The notes: generated from the sequence alone by a model not told the origin. A stretch of 60,536 bases of DNA, filler included, from Sphacelaria rigidula (GCA_964200075.2; 7 parts of 7 records of this genome joined end to end with filler, not necessarily neighbours in it), one strand, 5' to 3'; counted from the whole stretch's first letter, positions 1 to 60,536 are shown. Numbers and translations: made by a program.

Positions 1-74
1 ACGATTCATTCACTGATTGACCGCTTTACACTCTCAATCGTTTCATCTACTCTCAATCTCACGAAAACACTGTT
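1..74. mobile_element. Right end of ~290-bp MITE (family A), cut by contig start
   Basis: Matches 2028-2097 and 12231-12300. Its reverse complement (AACAGTGTTTTCGTGAGATTGAGAGTAG) appears as the left TIR at 25824. Confidence 0.75.
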
Positions 75-1532
75 GCATGTACAAAATGTCGCCGAGAAAT
101 GTATGCGAAATATGATATACGTCGAAGAGATGTGCGGCAGGGTCGTGTTTTCCAACATAAGGGGCCGAAAGAAATGTAGGGTTAAAAATTAAGTTGAGGG
201 GGCGTAAAAAAAGCGGGACAGAAAAACAAGAAAAAACTGCAGAAAAGAAAAAAAAGCCGCAGGAAAGCGAAAAAACGCGGGGGAAAATGAAAAAAAGGGC
301 AGAAAACGAGCAAAAAAGAGAGCCGATGGAGTCAAAGCCTATCCAGCTGCCCCTTTCCCTCGTCGACCATTACGTCGAATTTTCATTATGCACTAGTGAT
401 TCTCCATACAAACTTTCCAAGCACAACTCTCAAGAACTGAGATGCGATATCTACATTTTTTGGTGCATGTAGTGCCTTTGCTCGTAAAATGTTGATTTTA
501 GTATGGAACCTGATGTGCACCATATGTTCAGATAGATGGCGAATTAGGTGAAGGTGGGCGCATCGATCGTTTCCCCGTCCAGGGAATGTTCACACCAAAA
601 ATCGTCATCATCCGCTGTATATATCGTTCGGGGGTTTACATAGACTTTGGGATGAACACTATCTCCATACGATATAGGCATCACAAAACACACGGGTGGT
701 CACTGGGGTTTAATCAACCAGAATAAAATGACCCATTCCTTCAGCGAGTGTTTCAGTTGTTTTTGGGGGGGTACGTCGATCATGAGACCATGGCTGGACT
801 CCTGGGAGGTCAGTTGAAGTGCGACAATCAGTCAATCAAATCGATCAAGACTTTTGAGCAGATGTGCACTTTTCCCTTGGTCAGACGGCCCAACTCGTCT
901 GTGTTGACGAGATATTGCTTTGAGAGCCCAAGTCCGCGTCTAGGCCGGCCCAGCTCGCATCGTTGTCGTAAATTAGCGCGTGGACTGGAGTGCACTGGTA
1001 ACCCAATGGCAGTCAGCAGGCGACAATGATAGCCACCACAGCACGGTTGCTACAAGAGAGACAAGTTTTCGATAAGAGTCGTAGTACTGATGCTGTTCTG
1101 TGTCATTGATGCAAGGGGGGGGGTATGTCTGGACAGAAGAACGAGTGTTGAACTCTGACCGTGCCAGAAATCAATGGCGCTGAGGTTGCTCGGATGACTT
1201 CTCTACCCATGAGAGTTGCTCATCACACGACGCGCCAACGACGACTTTGCTTCGTGCGCCTCACATCGGGGTGTGTATAAAGCTGAACAGTCAGGTCATG
1301 TGAGTGATATTCGTCAGCAATAGACAATTGGTGCCGAAAGCCCATCCTAGTCAAGCGATGTAGAGGTTGACAGCATACCCCGATTCATCACGTGATCACG
1401 TACTGTAATGCGCTCTTGGGAAACAGTACCCTGTCACGTGTGGGTAGGCAAAGGGTGCTACACATTGGGTGCGGTGACTATGAGCACTGGCAGGGGAGCT
1501 GTCCATGATACTGATACCGCCATACAGCACTC

Positions 1533-1791
1533 GAGTGATGCTGCGGGAGGGGTACACAAATATTTTCCGAGGTTAGAATTGTTAGGAGCCCTTCATCTAA
1601 TTCAAAACACGACTTACGAAGATATGCGAGAGGGTACGCCAGGAATACTATTCCAACGCACTGGGGATATCCCGAATAAATTTGCAAACGGGGATGCCCT
1701 GACCCATATTCTTGTGCGTTCAGGATCGTTAGGGCCCCCTGAACCAGACGAAATTTCGCGAAAAAAGTGCACCCCTACCGTAGCATTGCTC
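1533..1791. mobile_element. MITE family B (Sola2-like: GAG...CTC termini, 4-bp TSD)
   Basis: Imperfect TIR GAGYRATGCTACGGTAGGGGTGCAC and TSD ACTC/ACTC. Further copies at 27927-28177 and 42113-42367. Confidence 0.75.
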
Positions 1792-1819
1792 ACTCGCCAG
1801 GCGGCATGATTGCACCAGT

Positions 1820-2097
1820 AACGACGTTTTCGCCAGATTGAGAACGGCTTCTTTCACTCGCTTTGAACTAGCCAAGATTTCCTGCCGTGTGTGCTTATCT
1901 TTGCCTCTAGCACTCACGTGTGCTTACAGCTACACGTCGATATCCTACTCAAGATATCAAGGGCCTCCGTGGCAAGCTGCTACAGAAATCATTTTGGGCC
2001 TCGTGGAGGGGTATTTCGGAACTGAAACGATTCATTCACTAATTGGCCGCTCTTCACTCTCAATCGTATCCTCCACTTTCAATCTCACGAAAACATT
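1820..2097. mobile_element. MITE family A copy
   Basis: Colinear similarity with 12015-12300; right end matches 1-74. Confidence 0.7.
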
Positions 2098-2455
2098 GCC
2101 CAACAAGAAAAAGTTGGGAAAAACTAGTAGTAAGAATTACAAGTCAAACAGCGGTTTCACGGTTCATCGGGTGGCCGACTACTACGGTACATCAACGTTC
2201 GGTCAGCCCTTGCCAGATTGCCCACAAAGCACACGCCCAACGTAAGATTGATAACTCGCCTCGACGACAATGTGATGGAACCTAGCGCTGGGGTGTCACA
2301 ACTCCACAACTCCATCAACAACTTCTTATCTACAGAAGCGAAAGACCCCGGGCCGAACAAATGTCGTTCGAGACCGCTGACAATACACGCCAGCACACAC
2401 GAACACACTCCCCTAGTAACCTGAGGAACGATATCGGCATAAGGGATAATGTCAT

Positions 2456-4765
2456 CTACCATGTATCAGGCGTCCGAGGAGAAGGGGTAGAGACTCCTAG
2501 CTCCAACTTCACGTTCGAATCCTCGCCTGCCTCTTCGAAAACCACGTAATCAAAAACGCCCATGCGTCCATGTACCACCGCCGGCGAAGTACTGAGCCAC
2601 CCCGTACGTTTGCTGCTCCCGACACTCGAAGAGGTATCCTGCTCGCGACATCGCCTCACCCCATCGCCAGCGTGTGTATGAGAAGGGACTGCCAGCTCTA
2701 CCTTCATTCCTGCTCCTGCCCCCAAAGTCATCTCACCATCAGCCCTTGAAGGTGGGTATCCCAAGAGCAACGGTGTTCGTACACCCTGCCTGAGACCGGC
2801 ACACCCTCTACGATGAGCACCAACAGCGTCGCTTCCAACAGGACCCAAGAATGCCGCACGCTTGCGTTTCGTTCCGCGTGCATCAGCAACGCTTCCTCCA
2901 CCACCCTCCGCCGGACTACGGCTGTAGGCATCCTTCTCAGAGTTGAGCTTCGTGGTGTCGGACATCCCATCTGTGTTGTGAGCATTCGCATGCTGTGGGC
3001 AAAATGTTCCCTTACCTACGCTGTGCTTCTTGTGGACAGCAAACTTGGAGCACCCCTGTTCACTGCACTTTTCGTTCACCACAGTCACCATTGCCGCCCT
3101 GGCATGCTCGGAGCAGAACTCCGCCTTCCTGCTTCCAACTAATCCAAATGACGGCTTCTGAGAGCAGCCCTCGTCGCCGCACTTCTTGCCTCTCCTGCTT
3201 CCCGCTACACCATACGACGGACGCGTAGAGTAGCCCTCGTTGCCGCACTTCTTGTTTACCACGTTCACCATTCCCGCCGTGGCATGCGTAGCGCAGAACT
3301 CCGCCTTCTTGCTTCCCGCTACACCATATACCGGATGCGTGAAGCAGCCCTCGTCGCCGCACATCTTGCTCACCACGTTCACCATTCCCGCCTTGGCGTG
3401 TTTGGAGCAAAACTTCGCCTTCCTGCTTCCCGCTACACCATATGACGGACGCGTGGAGCAGCCCTCGTCGCCGCACATCTTGCTCACCACGTTCACCATT
3501 CCCACCGTGGCATGCTGGGAGCAGAACGCCGCCGATCTACTCCCCACTACACCATACGATGGCTGCTTCGAGCAGCCCTCGTCGCCGCACTTCTTGTTCA
3601 CCACGTTCACCATTCCCGCCTTGGCGTGCTTGAAACAGAACTCCGCCTTTTTACTCCCCGCTACACCATATGATGGTTGCGTGGAGCAGCCCTCGTCGCC
3701 GCAGTTCTTGTACCTTAAATTTAGCATTCCCGCCCGGGCATGATCGGCGCAAAACCTCGTATTTTTGCCTCCCGCTACACCATACGACGCCTTCGTAAAG
3801 CAGCCCTCGTAGCCGCACCTCTTTTCCATCACATTCACCATTCCCGCCATGGCGTGCTTGGAGCAGAACTCCGCCTTTTTGGTTCCCGCTGAACCATACG
3901 ACGGGCGCATGAGGCAGCCATTATGGCCGCACTTCTTGTTTGCCACGTTCACCATTCCCGCCCTGGCGTGCTTGCAGCAGAACTCCGCCTTTCTACTCCC
4001 CAATACACCATACGACGGCTTCGTGAGGCAGCCCTCGTAAGCGCACTTCGTGGCCTTTGCATTAATCAAACGCACCATTCCTGTCGTGGCATGTTTGGAG
4101 CAGAACTCAGCCTTCTTGCTCCCCGCTACACCATACGACGGATTCGTGGAGCAGCCCTCGTGGCCGCATTCCGTGGTCCATAGATGATCCATATCCACCT
4201 TGGCATGCTTGGAGCAGAACTCCGCCTTCTTGCTCCCCGCTACACCATACGACGGCCTCGTGGAGCAGCCACTGTGACCGCACTTCTTGGCCCTTACATT
4301 CACCATTCCTGCCTTGGCATGCTCGGAGCAGAATTTTGCCTTGGTTCCCGCTACACCATACCAAGGATGCCTGGAGCAGCTCTCCACGCCGCACCTCTTG
4401 GCCTTCACATTCACCATTCCTGCGCTGGCATGCGTGGAGCAGAACTCCGCCTTCTTGCTTCCCGCTACACCATAAGCCGGATGCGTGAAGCAGCTCTCGT
4501 AGCCGCACCTCTTTTCCACCACATTCACCATTCCCGCCCTGGCGTGCTTGGAGCAGAGCTCCGCCTTCTTGCTTCCCACTAGACCAAACGACGGCCTCGT
4601 TAGACAGCCCTCGTAGGCGCACTTCCTGCCTACCACATTCACCATTCCCGCCCTGGCGTGCTTGGAGCAGAACTCCGCCTTCTTGCTTCCAACTACACCA
4701 AACGACGGCTTCGCGAAGCAGTCCCCGTCGCCGCATTTCTTGCTCACCACATTCACCATTCTCAC
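2456..4765 (-). CDS. EsV-1-7 domain (C-x4-C...C-x2-H repeat) protein, IMM/EsV-1-7 family; single long exon
   Basis: 769-aa ORF with ~16 tandem ~38-aa repeats, consensus CGxEGCxxxPSYGVAGSKKAEFCSKHAxAGMVNVVxKK, followed by a low-complexity tail containing KRKR. Track start is GTG; first ATG is at 4759. Confidence 0.9.
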   Translation of the reverse strand: MRMVNVVSKKCGDGDCFAKPSFGVVGSKKAEFCSKHARAGMVNVVGRKCAYEGCLTRPSFGLVGSKKAELCSKHARAGMVNVVEKRCGYESCFTHPAYGVAGSKKAEFCSTHASAGMVNVKAKRCGVESCSRHPWYGVAGTKAKFCSEHAKAGMVNVRAKKCGHSGCSTRPSYGVAGSKKAEFCSKHAKVDMDHLWTTECGHEGCSTNPSYGVAGSKKAEFCSKHATTGMVRLINAKATKCAYEGCLTKPSYGVLGSRKAEFCCKHARAGMVNVANKKCGHNGCLMRPSYGSAGTKKAEFCSKHAMAGMVNVMEKRCGYEGCFTKASYGVAGGKNTRFCADHARAGMLNLRYKNCGDEGCSTQPSYGVAGSKKAEFCFKHAKAGMVNVVNKKCGDEGCSKQPSYGVVGSRSAAFCSQHATVGMVNVVSKMCGDEGCSTRPSYGVAGSRKAKFCSKHAKAGMVNVVSKMCGDEGCFTHPVYGVAGSKKAEFCATHATAGMVNVVNKKCGNEGYSTRPSYGVAGSRRGKKCGDEGCSQKPSFGLVGSRKAEFCSEHARAAMVTVVNEKCSEQGCSKFAVHKKHSVGKGTFCPQHANAHNTDGMSDTTKLNSEKDAYSRSPAEGGGGSVADARGTKRKRAAFLGPVGSDAVGAHRRGCAGLRQGVRTPLLLGYPPSRADGEMTLGAGAGMKVELAVPSHTHAGDGVRRCREQDTSSSVGSSKRTGWLSTSPAVVHGRMGVFDYVVFEEAGEDSNVKLELGVSTPSPRTPDTW

Positions 4766-6720
4766 CGTGGTATGCTGGAAACAGAAGTCCGCCTTGTTGT
4801 GTGATTCGTGAGACGGCGGCTTGGAGCAGCCCTTGTTGATGCACGCTTTTCTCTAGATATCAACCACCCGTTCCTGCGCGTGCTCCTTTGAAAACGAACT
4901 GCTGATGGTAGCACAAATACCAAGACAACGGGAAATATACCTCGTGAGCCACGGGTGTAAGCGTGTTGAAACGCTTGCAGAACGAGTGACATTGTTATTA
5001 CGGCACAACTCTGGAGAAACAGCAGCTGCCAGCATTCAACCAGACGACGCTCCATTTAAGCTGACCTCAACACCTTAGGCGTTACTCGTAAGTGATTACG
5101 GCGAATGGGACGGCCTGTACACTCTTGGAGACGAGATCGGAAGCGAATGAAGCACTAGCGTAGTACAGTAGCAGAATAGTCGTGTTGCAGAAAACATGTG
5201 AAACACAATTCCAATGTCACAGCACACCCAGCCATATCAAAGAGAGATGACACATTGATGTATGCCAAAATACGAAGATCAGGATTTGCAGACCAGGCAG
5301 AACGAGCCAGTTAAAAAACGTCGAGCAAATCGAAGAGCAAGACAACATCATCGACAGAGTGAGCAATCGCTATGCAGCATCACATACACAGAACGGGATG
5401 CTCGTCGTGGGGGGCGATCGGCTTTCATGTTCGACACCGCCAATAAAAATGCACGGGTCGTATCATGGCTTGGGACGAGGGTCACGATGATCCTGAACTA
5501 CTGGACGGGACAACTCCTAAGCGGACATTTATTTCATGTACCGCAGGTGCCATTGCGGTGACCCTGTGAGCCACTACGTAAAATCAGTTCCTCATCCATG
5601 TCGAAACTCCTTGATGACAACGTCGATACAAATGAAAGGTTGTACATATATCGGTGTCCAAATCATACCAGCGAGGATGTGCTAAAACGTGTAGATGTAA
5701 GATCAGTTGTGGCAAGACCTGAAATCGCTGAGCGGAAACCTACCTATGTGTTTCGTGCTATTAGCACCACTCTACGGCCTCTGGCAAAGTTTCAGAAATG
5801 CGAGTTGTGCAATGAATGCTTCCGCTAGTTGAAGAGTTGTGGTTCCTTCCAGAGCATTGAGAGGTATACCTCCGTCGTGAAGCCAGAACTGAAACAGAAG
5901 CTAGACAGTGGATTTGAATCTAGAGTATTGCAGTAAACACTGATGCCATTCCCACCATACACACTGGGTCTACATGGCACCATATGCTACGACAACGCCG
6001 AGACGCACTACAGGGACATGGTTGATGCAACAATACCGGCGGAGGAAGGTCCAGCAGATGCACGCTGGCGTGCGAAGGTATCTGCGGGCGCATGGTCCGA
6101 ACGAGCTGCATGTTTTCATCTCCCTGCTGGGCGTTCTTGGTCTCACAAAATAGTAGGGGTGTCCCAACATCGTAGGCAAAACGTGTTGCAGTCAAAAACA
6201 GCATCCTAGATGGACACAGCAACTCGAGATGCACTATCGAAACACGATCGGTGCGTCGGCTGTGTGATGTCTACAAAATCTCATCAGGTATGCGCCGGCG
6301 TGGAAAAGGAGTACTTGCTTCCCGCAATTTGATGTTTTGCGAGCGTTGTACAGAATCGATACGGTTTTTGATCGTATGTAAGATGTTCATTACAAGAGGC
6401 CGCATATACAAAGGCATCTGATGTTCATCGCCATGGTACGAATGAGCTGCTGTGGTGCGCCGTGTCATGACCCCCGTTGCTGTTCATATGATGCAGTGAT
6501 GAGACGACACATACGTCGCCATATACATCGTGCTTGACAGGGTAGTATGTGACGTCGGCACGTGTATACTGCGCGGGCAATGAATTCAAAGACAAGAATC
6601 AAGTTTGGTGCAAGTCGATGAATCCTGAGCCTACACGGCTCACACGTGTTCAGATAGCGCCCTGAACACCATCACGCTGACAACTTTTCGTGATGCTTTG
6701 TGGAGTTCCCCGGCGTGGAT

Positions 6721-6757
6721 GAGCTGCACAGGGTGTGACGGAGACCCTGTGCAGCTC
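6721..6757. other. Perfect 14-bp stem hairpin
   Basis: GAGCTGCACAGGGT, 9-nt loop, ACCCTGTGCAGCTC. Confidence 0.8.
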
Positions 6758-7036
6758 TCCTCACGTAACTTTAGGCCCGTGCGGGTAGTTTAAACGAGAC
6801 ATCGCAGAAGTGTCGTGAGGCTACTCTGGCATGGGAGTGGAATTCCAAAAAGTATGGAGATTTTGCTCTGCTTCACCACACAGAACTATCGATCCACATA
6901 TACAATGTTGCTACGATGCAATCATTTCAGTCATCCCAACGTATACTAGAAGCTACTTCCGGCATAGGATAAATACCCTGTGAAGACCCCAGCAGAGTGA
7001 GGTGGATCGCAGGCTCGGCATGAGCGAACCATGGTA

Positions 7037-7993
7037 CGAGTTGGGCCGCCCAAGAAGCCACTAGGGATGTTGAAACGCATTTTTTTCGCTCAATTTTGGA
7101 TCGTTTTTGATGAAATTTTGACACAATGTACAAGATGTATGTGCAAATACCCGACCTTCCATCCCCTGTTTTTTTTTCTTCGCGAGTTATTGGCAATTTT
7201 GTTCCGTAAAAACTGTTCTGAAATGTTCGTCGCCATTAACTAACGGAGAAAAAAAAAACAGGGGATGAAAGATTGGGTATTCGCACATAGGTCCTGTACA
7301 TCGTGTCAAAATTTCATCGAAAACGATCCAAAATTGAGCGAAGAAAATGCGTCATTCCGTCGACAAGCGGTTACTTGAGTATATGGAGGTGAACTAGTTA
7401 TGAATAATTCAAACGCATTCATGCTGTTCAATTTCAAGCTGCTTTCGATGAAATTTTGACACGATGCACAGGACGTATGTGCAAATACCGAACCTTTCCT
7501 CCTACGTTTGTTTCTGTTTTTCTGCGTGAGTTATTGGCGATTTCGTTCTGAAAAACTGTTCTGAAGTGTTCCGTCGTCAGTAACTCACGAAGAAAAAAAA
7601 AAACATGGGAGGAACGAAGGGGTGTTTGCACATACTCCCTGTACATCATTTCAAAATTTCATCGAAAACGACTTAGTATTGAGCTCGGGAATGGTGCCAC
7701 AGCTTGGGCGGCACCACGCGGCATAAAACTGACTGTAACCGAAATTCCAATCTCAGCCGTTTTCTTTTGGCTATTTCCGCCGCACGTAGTACCCTCAACC
7801 CTCTACACTTTCGCACTCGATTACAGTTTAGTATTTCGTTTGATGAGACCCTGTCGGATCGCAGTGCTACGTGGATTTGAAGACGCACGCCGATTTGCCG
7901 ATTACCACGATTTGTCATAGTGGGCACAACTCGCGATACATCGTCAGTTAGAACTGGCTGAAGGAAAGTGAGCTTCTTGGGCGGCCCAGCCTG
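7037..7993. mobile_element. Non-autonomous Tc1/mariner-like element with two internal foldback units
   Basis: TIR core TGGGCCGCCCAAGAAGC at both ends, TA on both flanks (7035-36, 7994-95). Internal inverted repeats at ~7075-7352 and ~7445-7670. Confidence 0.7.
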
Positions 7994-8495
7994 TAGGGCT
8001 CTGCACTATACTGATGACGTGAAGATTATTCTTCAAGTATAATGGATCGGGCTTGTGAAAAGTGGTTTTGTCTACAACGTGATGGACCTCCCACTGTATG
8101 AGATTATACATTGTGTCCCCCCACGGGACAGGGCCGTACGACTACTGTATTTTCGAGGAAGTAGTTATCACGTTGCATGAGGGTCAATAGTGACCAAAAC
8201 CACCTGCACAGAACTTGTCCTCGTCCTCATGGTCAGCTGTTAGGTGTCGCATATGAGTACATCGAGGGGCGCTTGCCGGCATGGCATAGGATGGACTAAT
8301 GATAAGAGTCGGTTCGGAGACGAACCATGTGCGAGGTAAATGGCTCTAGAAAAGGTCACAGCTGGATGATGAGAAAGGAAACGCACCTACAGATATCATC
8401 TACGTCTAACTTGCACCGAATTATCATGACTGGAACTGCGCAAGCTGGCTGTATCATGTTGAGTACACTCTTTATACATTACTGTGCGGTACGGT

Positions 8496-8563
8496 GGTCG
8501 GCCCGGTGGCTCAGTTGGTAACCTCGAAACCTCCTGACGGTTGGGTCGTGGGTTCAATTCTGG
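8496..8563 (+). mobile_element. tRNA-derived SINE head (truncated by contig end)
   Basis: A-box TGGCTCAGTTGG and B-box GGTTCAATTC; homologous to the reverse copy at 23972-24068. Confidence 0.65.
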
Positions 8564-8663
8564 NNNNNNNNNNNNNNNNNNNNNNNNNNNNNNNNNNNNN
8601 NNNNNNNTTAATTAATTAANNNNNNNNNNNNNNNNNNNNNNNNNNNNNNNNNNNNNNNNNNNN
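8564..8663. other. Artificial contig linker N44-TTAATTAATTAA-N44
   Basis: 100-bp spacer with stops in all six frames, repeated six times in the window. Confidence 0.98.
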
Positions 8664-8993
8664 CGAAACCTGGCACGCACACCTTTGATACAAAGGAGCG
8701 TGTGCCGGTGTGTAGACTGGCTTCGGCGACAAGGATGATTGGTTCTGGTTGAGCCTCCTGGACGAGACATTTACTACGCACGGGCATCAGAGTGGATCAT
8801 GAAGAGCAGTAGACCTAAAGAAATCTTCGTACACAATGGTTATTGGCCTAGGAGAACCTATGCACCCTCCTCGCCCGAGGGTCTCGTGCGCCTTGGGTCG
8901 GGATCGGGGCTGGAGCTAGTGTTGGTGTTAGTTTGTAACATTCCATGATGTTCTCCATCAACCGTTATCTATGAACATATTTGTAGCTCCCCT

Positions 8994-9099
8994 CCCTTTG
9001 ACCGCGAGAATAGGTAGATCATCTGCTGAATCGGCATCAATATTCACTTGAAAGGAGTATGTGTAATCAAGATGAACTACCCGCACCACGGTCGAAGGG
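8994..9099. mobile_element. ~105-bp piggyBac-like mini-MITE (family C)
   Basis: CCCTTTGACCGCG...CGGTCGAAGGG|TTAA. Copies at 19432, 25130, ~27570 (partial), 28235 and 28340. Confidence 0.7.
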
Positions 9100-9669
9100 T
9101 TAACTTCTGACTCGAATCTTTCCTTCGTCTGAGATTCAAAACAAGGCTAACGACCGTCGTATCCCTAACAAAACCAAAAACTCTGGCGGGCTTTGCGAGG
9201 TTCGTATATTTGCTTCTGCTCCCTTCCCGCACTGTCCCAATGACCTCGGGTGCCGGCAACGCTCACACACATTCACGTACAGTACACAAGGGCACGGTAG
9301 CGACAGCCTGTAGCCAAAGTAGCAACATTATCTCACGCCTCGCCAAATTTGCCTGGACTACTAGTGGTAGATAGTTGAGGCACACGACACGGAACATGAT
9401 CCCATAAATGTAATCATGGTATGTGATGAGCTTGAAGGGGCGGTGTGCCCGTATTCTCAGTGGTTTCCATGTCAAGGATCTCTGTACACGGCGGCTGACC
9501 GCATCCGCCAACGCCTCGGTATTCAACTAGGGGACAGCAGGCTGGGTGTCCCCCCCTTCCCCTCTCAAAAACTCGAATTTTCGATCATGGGGCTCACGTG
9601 TCCCGAAATATATTTTTGACAGACCCTTGGTTAAGTTATTAAAAAAATGGCAGTTTATCCCCTGTCTTT

Positions 9670-9860
9670 GATATCTTGACCGTTTGTTATTGAGAATGAT
9701 TTTTTGGCCAAGAACGAATCTGTGACCTACGGAAAACGAAAAGGTGCTCTGGAACGGTCTCAGCGAGTCGAGCAAGTCATTCCAAGGTGTCAACATCCGC
9801 TGAGCCCTCTTTTCGGGGCAGAAACGACGGAGAAGGGTCAAAACAGCACTTTTCAACAAG
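9670..9860. repeat. Dispersed repeat arm shared with foldback at 17575-17930
   Basis: GAACGGTCTCAGCGAGT...CAAGTCATTCCAAGGTGTCAACATCCGC is nearly identical at 17818-17870. Confidence 0.7.
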
Positions 9861-10353
9861 TTATATTATTCGATACATAAGAAGTAGCCGAAGAAAGGAG
9901 AAGGATAAAAGAAAATTGGAAGCGCGATGCAAAGCAGAGCAATCTATACAAAAAGAGGTACGCCCTGGTGCTTTTGGAACACAAAGAGTAACGCATTTTT
10001 CGCTTTGGGGCGCGGTGCTGCACGCGGGCTGAACACCTCGAAAACACGTTCCAGCGCCTCAGCCCCACGCCCAAGGTGCCTGGGCAGCGTTTTCATTTTC
10101 ACGAGTGTAATTAGACGGAACTATGGGGCCGAAAGTGAGAGCCTGTGAGAGTACCCTTTGTTAAAGACAAACCAGGAGGGCACGCCCTGCCCTCTGCTGA
10201 AAAATTATCGCTCACCCTTGTTCGTTCACCTGACAACCCTATTTTTGTGAAGAGGTGACCGTACAGCCGGCTCAGCAGAAGATACGCCGAGTAGTCACAA
10301 CCGTAGTCATTTTCGGTTAAATTACACTCCCACCAAAAAAGGCCGAAACCCAA

Positions 10354-10686
10354 CACACGCGGCCATTTGGCTACACTCCAAAATGCCTCCGGAGGGATAC
10401 GCGGCCCTCCAGGGGGAAAACATGCCTCCGGAGGCAATCAATCCCTCTGGAGGAAACCAAACTCTACCGACCCGGAGGGCCGTGCACCCCTACGGAGGAA
10501 TTTGGGGGTATGCGCGGCCCTCCAGAGGCAAAAATAGGCCTCCGGAGGCGTTTAATCGATCTGGAAAAAACTAAAAAATCTCCTCTGGAGGGCTGCGCAC
10601 CCCTCCGGAGGCGTTTAATCCCTCTGGAGGCTCGAAAAATTTACCCACCTGGAGAAATTTTGGAGGTAGCCAAATGGCCGCGTGTG
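10354..10686. mobile_element. MITE with CAC...GTG ends (CMC/EnSpm-like)
   Basis: Perfect 21-bp TIR CACACGCGGCCATTTGGCTAC, AA on both flanks, interior built of CCTCCGGAGG palindromes. Confidence 0.75.
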
Positions 10687-11219
10687 AACGACCAAGAGAG
10701 TATAGCCCCCTGCTACGAGTAGTTGGCCCGAGGACACGAAAGATCAGAGCGCTTGTGTGCCGGAGCTCACGAAGATCCAACGAGCATGTGTGAACATCTT
10801 GCCGACACACACGCCAGCACGGCATCACGCGGTGACAATGTCAGACCGTTACGGGATCTGCATATTTTTGCGGCTCGGAAACAAAGATGGGCACCGACCG
10901 GATTACGGATTGGAGGAAGAACGCCTGAATCCAATGACGTGAACTGTACAATCCATGTACAATTTAACGATCTCTTACAGAACAGCAAAACCTGGAAAAT
11001 GATCATGGTTTTTGACTCATCATACCCTGGACAATATATTGCATTGTCACAAGTTGTACTGCGGACAGCATTGACTCTTGCGTCTATTGCAACAATAAAC
11101 CTTTGGACATAGCCATCTATTGTCCAGGGTGTTCAGGATATAGAGTAAGATTCCAACGGTACGCTTTTTTCCCATCTCAGGGTCCACGGTAGTACTCAGT
11201 ACTCCAGAGTACCCGGAGT

Positions 11220-11254
<35 letters not shown>

Positions 11255-12014
11255 CGGGCGGCCACTGCGACATCGCCCCCGCAACACNNNNNNNNNNGGG
11301 CCCCTTTTTCCCCCCCCCCGGGCCCCCGGTAGTACCCACTCCCCCAAAGCCCCCGGGCTCCCCCCCCCCCCCCCCCCGCGCAAAATACTCGATCGGTGTA
11401 CCCAGTATTATACGCAGTACCTCCGAGGACCTATTGAGCTTCCGAACGCTCGAGGGGCCTACCCCACGTGACGGCCACGAGGCGGTCTAGCCGAGGCACT
11501 GGGTAATCGGCACACAAATCCGCGTGCGGGGTAAGTGTGTAGTGAGGTTTCCTCCTTCCTTCTGAGGGAAGAAATTTCGTCATTTTGAAAAACAGAATGC
11601 AGAGAATCATAGGTATTCCAGAGTAGCCGGAATATTGACCACCAAAAATACCAAGGTTATGTTCTGTAAGGTGCGGTTTTCTTTATACTGATGGACTACC
11701 CTCGTGGTACAAAGGTTAAGCTCAACTGACTATAGAGCTGCCAGTGCACAGCCCTACAAAAACGCGTTCTGCGCACGCTAGGAGCACGCTAGGAGCACGC
11801 TAGGAGTACAGCCCCCATTAAAGACCCGGGTTTCGGTGTCCACGTAAACAACGAATCGGTCGAAGAAACGCTTGTCGAGTGGTGAACTCTACTCGACAAT
11901 GAGGTGCATGAGTATCACGAATATTGGAATGTCCTACCCAGTTCACCCAAAATTTCACGAGGATCTCCTGCACGCTAGTTGGAAATTCTCAGTTTTTGAC
12001 GGAAATCAACGTAT

Positions 12015-12300
12015 ATGTGAGATTGAGAGTAGAGCGCTGAATGAGATGGACGTTTATCATTCGCTTGAACTCAGCCAGTTTTTCATTCCGTGTGTGGTTC
12101 TCCTTGCCTCCATCACTAGCGTGTGCTTACAGCTACACATCGATATCCTACTTGAGGGTATCGAGGGCTTCAGTGGCAAGCTACTAAAAAAGACATATCG
12201 GGCGTCGTTCGGGATCATTTCGGAACTGAAACGATTCATTCACTGATTGGCCGCTTTTCACTCTCAATCCTGCCCTCTACTCTCAATCTCACGAAAACAG
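12015..12300. mobile_element. MITE family A copy
   Basis: GTGAGATTGAGAGTAGAG at left and CTCTACTCTCAATCTCAC at right; interior similar to 1820-2097. Confidence 0.75.
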
Positions 12301-13209
12301 TATTGGAAGGAGTCAGAGTTATTTTTTTAATCGGGTTCGTGTAAAGCACTTTTTTTTTCGGAAATTGCAAATCGCCCTCTCTGTCAAGTCTCTGTCTGTT
12401 TTTTCTTGGTTCACCCCCGCTGCTTTCCACGCATTCATGACGATGAAAATATATTTGGTGTAAAAAATATTAGCCCCTGCACTGTTTATAACCGCCAGAA
12501 GTTGAAACTCTTGGCTGGTCCAGCTCTTACCTCACTTTCAAACTCACAGATAAGCGGACCCCCCCATCGTGCGGCCACTCACAAGTTCGCACCAAAACTA
12601 CAACAGTATACAGTACTACAAGCTGGGCCAGCTGACAGTGGACTTCGAACGAAAAGTGGTGGTAGATGTCATGGTGATTCGAAGAGTTCACGCCATCTTT
12701 ATCATCAACCCGCGCGACCCTATGTTGTCGGGGGTACGAAGCGAAAAAGAGAAAACAGGAAGCTAGAGCGAGTTAAAGTTTCAACAAAAACAGGAGAAGT
12801 GCTATACGTTCCTGAGAAAACGCTAAAATCGACGAGAACGCTCCAACACGTACGGGCACTCGGGTCAACGACATCCTGGCGAAGTTTCGGATTTTCGGCC
12901 AAAAATACCTCAAATCGGGCTTCGCGTCGCACTTTTCGTGTAAAACGGCCGCACCCCTTTAATCCAAGAGATACAAGAGATTCCAGTTATGGAGGTCATG
13001 AGTTCGAATCCCCTCGTATTCTCTTTTTTTTTTCTCGTCCGTCGTCAAGGTTATACATTATGCAGTACATTTGTTTTCTTTTTTCAGTGGCGGTGCCGTG
13101 TGTTGTCAGCTTGGTCTTCAGTTCATAGCGATATGCTCAAGTCGCGCTGATTTGGGAAACTTGAGAAGTCGTAGTGTGGAAAACGAATGTGGGATTTACT
13201 GCTGGCCCA

Positions 13210-13426
13210 GCTCATAGGAGATAGATGGTGGCCACAGACGGCGAAACAAGGCAGGGATAAAATATGTGAAATATTTTTTTGTGTAATGTACGGAAGAAAC
13301 GTGCTGAGCACCGCAATGTTGGAGGTTTCTCTATTAGGAGTGGGAACGGTGCTCCGTCTCGAAAGGGATGCGTGGTCAATGGTCAAACGACCAAGGCAAG
13401 CAACAAATGAGCACTCCCCCCCCCCA
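13210..13426 (+). mobile_element. 5'-truncated LINE (subfamily A) 3' end with C-tract
   Basis: Encodes GDRWWPQTAKQ and ends GCAAGCAACAAATGAGCACT(C)n; homologous to 35590-35793 and 54922-55370. Confidence 0.85.
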
Positions 13427-13846
13427 TTAGTCTGGACATTCTACTTGTTGCATGCTTAGTGGTTTATTCTTCTTGGTTCGTGACATACAAATATACATTT
13501 TTTGGCATCCAAAAATTGGAACTTGACGCATGCTGCCGACGTGTCCTGCTATTGGTAGTAAACGTGAAAAAAAACTTGCATTTGAGTTTGTGCATGTCCG
13601 AGGTTTGACACCGTTTCCTTTTGTAATGAATGTGCAGAGTCGAAACACGCGGAATAATGACCGTAGAAATGAAGACAGTATAACCAATACCACACCCGGC
13701 CCGCTGTCATCAACTACCTCTTGCATGATGGCGAGAGATATTCGCAAGACAGTTGTGTCACCGCATGCCGCCGCTGCTACGATGTCAATTTGCACACTAC
13801 CCGCTGCTGTGCATCACGGGTCCGCTGCTGTCCACTGGAAACTCCC

Positions 13847-14012
13847 GTAAGTTGCTTGAGATACCACACCCTCAGCAGCGTTTTTCAAAGCTCAATTACT
13901 TTTTCTCGACATGATCGCAACGTCGCCCAGTTCAGCCCTGGCATCGCTTCTGGCGAGGAGTAAGTGAGCTTTGAAAATCTGTCTGGGGGGTGTGGTGTCT
14001 TGAGCGACCTAC
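13847..14012. mobile_element. Small MITE with long imperfect TIRs
   Basis: GTAAGTTGCTTGAGATACCACACCC versus GGGTGTGGTGTCTTGAGCGACCTAC, plus inner TTTTCAAAGCTCA/TGAGCTTTGAAAA. Confidence 0.6.
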
Positions 14013-14389
14013 AACAGTGATTGAGGGTGTCAGTGTGCCAGTGTACTGCTCGGTCTTGTAAGCTGCGGCCACACCAAAACAGCCATATCGTATCGAATAT
14101 CGATACTCGATACGTATCGTGTCATTCTCGGAATAACGACAAAAATATCGGTATCGGCGGTTGTGGTTCGATATTCTAAGAATATCTATCGAACTTTATT
14201 CTCGGTCCGATATGCAACCCTGCCTCTGACCTCTTCGAGGATACACACGAAACGGCACTACAACATGGTTTGTAGTTTCGTTGAACCATCACAAGCTGTA
14301 CCGCTACTTGCCACAGAGCCAAAATCCAGACTACGGAACACACAAGCCAGGCTACAGGCTGTGTGTAAAGCTTCCCAACATAGTGCCGC

Positions 14390-14880
14390 CTGTACCGTCC
14401 TCACAGGATGTGTGTTCTATACAGCATGCAGATGCGATGTGGAAAAGGAGCGAGCAACGTGAAATCCAGACAGCAGAGCTGTCCATACTCTCTGCATACC
14501 GGAGGATGTGGAGAGGATTTTAGACCACGTGCGGTTTTGTACTGCCTTTACTGTACATGAGCGTATTCGCAACCCGGTCGTCCACCCCAACACGCAACTC
14601 GGTTGGTGGACTCTACCACAAAATCAGAGATACCGATGTTTTCTCCCACAAAAAAGAAAGCTCACGCCACGAGAGCGGTAGTGTCTATTCCCCATCATTG
14701 CAGTGTATGTACACACCTGTGCGCAGCTCGTGATATGTGCTGCAGGGTTGAGCTGGTAGCTGCAAATGATCCATGTGGGGTTTGCGCAGTGCGGTGACAG
14801 GGTGGTATCTGGCATGGTTGTCTGCAACATAGGAGTCACGTGCCCCTTCATTCATTTCCGCCGCTGGATTTCGCTCGAAT
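14390..14880. repeat. Diverged dispersed repeat (~500 bp)
   Basis: Similar to 18440-18900 (same strand) and ~33220-33550 (reverse), e.g. GTACTGCCT..ACTGT.CATGAGCGT and TGCTGCAGGGTTG.GCTGGTA.CTG. Confidence 0.6.
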
Positions 14881-15481
14881 AAGCTAAGCTTTTCTGTTTT
14901 TCAAGCTGCCCGTCGCGCGCAAATAATTACGAAATGGACTTGAAGCTATCTGAGGACATGAAAAATGCGATGAGCGTGTCAGATACGGCCTCGTAACGAA
15001 CAACTCGATTCGACTGCAAGTTTCCGAGTCAAATGTTTTTTTTATAAGACACGCCCGTGGATCTTATCGATGTGTTTTTGACCCGAAAAACGTGCCGTGG
15101 AATCGATTTGGTCGTAGTTATCTTGCCTCTCATACGTCCACGGCATTTTTGTTCTCAGATAGCTTGAAATCCATTTTATGACTAATTGCGAGCGACGGGC
15201 AGGGTGAGGGTGAAAGACAGAAAAGCTAATGTTCAATCGCAAACAAGCGGTGGTAAAGAACGAAGGGGCACATACTCTCGTCTTGCAGATGACCATGCTA
15301 GATACTGCTTTTTCGCAGAACTATGCAAACCCTTCATGGGTTCCCTGCATACTGTACGAAACACTGTTCGGACAACAACCGGAACTACTGCTGTCCGTAT
15401 TAAATATTGGCGAATAGTGCAAGTACCCAGAAAATATTTTTTATAGAATTTAACAGCCGAACATCGAAATTGAGGATGTAA

Positions 15482-15915
15482 CTTTTCATTGAGGACGATA
15501 ACCCGGGAAACTCAAATCTTCGCATCTACACCAAATTTTCGAGAGAGGCTCCATTCCTCCACCTGCTGGTATCTATTACTGGCAACTACTACACGCCATA
15601 CAAAGTTGGATTCCGATGACCGAAATTTGGGGGTTCTGGGTGATTAAACTTGGATAACGTAAATCCCCAGCATTTTCTTTCACCTAGGACCCCCAAATTT
15701 CGGTCTTCGGAATCCAACTTCGTGTGTCGTATCCCGGATATTCCCAACATTTGTTTTTTCAGTCAGGATCCCCGAATTTCGGTCCTCGGAATCCAAACTT
15801 GTGTGCCGTGTAGTAGTTGTCAATACCTACCAGCAGATGGAGGGACAGAACTATACTTCGAAAAATTGGTGTTGTGAAGATTTTCATCTTCCGGGTTATC
15901 ACCCTCAATAAAAAG
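15482..15915. mobile_element. Foldback element, ~150-bp inverted arms
   Basis: Arm 15482-15640 is reverse-complementary to 15770-15915. Arm fragments also occur at 17188-17226 and 51725-51875. Confidence 0.7.
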
Positions 15916-16237
15916 CTCGATCCTCAATTTCGGTGGTCGGCTGTTACTTGCTTGGCTTTTTCGCTGGAAAACCTACAAAATCGCTCGGACCCAAACACAA
16001 CATGAACGAAATCAATTCCGCCGCACGAACTCTTTCGAGGCGAAAAAAATGACGACTCCGCCTTACAGCTCCCCACAACCGCCGCAGCCGATGCGCGGGA
16101 AAACATTGTGTCTGGGCAGATGACGTGTCTTTTTATATCACAGAACTCCAAGCAGAGCAGACATACATACCTTATGTACACACAGGGAGGTGAGTGAAGG
16201 TGTAAAACTACAACGTGTATGTGCGCGAATGTTGCGC

Positions 16238-16273
16238 AACTACTACTACTACTGCTGCTACTACTACTACTAC
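16238..16273. repeat. (ACT/GCT)n microsatellite
   Basis: Direct read. Confidence 0.85.
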
Positions 16274-17226
16274 CGTCGTCTTCTGTCCAGACCGTAAGAC
16301 TGTACATTTCGTACAGCTGCCAACAGATAGTAGTAGTATAGTCGTACCTACTCCTGTACTACTGTATAGCGCTAGTCTCTACTACGTATTGTACCTGTGG
16401 TTTCTTGTCGAACAGTACCGCAGTATGATACGGTAGTACCTTTCGATAGCAAACAGCTGCTACACTTACAGTTTGTGTGTGTGCAAAAAACGTTGTAGTG
16501 TTCATCTGAAATACGACATTTTTGTGATTTTTTCGTACTCCGCGATTTTCAATGTTCTTTTCGCGTGCCACCGCTCATCCCAGCGAGCGGTTGTTCCCAA
16601 CGTTTGGGAGCCGGGAGAGACTAGGCATCCGTTCCACACTCGGAAACGAAAATAGTCTCTGCGCTCAATATTCGACGTAAATTGACAGAGGGTGTAATTG
16701 GCCGTTTTTGGTCCAAGACAAATTTATTTTCGGCTCTAACGCAATGAACAGGTAAGAACAAGAAAGTTAGGATCCGTAAAGTCGTACATGAGGATCATCA
16801 GAGTTGATTCACCCCCGCCTGTGCTATGCAGAGCTCGGTTGGGCAATTTTCGTTTTTAAGTACTTTTTTGAATTATCCCGTGTAGTATCTCTGTCCTTAG
16901 CGCTCACGAGTCCCGGCGTCGATAAATATTGGGAAGAGAAGCAGGTCGTACTCAGAACACAATCCTCAATTGGTGCTGTCGGGGTGATCCGGAGTAAGTA
17001 CCTTGTTCCATTATGGGGTGTCATCAACCGTCACTAGTCCTAAAACACAGTTTTTCGGCTCTAGCGCACTAAATAAGTGAACTGTTAAAACGAGCGATCT
17101 TTTGTCACTTGTTCACAAAAACGATTGGGATCGCTTCGATCGCGCAAAAATACTCAAAACAGCCAATCATCTATGTTGAGGATGGTGCTTTTCATTGAGG
17201 ATGAGAACCCGGAGGATTAAAATCTT

Positions 17227-17326
17227 NNNNNNNNNNNNNNNNNNNNNNNNNNNNNNNNNNNNNNNNNNNNTTAATTAATTAANNNNNNNNNNNNNNNNNN
17301 NNNNNNNNNNNNNNNNNNNNNNNNNN
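17227..17326. other. Artificial contig linker
   Basis: N44-TTAATTAATTAA-N44. Confidence 0.98.
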
Positions 17327-17327
17327 G

Positions 17328-17571
17328 GGTACACAAAATTCGACTTGACGGTCGACGAGGGAAAGGGACTGCTGAACCCCTCTCGCGATAAAAAACGAAG
17401 GCAAGCACCGCAAAAGGAAGGTGGGATACTAAAAACAATGGAAAACAAAAAAAGCTCCTGTGTTGACCTTCCTCCCGTGTGACCCCGGCCGATGCGCCTA
17501 CATATACTAAAAGGTGTAGACCGGCGTCCAGAATACATGGGACGACAACACACAACACACACACACACACA
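17328..17571 (+). mobile_element. SINE body with (CA)n tail
   Basis: GGTACACAAAATTCGAC...GTCGACGAGGGAAAGG...GTGACCCCGGC...CGTCCAGAATA...(CA)n. The reverse copy at 22445-22692 links this body to the tRNA-like head. Confidence 0.7.
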
Positions 17572-17574
17572 GAA

Positions 17575-17930
17575 AAGGGTTAGGCGGACGTTGACGCCTT
17601 GGAATGACTTGCTCTACTCGCTGTGACCGTTCCAGGGCACCTTTGCGTTTTCCGTCAGTCAAAGTTCCGTTTTTGGTCAAACTTGCCTTTTCAATAACAG
17701 TCGAGTAATCGAAAAAATGGCAATTTTCCCGCTGTTTTTAGATAACTTGACCGTTACTGAAAATGCGAGTACGACCAAAAACGGGACCTCGACCTACGGG
17801 AAACGCAAAGGTACTCTGAAACGGTCTCAGCGAGTAAAGCAAGTCATTCCAAGGTGTCAACATCCGCCGAGCCCTCTTTGAGAAGGAAAAATGACGGAGA
17901 AGGGCCAAAAATGCACTCTTCATCAAGTGT
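17575..17930. repeat. Inverted-repeat (foldback) element
   Basis: 17575-17700 is reverse-complementary to 17745-17880. Confidence 0.7.
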
Positions 17931-19431
17931 TTTTTTTTGGTACATGAGAAGTAGCCTGAAACCCCTGAATTGATTAGCACAAGGATACATATATATATAT
18001 ATATAAATTGAAGAAATTTGAGGCTGAAGTTGTGAACTACCGACTTCTTCAAGTGGTGGCCCTCACCTGTGAGTGAGAGTCGAGGCTGTGTGTGGATGCG
18101 TGCAGGTTTGCTGTGTGGCGAGTATATGTCGGTCGGGATGCGATGATTCTTTCCGTTGTACTCACATTGGAGAAAAAAAATATCCGATATGTGCGCAGTA
18201 GACCTTAGCTCTGACGGTGCGGGACGCCTGCCTTCCCTCGTGTATAAGGGCGTGTCTAAGCACTTTTTTTTTCGATAAAAAAATGGGGCGGTGGAATCGA
18301 TTTGAGCGAAATTTTCTCGTTTTGACGTCGTTGGGTACAGATGGATTTTCAAGGTTTCGATCGAAAAAAAAACGGTGAAGTTCGTGAAACGGTACATCGT
18401 CACTCGTGTACAGTACAGACAGTCTGTACTCTCTGTACGGCTTTCAAGCAGTGTCCGGAGTGCGTGTGTGCATGTTTCGTACAGGAGGATATAAAAGAGA
18501 AGTGGATGACGTGCAGTGCAGAAAGCCCAGGGCTATCAGCTCTCTCTGTTTATAATGCGACGTGAAAAGGAGTTGAGCAACGGGCAGCGGTGTACTGCCT
18601 GCACTGTCCATGAGCGTGCATGCAAGTCGGTTGCCCAGCGTTCGACGCACTCGCGTCGCTCATACCTATATTGAAAGAAGATGCGGAAGTTCTCGCCAAC
18701 GAAAAATAAACAAAGCATACCCAACTGCTGCAGTGTATCTATTCCTGTGCTCAACTCGTGCTCTATGCTGCAGGGTTGCGTTGGTACCTGAGAATGACTT
18801 GGATGGAGTTTGCATGGTCCTGTGAACAGGTGTTATCTGGCGTGGTGGTCTGTAAAATAGGAGTCAAGTATCGCCTCGTGCCTTTCGACCGCATGTTTTC
18901 GATTGACAAATATTATTTTTTGTGTTGAATATTTTTTCTCCGCGCACCGCTGATTATGATCTCGAGTTGAAGCTTTCTAGGAGCACAAACGCGGTGGACC
19001 TACCAGATCGGCTGAAAAAATCGACCGTACTTTTTCGATCGAAAAACAAGAGTGCTCAGACGCGCCCCAAGGGAATCAAATAGGAGCAAGAAGACCCAGA
19101 AATATAAACATGGACGCGATAATATATATGAAGATTGAACGATAATAACCCCCACACAATTCTGTGCCAGAGACAACGATGTGGACTGATGGAGATGGTG
19201 CCCACGACGTACTTCCCCCCAGTGGACACGCAAGGCCAAGCAGAAATAAAAGCAACATCCAAGAATCAAAGATCACCAACCGTGGCGAAAGAAAATCGCA
19301 TGGTTAACGGTTCTAACCATGTACCCCTTCTAGGCCGGAGTGTATTTTGCCGCGGGGTTTACGCCGTGATGACTGCGTGGCCTATATAATGATAAGCGCA
19401 TGCTTGTTTATGTCGATGATGGTAGAGTTAA

Positions 19432-19533
19432 CCTTTGACCGCGAGGGTAGATCACCTGCTGATTTGGCATCAATGCTCACTTGAGACAAGTATGCGTGAT
19501 CCAGATGGACTAACCCGCACCGCAGTCTAACCG
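19432..19533. mobile_element. piggyBac-like mini-MITE family C
   Basis: TTAA|CCTTTGACCGCG start; colinear with 8994-9099. Confidence 0.7.
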
Positions 19534-19619
19534 TTGATGTACAAATATATCCCCACCGTTGATATTACTTTATTCGAATGTGAAAAATGAAATTTTTGGA
19601 GGGGTTCGACCGTCTGGTG

Positions 19620-19787
19620 TTCTCCTAGCGTGCGCAGCACGCGTTCCTGTCCAAATCGGCGCCACAGGTGCCGATTTGAGGTCCACCAGTTGCCAGACTT
19701 TGTTGAGGGAACCGCATGCATATCCCTTGCCCGAGGGTTCTTGGTATGCCTTCGGTTGGGGTTTAGGGTTAGGGTTGAGGTTAGGGT
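19620..19787. repeat. Dispersed element ending in degenerate (TTAGGG)n
   Basis: Reverse copy at 21372-21535 and diverged copy at ~24180-24341; shared AAATCGGCG..CGCCGATTT hairpin and CCCGAGGGTT. Confidence 0.65.
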
Positions 19788-20334
19788 GAGCGATAGTTGC
19801 AACATCTGTCAATCATGAATAGAAAGTAGCCCAACTCTGATAAATCCACCTCCTCGAGAGATCTTCCGACGAGCACACTGTTGTGTGTAGTGTCTAGTGC
19901 TACTGCCCGACGTTTGCCTCTGTTTTTTCTCTCCGACAAGTTATTTAGTTCAATGCCGCGATTCGAGTTTTAATCGTCATCTATATACATTCAAATTTCC
20001 CGGTTTTTATCGAGTTTCGGAATCTTCTCCCAGAAAAAAAAAAAGTGTCGGAAAATCTAAGGCACTATTGTTGTTGTTGATGTTTCATTCAGAGCAACGG
20101 GTCAATGAATTTTAGTCACTGCATCCATCGTATAACACTACTTCCCCCCCCCCCCCCCCCCCCCCCCCCCCCACCCCCCCCCCCCCCCCCACCCACCCTC
20201 GAGCTCTNNNNNNNNNNTTTTTTTTTTTTCAAAGAGAGGGGTCAATAATTTTTTTTCCCCCCCCCCCCCCAAAAAACCTCCCCCCCCCCCCCCCCCCCCC
20301 CCCATTTTCACTTTTCGATAGATGTTGTGTCTTG

Positions 20335-20553
20335 TCGGGCCGACTTTTTAGTGGAAGGGTAGGCTATAGTTTTTACAAGTCAAATAGCACGAAACATAAG
20401 GCAAGCACGGTAGAAGGAAGGTGGAGGGTTAAAAACAGAAGGAAAAATGAATCAATCATATGTTGGCCTTCCGCCTATGTGACCCCGGCTGATACACCCA
20501 CATGCACCGAATGGAGTAGATTGGCGTCCAGAATAGATGAGACGGTACTACAT

Positions 20554-20608
<55 letters not shown>
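20335..20608 (+). mobile_element. Diverged SINE body with long (CA)n tail
   Basis: AAGGCAAGCAC.G.AGAAGGAAGG...GTGACCCCGGC...GGCGTCCAGAATA followed by (CA)~25. Confidence 0.65.
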
Positions 20609-20610
<2 letters not shown>

Positions 20611-21371
20611 GACTCGAGACTCGAGACTCATTTGAGTGCGGTCAATATGGGCCTGTCTTTTCAAAGTACGCGTGGCCGGCTGTCGGTGGGATACATTGGT
20701 TTTTCGAGAGGGAAAGCTCGAGAGGTTTCTATTGAAGTGAGTGTTCCTCCATGTACAACAACAGTACACCACGGTTCAGCACCACGTGTCTCTAACGTTC
20801 ATGTCAGCCTTTTCAACATGTTCAAGGGTGTATGCGGTAGGATGGCCGATATTTTCCACAGTTGGATATATTGGAAAATCGTATTATCAGTAAAGGAAAT
20901 TCGGAAGGAGTATGAAGATTATTTCTAACAATGCCCAGATATTGGCTAAACTGAATATTACACACCCTGGAAAATACATGGCCATTAGATGCAATTGACG
21001 GAAAATGTACTGGGTAAAGTGTGAGCCTATGGCAAATATATTGTCGGCCGTTGATGGTTGCAATAGATCAATACTTTACCCAGTACATTTTTGTATACTG
21101 TATCTATTGATCATATATTGTCGAGGGTGTGGATCGTACCGAACTCCAAAATCCGGGTAAAGGTCGGAGATGGAATCATCGCGACACAGAATTCGGGAGA
21201 GTCAATACCCGGGTATTTTTTATCCACTGAACCCACCCTTGAACACGCCACGTGCTGTGGCGTCCTGAACCGACTTTTACGGGAATCACAATGAGCGCGC
21301 CCGAATGTGTATGTGTGGAGGGTAAGTTTACCAGTTGGTTGTACAATGAAAAATTCGGAAATATGCTATCC

Positions 21372-21535
21372 ACTAACCCTAACCCTAACCCTAACCCAAC
21401 GAAGGCACGCCAAAAACCCTCGGGCAAGGAGGTGCTGAGTGTTGTGTAGGCAAAGGGTGCGTTGCCAGACCTCAAATCGGCGACCCAGGCGCCGATTTCG
21501 ATCTAAACGAGTTCTATGCACGCTAGGAGCACGCG
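21372..21535. repeat. (CCCTAA)n-bearing dispersed element
   Basis: CTAACCCTAACCCTAACCCTAACCC followed by a body that is reverse-similar to 19620-19760. Confidence 0.65.
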
Positions 21536-22444
21536 TGGAACACAGTCCTTTTGAAGATCCAGATTTCGCCGTCCAGACTGAAATCAAGTCGAAATAACTC
21601 GGAACTGCTCACCCTCCCAAGTTGTAAACTATACCGGTCGATTCAGACAAAAAAAGAAAACGTTCTGTGTACGTTAGGAGCACTCGGAACTGTCAGCCCC
21701 ACTAAAGATCTGACGATTGTTGTTTGCACTCAAATGACAAAATTAAGTTCCGGGACAGTTCCATCTGACGACGTAGCAAACTCTGCCGCGAATGTTCGTG
21801 TTGTCTATCCCTTCGAGATACACGTGATCTTGAAAATTACGGATGTTTTTTCTTTCAAGTTTGGAATGAAGCTTGGGATCCTCCGCAAGCATTAAGATTC
21901 CCTTGGAAGCCAAATGCAATTACACTATCCGGCCGTGATGTGCAGCCTCGCTCATTTCTGAAAATCCATCCGCAATTTGTTAAATTTCGAGGGTCAACAG
22001 GCGATTCTGACGAAGACAACCAGTTTTATTGTACGGGAATGAACGGAGGACAAACTTGTGCGATATAAACACGGAATTTTACAATCTGCGGATGAATTCT
22101 TATGAGGATGAGCGAGGCCATACATCACGGTCGCAGATTGCATTTGCATGTGCGTTTTTATTTCGAAAATTTCCGATGCCTACTATTGATAAAAAGTTTC
22201 CCCAAGTACATGGAAACGAAAAATCCATGCTTGATTTGTAAATCACGTGTTTATTCTGGACGCTTTTGTACACCATTCGGTATATTACACAACCTGGACG
22301 ATGAATTCTATCGTTAAAAAAAAGTACTGCTTACAGTACAAGGAATCTATCGTCTGTTTCAATAGGCGCGATAGTCGATACTGTACGCAGTATACTGGTG
22401 ACTGTGTATTCTTTAGTCCAGGGCATGGTACATAACCTGGAGGC

Positions 22445-22692
22445 ATGCATCAGTCGGGGGGTCACACAGGAAGATCAACACATGAGATATTGTTTGTTTT
22501 GGCACTCTACCTTCCTTCTGCGGTCCTCGCCTTACCTTTGTATCGAGAGAGGGTCGGTTCAGCGGTCGCTTCCCATCGTCGACCGTGAGGTCGAATTTTT
22601 GTGTACCCACCACAGAGTCGCTCTCAACTGTCTGTACTGTTGGGCATGGTGTGAGAAAAATCCCAGATCGTGTGACTTCACCGAGATTCGAA
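22445..22692 (-). mobile_element. SINE copy including the B-box end of the head
   Basis: Reverse of the 17328 body, continuing into GAGAAAAATCCCAG...GAGATTCGAA; this matches 23972-24005. Confidence 0.7.
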
Positions 22693-23421
22693 TATGCTCC
22701 CTTGTATAGGTATTTCACACAAAATCTCAGAAGACGTCTCTCTCCATGAAAGGGTGCAGTCGCCTAACCTCGATCGATACCTCGGGCGAAAGATATGGTC
22801 TTCGACTGAGATGTGCCACTCAGGGGCGCGATCAACGTGACTTGTTTTCACGGTTCGGACGTATCATCGCCGGTTCGAATCACCAAACCCACGATTTTTC
22901 AGGCCTGGTTGCCCCAAAGAGGGAAAAAAATTGACCGCTGGTGGAAAAAAATGTATCCACGTAGTTTTTGCGCCATTCCACGTACGCGCCTGGTCTGCGC
23001 GTACCTAGTTTTTTTTTTCCCCACACTTTGAACCCCTCCCGTTCCTCGGGACGAGCCCGTGGTCTCAAGGGATAAAGTGCTGTGGTGGGGGCAGACTGAA
23101 GGATGATGGTTCCAGGCGGTTCTCCGAAACGCCTCGGAAACCAGGGGAAAAAAAAACGTTTCTCCAAAAACCGATAGGAAGGCTGTGAACCGGTAGGTTC
23201 CGGTTGTGCACGACCGACACACTCTGATCGCCGCGAGTGTAGCTGCTGGTCTATTGGGGGCTCGGCTAAAGCCTCGGTTTTGAGTTCTGCTCCAAAACTT
23301 GACGTGAACAACAAATGAAACGCTCGGGAAAAGCCGAAAATACGCTCGGGAAATGCGGCAAAACCTCCAAACGGGCTCATCTCGTGGGACAGAAGAACTA
23401 TAACTCACCGGCCGAAAATAT

Positions 23422-23836
23422 CAGGGAGGGATACGTGATACGTGACGTTTTAACGTGACGCATCCGGAAACACGTAACTTTGGGTCATGTGACGCTACGT
23501 AATATTTGATTTTTTGGATGGAATATATGTAGCGTTACGTGATATAACGTGTGGTCCTTCGCATGAACCCTAACATGGCGTTTTACTTTCCAAATGTAAC
23601 GAAAACTCTGCTTGTTTTCGTGAATATGTCACGTGTCACGTTGAAAAATCACAAAAATAGCCTTTTTTCACGTATGGAAAACACCAAGGGACACTGCTTC
23701 AAGGTCCACATGTTACATCACGTTACATTGCATTTGTCCCGTTCAAAAAATCAAACCTGACGCAGCGTTAAATGGCCCAAAGTTACATCTTCCCGTTTTT
23801 TTCGAGTGTGTCACGTGTGTCACGTATCCCTCCCTG
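23422..23836. mobile_element. Non-autonomous hAT-like element
   Basis: 17-bp TIR CAGGGAGGGATACGTGA, near-TSD GAAAATAT/GAAATAT and ACGTGAC subterminal motifs. Inserted in a ~40-bp tandem repeat (23400-23965). Confidence 0.7.
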
Positions 23837-23971
23837 GAAATATGCACCGCTGAGGTATCCCGTGTAACTCACCCGGCGAGAATATTCACCGCGGAGTTAT
23901 GTTATGTTCTATGACTCACCTGGCCAAAAAGTGCACCACAGAGTTATGTTGTAAGAACTCACCTAACGGCA

Positions 23972-24068
23972 ATGAGAAAAGATCCCAGATCGCTCCGGGA
24001 ATCGAACCCGCCTACTCAACCTTCAGAAGGTTACGAGGTTACCGACTGAGCCACCGGGTCGACCGGCA
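23972..24068 (-). mobile_element. tRNA-derived SINE head
   Basis: Reverse strand reads GCCGGTCGACCCGGTGGCTCAGTCGG...GGTTCGATTCCCGG...GGGATCTTTTCTCA (A and B boxes). Confidence 0.7.
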
Positions 24069-24348
24069 ATCAGTAGTGTTTACCATTTGATCGATTAGAA
24101 CCTCCCCGCAAGTTTATCACTTGGTTTTGAGAGTAAACACCGATATTCGTATCTTCAGCAAGGCTGACAGCCCCAACTGCCCGTCGCGTGCGCAGAACGT
24201 GTTTTCGTCGAACTTGGCGTCCGCGGCGACGTTTTGAGGTCCGCAAACGCCACATTTTACCTGGGGAACGCGTCACACCCCGCTCGCCCGAGCCACCCGA
24301 GGGTTCCCGGTATACCTTGGGTTTGGTTTAGGGGTTAGGGTCTTTCCT

Positions 24349-25127
24349 AACAGAGGGGATTATCCCCTTTTACAGGGGATTGGCCACATAATGACCAGTC
24401 TCGAGTCCTATCGACAGGCACTTTTGTACAGGTTGGAAACCAGATCTGTACGCAGGTTCAAAAACGCGGCGAGCCTGGAAGTGGTCGTTAGTCTAAGCAG
24501 GTCCAAGGTCGGTGTAATGCTGTAGACAAGATGCAACAAGACAACACAACACCTTCACACCCAGCTCTGAAAAAATATGCACAGACACCCATCACTCACG
24601 CGTATTAGTTTTACAGCTAGCCATTGCTAATCTACACACAACAGTCTCGAACGGAAATCCGTTATGCACTGGACGAATGGCGGCCGCGTGCTTGTCCAAA
24701 ACAACCGAAAACGTGTCCTTGCTGACCGTATTGTAAGTGTGTGCTGTGCGCGCGTCTCACACGAATCATCATTTCTCAATGAGTTCTGAACAGATTCGAG
24801 CAAGGTCACGCACAGCGTGCACAGCTGATGATCAGCTACGGCTCGAGCCGTGGGATTTTGGTTTGTGGGGCCAAGTTCCTCAGGTTCAGCTCTGATTGTG
24901 TTAGGTTGTGTGTTGTGTGGTAAGCCTTTACATCTGCCCCTGTCAACGGGACAGGTACGTTCCCCTTCGAGGTGCACAGAAACCCCCTATTCGAAAGGGG
25001 ATTTCAGAACGTGCTTTTGCACGTGGAGGGGGCATTTTTGTGCACGTTGAGGGGATTTTTTACGGGGGGTGGTATCGCATCGACCAATCAGCGGCCGTTT
25101 TTGAAAAAGGGGATTATCCCCTTCGTT
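24349..25127. mobile_element. Possible non-autonomous TIR element
   Basis: AACAGAGGGGATTATCCCCTTTT versus AAAAGGGGATTATCCCCTTCGTT. Confidence 0.4.
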
Positions 25128-25129
25128 AA

Positions 25130-25226
25130 CCCTTAGACCGCGAGATTAGTCTTTCCGGACCATGCATACTTTTTTCACTTGAAATTGATGCCGATTCAAC
25201 AGAAGACTAACCTCGCGGTCTAAGGG
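25130..25226. mobile_element. piggyBac-like mini-MITE family C (reverse)
   Basis: TTAA|CCCTTAGACCGCG...CGCGGTCTAAGGG. Confidence 0.7.
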
Positions 25227-25319
25227 TAATGTTCATCCGCACCTGCACATACAATAATTTTCCGAGAAATATCTGTCAACTGCCGAGTGGTAAACTCACC
25301 TCCAATCGTTAGACACACC

Positions 25320-25820
25320 CCAGGCTTTCAAAAGACTGATCGGGGCTCGAACAGTCTGTATTTGGTCAGCGGTGAATAACACAGCTATGGTCCAGGTAGC
25401 CAACCCATCTAGGAGACACGTCCAAATTGAACGCAACACTCTGTCAGGATACATCACACCTGTATCAGAAGCCAGAACAGCGAAAGTGACACACACCAGC
25501 AGTGCAGTAGCCGAGAACAAACAAAAAACCACTGACACGCGCCAAGAGTTCGAAAAAGCGTTCGAAAAAGCCTTGGCAAAATCTACTTTTACGCAGTCAC
25601 AGAGAAGTCAAATACTTGATCTGTGTACGAAGTACCAGACAGTCTTTTCGCACACAGCGCAGGAGTTAGGGTGCTGCACGATAGGTGAAGCGGGATTCCC
25701 ACTTAAGCAAGGTACACAGCCGGTCGACAGACAGCCGTACCGGGCCAACCCGCGAGTACAGGAAGTCATCGACAAGTGTGTACACGAAATGGAAAGAGAC
25801 GGGATCATCGAGCAAAGGGC
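25320..25820 (+). mobile_element. Ty3/gypsy pol fragment (region just before RT)
   Basis: VQVANPS...ELGCCTIGEAGFPLKQGTQPVDRQPYRANPRVQEVIDKCVHEMERDGIIEQR, a typical gypsy pre-RT motif; cut off by MITE A. Confidence 0.85.
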
Positions 25821-25823
25821 TGT

Positions 25824-25889
25824 AAACAGTGTTTTCGTGAGATTGAGAGTAGATGATACGATTGAGAGTGGCTTTGACCATTCGCTTTA
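25824..25889. mobile_element. Left end of MITE family A
   Basis: AACAGTGTTTTCGTGAGATTGAGAGTAGATGATACGATTGAGAGTG is the reverse complement of 29-74 (1 mismatch). Confidence 0.8.
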
Positions 25890-25989
25890 NNNNNNNNNNN
25901 NNNNNNNNNNNNNNNNNNNNNNNNNNNNNNNNNTTAATTAATTAANNNNNNNNNNNNNNNNNNNNNNNNNNNNNNNNNNNNNNNNNNNN
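25890..25989. other. Artificial contig linker
   Basis: N44-TTAATTAATTAA-N44. Confidence 0.98.
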
Positions 25990-26971
25990 GTAAATCCTCA
26001 GTTTTCCATCAACGGTTCCAAAAGGGTTAATTTCAATTTTTTTAGTTGCTGGACCCGTGATCTTCTGCATTTTGATCATAAAAAGCTGCTGTCAAAATTT
26101 CAGCGTCCAACTCCTAATACCGCGCCGTGCGTCGCGTGAGCGAGGTTCACGCCTACTTCTGGCTGGCCCAGCTTGTACTGTAAAGAGGACATTGATTTTG
26201 TGGGGAGCCGCGGTCGCATGTTACACATGCACGATGCAAGGCTGATTTGCCAGCACTATACCAGCATGCCTAGGAGGGACAAAATGACAGGTAAGTGGAA
26301 TTGAACTGGTATCTTATACGCCATTTCACGTTTGCCATCTACACAGCGCGACCATGCGCCAGAGTCCGCACAAACGTAGGTTAAGATGTTTGGGGGCACT
26401 CACCGTCGGATACGCGGCCGGGTGTCACACCTAGGCTCCGATCTTGCGATAACCAGATTGGCGCAATGAACGCACTGCAGAATTGAAACAAAGATCCCGC
26501 CAACAGTAGACGCACCGCAGACAAACTCATGCTTCCTCTTCTCCAGCTCGAGAACGAGTGTGACGAAACGGAGGGCTCTCCACGATACGTCTCAACAGAG
26601 ATTCCACATAATCTTGTTCAGACCCGCGGTCGAAATTCAAGATCTCACACGGAAAAACAACACCACTAATATATGCTTCTACATATAACCTTTAATATTA
26701 GCAAGTGTTATCTGTTTCCTATTATACATATCTTCACAAGAGAAGCAAGGAAGAGGAAAATACTGTGAAATTGGCCTGCAGAAAATGAAACAAATTGGAT
26801 CACGATAGACATCACGTAGAGTAGATCATGACCAAAGTTAGCTGCCCTGCACGCCCTGACGGTATGACCACCTGCCTCCTCTGCCGGTTGCACGGCAGAG
26901 AGGTTGTCAACGACTTTGCCTGACCAGTAGCGGCAGGGTCAGTCCTGTAACGTGGCTCTGTAGCTCTGGTC

Positions 26972-27343
26972 ATGGCCATCGATCAAGAAAACTCAGGAAA
27001 AGGTGCTGTGGTACTACCCATTTGTGCGAAGGACACTTCGGCGTGCCACACCCGACCGCACACTGTGGGCAGTGCGGAGCCCGAGATGTCCGTGCTCGCG
27101 GGTGAAGAGGTACCAGCGGCGGCCACCGATGACAAACAGACATCCACACCCACATCGACATTGAACGAAGAAGGCATAGGCTGCCGAGAAAAGACCCCGG
27201 AATACCCTATCAAAGTTGATGCTGGTAATGGTCAAGCACTTGGTGCAGATGGGAAGGATGGGGAACCGCCGAGAAGGGTATCAAAGGACGACTTTCAGCT
27301 GCTGAAAGTAATAGGCATGGGCGCTTTCGGAAAAGTTCTCCAG
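26972..27343 (+). CDS. First coding exon of an AGC-family (S6K/RAC-like) Ser/Thr kinase
   Basis: Ends ...RRVSKDDFQLLKVIGMGAFGKVLQ (subdomain I GxGxFG). Kinase similarity stops at CAG|GCGAGT, a GC donor; later exons not found on the contig. Confidence 0.85.
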
Positions 27344-27926
27344 GCGAGTGACAACGTGATCGTAACTGATTTATACATTTCAGGAGCGCTGCGGGACAAA
27401 GTAGACACTGCCGCGTACATACGAACAATTTCTCCAATGCCCGCAATTGGTCTAGAAACTGACCGCACTTGTGTTGTACCGAATCGCACCATGACCCGAG
27501 TGGACGTGCTTTCGTGACGTACGTCCATGTTTTTTTAGTACAAGCTACTCCAAAGAGAGTATGTACGATTCAATTTTTACTTGAAAAGCGTATGCGTGAT
27601 CCAGATGGACTACCCGCACCGCGGTCCAAGGGTTGAGAGAACCTGCTGTCAGAGTAGAACCATTTTCACAGGACCCTGGCGCGTACACCCGCTTGTCCAA
27701 CGAACTACATTTTGAATCCACCCACGGCCAACAGAGCTGGCATGGAATCCATCACTCGGGAAGCGACGATTGCCTGAGGCTAACTTGGCACAACGCATGA
27801 AAGTATACGTACTATCAAATAAAAATGAATCCTTGGTGTTTAGTCAACATCATATATGACGAAAGGAAATTGCGTCGTCCGGGAGCGTGTAGCGAGGGAG
27901 TATGGAGCGAGGCAGTACGGTGAGCA

Positions 27927-28177
27927 GAGCAATGCTACGGTAGGGGTGCACGTCTTCCGCAAAATCTTGTCTGGTTCAAGGGCTACTCACGATTCTAGAT
28001 CCACAAGATTATGGCTGATGGCATCCCCGTTTGCAATTTCATTCGGGATATCCCTGTTTTATAGCACATTGGAAGAGTAATCCTGGCGTACTCTTACATA
28101 TTTCATAAGTCTTGTTCAGGATGAGATGAAGGGCTCTCAACAGAACATATTTGTGCACCCCTACCATAGCATCATTC
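27927..28177. mobile_element. MITE family B (reverse copy)
   Basis: GAGCAATGCTACGGTAGGGGTGCAC...GTGCACCCCTACCATAGCATCATTC. Confidence 0.75.
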
Positions 28178-28234
28178 ACGAAACACGCAGAGATGAATCA
28201 CCACGAGCTGGATTGACGGCCTGTATGTAATTAA

Positions 28235-28984
28235 CCCCCAGACCGCGATGTGGGTAGTCCATCTGGATCACGCACGCTTTTTTAAAGCGAAACTGATGCC
28301 GAGTCAGCAGATGACCTACCCTCGCGGTCAGAGGGTCAACCCGCACACCGCGATTCGGGTAGTCCATCTGAATCACAAGCTTTTTTCAAGTGAAATTGAT
28401 AGGGTTGTGTTATGTAAGGTACGGGTACGTTCTGTAGGGTATGAGATTCCGTACAGAGTTTACAGAACTGTCGGGTACCGGTATGAAAGTCTTGCACACT
28501 TTACAGAACTTGTCGGGTACGGTACGGGAGGCTTACAGATAACCGGTACCGGCAATCGGGTAACTCTTTTCGGGTATACCCGTCCCTCGGGTTCCGGTAA
28601 ATGTCATGTACAGAACTTACAGAACTGTCGGGTACCGGTATGAAAGTCTTGCACACTTGACAGAACTTGTCGGGTACGGTATGAGAAGCTTACAGAAAAC
28701 CGGTACCGGCAACCGGGTAACTCTTTTCGGGTATACCCGCCCTTCGGGTTCGGGTAAATGTATTGTACAGAACTTACAGAACTATCGGGCAAGGGTTTGA
28801 AAGTCTTACAGAGATCACAGAACTGTCGGGTATCGGTATGAAAGTCTTACATAAGTCACAGAACTGTCGGGTACAATACATACCCGGAAAAATACCCCGG
28901 GTATACAGAAAACCGTACCTTACAGAACACAACCTTGGAAATTGATGCCGATTCAGTTGGTGACCTACCCTCGCGGTCAAAGGG
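28235..28984. mobile_element. Tandem dimer of mini-MITE C; second copy split by a hAT insertion
   Basis: Copy 1 is 28235-28335, then a TCAA junction. Copy 2 is 28340-28399 plus 28938-28984, ending AGGG|TTAA. Confidence 0.75.
28400..28937. mobile_element. Non-autonomous hAT element with internal tandem repeats
   Basis: 25-bp imperfect TIR (TAGGGTTGTGTTATGTAAGGTACGG / CCGTACCTTACAGAACACAACCTTG), perfect 8-bp TSD GAAATTGA, many ACAGAACTGTCGGGTA motifs and an internal ~160-bp duplication. Confidence 0.9.
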
Positions 28985-29319
28985 TTAACCGTTTTTCCCG
29001 TCATGATTAAGCGTTTCCCTGAACGGCTAGACACTTGTAATTAACCGTTTCCCCGAATGGCAGAGGTTACGTTGGCACAACGAATGGCTTTTTCCGATGC
29101 AGTCACATCCGTTTTTTCCGTTTCTTACTGGCCATCTTTCGGTGTGCTTGTGGTTGGGAAGTGTAAACTACTCCTCCCAAAAGGTTCATGGGCCCAAAGC
29201 GGACACGACTGATTCGATGAATGTATGGAGCGGCGAGACATTTACACTAAAAATATATTTGATTTGATTTGATAATAATAATAACAAAAATAGTGATGAA
29301 ATAACCTTCCGGTATATGG

Positions 29320-29470
29320 AGCCGCACCAGCCAGAGTCACACATGAAAAAGGTCGCAGAGGATGTTTTTTCTTCTCCACCTTGCTTTTGCGGTGCCGTCC
29401 TCAATTTCTTTGGCGAGAAGGGTGCGACCAACCCTTCCCCTCGTCGACAGCTGAATTGAACTTTGTTGGG
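29320..29470 (-). mobile_element. Diverged SINE body fragment
   Basis: GCACCAGCC.G.GTCACACA...TTTTGCGGTG...CCCTCGTCGAC, similar to the 22445 copy. Confidence 0.55.
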
Positions 29471-32400
29471 ACCTGAAATTGCACACGTCGGACAGCTCAT
29501 GAACTACCTAAAATAACTAATCGAAGATCACTCTCAGATCTAGTGCACAAAAACACAAAACACGTGACAACAGTGCTCAAGAAGCCAAAGCGTTACCTTC
29601 CCGCTACACCGCGTGCTCGGCGTCCATCGCTGTCGGGAGCTAATACGGAAATAGTGGCCAACTGAGCTAGCACATGATCCGTATCAGTACTCTAAGAAGT
29701 AATATTCAGGTAGCTCATGAGCTGTCCAACGTGTGTAAAATTGTGAACAATGATTAACCCTTAGACGACGAGCGTCGCCTCGGAACAGTTGTACAGGCTG
29801 ACAGTTCGGAGACATCCGGGGGTTTCCAGGGCTCGGGAGGGGGGGGGTGTCTCTCCGCGGAGCATCGGAGAAGCTCACGGAGTCAACCATGTGTGTTTGG
29901 AACTTTCTCGCGGAAAGTTATGAGCCGTGCACGAGGCCCGAGTGGCACGGGATGACCATTCTGACCAATCACGGTCGTCAAAATGAGCATTTCTGTTCCG
30001 GTAGAGGTAGACAGCTGGTAAACACATTCGCTGTCTACCCTCAAATCTCTTTTTCGATCATGCCAAATCAACCATAGATCATATAACCAAAGAGCAGGTG
30101 TTTGAGCATCTTCGGTACACAGTGTTTATCTGTTCAGTACTGCCTGAGCGTCCCACTAGCTCCACACCCCCATCTTGTATAACACATCATGGCGCAACAT
30201 GCGGGCGGCGGCCATGAGTATCCCACGCACGAAGTTGTAGACAAGTACTTCGACGGTGAGGCGACCTCCATCGCCGAGCAATTGCTCTACGGTAGTCGGG
30301 GGCGTTCGCGGCGGTAATCATGGTGCAATATCCAAACGCACGCTGCGTACACTCGGCATGTTCATCACGGCAAGATCCACTACGCTGCAGACCGCACGTG
30401 CAGCCGCGGCACGATACACTGCAAACTGTACAGCAAAAATGTGAGGCATAATAATCAGGTGGTCGACAACCACATCACCGCCTGTGTTATGACTCTCACA
30501 ACTATGTGCCTCTTGTGCACTCCCAGTCCCTTCCGCCGTACAGTAGGCGTTTTGAGTTGTGACAAAAGAATAATTCTGAACCCAAAATGTGGAGCGTCCA
30601 CCTCTGTCTACCAGCGGGAGGGTCGCTGCTGGTCCTGGAATTGCTGAGTTGCTGCAGTTTTTCAATTTGGGGGGTTAGCCCTCAGCATATACTTGATCTA
30701 CAGCTGTGTTCTGTGGAGTGAAGCCAGGGTAGGGAGACTGAGGGCGTGTCTTCGCACGTATTTTTTTCGGTCGAAAAAGTGCTGTCGAAAATATCTTTTT
30801 CAACCCTTTTGGAACCGTTGATGGAAATTTGACGATTTACATTTGACATTTTTTCAGGCAAGAAATGGTTGTTTTTCTTCAGCTTTTGAGCAACCCATTC
30901 GCCCAAAGTGTGTTTTTCAGACCCGTGCGAATGGAACGTGGAAGAAAAGAAGGTTGGGACGGTTCTCTTTTTTACGGGTACTGTATGACGAAATGTTTGA
31001 CCCGTCGGTGTTTTGTAACCCCGGCCAGAGTGCACGGCTGACTCTCCGTGACGCAACCTTCACGCCGCACCTGCAGTAGATGCTTTGCACCGCATCATGG
31101 CAAGCTTGCGCCTACGTTGAAATAACGAAGGCGAAACCGACGGCACATTTACCTCACTTATGCCCCCGTCCACTGTCTGTATTCGCAGTCACCGTCAGGC
31201 CCTGTAGGGATGTGTTCACCTACTCCTCTGTGCTGCGTGTGATCATGATATTTTTAGCTTATGTCAAAGGTGAACGCATGCCGTGCACACTACTGTACCC
31301 TGTCGTACGCGTTTATACGACACCAAACTGCGGTTCGATCATTCCATAACGGCGACGAGGATGTCATGTACCCCGCCGTTATACATGCTCCTGGTGTAGC
31401 GTAGGCGGGGGCCGTTACTTTGACATATCCGATACAGGCTGTCACTTTGTAGGCTGTGATCTTACGGCATATCTCATCCTGCGCTTTTTCCTGTGCGTTC
31501 CCACAACACCACCTCTATACTGGGGGTTGGTCATCTTTGGACTGCACAACCGTACTTTGTGCTGCGTGAGGTGTATTACTCCGGCTGGCGCTATCGCCTT
31601 TGGACCGTCTGTCCTCGTGGGTGGCGTTGGGGTTTCATGCAATGATATTGCATACCTTCTGTCTTGTGGCATGGAAGACCGTTACATCGTTTTTCAGTCA
31701 TACTGGACTGTAGTGAAGTGTAGTCACTGACTGTAGTTACAGTTGGGTTAGGCTGGTTGCGAAAGGCTGTCCCGGTCGTTTGTCGACCGTTTTGCTAGTA
31801 TATCGCCTGTCTGGAAGCTTGCAATCACGTCCGCCTGGTGTCTCCTACATAATCCTGTGTGCCTCGCTGCGTGTTCTCTTGCTGCGGTTACTGTGCTGAC
31901 GCTCGGTAAGCGAGCGGGGGGGCCGGTGTGAGCCGGGGGGCAATGGGCTGCCCCAACCGTTGTTGCAGCTTTTTCAGCGAAACGCCTGGCAGCGTCCTGA
32001 CCGTGCTTGTTAGCCACCTCTTCCAGCTGAACGTGAATTGCAAATGGGTCGCTCTTCAGCGCTTCCACATGTGGCGACGGGATTTCCACATGCGCCGCCA
32101 TATCATCGTCGCCGGCCGTGTGGTGTGGCTTCCTACGCTCGCGAACTGTTGGTGATGCAGCCCACCCAAACGATGCTCCATTCAAATTTCAAGTATACTA
32201 GTGCGCCACTCTAAGTTTAACTGTACTAATGTGACGGGTTCGTGCACCGAACTCGAATTGACGTATTTACAGATTCTACTGACAAAAATCACATGTACAG
32301 GAGTTTGTACTGTTTTGCAAGAGTTTCGTCGATGCACACAACTGGACACACTTCGCCCGTCGCGTGATATCAGTGGACAAACCCAACCCGACCGCTCCGG

Positions 32401-32654
32401 GGTTTCATTTTCGGTACATCCATGACGTGTGCGTCTTTGGTCTTCCACAGTAAGAATGGTTGCTGTCGGTCTTTTTTGTTTCCATCTTTTCTTCTTTGTC
32501 AGGGTTTCTCATAATGAGGCGTCTGGCTCGGGGACGGGAGGGGAGGGTTCCAAAAGGGTTAATCTGATAGGTCCACCGCATCTCTATTCCTAGTTGGCTT
32601 CGACTATTTTTCATAATTAGGCCGCTGCTTTGAGCAGACAAAATCGTGAATCTG

Positions 32655-33085
32655 GAAAAGTGCTTTTTTGGAGCTTTCAAGTTGTTTTACGCCCTGAAGG
32701 AGAACTAGGTGGATTTCGACTCCTTGGAATGACTTGCGGTACTCGTTGAGACGGTTCCAGCACGGCTGTGCGTTTTTCCGGTGGCCGCAGTTTCTTTCTT
32801 TCCCAGACTTGCATTTTTCTCGGAGACCGCTCACTTTTGTCGGAGATCGGTCGAGTCCATATAAATATGCGAAGTTTCTCTGCACGTGACCGGTGTCAGA
32901 GAAAAATGAACGATCTCCGAGAAAAATGCAAGTCTGGGAAAGAAAGAAACTGCGTCCACCGGAAAAACGCACAGCCGTGCTGGAACCGTCTCAACGAGTA
33001 CCGCAAGTCATTTCAAGGCGTCAGAATCCGCCTAGTTCTCTTTTAGGGCGTGAAACGACTTGGACGCTCCAAAAAAGCACTTTTC
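32655..33085. repeat. Long near-perfect palindrome (foldback), ~200-bp arms
   Basis: Mirror ORFs 32604..32972(-) and 32768..33046(+) translate to the same peptides; arms 32655-32855 and 32885-33085. Confidence 0.9.
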
Positions 33086-34551
33086 CGAATTTACATTTTT
33101 TTCTGCTATAAGGAGGCCTGAGTGGCGCGCGGAGAATAAGTAAAAAATAATGGAGCCAAGTTTTTTTTGTCAAAACGGCGGTCGAAAGGCACAAGGGGTA
33201 CTTGACTCCTATTTTACAGACCACGCGCCAGATAGCAACTCATTCTCAGCTACCACCGCAATCCTGCAGCATAGAGCACGAGTTGAGCACAGGGATAGAT
33301 ACACTGCAGTATTTGAGTATGCTTTGTTTATTTTTTGTTGTCGAAAACTAGCGCATCTTATTTCATGGTAGGATCAGCGACGAAACTGCGTGGTACGGTG
33401 GGCAGCCGACTCCCGTACACGCACGCTCATGGGAAGTGCAGGCAGTACACAGCTGCACGTTGTCCAAGTCCTTCTCACGTCGCCTTGTAAGCAGAGATAT
33501 AGATAGTCCTGAGTTGTCTGTACTGCACGTTGCCCGCTCCTGTTTCACGTCCTACTGTTATGGGTGGGCCTGACCCCCCAAAATGAGCCAAAAAAGTGTC
33601 ACTGACCAAAAGCACGAACAGACCGGAGATCTCGTTCATCCCCTGATTATGCACGCCGTAAAATCCCCCCAAGTACCTGTCATTTGAGTCGGGTTTCCAC
33701 TTGACGATTTCCCATTTTCGTTGTCCCGGGCTACAAACCACGGCGTACCTAGGCTACTCACCAGCGTGTATGTGTCCAAGCTACAATCTGGAAAGATTGT
33801 AGAACCAAAGGAGTTATGGTGATCGAGAAAATCGCAAAAAACCCATGTTTTTCTCACTCAATTTGTAATAAAACTCGAATCCCGATGAGATGAAGAAAAA
33901 TGTTCACCAAGTTTTCAGCTGCCGTCTTGGCGCAGATGATGCAAAAAATTGTATCCCAATCGATGGCCTTGATGAGTAATTGGGGCAACCGTTTGGGCTA
34001 CGGGCGCAATCGAGCACCTCCAACCCTCGCCGGTTTTCACGACATGCGAACACGTCACCCCTGTCCGACGGCCTCAGAATAGATTACACTCATGGATGAC
34101 TCTTGATACTGCAGATGGTTGATACATCACATGTGTGGAATGTTCGGCAGGTAGGTGTAGAATTGAACCTTTGACCAAACCCCTAGAGGCTTCCGCGTGT
34201 GCGGATATTTACCCCCACATCTGTGCATCGCTTGTGATAGTGGCAAGAGTAGCGCTCGTTCTCCTGCACCCGGTGCCATCACCACGCCACCGTCGATAGC
34301 GTAGCTTTGTATCTCATCTCACCTGGCGGCAAGTGTGGACAAACTCTGAACTGACGGAGAAAAGAAAGCCACAGAGAATGGTAGAGGCACAGCTCCCATG
34401 AAAAGATCCGGATTTCGGTGTTCACAATAATATCGAGATGGATCAACTTATCCGCCCCGATTGTCAACTACACTGCGTCAAGGCGACACAGAAGACAGCA
34501 TAAAGTCGTCAGCCCACTTTTGCTGAAGCCACATGGCACCGGAGCCCCATT

Positions 34552-34651
34552 NNNNNNNNNNNNNNNNNNNNNNNNNNNNNNNNNNNNNNNNNNNNTTAAT
34601 TAATTAANNNNNNNNNNNNNNNNNNNNNNNNNNNNNNNNNNNNNNNNNNNN
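34552..34651. other. Artificial contig linker
   Basis: N44-TTAATTAATTAA-N44. Confidence 0.98.
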
Positions 34652-34729
34652 GTCTCTTGCAATAGGCGCAATAGTCGATACTGTACGCAGTACACTTTTT
34701 GACTGCGTATTCTTTTGTCCACGGTATGT

Positions 34730-34888
34730 GCGACTCGCCGAACAAACCACGGCGCTTGGCGCTTGGTGATCAAGTGCGAGCCTAGTCCGGCGAGAACCTA
34801 GAGTGCTCCGTCCCGGCTTTGTTGGGATGCGAGGTCAATGGTCTTAGGACTATGGCATGCATGATCATGAGTACCCTCCCCCCCCCCC
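34730..34888 (+). mobile_element. LINE subfamily B 3' end with C-tract
   Basis: Ends GGATGCGAGGTCAATGGTC...GCATGCATGATCATGAGTAC(C)n; second copy at 36122-36280; homologous to the subfamily A end. Confidence 0.7.
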
Positions 34889-34911
34889 TGCGCACACTTT
34901 GGAAGCCCCCC

Positions 34912-35793
34912 AACGAGTAATACAGTATTGAGAGCAGAATCGGGAGTGCACCCACTTACAACAAACAGAGGCATGAAGAAATGAAGATGGCAATATAGCG
35001 TGAAGAACATGCAGAGAAAGAGATTGATAGCCATAGTTGATATTGTCGTATGGGAAAAAGTGACGAAAGGGCAGGGTGGAATGAGGTGGGATAGAGAGGT
35101 CGAGAAAGTATGGAAGGAGATAGGAGGAAACCAAGACGAAATACTGTCCATAGGTGAAAGTGCGGGGTACAAAACAAAAGGAGGAGACATGATCGAAATA
35201 AGGGAAAAAGAAATGCTAAGACGCAAAGTAGACGAGGAAGAACATCTGAAGATATACGGGGAGTCGAGAGAGGGGATCGGGATGAGAACATATCTGCACG
35301 GCGCAATGGACGCGGTGAAAGATTTGAAAGTGCGATTTTCGGGTGGGGGACCTGGACCTGCCGGGAAGAAGAAAAAGATACTTCGTATACCAGTAGTCTT
35401 GTGGAGGAGGAAATAGATGCACAGGATTGCCCCTATGGCAAAGCAATACAGAGTAGAAATCATATAGTTGGAGAATGGGAACTAAACAATGAGGAACGGG
35501 ACGTGCTAGAGGGGGAAATGCGGGACGTGAACGCAGGTGGCATAAAATCGTTTGGTATATGAGACAGTAGGGAAAAAAGGACGGCTATACTAGGAGATAC
35601 ATAGTGGCAACAGACGGCGAAACAGGACGGGGATAAGATATGTAAAAGGTTCTTGTCGTGAGTGAAAGAAACGAAATGAGCACCCAAATGTAGAAGGTGT
35701 CTCTATTTGGAGTGGGAACAATGCTCCGTCTCGAAAGGGGTACGTGGTCAATTGTCAAACGACTAAGGCAAGCAACAAATGAGTACGCCCCCC
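34912..35793 (+). mobile_element. 5'-truncated LINE subfamily A (post-RT region and 3' end)
   Basis: Colinear with 54922-56030 (reverse); ends AAATGAGTACGCCCCCC. Confidence 0.9.
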
Positions 35794-36121
35794 TCAAGGG
35801 TTGACGTCGGTTGGCAACGACGCTGTAAAGCATGCCGCTCACTGCGTAAGCTAGGCAACCAGGTTACTGTTTAGTTTTCGCTTGCGTTTTCTTCGCGGTA
35901 ACCATGATGGTCGAGCTGGATCATGTTGTGCAGGGGGGAGAACCCGGACTTCGCGCAAAAGGAATGATGAGACACCCATGAGGCAGTGTTTAACCCATGG
36001 GTGCCTCTGAAAGTGGTGATACCAGAAGATGAAGCCATTCATCGCAGACTATCATCCATATGCAAGTCACGTCGTACACTTCGGGCCGAATAATCTTGGC
36101 AGGATGCAGCTCATCCTTCAT

Positions 36122-36280
36122 ACGACTCGCCGAATACATCACGGCGCTACGCGCTTGGTGAGTGACTGCGAGCTTGGTCCAGAGGAAACCTGATGCGCTC
36201 CGTTCGGTGTTTGTAGGGATGCGAGGTCAACGGTCTGATGAGCGCAGCATACACGATCATGAGTACCCCCTCTCCCTCCC
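36122..36280 (+). mobile_element. LINE subfamily B 3' end
   Basis: Similar to 34730-34888; ends GATCATGAGTACCCCCTCTCCC. Confidence 0.7.
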
Positions 36281-36375
36281 GCCTGTAGAAGCTACCTTGC
36301 CCTGTCGAAGCATCGGGAGAGCAAATAATACCGTTGCCCCGATCTACCGATGCCCTATGGCATGATGGTGCTTAC

Positions 36376-36447
36376 CGTGAGCACGAAGAAGATCGCCCAG
36401 CACACGTACCGTGACCCGATGTCCGATATCATTCCTACGTCGATCAA
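36376..36447 (-). CDS. Candidate internal exon of a multi-pass membrane protein
   Basis: Pyrimidine-rich CAG acceptor, ACG|GTAAGC donor, phase 0/0; LIDVGMISDIGSRYVCWAIFFVLT. Confidence 0.55.
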
Positions 36448-37421
36448 CTGGTACGGCGAGATGGAGGGCAGATCATCGGAGCAAGGAGGGAGGGAATACA
36501 TGTAAAATGTGGAAAAAAAAGAGAACGGACGCTCGGTGAAAAGTAGGAACGGATAGAATATCGGAAATAATGTCTCAGCAAGCGCCCCAATATGTCGATT
36601 GAGCATTGAATCAGTATATATATATATATATAGTACCCTTGTTACCTGCACTCCACGCGTATCTGATGAAGGCTGAACCCACCAAAGAGGGGCAAGCAGA
36701 CGGTCTTTGCAAAGAAGAGAAGGGAGTGTAGCAAGCTAGAACATAACACAACGTGGTTCCCCTGTAAACGCACAAGCGCACATGAGTACGCCACACGAAT
36801 AAATCGGCAGTCCGGGCACTTATATCACTTATCAATGAGTTACGAAATAAAATCGGCCTGGTAGCAGCTATGGCGGGGAAAAAAAGAAGAAAAATGGCTG
36901 AGCAGAGTGGAGCTGAGCTGCCCCGATTGTAAAGGAAACTGGTACAGGAATGTTCTGGGCACGAAGACACACGGGTGTAATATCTGGCATCTGACCTACA
37001 GCATTTCATTTCACTCGGCATCACAGTCTGCCAATTAGTCTCCTGCAGTCGATACCAACAGTAAACGCGAGAAGAGCGAAAAATAAATCTACATACGCGG
37101 AAGATGACAGCGCTACTGCAAGAAGGAAACTGTTCAAAGGCTGGGTCTTCTCCTCCACGATTCGCTTGAAAGCTCAACATTCCGTGATTTCAAATGTATT
37201 GGCGAACGCGTAGAATGCACACAAAAAAGATCCAACGACAACGTCCACGCGGTTTAACGAGGTGGCCACAAATGCAACCTCTCCGAAACTTGGGTTACAG
37301 GTACTGAATAAACGTACGCTTATGCTTCACGGGATCGGGGAGGGGGGGAGGGGATTTCCCCTGAATCTCGGTCCACCTAGGACGTAATAATCAATACGGA
37401 TGGCACGGATGGCGAGCTCAC

Positions 37422-37538
37422 CAAAAACAGTAAGGGAATTGCAAGACCGGCCACCGTGTTCCAACGAGCCATGGCTTGAGAGCGCACCGCGAGCCACCCG
37501 GCGACCAAGCCGAATAGAATACTGGAAATAAGTGCCAC
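37422..37538 (-). CDS. Candidate internal exon of a multi-pass membrane protein
   Basis: TTTACAG| acceptor, TTG|GTGAGC donor, phase 0/0; VALISSILFGLVAGWLAVRSQAMARWNTVAGLAIPLLFL (two hydrophobic segments). Confidence 0.6.
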
Positions 37539-39866
37539 CTGTAAAGCAGTTCGATCGCATATTTGACAGGGACAGTTACACGAACACCGTCCTTTTGAGA
37601 GCAGGAACCATTTGATGTGGTGCACCTACAGGGATATGTAACTTTCATGGTGGTCGAGACAAAGGGTAGTGTGGGGTTTGTGTAAAGATGCGAATAGTAC
37701 CACAGCAAGGTGACGCATGTATCGCCAACGTACCCCCCGTAGACCATCGCGATAGCACCGATGGGCTTCAAAACCTGACCGTCGCTGCCCCTTTCTGTTC
37801 CTTCGAACGGGGCACTCAGTAGGGTCCACGGTGCTGGATCCATGATGTAGTAATGACGCATTTGTGCCATGTGTCGTGACTGTCACACGCGGCTTTGCTT
37901 TAGTATTTGCCTTGTCGGAGACATACGTGAGTATGAGACTACGTGCCTGGACATGCGGTCATCCCTACACGTTCACTTTTTCTCTTTCCTACTTTCAAAA
38001 AGTACTACCGTTCTGCTCAGGCCTGATCAGCTGCCGGCCGTGTCCTTCGATCGACTTTCGTAGTCATGTTCCATCGCATTGACCCACTGGACTACAGATA
38101 CGAAACACTGTTTCTCCTCTCGTCAACAATCTAGAGACCACACCGCTCTCAAAATGCTACCAAGGGAATGTATTTTGACAACCGCCGAAACTTCACATGT
38201 TGGGGCTATTTTATTTGCCCTTTCAAGGGGTTACGCCGCCTACCACGAGAAGAGCAGTATTACTCATCACATGGTAGTGGGGACACCGAAATATCTACTC
38301 CATCGTTCAGAGCTCTGGTTTCGAAGGATCCAGGCTATCGACAGAAGCGTATACGGACTGTATAAAGCACAAATAAATCCCCACAATGACGCTGCTGCGA
38401 GCGTCGCTCGCTTTTGAGAAGGGGACAGCACCGACCCACTCTCCTCCAATCGCCATATTCGGCTTGTGTAGAATCACGCCATGTATCGACCTTGCACTCA
38501 TTACCCGTCCCCTATTGGCCTTATACCCATGAGTCATTGCTTAGGCCATTGTTGTTTGTACGCGCCAATATCTTATTCTACTGCAACGTACTGAAACGTT
38601 CTCAAAACGAAGATTTCACAAGGGAACGAGGCCCTGGACTGTGTTTTTTGCAGCACCGATGCAAGTTATACAGCATAGACCCTTTCTCGTCCCAGCGCTG
38701 GCCAGTCCTCACCACAGTGCTTCCCGTGACCATGTAGAACGCGTTAGCCGCTTTAAACGCGCTAGTTTCCATTCCCAGCAATATCGTGTTGGTTCGTGGT
38801 CGGCTGATGAAGAGAGAATCGGGGGGGGGGGGGGGGGGGGGGGGTGGGGGGGGGCTAAAAGTTTGAGAAAAAATTCTTGGTTGGTTGCTGGATTTATTAG
38901 ATGCTTGTTGTGTGGGGGGCGAGGTTGTTGNNNNNNNNNNTTTTCTTTTTTTTGTGTTTTTTTTGTGTGGTTTGTTGGTGGGTGGGGGGGGGGGGGGGGG
39001 GGGGGGGGGGGCGTTGTGTGGGGCAAGTACTAGTATGAAATTACTTGATCGGTTGATTGCTCGATTGATAGGCTGATTGGCTGATGGGCCGATCGATTGT
39101 CCAATATCCAGAAACCCGCAACAAATTCCGCCTTGGTCACAGAATAGATGTAATTAAGGAAGAGCACATAATTTCGTTGAAGGGAAGGCGCTGAACGACC
39201 AGGGGGAAAGAAAAACACCAGAGCTGACATGTAAACCAGACTCAGAGCAATTGACCGTCCCGAGAGAGCCCCCGACATCCCCCAGGACATGTATACACGA
39301 TATCGTCACCGTACTTGCGCAACTGCAGACCGTTACACCCTCGAGTCGCATTCCCTCCCTATGTGCGTTGCTCCGGCCTTTTGCCAAATGAAAAGATCGA
39401 AGGGTGAAGCGGCACATCTCACTGGGAATGCCACGCGGGGAGAAGTGTACCCTGATCTTCACCGTCGACGTCATGCGGACAAGGCACACTGAAGCGACGG
39501 TTGCCGCTCGAGAGCGGAAAGGGGCGACAAATCCCGAACAGACTCCAGCTTTTTGTCTACAACCCCATGAGCCATGCATTATCTCAAAGTTCAACGTGTA
39601 AATCGGGTCGGCACCTTTTTGAGGGACCGGACGATGCTCGAGGGAGGGAGGGGGGAAGGGGGGGTACATTATTCACGACGGAGGGAGAAATGAGGACACG
39701 TCGCAAAAAAAAAGATGTCGCATTCGCACTTTCCGTCAGCGAAACAGCGGTATCGAAATATAGGTACTGCATAGAGCGAGATGTTCAAACGCGTTTAGGT
39801 ACGCTGACTCCAAGCTGACGAACAAGTGCTCGTTTACGGTACCCTACCAAATGGGCAGTGTCTCAC

Positions 39867-39958
39867 CTGATCCCCATTATCGCCATGTAAGGTCCCAAAA
39901 CGCAGGCGGCAAGACCGAGAACGCACCCGACAGTGTGGACAACCTCGGACCAACGGCC
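39867..39958 (-). CDS. Candidate internal exon (transmembrane segment)
   Basis: Long polypyrimidine tract with CAG, CAG|GTGAGA donor; GRWSEVVHTVGCVLGLAACVLGPYMAIMGI. Confidence 0.55.
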
Positions 39959-40167
39959 CTGCGAGAGAAACATTCCGAAGCGGGAAGGAAAGAGGGCGAA
40001 GAAGGGGACGCGTTGGTTCGTGCCCATGTTTAATTTTGTAAAAGATACCGATCAGCACAATACGAAGACTCGAAGATGGTATCAGGCGGCCACTTCATCT
40101 GCGAGGTTCTTCTGCAGGTGTATACGTTGTAGAGAATTCTACACTCGGTAGTTCAGCCCCAAGTAAC

Positions 40168-40320
40168 CTTCGTGTCGCGTGTTCGTCTCTGGTTGCTATT
40201 GCATGTTGCGCTGCCGTTCCGGAGTTTGGCGAGCCAAGCGCGGTTTATTGCCGTCCTAGAGACGGCACGGGGGGTGAGAATCTCTGCGAGCTGCTCGTAA
40301 AATACGGTTGCACCTCGCAA
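40168..40320 (-). CDS. Possible exon upstream of the TM exon
   Basis: CTCTGCAG| acceptor, weak AAG|GTTACT donor, 51 open codons in a phase compatible with 39958. Confidence 0.3.
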
Positions 40321-40426
40321 CTGCAGAGAACGCCGAAATGATCGTATTCCACCGACGTGTGCTCTGATACGGCGAGAATGTGTTTAGTTGGCCTTCAGAC
40401 GACGTCGAGAAAGAGAGAGCGATAGA

Positions 40427-40472
40427 GACAGGCAAAGACAGGCAAAGACAGGCAAATACAGGCAAACACAGG
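40427..40472. repeat. 10-bp minisatellite (GACAGGCAAA)~4
   Basis: Direct read. Confidence 0.8.
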
Positions 40473-41276
40473 TAGAGACTCCGTGGATACTTCATTGGGA
40501 AGACACACCACTGTCAAGTGTTTCACGCGCGGATAGAAAAATCGCTACGCCCAGGCGACATCAGAGAACCCGTCGCTTCAACTGGACTCCCCGTATCCCG
40601 TCATAACACATGGCGTACTCGGTAGGACGTACCAGGGGGGTGGTCGGACGGACAGAGCTCTGGCTGGTAGAAAGCCACCTCCCCGATGGACCCTGCTTCT
40701 CCCAGCCACCGGCACAAACGGAAAAATCAGCAGACGAATGGGTACAGTGCTCACGTAGGCGATGTCTTGCCGAGCGGGTAGCACGCTTGCCTAGGGTACC
40801 AACACAGCACCCTTATACATACGTCGTCATCCATCATGATGAACTGAATCATGGGCTATTGCCAAGAAATACCCCCGGAAGGTGGACGTTCTTGCTCTGC
40901 CAATTGTCGGGGCAATGTAGGAGCACGGATACTTTCGCGCGTACGGTTTTCGGCATCGATCGTTCGTCACGCGCACGGGTGAGTCGGCGGGAACCCCAAC
41001 TCAGTAGGCGGGATCGGCGGAAGCGTATTTTTCGCTATTGTTGTTACGACTACTGATATAATCTCCGGAGCGACAAGAAGATCTCCACCCGGCAGCACCC
41101 GACGACAATATTGGTTGTGGCAGAAAAATTGTGCACGTTCTAATCCTTCATGATGGATTTTGTATACTTGGGATTCATTTCCAGAGCGATCGACACGACG
41201 GCCGCCCGAAAAAAAGTTTTTGGAACGCTTTCAGACCGATCCTGGGCTTGCCCAAGGAATTCTGAAACAGCTTCAG

Positions 41277-41408
41277 TTACTTCGGTCGAGGCTGTGAAGT
41301 TCTCTCGAGGGGATTTGCGGAAGACGTGCACATTTCGCAAACGCGACTGGCGGACGCCAAGGTATCGCCTGAGGCTGAGCGGTACTCCAAGTCCCTCGGT
41401 GGCAAACC
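41277..41408 (-). CDS. Possible next (or terminal) exon of the GH16 gene
   Basis: CAACAG| acceptor in frame with the previous exon; GLPPRDLEYR...PRPK*. An AA|GTAACT donor overlapping the stop is also possible. Confidence 0.35.
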   Translation of the reverse strand, partial: GLPPRDLEYRSASGDTLASASRVCEMCTSSANPLERTSQPRPK

Positions 41409-41597
41409 CTGTTGACGTGAGGAAGGACTTCTACGCACACGTATAGACCACACACACACACACACACACACACACTTCGCCCCCCTAAACAAGACGTGGG
41501 CGCGCGCAAGATCGATACCACTCCAACGTAGCTGACATACGCCCGGTAGGCGCAGGCAGCACCGTACTTCTGATGCTTGTTGGAGTATTGCTCCCAC

Positions 41598-41805
41598 CTG
41601 AGTGATCCGCACGTAGTCGACTATCATCTCCTGCGGCAAGGTATTCCTGCGTCCGCGGTCGATCGGGAGTGATTCTTCCTGATTAACTACCCCTAATCCA
41701 ATTTCAACGTGGAAAGCCTTATTAAAGGGCGACGGATACTCTTGGGCTGATGACGCTGCAGGATGCCATGAGGTCTTGGTACAATAGTGCAATCCGTCCA
41801 AATAC
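41598..41805 (-). CDS. GH16 beta-1,3-glucanase/laminarinase-like, C-terminal domain exon
   Basis: (W)YLDGLHY...SPFNKAFHVEIGLGV...LPQEMIVDYVRITQ; TAG| acceptor, CAG|GTGGGA donor; phase matches exon 43001-43191. Confidence 0.85.
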
Positions 41806-42112
41806 CTATGCGGTCAGAAGAATGTAAGGTGAGTAGGTTCGTTTTGTTACCGTTTTCGTCTCTTCTTACCGGTGTAGGCGCAGCCAAATTTGAAGTGATC
41901 CGATTTGATTTCCAACGTACGATGTTTCTGCGGGACTGTTCCGGAGGAGTAACCACTGTCTCCTTTCAGAAGTAGGCCACCTTCGACTGTCGATATTCAC
42001 TCGCGAATTGCCTGATCGTCGAGGGGTGCATGATGCGATCCCATCGGGAAAGGTGTTTCGCTTCACTAAAAAGCCTCCAGCAGCGCGTGCTACGATTCCA
42101 TCATGCCCCCCG

Positions 42113-42367
42113 GAGTGATGCTACGGTAGAGGTGTACAAACATTTTCTGCAATTAGCGTTGTTAGGAGTTTTTTTATCTCATCCAAAACACGACTTATGA
42201 AATACTCGAGACTACGCCAGGATTACTATTTAAATGTACGGTGGATATCCCGAATGAATTTGCCAACGGGGATGCCCTGACCCATTCTTGTGCATCTAGG
42301 ATTGTTGGAAGCCCCTGAACCAGGGAAGATTTTACGCAAAAAGTGCACCCCTACCGTAGCATTGCTC
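42113..42367. mobile_element. MITE family B in the GH16 intron
   Basis: GAG...CTC termini, TSD CCCG/CCCG. Confidence 0.8.
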
Positions 42368-43000
42368 CCCGATCCCCGTACTGATCAGGCATACTGCACT
42401 CCGGTAGAAAATGACGAAAGTAAATAGAACGAGTGCGGCTCCAGCCCGAACGAATAAGAACTTTTCTCAGAGAATTTCGAATTTCGGGACATGAAAGACG
42501 TTTGTGGGTCCATAACCGGCTTTTTTGCGGCCACATGTTCCAGTCCCTGTGCATCACCTGGCACGAGACTGTCCCACATTTCCCCATTGCAACACTCTTG
42601 ACCTTCGTGAATTGCCACTTGACAAACAGTTAACTGGAAACGGAGAAAAACATGATATTGTAAATACTGCAAGGGCAACTCGCAGCTTGCAAAAAGTTAT
42701 GAGCTTCGCGTGGAAGACGGGTGGGCTAGACGCGTTAGTAAAACAAAATGAGGTATAGTGATCGCGACGTCGAAGCGTCGTGTTTCGGAACTGAAACTGC
42801 CGTCTCAACACTCAAACACCCAGAGAATAAACATCGATTATCGCTGGAAGCGATCTGGACAGCTGGAGGACTAATGAAGTGACCAACGGGTAGGATAAAT
42901 CAAGAAAGCGAAAAACAAATGCCGGCATTTGCCTCGCAACAGCTCCGGAAAATTATGTTTCACCGTCCGAATCGCGTCACGTGGTATTACGGTATCGCAC

Positions 43001-43191
43001 CATCGGAACCGATCGTCTTCCCATTCCACGGAGTAAACGTGGAAGGCATCACCCAGGGCTGTGTCCAAAGCTGGCGGAGAAACAAGGCAGCCTCCACCCT
43101 CAACAGGCCAAGTTGTGGAGCTGTGGCATCCTGAGTCGAAGCTGCCGAAATGCAACTCGGCGGCAACACTACTCATTTTCGCATCTCGTAC
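43001..43191 (-). CDS. GH16 glucanase exon
   Basis: VRDAKMSSVAAELHFG...DAFHVYSVEWEDDRFRW (GH16 FHxYxxEW motif); CAG| acceptor, TG|GTGCGA donor. Catalytic exon lies off-contig. Confidence 0.85.
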
Positions 43192-43213
43192 CTGCGTCCA
43201 GGGGGAAATGGGG

Positions 43214-43313
43214 NNNNNNNNNNNNNNNNNNNNNNNNNNNNNNNNNNNNNNNNNNNNTTAATTAATTAANNNNNNNNNNNNNNNNNNNNNNNNNNNNNNN
43301 NNNNNNNNNNNNN
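43214..43313. other. Artificial contig linker
   Basis: N44-TTAATTAATTAA-N44. Confidence 0.98.
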
Positions 43314-43787
43314 CGACGATCTGACTCGAAATTTCGAGCAACAAATGGCCCAAAATACCCCCCCGCGCGCTATCGTAGGATTACTCCTCGGCTAGTTGTT
43401 CTCGCGCCTTATCTTGACGGGGAAAACAAAACATAAGTTTTCTTTTCGTTTACTCCCGTTCTAGGAGAACTGAGATCGCGTACTTGTCCAGGAAAACAAA
43501 TGGAGGAACGGTGAGCTCCGAAGCGGCGGCAACATTCATGCGGGGGCCGTCACATGGAAAAGGCCCTATCCAAGTATGGTTCTTGCATTGGTGTTGGCAT
43601 TCCCAGAAACCAAGGAGGGCGGATCGAGGGGGTAAGCCACCGGGCGCCGTTTCCCGGGCAAAAGGTGTCAGCCCATTCATGCGCAAACCGGACGTTTTTG
43701 TTCGATGTCAGCCCACTCGTGCCAAAACCCGAAGTCTCGGTTTCACCCCACTCATGCTCAAACCTGGAATCTTGGAAGCGTACGCGA

Positions 43788-44900
43788 ATGATTTCCGCCG
43801 CTAGGTAGCTAATTATGACTATTTATACTTGATCAGCCAGCAGCGGGTTTGTGCGAGACGGTCGTGTGGCGATTGGGGGCGTTCCTCATGGCACGTTGAT
43901 CTTAAACGGAGCCATCGTGCATCGACCCAAATCCAGAGGTGAGGTGGACAATCGCGCGGTATAGCGGATCAGAACATCTACAAGTTTGTCGATGACCGCT
44001 ACAGTACAACCGGCACCGTCGAGATTGAGGACGATGTGACAGGTGTGGTGGAACGTCATTCTTTAGTCGCAAAAACCTTGCTCGCCGCTGAGGCTATACA
44101 ATCCAACAATATTCGAGAGATGTCGGTTTCCGCGTCGTTATCCAACGCGGTCACAACCAACGTATCAGCTGAAACTGGTCCATGACAATCAGCGTTTTGC
44201 TCGACCTCAGTTGGGGAAGTGGTACTGGTGCGGGGACATATATCATAAGTGGACGTGGAAGCGGAGCCGAAGCATACCTCAACAACTGGTTGGGTACTAA
44301 ATCAATGCGGAGACGTCCGAAAAATTGCTGGCGTCCGTCTTTCACAAATTCATCTTCCTGTCCGGACGTGTGTGTCGGAAACGCAACCGGCTTCTTTCTA
44401 CTCAAGAAAACCTGGAATGCCGTGGCATTGTGTGGAACAATCAAAGCCGAAACAGAAGGTCGTGCCATGGGGTGCGCGTATCGTTGAAGAACTGAACACT
44501 CAATCGCACAGCCCGGGTGGTACTCAAGAGTAGAACCTGCCCGGAGCCATCGAAGGTGCGTGGGGGGGAAAGGGGACAGACAGTTGTCATCGGCCGCGCC
44601 GGTGCGGAGCATGTCCTGCCAGCAACAACTGACGGTGGGAAAAGTTTGAGGGAAGCCCGGGTGCGGTAATACCAGTGCCGCAAGTTGATGGCTTGCACAA
44701 GATCCACGTTCAAGTAGGTTTTCAGTCCAACTCTAGTTGTAAAAGACGCATCGTCTAAGGTGACAACGCCACGAGTAAGATCCGGGCCAATTCGGCAACG
44801 AACTGACAGGTGTTCGCTGTACCTCTTGAACGAAGTACTGAAATATACTCTGGGATGGTCTTGTGGGGCCTTGGGGTGTGGGCACTGGTCTTGGGTGTTC
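43788..44900 (-). mobile_element. Decayed Ty3/gypsy pol remnant
   Basis: Minus strand ~43935-43790 reads DLGRCTMAPFKINVP*GTPPIATRPSRTNPLLADQV*IVIISYLAAEII (pre-RT motif with stops). Upstream extent is approximate. Confidence 0.65.
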
Positions 44901-45490
44901 TCCAATGATGGGGTGTCAGGGCTCCGTATCTCGTAAACCCCTGTGGGGGTTGCGACTATTAGTCGTGACCGTCGTGGTAGGGGTGGGGTCGGCTGTTATG
45001 TCGGCATGGGGGGGCATGCACTGCCGGCTTGGTAGTGGATGTCGCAAGTGCGGCGTCGGCAGAAATTTCAGCCCTGCACGGCAATGCGTCTATTGAATCA
45101 TCTACAGTAGTGAACATGGAGGTCGACGGTTTTTCGTCGTCGGACGTGGTTTCGGTGGCTGCACCAGCGGAACTCCGTCATCACATCAACACATGTAGTG
45201 GAAATAGACATGGTCTCCACGAATTTATCGGGAGACACGTTGTCGGGGGCCAACTTGGAACTACAGGGGACGAATCGTCTGTTACCCGCGTGAGCCTGTC
45301 ATGGTGTGGGGTCGCCAGTGGCGGACCCGCACGTGAACGCGACAACGAACCGACAGTAGGTAGGGTGGATTTGTGGCTCAACACGTTCCGCCTCGACCTC
45401 TTTGTTGGTATTGGCTTAGGGGGCAACGGGGGTGGTGGAGGACGGTAGCGGCACATCCTATACCTGAGGCGTACCGTCATGATGTGTCGC

Positions 45491-48400
45491 TGTTGGGAAG
45501 TTCTCGCGGGAGTATGTTGGTTGGCTCAGTTGCCCGTGAAGAGCTGTTGAGATAGTCTATTAAAGCAGGTCAGCCAGTCTGACTGCGGTGGTGGAATGAA
45601 GTGAGTAATGCGCGAGCCACACACCTCATGTCCCCAAGACAAGACTTCACGTACGTAACGGAACGCCTAAATGCGGTGTAACACCCTACACGTGTACCCA
45701 ATCAGATCACCACCCGTCACGTCAGTCACTACATCGTAGATCCTTATCTTACCTCTCTAAAGATACTCAATTATTCCAACACCCCCCCTAATCTGTAATC
45801 TTTGAACTCAATATATCATGATCGAATAAATCATCGAATAATTTTTGACGATGCAAAAAGAGATCTTTTCCTCCTCTTACTCATACGTATAAACTCGGAA
45901 CAATCAAAGGCAAAAAAAATCAGTCGCATACTCCTACTCAACACACAATCTCGACCCAGTTGGGGAGATAAGCACCTGCACACATACCATCTCAACCCAA
46001 CCTAGCCCGGCTGGGGAGATAAAAACACACAGCTCGACCATTCTGAAGGCACGTACCGAGACGACCCTCGAGGCATCAGAGGTGAGCGTCCGCTGATACA
46101 AAACCAAGCGAAAGAATCAGGAGAAGAGGTCCGCCCCTGCTCCCGATCCAAAAACAATCGTGAAACATCCTGCACTCTCATAGTCACTCCCAAGGTTCAA
46201 TCTCTCATCCAAGAACAAAAATGTAATGCTATTTCCACGTACAGATAGACCATCGAACGTCAGACGGCAGCGGAAAACTTGGAACAGAACAAAAATGTTC
46301 AGTTTTACTGCACCCCGTATCATGTCACACCGTTTACTATATCGACATCAGAATCCTACTGTACTGTAACCGATGTCCGATTCCCCCCTGCCATGCATAC
46401 TTCACCACAGCCAACACCGCTGCTGTCTACGCAATCAACACCGCTACTGTCTACACAGTGAACCCCCCCCCCTATTCGTTTCTCAAAACAAGGAAAGGGC
46501 ATAATAGCATAGCGTAACATTCCGCTCGCTCTCAAATCTTCAGTCCACCCCCCTTTCCTCCGGTGACCGGCTGAGCATTACCGCTCGATGCCTTCGAACG
46601 CATATTCAATGCACGTCAACTTCCCCGCCACCCCCCTCCCTTTCCCTGCTTGCATCACGCCTTGCCTCCAAAGCACGGGAAAGCGTTCCTGCATTCACGA
46701 GCGAAATTCCCCTCGTTCAGTATGCTCCACTGAAGAGAATATCGTCGCAGCCGGGGGTAGTGCATGATCTTCGGTCACCGTTCGCCCCAAAACCACTGCC
46801 GCCTCGGGCATGTCCCATTTCCGTCGACAGCACCTGAGTCGGTCAGGCAGTTTGGGGTTTGATGCCTCACTCGGAAGTGTAGGCTCGAAAGGGGCATGAG
46901 GAGGGACCAGGAAAATTGTGTTTGTCAGTCTCAATTTTACGTCTCTTCATATTCCATTCTACCGACAACACATCTCTCGTCATCCGTTTTCCACCTTTGT
47001 ATCTTAACCCAGTCACTATTTCCTTCCATCGAAACAAGCGACTCCTTGAATTAATATTTCCTCGTACTGTACTTAAGGCAATTTACCGGCTGTTACTCAA
47101 CTCCATGATTGAAGGGTAGCGCATTTCGTTTAATTTCTCCATCTTGGGTGCACTCCTTCAGCAATTTTCCGGAATCATGTACTGTTCTCATCTTTCGCAG
47201 CGCTTACACACCATGGTATTTCAGGCTCTCCCACGCTACGGCCCTTCATCATGTTCACGTTGCTGACCCAATATTATTTTCGCTTCAGCGGTCTACCAAA
47301 TTTCATCTTGTCCTTCAGTTTACGTTCGTTACTACAACAGTCAATCGAAAAGAATCAATCACCGTACCCCTGTGCGTTCGTTTTCAGCAGTCATAACTTC
47401 AAATCACCGGCGTTGTGATAATTTTTCAGTCACCGTTCACTGATCACCGTACTCTCTTGGCGTTTCGTTCCTACAGTTAATCAACTACAGTCAGCCGAAC
47501 CAATTTTGTCACGCTACAACAATCCACAACTCGACTGCTTGCACATTTGTTCAGAATAAAATCTGTGTTCCAGCACTCTCGATCTTCCCTCAGTCACAGT
47601 CCAACCAAGGTACTCTACCGGTGTTCTCACCGAACAAAATAATGTTACTATACTCCCTCGGCAGTTTTTCCGGCCACCACTTGACATCATGATCGAAATT
47701 TATCGCATATCGTTTTTCACTGTTTATGATGCAACCTTCTGCAGTCATTTTTGGAATCATTCCTGTGCTCATGTTTTTCGCTGCAAAGCCTTCGTTGTGA
47801 TCGGCCTACCTACGCTGTAACAGTCTCCGTATCTACGTTGCTGACCCATGTTTTCACTACAGTAGTCTGTGGATTTCATCTTTGCCAGTCACTCTCGCGC
47901 TACTACAGTCAATCAAATATTTCAATTTTCTGTGTCTCCTTGCGATTATCTTTCAACAGAGGTTTCCGTTTTCCGTATACCTGTGAAACACTTCAATCAA
48001 CGTTAAATGATCGTTTTACTCTCGCGTGCCTCAGTCAAACAACTTTAGTGGATTCCAACACACTTTTGCGCGTCTAACTCACAGTCTATAATTTTTCGAC
48101 TGCAACGTGCATACATACATGCAAGCAATCAACACTCTGATGCGTTCAATCGTCCACAGTATTCCTTGGCTCAGGCATAGGATAATGGTTTGAGATATTT
48201 TATTGAAGAGCACCCAAGTTCTACTGTAACTCGGGAGAGTGCTGATGAGATGGATGTAGAAGATATGAAGAGTGGGCCAGGAGGCGAGTTGCCCGGCTGC
48301 CCTCATCTGTACTGTACCACATTTGACACACTTGACTGTCGGTACTCGTACGTCACCCCGATCCCCAGTTCTACGGAGATCCAGCGTTACTAGGTATCTG

Positions 48401-50112
48401 AATCACTCGAACACACAGTCAATATCACTCCACTATTTCACATCTCACAGCGTGGACGAAACATAAACAATTGATAGGTCTCTCGGAAGATTCCTTTTTA
48501 CCGAGAGAGAAAACTTCGCGCAGCAAATAGCATCTCATGGGTCAGTTTACTAATCCCTTCTCCAAGAAAACTCCGTCCGGCCGGGAGAGAACAGCATTTC
48601 ACAGGTCAGGGTATCTCGCCTCTTCTCCTGGAACATTTCACGTCCAGCTGAGAGAGAAACCTCCATAGTGCATACCACGTACTTCCTCCGGTTATGTCAG
48701 TCCCTTCTGTTCAGATTACTGCAGACAAGACCTCCTTTACTGCCGAGTCTTCATTGCGACAGCCTACTCTCTACTGTGCAAAGCCTAACTACTACGACAG
48801 TCAACTTTTGCTAGCATCCCTCTACAGTCTCTTGCTGATCAACCATCAAGAAGTACATCATCTTAGGAAGCCTTCCTGTCTGTTCTGCAATACACTGGTG
48901 AACGGTGATTTTATCCAGCTTCCCAACTTCCCATATGCTTGCCGCGGCCCCCAAGTTTCCGCCCTATGTATGTTACCCAAAACAGGCTCGAAGACACTCC
49001 GCCTTGTAATCCGACACCATCAACACCGAAAACATATCCACCCCTAAAGGAAGACTCACGTTGGGGGGCCCTGCCCCCTGATGTCCCCTTGACATCCCCT
49101 GAGCTCGAACCATGTGGGCCTCGACTGCCTCCCCCATGGCCACGAAGGTCAGCTGCCTGCAGCCCCCTCGTGTGTTGCGGTTGACTCGTTGCTGCGGTCC
49201 TCACCCCTCCTGGGCCGCTGCTTACGATGACGTCTCCGCTCCTGACGCCCCCGGCTTCACCCGCCCCGTTGCTTCTGACCTGCATGATGTCCAACCGCTG
49301 TGTCATCTTCTCCAGCAGACGATCGAACGTCACTATCGTGTGTTCGTAGGATGGCCTGCGGTGTCCAGTAAGATACACCCAAGTCAGGGTAAGGTACAAC
49401 AGTCTAGTGATATACTTGTTTGAGTTCCGGGTACTATGGAGGATGACTTCATATTGTGATGTTAGTGACTGTACATACGTGAGTGGTGCTTGTCACATCC
49501 TGAGACTTCGGTGCCTACTGGGGTTACTCCCCTTCCTTCCCTCTTCATCAACAAAGCTTTATATCCATTTCTACCTCATCTTGATCGGCGGTCAGCCGTG
49601 TCCATTGATCGACTATCGCAGTCGTGTCCATTGATCGACTATCTGAGTCGAGTCTGTACCCCATCCTCTCACGGGATCACGAAGCTACAAATATCGTGCT
49701 CTCCACTTGAGCAATGCGACCTACGGTTATAGAGGACTCCGTTCCTCTCTCCAAACCGTAGTCAGAAGAATGCTGTTGTTGGGCGTCCCCACGTGTAGCC
49801 ATGTCTTCGTGCGTTGAGCCGTACCGGTAGGGATACTAGTATGTTGGTTGGTTCGGTTACCCGTGAAGAGTTGTAGAGATAGTTTATTAAAGCAGGTCAG
49901 CCAGTCTGATTACGGTGGCGGAGTGAAGTGAGGTGATGTGCAAGCCACACACCTCATGCCCCCAAGTCAAGGCTTCAAGTATGTACCAACATGCCCAACA
50001 TGCGGTGTAACACCCTACACGTGTACCGAATCAGATCACAACACGTCAAGTCAGTCACTACATCGTAAATCCTTCTCGTAGACATCCCCAAAGATACACA
50101 ATTACTCCAACA
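45491..50112 (-). mobile_element. Degenerate LTR retroelement (LTR-like direct repeats ~45491-45781 and ~49774-50112)
   Basis: ~270-bp diverged direct repeats both ending TCCAACA. A C7 tract right after the left copy is a polypurine tract on the minus strand. The interior lacks intact ORFs. Confidence 0.7.
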
Positions 50113-50243
50113 GTTCATGAGAGATCAAACACTCGTAGGGACCTCTTTGACATGCGGAGTGAAGAAAGATACCTATGGTGGTGACCTAACTGTTGCTAGC
50201 GTGGCGCATGGGCAATCTGCAGCACACATACGGTGGTCGCGTG

Positions 50244-51214
50244 GACAGCTCGGTACAGCACGAGTAGCTTCCCATAAGTAATAATTATTCCGATGTCAGA
50301 AGGTCATGGATTATCACAACTCGAAAGGAGAGACGAGAGTGCTCTACGATCAACCGCATGTCGTTGCATTCGAGACCCACGCCATCAACCGCCGACAGCA
50401 AGGGTCTTGTGGCTTTCACGCGACGCTGTCGGCAGTACGCCAGGCAAACCGGATCATAGCTACCTCCCGTCTGCGCAGTGGTGGTCACACTAACAGACTA
50501 CACCGATTTCGCAACACCTGTGAAAGCTGGACAGTTTGATTTTCATGAGCTATATGCACATGATGAAAACGGTTCTGAAAACCTGAGGGAAGGTGTCCGC
50601 TTCAGGTCCAGTGAAACATCAGAAGAAACTGTCCAACGGCAAAAGGCAACTTTTCGGGCATCGGCGTCGAACACTGCTCGAACAACGGAACATATTTCGA
50701 CAAGTTAATGTTCGTATCAGAAACCCATGCGCTTGGAACACTTTGCAGCTTCGAAGACACAGATTTTGATGGAAAGAAACTTCTCCGGGCCCCCATGTGT
50801 GTTGTACCCCCCTGTAAAAGCCGTTCCTCGTTCATCGATGCCTGGCTGGGGGACAGGGAAGCCATGCTCCCTAAGGTTTTGGGAACCGTTTTCATCTTGT
50901 GCCTGCAGCTCATGCAAGTCAAACTCTCTAGCTTTCACAGGTCTTGCGAAATCGGTGTAGTCTGTAAGTGTGACCACCACTGCGCAGACGGGAGGTAGCT
51001 ATGACCCGGTTTGCCTGGCGTACTGCCGACAGCGTCGCGTGAAAGCCACAAGACCCTTGCTGTCGGCCGTTGATGGCGTGGGTCTCGAATGCAACGGCAT
51101 GCGGTTGATCGTAGAGCACTCTCGTCTCTCCTTTCGAGTTGTGATAATCCATTACCTTCTGACATCGGAATAATTAATACTTATGGGAAGCTACTCGTGC
51201 TGTACCGAGCTGTC
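50244..51214. repeat. Large inverted repeat, ~345-bp arms with ~270-bp spacer
   Basis: Arms 50244-50590 and 50866-51214; mirror ORFs 50285..50488(-) and 50970..51173(+) are near identical. Confidence 0.95.
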
Positions 51215-51425
51215 TGTAATGAGTGAGAGGACCGCGTGCTTAGAGGACCGCGCTGTAGTTCAAAATACCTCAGGATCGACGTTTTTCGAAACCAATCGGG
51301 TCAGTCCCCGCAGGTACCACGCCCCTGACCCTAACCCCAACATTAACTCTAACCCTAACCCTAACCATAGGGGTATTCAAATTCCGATGCGGTCCTCTAA
51401 GCACGCGATCCTGTCACGCATTACA
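51215..51425. mobile_element. 211-bp MITE with TGT...ACA ends and an internal telomere-like tract
   Basis: ~37-bp TIR TGTAATGMGTGAGAGGACCGCGTGCTTAGAGGACCGC and internal CCCTAACCCTAACC; reverse copy at 55014-55224. Confidence 0.85.
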
Positions 51426-51875
51426 ATGACTGCATGGAAGATGTTTTGAGAACTTTGAACGGTGGCAAATGTGAGCTGTTGAAGCATCGTGGGGAGGTTT
51501 TAGTTTGGATCATTTACAAGCCCTGTTTCGTGCGTGAGTGTGGCTCAACACAACGGCTGTATTGTGTGTGAACGGACAACAGGACAACAGACGAAATCGT
51601 TTCCCCTGGAGAATGGAACAGTCAACCCTTCACCCCGCCCCAGAATGATATATATATATATATATGTTGTTATATATATGTGTTCATGTGTCAAACACGG
51701 GATCCTACAAATTGGGGATGGATCTATTCTTGGGGATGAGAAATCCAGAGATTTAAAATCTTCGTATCCACACCAACTCTTCGAAGTATGGTTCCATTTC
51801 TTTACCTACTGATAGCTATTGACGACTGCGACACGCCATAGAAATATGGATTTCGATCACCGAAATGTTGAGGTC

Positions 51876-51975
51876 NNNNNNNNNNNNNNNNNNNNNNNNN
51901 NNNNNNNNNNNNNNNNNNNTTAATTAATTAANNNNNNNNNNNNNNNNNNNNNNNNNNNNNNNNNNNNNNNNNNNN
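51876..51975. other. Artificial contig linker
   Basis: N44-TTAATTAATTAA-N44. Confidence 0.98.
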
Positions 51976-52901
51976 CCCCCCCCCCCCCCCCCCCCTCCTC
52001 ACGCAAACAAAACCCCCCCCCCCCCCCCCCCCCCTCCCCCTGAGAGGTCCATGACAAAAAAAGTGGGTACTTGACTCTGGTAGAAAAAGACAAAATCCTG
52101 TACCCTTGATATCAAAGTAATTGATGTGAAAAAGATGAAACAAAATAACTACCAAGGTCTGGACCGGGTACTGAGGACCTGCGACCCAGCCTATCATCGG
52201 TGACTACTAATATCCCTCTGATGACGCATGTTCCCGTGGGTACATGCCGTGCGTTCGAGGGAGGCATATCATGCGGATCAGGCGATACTCGGGGCACATA
52301 TATCCTAGGAAAACAAGCAAGAATTGACTCGAGTAGCAGCATGAACACTGGCATGCAAAGATTGACTAGGTGCTGCAATATATACGGCAGCATTGCAGGC
52401 GGACGAACGCTCTGCAGACACAGGGTAACCATCGAGGATATCATTAAGATGAGCTCCAGACCCGATCGAACGGGATAGGCTTGCAGAGTGACTGGGCTGT
52501 TTCACTAGTGTATGCTGCATCTGCTACAAATATTCAGTTGCACTGGAAGTATAACTTGAATAGTGACAGTATCTACTTGTCATCACCAACACTTATTTCG
52601 TAGTGAAAATGAGTCAGATCATCAATAGAAGTTAGCAGTAGACCACAATGCCTGCATTTACAGTTCGTACGGGTTTTACCGCTAATCTCGAGTATGTATA
52701 TTCGGAAATGTTACTTCTTGATTTCCGACTTGCCCGTCGAAATGACGTTTCAGCTTTGGAGACACCAGCGCTGCACGGTACAGTGCGGTGCGGTACAGTG
52801 CAGGAGAGTGTAGCGAACATATCGAGGATACGCAGTCAACCATTTGCGTGAGGAATCAACGTTCATGCACAAATCAGTCGCCTGGTTGGAAAATGACCTA
52901 C

Positions 52902-52991
52902 TTTGAGGTGCCGCCTACGTTGGCAAAAGCCCCGCCACTGTGACCGTCGAAGGCCCAGCCGTTGACGCTGAACAGGGAATCACCCGCGATC
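52902..52991 (-). CDS. Exon of a beta-helix / polymorphic-membrane-protein-like repeat protein
   Basis: CTCCTTTGCCAG| acceptor, AA|GTAGGT donor, phase 2/2; IAGDSLFSVNGWAFDGHSGGAFANVGGTS (FxxN..GGA motifs). Confidence 0.7.
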
Positions 52992-53434
52992 CTGGCAAAG
53001 GAGATATCAAGGGAAACGGAGGACAGATGGACGAGTAAAAGGGAAAACCAGGGGGAACGAATACAGCTATAGAGACGGAGGGATTGAACAGGGGTCAGGA
53101 TATGAAGAGGAGTAGCAACATCCGAACACAACAAGTTTACAGAGAGCAGTAACCAACTGAACAACAAATTTACGCGGGCGTTGTGTGTATACATACTGTA
53201 TAAATATCAAACGCGAGCCAAAACGTGGTATTTATACACAGAATTGAAGAACTGGTTCTAGATCCTTCCACTTGCACCCACCGCAGAACATAATGAATAG
53301 TATGGTCATTCATTCAACACGAACATAGGTATGTCCGAATCTCAAGTGTTTTCCGATCTGCAATGAGCAGAGCACCTCGGGGCAGTGTACAGTAAAACTC
53401 ATCACTTTACTTTTGATCTGTGGATGATCTGTAC

Positions 53435-53503
53435 CTGACACTCCCGCCGTCATTCCTGATGCCCAGGTATCTGTTGTCTTCCAGTGTCACGTCCCCATGG
53501 AAG
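53435..53503 (-). CDS. Exon of the same beta-helix repeat protein
   Basis: TAG| acceptor, AG|GTACAG donor, 69 bp, phase 2/2; FHGDVTLEDNRYLGIRNDGGSV(R). Confidence 0.7.
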
Positions 53504-54572
53504 CTACACCATGTTTCCCCCCAAGGAACAAGAGTGAAATAGGAACAAGGACAAACGGCACAAAGCAAATACGAAGAGACGCAAGCGACACATTAGGTGG
53601 TCAGGAGTGGGCATGATGTCTGTCCACCTCTAGAAGGCAAGAACCGGCGAAATGCGTACAGGCGATATACGGTATGCCATGTTCGGTGCGCGAAGGTGAA
53701 ACCGCAAAGGCTACAGGGATTCCAAGCGCCCCATCTGTTGTGCAACAAGCACCTGCGTGACGAGCGCGAGTGGAGTATATGAGGACACCACCAACGCACG
53801 TTGACCGACCCTTTGTCGTCCGTCCGCGAATCTTTAAAGATGCTATTGTGCGCTGGTGGTGGTTGTCGGGTACTACAGTAGTGCAAATGTTCCTTCTCTC
53901 GGGCCAATTCAGCAGTGAATGCGCAGTATGGCGTACGGTATTATCATCAGTCTTGTGATGATGACCGACTCAGGTTTAGTTCAGAAGGTTACAGCGATAA
54001 GTAAATGAACAATATATATATATATATATATGTATATGCCACGTACACACGATGACGATGAGTGCTTCCGCCCATTTACCTCGGGTACGTCTACATTGCG
54101 ACCGTGGCTGAACTCGTCCGCGGGCCAGTCCATGTGATGAAATCAATCGAGATGTGAGTCCATCGATCATCGATCGAAGTCGATGTCTTTGCGAATCTTC
54201 ACATGCTACCTCTGGCTCTTGCCATCATCGTCAGATGCCTGGTCAGCATACCAATAAACCACCACGTCGAATCAACAACTAAATCAGCCAATCAAGTGAA
54301 AACAATCAAGGAACAAACTCTCGCCTTGTTTGTCCAGTGCTGCAAGCGAATTTTGAGCGTCATCGTTTTCGCCAACCACTCAAGATATGTATATATATAT
54401 ATACATATCATTTCGCAGTACTTGTCGCTCGTGTCATCCTTTCCACATATAAACCACAGCAAACATTTCTTCATGCAGACTACCAACCACCACAATAATT
54501 AAGAGTGTGTTTTTATTCTGCTCGATGGAATCTTCGAAGTAAATCATGACCCACGAATCGGGATGGCCTCAC

Positions 54573-54641
54573 ATGAGCGTGCCCAGATTGTCCCTGAAGA
54601 CGTTCGTGCCAACGTTGTGGAGGTATGCGTTCCCCCGAAAC
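54573..54641 (-). CDS. Exon of the same beta-helix repeat protein
   Basis: TTTCACCACAG| acceptor, AT|GTGAGG donor, 69 bp, phase 2/2; FRGNAYLHNVGTNVFRDNLGTL(I). Confidence 0.7.
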
Positions 54642-55013
54642 CTGTGGTGAAAGAATGATTGAAAATGACGAGGCAGGAGGTGAAGTAAACGCACGTCGGG
54701 GTTTCATGAGCGCATCTGCGGATGCTCAAAATGCACTTTCAATGCTTGGCAATCGCAGGTTCCGGGCCGTGGCCGCATTGCGGTCTCTGAGAACGTTCGC
54801 TCAAAATGTTCTCTGAGAATATGGTGTATCCAGGAACCATCTTCTTGTTGTAGATGGTATGGGATAGGCTTGCCGTATGCGAAACCGCGATGAGCTCTGT
54901 TTCGAGAGGGCAGTGAGGGAGTGAGGGGGGGGGCGGGGGGCGTACTTATTTGTTGTTTGCCTTAGTCGTTTGACCATTGACCACGCATCCCTTCCCAGAC
55001 GGAGCACCGTTCA

Positions 55014-55224
55014 TGTAATGCGTGAGAGGACCGCGTGCTTAGAGGCCCGCATCGGATTTTGAACATCCCTGTGGTTAGGCTTAGGGTCAGGGTTAGTGTT
55101 AGGGTTATGGTCAGAGGCGTGGTACCTGCAGGGACTGGCCCGATTGGTTTTGAAAAACGTCGATCCTGCGGTGTTTTGAACTACGGCGCAGTCCCCTAAG
55201 CTCCCGGTCCTTTCACGCATTACA
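55014..55224. mobile_element. TGT...ACA MITE inserted in the LINE 3' end
   Basis: Splits LINE sequence GGAGCACCGTTCC; flanks GTTCA/GTTCC. Confidence 0.85.
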
Positions 55225-57182
55225 GTTCCTACTCCTAATAGAGACACCTCCAATATTCCGGCGCGCATTACGTTTCTTCCATACATTACACAAAACCTTC
55301 TACCAATCGTTTCCCCGTCCTGTTTCGCCGTCTGCGGCCACCATCTATCTCCTAGTATAGCCATCGTTTTCTCCACACTTTTAATGCGTCAAACAACTTT
55401 TCATTCCACCTTCGTTCACGTCTCACATTTCCCCCTCTAGTACGTCCCGTTCCTCCTTACACAGTTCACATTCTGCCACTGAATGACTTCCGCTCTATTT
55501 GCTTTACGACAGGGTTACTTCTGTGAATCTACTTCCTCCTCCTTTCGACGGCTGATATCTCTTTCTTCTTTCTGGCAGGTCCAGGTCCCCCACCCGAGAT
55601 CGCAGTTCCAGAATTTTCGCAGCGTCCATTGGGTCACGCAAATATGCTTTCATCCCTATCCCCTCTTTCAACCCCCCCGTATATCTTCTGATGTTCTTAC
55701 TCGTCTACCTTGCGTCTGAGCGCTCCTTTCCGCCCTATTTCCATCATGTCTCTTACTTTTGCCTTGTACCCCGCGCCTTCACCTATGGACAATATTTCGT
55801 CGTGGGTTCCTCCTATCTCTTTCCGTACGTTCTCGAGTACTCCCCACCTTATTCCAGCATTCCCTTTCGTCGTTTTCTTCCATACAGTCCTATCGACTAA
55901 AGCTGGCAATCGCTTTCTCTGCGTGTTCTTTACGCTATATTGCCATCGCAATTTCCTCATGTCGCTGTTTGTCTCCAGTAATTACATTCCCAACTCTGCT
56001 CTCAATGCTCTATTGCTCGTCGTTTTCGAGCGTCCAAGTATTTTCTCAGCTGCTGCCATCTATACTGAGTTCAACTTCTTCACCAACTTCACGTTCCCTT
56101 TCATCTCCTGCATATTCCAGCTTTGGTACGATCACGTTCATCAGGATACATCTCTTGATCCTGGTGTCTAGGTGCGGGTCTCTGAGGATCACGTCCATCC
56201 TGCCTATCTGTGTCTTATCCTTTTCCATTACTTTGTTTATGTGTGCATCCGAAGAACAGTTTCTTGAGATCTCTACGCCAAGGTACGTACACTGGTCTAC
56301 GATCGGCAGTTCCTCTTCTCCCCGCTTCCATTTGAACTCTACCGGATTTTTCTTCTCTTCGTTACAGACGAGTACCGCGCATTTGTGGACGTTCGCTGTC
56401 ACTCTCCGTTTCCTAGTGTATTCTGGCGCCTTGTCTTTCTGTGTCTGTAGTCCTTCTGGTATCTCTGAAATCCCCACAAAATCATCTGCGAACATCAAAC
56501 CTGATATCACATCCTCACCCACTTTGACTCCTTGCTTTGCTGCTTCTATTGCTATTATCAGCTTATGAATAAAGACCTTGAACAAAGTGGGTGATAACGT
56601 ACATCCTTGTGCAACTCCTTGTAAAATATAAAAACATTTCTTTATTTTCCCCCGTCTAGCACCATGGCACTTTTGGCAGATTCTGTCATCTTCTTCACCA
56701 TTCTTCACATCTTTCCTCTGATTCCAGCTTCCCACAACTTTTCCCACAACCCATTCCTCTATACTGTGTCATAAGCCTTTTGCACGTCCAGAAAGAAACA
56801 ATACGTTCTCAGTCCGGTGTCTTTCCTACCCTGAATAACCCTACTTAGTATGTACACATGGTCTACGCAACTACGGTTTGGTTCGAAACCTGCTTGCTCC
56901 TCGCTGATTTTGTCTCCCTTTTCTAGGATCGTTCCTACTCTATCGTTCAGAATCTCACCGAACGTTTTCCCTACCGTGCTCAGTAGCGTTATCCCTCTAT
57001 TGTTTCCTGGGTCAGCCTTGTCTCTTCTTTTGAAAAGATTGACGACTACTCCTTCTTTTCACCTCTTTGGTGTGTCCTCGTTTTCCCAGATTCAGTTGTA
57101 CAGCATAGCCATCATGGCAATCGTTCCCTTTCCCCCAAACTTCAGAAATTCATTCACTATTCCGTCTGCCCCTGCTGCTTTT

Positions 57183-57213
57183 ATGACTATGGCATGCATG
57201 CTCATGAGTACAC
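57183..57213 (+). mobile_element. 31-nt ultra-truncated LINE-B 3' end
   Basis: ATGACTATGGCATGCATGCTCATGAGTACAC between 14-bp direct repeats CCCCTGCTGCTTTT (57169-82, 57214-27). Confidence 0.85.
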
Positions 57214-58365
57214 CCCCTGCTGCTTTTTCTGTTCTTGGGTTTAGCTACGCAATCCTTTACGTCATCTCTGTTGAATTTTCTATGCAATTCTTTCGAGCCA
57301 TTATCCTCCCGTTTTGACGTCTCTCCGCATTTGCCTCTGCCCACGCGTCGATTTCTTTTTCGAATTCTATGTCGAACTCCGTGGTTATTTCTGGTGTTCC
57401 TAGTTTACGGTAGTGCTCGACTAGCACTTCTCTCTTTTCCTTCGAACTACTGATCATTGCACCGTTCTGTGCCTGGAGTGTAGCTATCCCTTTATTCATC
57501 TTTCCTACCTGGTTTCTCGCTATCCCTTTTATCCCTACCCTCATTTGTTTCATCCCGCCATCGAAATACACATTTGTTTTATTCACAACATGTTACCATA
57601 CTTCCTTCTTTTTCTGCCGAACCATCTTTTTTACATCCTTTCGAGCTTTAGTACACTCCTCCCATCCTACCGTCGTTCTGGTCGATATCCATCTCGCGTG
57701 GGCCTTTCTCCTTACTCTTGTAGCCTCTTTCACTTCCTCATCCCACCATTTTACTGATCTGTTGCACACGATCAGTTTCTTCTACATGACTTTACTCGCT
57801 GTGTTTTTGACCATCTATTCCCATCCTTCTGTGATCTTCGCTCCTGCTCGATTTCTTTCCATTTCGATATCAACTGTTCCTAGGCGTTCCAAGAGTTCGG
57901 AAAATGTGACTGCATTTTCGGCTATCTCTTCTTAGAACTCTTGCCATTTTTCTTTTACAGCTAGTTTATCGATTCTCCATTTTTACAACTTTCTACCCCG
58001 CCTATTTCTTTCATCGTTTGTCTGTTGGCTTTCTGTCCATGTGAAACGATGATCCGTGATTCCCACGTCCTCCGCGCATACATGTACTTTCATTTCTTCA
58101 CTATTTCCATACTCCATCACTATACAGTCAAGAACGGGGCGTTCTATCTCGTTTTTGCACTCTCTAGTTCATGTCCATTGCACCTCTGGCTTTTTCCCTC
58201 TATCGTTCAGCGTCTTCATCTCGTAATGCTCGAGGAGCTTGAACATTTCTACCCCATTCGTGTTCTTCTTATTCTCCCCGTATTGCCCTATGATATCATT
58301 CGGTTGACCTGCTTTTCCTACCCTTGCATTAAAATCTCCCACTAACATTACTTCACCTTGCTACT

Positions 58366-58611
58366 ACACTTTCTACCATAGCCCTCCCCCAAAAGTGCCC
58401 GGTTTGGGGAGGAAAAATCTTCACGCCAATCAAAATGGAAAAAACCGGGTACAACGAACAGCTGGGAATTCTCACGCTTGGGTTCGCCCTCGCCAATGTC
58501 GCCCAAATGAGGCGCTTTATGCAGACTGAACCCGAACATCAGGCGCTTCATGGCCATCTGCTTCGTGACAGTTCTGGGCTGGTTTTTTGGGTGTGCTATC
58601 GCAGAAAGTGT
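58366..58611. mobile_element. ~245-bp TIR insertion in the LINE endonuclease region
   Basis: ACACTTTCTACCATAGC versus GCTATCGCAGAAAGTGT. It interrupts YKRQ/GEVMLVGDFN, with CTTGC duplicated nearby. Confidence 0.6.
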
Positions 58612-59189
58612 CTTGCCTTTTATACTTATGTACATCTGCTGCTGTCTCTCCACAGCTCCGTTGTATATCGTTCACCCTACTCTTCGATTCTGGGGGCATG
58701 TAGATTTTTCCTACGAAGAAATCCTTCGTTCCCCGCTGTCCTAGTCCCCTTATCCATATGCTCTCGTCGAATCTCGCGTTGTCGATCACTTCTTTACTGT
58801 AACATAGATATTCCTTGACTAAGGACCCTACTCCCCCCGCTCCCCAGCTGTTGAACTTCTGTTTCTTCCGCTTTTCCCCCATCCATGCGTACTCTTCAAC
58901 TTTGCATCCTATTTCCGCCCCCTCTTTCTCCCGTTACTCTTGGATTCGTATTAAATCTAGGTCGAGTTTATTCGCTTGTTGCGTTATCTCTTCTCTTCTG
59001 TGCTTGTCTATGACGAACCCACACATGTTCCACGATCCTACTCTTAACTACCTTTCCGAATCATCATCTGCTCTTGTGTTGTCTACTGTTCTGTCTCCGT
59101 CGCTTTTGCTTTTACTTTCCCCTGCTTGGTTGTTCTTCCTGTTTTTGCGTTGGTCTTTGTCACTTTGCTTTTGGCCGTTATGTCCCTTC

Positions 59190-59511
59190 CCCTTCCCCTT
59201 CCGGGCACTTACCTGTTCCTGCATTTCTCCCCCTCCGTTCACCCGTGGACAACGTTGTAGGTTTTTTGTTCCATCAGCTATGCATACTCTCCACCCTACT
59301 CTTCTAACTCATGCCGACACCTTACCTGCCTCTATCTTTTCTGCATGATCATGAGTACACCCTTCCCCTTCCGGGCACTTACCTGTTCCTGCCGTTCTCC
59401 CCCTCCGTTCACCCGTGGACAACGTCCTAGGATTTTTGTTCCATTACCTATGCATTCTCTCCACCCTACTCTTCTAACTCATGCCGACACCTTACCTGTC
59501 TCTATCATTTC
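59190..59511. repeat. 152-bp direct duplication flanking an 18-nt LINE-B 3' end
   Basis: 59190-59341 and 59360-59511 are separated by TGCATGATCATGAGTACA. Confidence 0.88.
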
Positions 59512-59755
59512 CCACGCCTTGCTCGCGCTCTGGTTTAGCGTGACTCGGAAGTGTTCTTCTTCCGTTCCTACTTTATTTCTCGCCAAGCAGTATGGTCCAA
59601 CTCTATTGCATCTCATTTTTCTTGTCATATGGCTACGAACTCCGAATCTCAGCACTACTAGTACTTTACCCGTCTACTTCTCCACCCGCCGTTCCTTACC
59701 GTCTCTCTCTCGACCTTTTTCGAGAGAATCTCTAGCTTCTTCGTTTCAATTGTAG

Positions 59756-60330
59756 TGGGGGGCGAGGGGGGGCGAGGGGGTGAAAGCATACTCACTTGTT
59801 GCTTGCCTCAATCATTCGACCGTTGACCACGCATCCCTTTCGAGGCGGAGAACTGCTACTACTGCTGGAAGAGACATCTCCAATATTTAGGCGCCCATTG
59901 CGTTTATCCGCAAATTACATGGGACGTTTTCCATACCTTATCCCTTCCTGTTTCGCCGTCTGCGGTCATCATCAATGTCGCCGTATTGCGGTCATTTTCT
60001 CCCTGCTACCTAATGTACCGGCCGATTTCATGTCACATGCGTTTAGGTCCTTCGTCTCCCACTGTAACATGTTGTGCTCCTCCTTCCACAGTTCGCTTTT
60101 TCCCACTGCATGAGCTCTACTCTCTGTTGCTTCACCCCAAGAGGAATTATTGCTCCGTCTCGAAAGGGATGCGTGGTCAATGGTCACATGACTAAGGCAA
60201 GCAACAAATGAGTACGCCCCCCCCCCAAGAGGAATTCTGTGTATCTACTTTCTCCTACACCAAACTACTGGTATAACAGTTTCCTCTCCCTGGCAGGTCC
60301 AGCTCCACACCCGAAACCGTACTTCCGGTG
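59756..60330 (-). mobile_element. Older LINE-A 3' fragment
   Basis: Similar to 54940-55620; G-rich (C-tail) end at 59756-59780. Confidence 0.8.
60149..60222 (+). mobile_element. 74-nt truncated LINE-A 3' end with poly(C) tail
   Basis: Ends AAATGAGTACG+C6; flanked by 14-bp TSD CCCCAAGAGGAATT (60135-48, 60223-36). Confidence 0.9.
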
Positions 60331-60536
60331 CTTTCACGTAGTGAGAGAGCAAGGGGTGGAGAAACTCTCCGTGAAGTGAGACCTCGATATGATAAAACGA
60401 ATGCAGGGCAACGGTGCAGTGACTGATGATAAATTACTCTAGAAAAACGAGACCCCCCCCCCCCCCCCCACACCCCCGTCCCGGGAGAACCCCGCGCGCC
60501 CCCTCCCCCCCTTCGCGCGGGCGACCCCCCCCGGGG

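What the first reader, a model, noticed from the sequence alone, without database searches (positions are those of the whole stretch)
54922..60236. LINE family with poly(C) rather than poly(A) ends that inserts at CCCC targets
Seen: every 3' end of the two related LINE subfamilies terminates in an ATGAGTAC-like motif plus a C-rich tract (13410, 34870, 35780, 36260, 54940 rev, 59790 rev, 60210), with no poly(A). Three insertions have clear TSDs (57169/57214, 59190/59360, 60135/60223), and each TSD begins with CCC(C) at the element's 3' junction. At 60217-60226 there are 10 C against 4 in the TSD, so 6 are extra. Established: L1 TPRT pairs its poly(A) with a T-rich nicked strand. Inference: this is a G/C mirror of that mechanism, with a nick exposing ...GGGG-3'OH that primes on a C-tailed RNA. 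It would explain antisense nesting in G-rich LINE bodies, head-to-tail stacking at 59756, and perhaps the frequent poly-C/G tracts that break this assembly. I do not recall this being described but cannot check the literature.
Basis: partly seen in the sequence, partly recalled or inferred. Interest (0 to 1): 0.78.

Follow-up and report, generated by a model that had tools for sequence, protein, structure and literature searches.

The report
Brown-alga LINE with poly(C) tail
A very abundant jumping gene of a brown alga ends in a run of C instead of the usual run of A and lands where the target already has a few C; this is real, but a 2025 catalogue of Ectocarpus mobile elements already notes it.

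Summary
The window (brown alga, Ectocarpus-like) carries an endonuclease/reverse-transcriptase LINE. Its reading frame stops inside the terminal ...AAATGAGTAC motif, 4-5 nt before a C-run. All nine 3' ends in the window have this motif followed by C-rich sequence and no poly(A). Five more A-type ends and two B-type ends with a readable tail, on unrelated contigs, do too.

Three nested insertions have target duplications of 14, 152 and 14 bp that begin with CCC(C). A contig from another sequencing study carries the empty site of the 60149-60222 insertion with four C. So six of the ten C at the filled site came with the element. In four runs of three studies, 58 to 1270 contigs per 3' end continue with about 11-22 more C.

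It shares only the last ~66-75 nt, which can fold into a compact structure.

Priming from a G-run at the nick onto a C-run in the RNA fits all six readable 5' junctions, but is inferred. The (C)n terminus, C-rich duplications and tandem copies are already listed for RTE-X elements in a supplement of PMC12477816. No long poly(C/G) tract here follows a LINE end.

The parts
54942..59756 (-). Full-length but decayed copy Y of the autonomous LINE (type A). It holds an APE endonuclease, a reverse transcriptase and a C-terminal Cys/His motif. The frame stops inside ...AAATAAGTAC.
   Evidence: tblastn of P0005 covers aa 13-1360 over 59670->54949. RVT_1 is found on two ORF pieces. The 5' end ACTACAA is shared with the intact copy L006, whose upstream flank is unrelated.
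54925..54941 (-). Tail of copy Y: G, C6, G, C9 on the minus strand.
55014..55224 (.). Nested unrelated insert with 46-nt terminal inverted repeats and degenerate TTAGGG-like repeats (MITE-like). It is not part of the LINE.
   Evidence: Inverted repeat found. Other copies of the LINE lack it: joint 55008->55225 in 16, 12, 14 and 3 contigs. A second copy lies at 51214-51429.
57183..57213 (+). 31-nt 3' fragment of the non-autonomous partner (type B), antisense in Y. It is flanked by the 14-nt duplication CCCCTGCTGCTTTT (57169-57182 and 57214-57227), with one C more than the target.
58366..58611 (.). Second nested unrelated insert with 29-nt terminal inverted repeats.
   Evidence: Inverted repeat found. 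Joint 58356->58612 in 24, 18, 15 and 2 contigs.
59342..59359 (+). 18-nt 3' fragment of type B (TGCATGATCATGAGTACA), antisense in Y. It is flanked by a 152-nt duplication (59190-59341 and 59360-59511, 93% identical) that starts with CCC. No extra C.
59757..60340 (-). Copy X, a 5'-truncated 3' fragment of type A. Its tail (59757-59783, C5 TCG C7 TCG C6) abuts the 5' end of Y. Its far end near 60340 is approximate.
   Evidence: tblastn covers aa 1246-1360 over 60136->59795. The model hit is at 59786-59854.
60149..60222 (+). Young 74-nt insertion: the last 68 nt of type A plus six added C. It lies antisense in X and is flanked by the duplication CCCCAAGAGGAATT (60135-60148 and 60223-60236).
   Evidence: Sequence and duplication. 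Empty site: X3 record 15 joins 60134 to 60223. Filled form: X1 records 7 and 8, with 0 differences.
13211..13425 (+). 5'-truncated type A fragment ending in ...ATGAGCACT plus C10.
34652..34888 (+). Type B copy B1, cut by the contig start. Tail CCT C11.
34904..35793 (+). Type A 3' fragment A2 (aa 1071-1360), preceded by CCCCCC and ending in G plus C6.
35794..36283 (+). Type B copy B2, about 470 nt plus a C-rich tail. Its start is approximate: the homology runs from 35798, directly after the tail of A2. No ORF homology, and no tRNA or Rfam head.

Best explanation
This is an abundant single-ORF, APE-type non-LTR retrotransposon of a brown alga, together with a short non-autonomous element that borrows its 3' end. 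It most likely belongs to the RTE-X elements catalogued in Ectocarpus.

The coding frame runs to within 4-5 nt of the element's end. The stop codon TGA lies inside ...AAA TGA GTAC. The last ~66-69 nt (75-77 in the partner) can fold into a compact domain: a closing stem GUGCUC/GAGUAC, a hairpin CGUCUC-GAAA-GGGAUG, and a nested GGUC-loop-GACU hairpin. This domain is the only part shared with the partner. A C-run follows it directly.

Inferred mechanism:
1. The element is transcribed through its genomic C-run.
2. The protein binds the structured 3' domain, as in sequence-specific ('stringent') LINEs.
3. The endonuclease nicks the bottom strand at the 3' side of a short G-run.
4. The exposed ...GGG(G)-3'OH pairs with the C-run of the RNA, and reverse transcription starts there.
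5. The new copy's C-run is therefore the target's own C plus 0 to many copied or slipped C.
6. Every copy ends up flanked by C-runs, so copies are themselves good targets. This gives same-orientation head-to-tail stacks and antisense nesting in the purine-rich sense strand of older copies.

Shown: the anatomy, the tail, the duplications, the C added at insertion, the stacking, and the shared 3' domain.

Inferred: the nick site preference, base-paired priming, slippage, and the role of the fold.
For: Protein and family.
- The intact copy L006 has a 1382-codon open frame, 88% identical to P0005, with no stops.
- Pfam finds Exo_endo_phos at 192-414 and RVT_1 at 762-1011.
- The nearest solved structures are L1 ORF2p and R2 reverse transcriptases.
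- The best named relatives are Ectocarpus proteins.
- P0004, P0005 and P0036 all end in ...NGAPSRKG(R/C)VVNGQMTKASNK, followed by the stop inside the terminal motif.

Tails.
- 12 of 14 complete 3' domains have at least 7 C in the next 12 nt, against a 2.3% background.
- This includes five copies on unrelated contigs: C8, C10, CCTC7..., C13 and C9TC9.
- Loose ends of contigs laid on the window continue with C. Behind 60226: 1270, 1111, 626 and 92 contigs in X1, X3, X4 and X6, with consensus C17-18 in X1, X3 and X4 and C11 then T in X6. Behind 57217: 645, 503 and 58 contigs in X1, X3 and X6, with consensus C18-22. X4 had no row shown for that place.

Addition at insertion. X3 record 15 (565 nt) lies without gaps on 59824-60134 and 60223-60476. 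The empty site therefore has one CCCCAAGAGGAATT (4 C), and the filled site has 10 C.

Target C-run at all 6 readable 5' junctions: 57169 CCCC, 59190 CCC, 60135 CCCC; L006 ...TTTCCC|ACTACAA; Y ...CCCCCC|ACTACAA; A2 ...CCCCCC|AACGAG.

Stacking.
- X-Y at 59756/7, and B1-A2-B2 at 34652-36283.
- The tail of L006 is followed directly by a B head.
- Joints that go back from 60223, 60224 or 60226 to 60151 occur in 25, 23 and 49 contigs of X1.

Shared 3' domain. The model built from type A alone finds type B copies at E 1.9e-13 to 0.004. 92.9% of cells pair, against 31-45% when partners are slid.

Type B is non-coding. There are no tblastn hits in it, and no tRNA or Rfam match.

Print. PMC12477816, Supplementary Material 3, lists RTEX-1 '(C)n 3'' and RTEX-2 '(C)n termini/TSD', with TSD 'C-rich'. 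It describes RTEX-N1 as nonautonomous, '60 bp 3' end 83% RTEX-1/RTEX-2', and 'can be present in tandem'.
Against: - No RNA 3' end was seen. All runs are contigs, and the one possible RNA run is only guessed to be RNA.
- Covariation for the fold is weak. Only 1 of 21 pairs changes on both sides, and the covariation score is 0.107 against 0.091 in shuffles, reached by 10 of 500. In type A the domain is also coding sequence. The alignment was fitted to the structure, which favours it.
- Only 3 insertions have unambiguous duplications. For L006, Y and A2 the 'duplication' is nothing but 3-6 C, which cannot be told from tail.
- The 152-nt duplication is 7% diverged, and I saw no empty form of it.
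- The empty-site contig could in principle be a paralogue rather than an allele. It is 98% identical over 565 nt.
- Membership in RTEX-1/2_Ec32 was not checked by sequence, because the FASTA supplements could not be read.
- Full length here is about 4.16 kb, against 5.5-5.9 kb for the printed consensus sequences.
- The type B relatives in G001 end in ...CGAGTAC with poor C-runs (L020, L023).
Confidence: 0.75

Rival explanations
1. The C-run is not a tail at all. The element ends at GTAC(N) and simply integrates into pre-existing C/G tracts, so every C is target sequence.
For: Two of the three nested insertions add only 0 or 1 C beyond the target's own (57213 and 59359). All six readable 5' junctions sit on C-runs.
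Against: The empty site of the 60149 insertion has 4 C and the filled site has 10. Hundreds to more than a thousand contigs continue with 17 or more further C after the element end. That is far longer than the 3-6 C seen at 5' junctions.
Confidence: 0.07
2. The extra C are not copied from the RNA. They come from untemplated addition of G to the nicked bottom strand, or to the cDNA start, by the reverse transcriptase before it engages the template.
For: Tail length varies widely between copies, from 0 to at least 13 on single copies and more in contig ends. Nothing in the data shows a C-run in the RNA. Untemplated addition is known for other retroelement reverse transcriptases (recalled, not tested).
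Against: Parent copies do carry genomic C-runs that would be transcribed. Target C-runs at every junction suggest that pairing matters. Other LINEs of the same catalogue carry (CAA)n and (CA)n tails, which untemplated addition cannot make, so templated repeat tails are the rule in this genome.
Confidence: 0.12
3. The poly(C) runs are sequencing or assembly artefacts at homopolymers.
For: The window has N10 gaps and contig ends beside very long C/G and T runs. Those may well be unreliable.
Against: The same motif plus C-run is found in five independent contigs from other assemblies. It is also found in contigs of four runs from three studies. Runs of 6-13 C lie well within what reads resolve.
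Confidence: 0.02
4. Types A and B are two autonomous LINE subfamilies.
For: The last ~66-75 nt are alike and both end in ATGAGTAC plus C.
Against: Upstream of that, type B has no similarity to the LINE protein. The complete B2 copy is only about 470 nt. B copies on other contigs are equally short and non-coding. The printed catalogue lists 188- and 607-nt non-autonomous RTEX-N elements sharing the 3' end.
Confidence: 0.04

Closest known systems
RTEX-1_Ec32 and RTEX-2_Ec32, with RTEX-N1/N2_Ec32 (RTE-X LINEs of Ectocarpus). Source: PMC12477816 Supplementary Material 3, read; main-text passages.
   Same: Both are from Ectocarpus-like brown algae. Both have a single EN-RT ORF, a (C)n 3' terminus and C-rich target duplications. 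Both have a very abundant non-autonomous partner that shares about 60 nt of the 3' end, has a head of unknown origin, and can lie in tandem.
   Different: Identity to the printed consensus sequences could not be checked, because the FASTA supplements are unreadable. Full length here is about 4.16 kb, against 5511-5867 nt. The paper gives only annotation notes: its main text does not mention the C tail ('c-rich' has 0 occurrences). It shows no empty site, fold or mechanism.
Stringent-type LINE/SINE pairs with a simple-repeat tail, such as eel UnaL2 with (TGTAA)n and the Drosophila I factor with (TAA)n. Source: passages of PMC3747384.
   Same: The LINE and its dependent element share a 3' end that can form stem-loops. 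A short repeat follows it. Reverse transcription is thought to start in the repeat, with slippage. There is no poly(A).
   Different: Here the repeat unit is a single C. The 3' domain lies inside the coding sequence, with a 3' UTR of 4-5 nt. There are no functional data for this element.
Human L1. Its TPRT primes poly(A) from a T-rich nick.
   Same: It is an APE-type LINE. The first bases of the target duplication match the tail, so the primer can pair with the tail. It shows 5' truncation and variable duplications.
   Different: Here the tail is C, not A, and the target is a G/C run, not T/A. The element-specific 3' domain shared with the partner argues for sequence-specific rather than relaxed template choice. 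L1 has two ORFs; this element has one.
LINEs that target the same microsatellite as their tail (Kojima and Fujiwara 2004; only the title was seen, in the reference list of PMC3747384; element names recalled), and Zepp of Chlorella, which inserts into tails of earlier copies (recalled).
   Same: The tail and the target are the same simple sequence. Earlier copies become landing sites, giving head-to-tail arrays.
   Different: Here 3-4 C are enough for a target, so insertion is dispersed rather than confined to arrays. The comparison rests on recall, not on a test.

Membership tests
APE-type non-LTR retrotransposon (LINE) | Apurinic-type endonuclease domain N-terminal to a reverse transcriptase in one ORF | tested here: met
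   On the intact copy (P0036), Pfam finds Exo_endo_phos at 192-414, Exo_endo_phos_2 at 301-436 and RVT_1 at 762-1011. RVT_1 is also found on the window copy.
APE-type non-LTR retrotransposon (LINE) | Copies share the 3' end and are truncated at varying 5' points; they have target duplications of variable length and no terminal repeats | tested here: met
   Copies of 18, 31, 74, about 215, about 890 and about 4160 nt all end at the same motif. Duplications are 14, 152 and 14 nt.
RTE-X clade (RTEX-1/2_Ec32) | Reverse-transcriptase phylogeny places it with RTE-X reference elements | not testable with these tools
   No reference RTE-X sequences are held. The FASTA supplements of PMC12477816 are unreadable. 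The assignment rests on matching annotation notes only.
RTE-X clade (RTEX-1/2_Ec32) | Single EN-RT ORF, (C)n 3' terminus, C-rich TSD, and a non-autonomous partner sharing about 60 nt of the 3' end | tested here: met
   compared with the notes read
RTE-X clade (RTEX-1/2_Ec32) | Consensus length 5511-5867 nt | tested here: not met
   Two independent copies begin at ACTACAA with unrelated upstream flanks, giving about 4.16 kb. This may be another family or species, or the printed consensus may hold more 5' sequence.
Stringent-type LINE/SINE partnership | The dependent element shares the LINE's 3' end | tested here: met
   The model built from type A finds type B copies.
Stringent-type LINE/SINE partnership | Conserved stem-loop in the shared 3' end, supported by compensatory changes | tested here: inconclusive
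   92.9% of cells pair, against 31-45% when slid. Only 1 of 21 pairs has a change on both sides, and 10 of 500 shuffles reach the covariation score. Loops differ between A and B (GAAA against 9 nt) while the stem arms are kept.
Stringent-type LINE/SINE partnership | The 3' end and tail repeat are required for retrotransposition | not testable with these tools
   Needs a retrotransposition assay.
L1-like poly(A)-dependent LINE | Poly(A) tail and T-rich nick site | tested here: not met
   No A-run follows any of the 9 window ends or the outside ends whose tails can be read. Duplications start with C.

The most novel reading that the evidence does not exclude
The brown-alga RTE-X machinery is a true homopolymer-C system. 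Its endonuclease nicks beside G-runs. Its reverse transcriptase needs an oligo(C) next to a 66-nt structured domain that lies inside the coding sequence. Each round adds target C to copied C, so tails ratchet up to tens of C. Tails and C-rich duplications then act as self-made landing pads that seed tandem arrays. On this reading they may also seed part of the genome's long poly(C/G) tracts. This would be the first LINE known to use a C tail, and a natural test of whether tail-primer pairing alone sets LINE target choice.
Probability: 0.3. Interest if true: 0.5.

Novelty: already known. Interest (0 to 1): 0.32.

Why it matters
A LINE whose tail and target are C/G rather than A/T is a rare natural variant of target-primed reverse transcription. 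It allows a direct question: is target choice set by pairing between the nicked strand and the tail, or by the endonuclease?

In Ectocarpus the RTE-X group is reported as the largest LINE group, with 16,418 copies making up 3.41% of the genome (PMC12477816). Its habit of creating and reusing C-runs could therefore shape repeat arrays and homopolymer tracts.

- an empty site showing that C are added at insertion;
- the stop codon lying inside the terminal motif;
- a candidate fold of the 3' domain shared with the partner;
- evidence for stacking at C-runs.

As a discovery it is modest, because the tail and the C-rich duplications are already recorded.

Tried and rejected
- Whole genome: none is held, so no genome-wide logo of tails and duplications could be made.
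- RNA evidence: no RNA holder was listed among the runs. X6-X9 are only guessed to be RNA. All laid runs are contigs, which cannot show RNA ends.
- Depth was not used to argue 5' truncation, because the tool says contig depth cannot rank parts of a stretch.
- Metagenome loci L001-L003 could not be extended, as their records are not held.
- Two viral-contig scans, with the type A and type B end patterns, found 0.
- The pattern TGAGTACNCCCC in the two contaminated genome bins G001 and G002 gave 4 places. One (L025) looks like chance, and one (L026) is a decayed type B copy.
- MAFFT alone misaligned the A and B stems, so I used a covariance model instead.
- The protein atlas gave only generic endonuclease/RT clusters without taxa.
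- Rfam and ARAGORN found no small-RNA head in type B.
- Literature searches for a C-tailed LINE found nothing relevant: and for RTEX tails. One search was too loose to be useful. Searching for 'poly(C)' as written is not possible in this tool.
- Long C/G tracts: upstream of the 11 tracts of 14 nt or more I found no 3' domain. Only 11221 follows a GGAGTA C-run, beside repeated AGTAC words, and this remains unexplained.
- A duplication for the 13211-13425 copy could not be defined.

Full report
**Setting.** The window is eukaryotic. It is a chain of contigs joined by N44-TTAATTAATTAA-N44 linkers. The reverse-transcriptase piece at 56046-56768 (minus strand) finds its best named relatives in Ectocarpus sp., at 47-56% identity. 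Unnamed full-length proteins P0004 and P0005 (1328 and 1360 aa) are 73-74% identical to it. An 798-codon ORF elsewhere in the window holds 17 EsV-1-7 cysteine motifs, which also fits a brown alga. No whole genome is held for this window.

**Anatomy of the region.** tblastn of P0005 maps one nearly complete but decayed element, Y, on the minus strand, covering aa 13-1360 over 59670->54949. Four things interrupt it:
- A 211-nt insert with 46-nt inverted ends (55014-55224).
- A 246-nt insert with 29-nt inverted ends (58366-58611). Other copies of the LINE lack both of these inserts, as shown by joints 55008->55225 and 58356->58612.
- Two tiny plus-strand fragments, of 31 and 18 nt, that are the extreme 3' end of a second repeat, type B.

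Upstream of Y on its own strand lies a 3' fragment of another copy, X. The tail of X abuts the first base of Y at 59757/59756. X in turn carries a 74-nt plus-strand insertion of the type A end (60149-60222).

Elsewhere in the window there is a type A fragment at 13211-13425. There is also a same-orientation row of B1, A2 and B2 at 34652-36283.

**The element.** An intact copy turned up on a 5259-nt contig that had been binned into a bacterial genome (L006).
- Its frame is open for 1382 codons.
- It has an endonuclease at 192-414 and a reverse transcriptase at 762-1011.
- Its nearest solved structures are L1 ORF2p and R2.

L006 and Y both begin at ACTACAA, with unrelated sequence upstream. The full length is therefore about 4.16 kb.

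The frame ends ...NGAPSRKGCVVNGQMTKASNK, and the stop is the TGA inside AAA-TGA-GTAC. The C-run comes next.

**The observation.** ATGAGTAC is over-represented: 8 occurrences against 1.47 expected. A covariance model of the last 69 nt finds 7 complete ends in the window and 7 more full-length hits in outside loci.

Of these 14, 12 have at least 7 C in the next 12 nt. Only 2.3% of the window's 12-mers reach that. The exceptions are a hit cut by its contig end (L018) and one decayed type B relative (L020).

Five outside type A copies show tails of C8, C10, CCTC7TCCTCCC, C13 and C9TC9. No end has an A-run.

The three target duplications are exact as claimed, at 14, 152 (93% identical) and 14 nt. 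They begin CCCC, CCC and CCCC.

**Genome-wide and empty-site evidence.** I laid the contigs of four public runs, from three studies, on 54800-60536.
- Behind 60226, the end of the type A tail, 1270, 1111, 626 and 92 contigs run on. Their consensus starts with 17-18 further C in X1, X3 and X4, and with 11 C, a T and 4 more C in X6.
- Behind 57217, after the type B end, 645, 503 and 58 contigs (X1, X3, X6) run on with 18-22 C. X4 had no row shown for that place.

So long C-runs after both ends are the rule and not a quirk of this window.

One contig of run X3 (record 15, 565 nt, 11 differences) lies without gaps on 59824-60134 and then on 60223-60476. It therefore carries the site without the 60149-60222 insertion and with a single CCCCAAGAGGAATT. 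Contigs of run X1 carry the filled form with no differences. The target thus had four C and the filled site has ten, so six came with the element.

The two other nested insertions add one and zero C beyond the target's own. The added number is therefore variable and can be nil.

**Target choice.** At all six 5' junctions that can be read, the flank next to the element or duplication is a C-run:
- CCCC, CCC and CCCC at the three duplications;
- CCC before the intact L006 copy;
- CCCCCC before Y;
- CCCCCC before A2.

For the last three the only 'duplication' is the C-run itself. In target-primed reverse transcription, the first bases of the duplication are the complement of the primer's 3' end. 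These junctions therefore mean a primer ending in GGG(G).

This fits pairing with a C-run in the template. It would equally fit an endonuclease that prefers G-runs. The data cannot separate the two.

**Stacking and nesting.** Same-orientation stacks at C-runs are seen in several places:
- X-Y and B1-A2-B2 in the window.
- A followed directly by a B head in L006.
- B followed by B about 110 nt later in L026.
- Joints in which a tail is followed by another 3' end, in 25, 23 and 49 contigs of X1. The letters in between are not known.

All three nested insertions are antisense to their host. The host's sense strand is purine-rich: GC skew on the plus strand is about -0.3. That is only three cases.

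**Type B is a partner, not a LINE.** Upstream of the last ~75 nt it has no similarity to the LINE protein. The complete copy B2 is about 470 nt. Copies on other contigs are equally short. It has no tRNA or Rfam match.

**The shared domain.** Several copies fold to the same minimum-energy shape:
- a closing stem GUGCUC/GAGUAC, which uses the terminal motif itself;
- a hairpin CGUCUC-GAAA-GGGAUG, which in type B is CGUCCC with a 9-nt loop and GGGAUG;
- a nested GGUC-loop-GACU hairpin.

On the model-fitted alignment, 92.9% of cells pair, against 31-45% when partners are slid. But only one pair changes on both sides, and 10 of 500 shuffles reach the covariation score. In type A the domain is also coding. 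I regard the fold as plausible and unproven.

**What is known.** A 2025 catalogue of Ectocarpus transposable elements (PMC12477816) reports RTE-X as the largest LINE group, with 7 families, 16,418 copies and 3.41% of the genome. It also reports a ~600-nt non-autonomous RTEX-N1 that shares its 3' end with RTEX-1 and RTEX-2 (passages).

Its Supplementary Material 3 (part 1 read) notes:
- RTEX-1: 'single EN-RT ORF; (C)n 3'', with TSD 'C-rich'.
- RTEX-2: '(C)n termini/TSD'.
- RTEX-N1: '60 bp 3' end 83% RTEX-1/RTEX-2' and 'can be present in tandem'.
- Other LINEs there end in (CAA)n or (CA)n.

The main text does not discuss the C tail ('c-rich' has 0 occurrences). I could not compare sequences, because the FASTA supplements are unreadable. 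The printed consensus lengths (5.5-5.9 kb) also exceed the 4.16 kb found here. Membership is therefore likely but not proven.

Passages of a review (PMC3747384) describe the general class: LINEs that recognise a specific 3' stem-loop shared with their SINEs and end in short repeats used for slippage, such as UnaL2 (TGTAA)n and the I factor (TAA)n.

My searches for any other C-tailed LINE found nothing.

**The long poly(C/G) tracts.** The window has 11 tracts of 14 nt or more. None follows a recognisable 3' domain. The 32-C tract at 11221 follows ...GGAGTA, beside several AGTAC words. These might be tail-only remnants, but that is a guess.

**Verdict.** The mechanism is a reasonable reading of the anatomy. 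It belongs with the known class of sequence-specific LINEs with simple-repeat tails, here with a one-base unit. The key descriptive facts are already in print for Ectocarpus RTE-X elements.

New here are the empty site, the stop codon inside the terminal motif, the candidate fold, and the evidence for reuse of C-runs as landing sites.

Noticed in passing
window 55014-55224 and 51214-51429: A ~211-nt repeat with 46-nt terminal inverted repeats (78% complementary) and an internal run of degenerate TTAGGG-like units. It is nested in the LINE copy and absent from other copies. It looks like a MITE, but its family was not determined.
   Followed up: partly
window 58366-58611: A ~246-nt insert with 29-nt terminal inverted repeats (79% complementary), absent from other copies of the LINE (joint 58356->58612 in 24, 18, 15 and 2 contigs). 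Probably another MITE.
   Followed up: partly
window 2459-4852 (minus strand): An open frame of 798 codons made of 17 EsV-1-7 cysteine-rich motifs (Pfam PF19114, E 1e-227). This domain is expanded in brown algae and their viruses.
   Followed up: partly
window 11180-11380: Several short (G)AGTAC words are followed by C-runs of 10 to 32, around an N10 gap (GGTAGTAC..CAGTAC..GAGTACCCGGAGTA plus C32). These might be tail-only remnants of the same elements or assembly noise at homopolymers.
   Followed up: no
window 8564-8663, 17227-17326, 25890-25989, 34552-34651, 43214-43313, 51876-51975; also 11288, 20208, 38931: Six N44-TTAATTAATTAA-N44 linkers show that the window is a chain of unplaced contigs. 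Three N10 gaps sit between very long C/G and T homopolymers, so sequence there is probably unreliable.
   Followed up: no
L006 (G002 contig 43) and L004/L007 (G001 contig 325): Brown-alga LINE contigs, one with an intact 1382-codon ORF, sit inside bins filed as bacterial genomes. G001 holds at least ten LINE-like matches. This points to eukaryotic contamination of those bins.
   Followed up: partly
L006 4192-4258 (minus strand): In the intact copy the frame is open from the first base of the element. It lacks the ATG with which P0005 starts. The first ATG lies about 48 codons in, so the translation start is unclear.
   Followed up: no
L006 about 4735-4800: Upstream of the intact copy lies an antisense fragment that resembles the LINE 3' domain but has a different terminal sequence. 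It is probably another subfamily.
   Followed up: no
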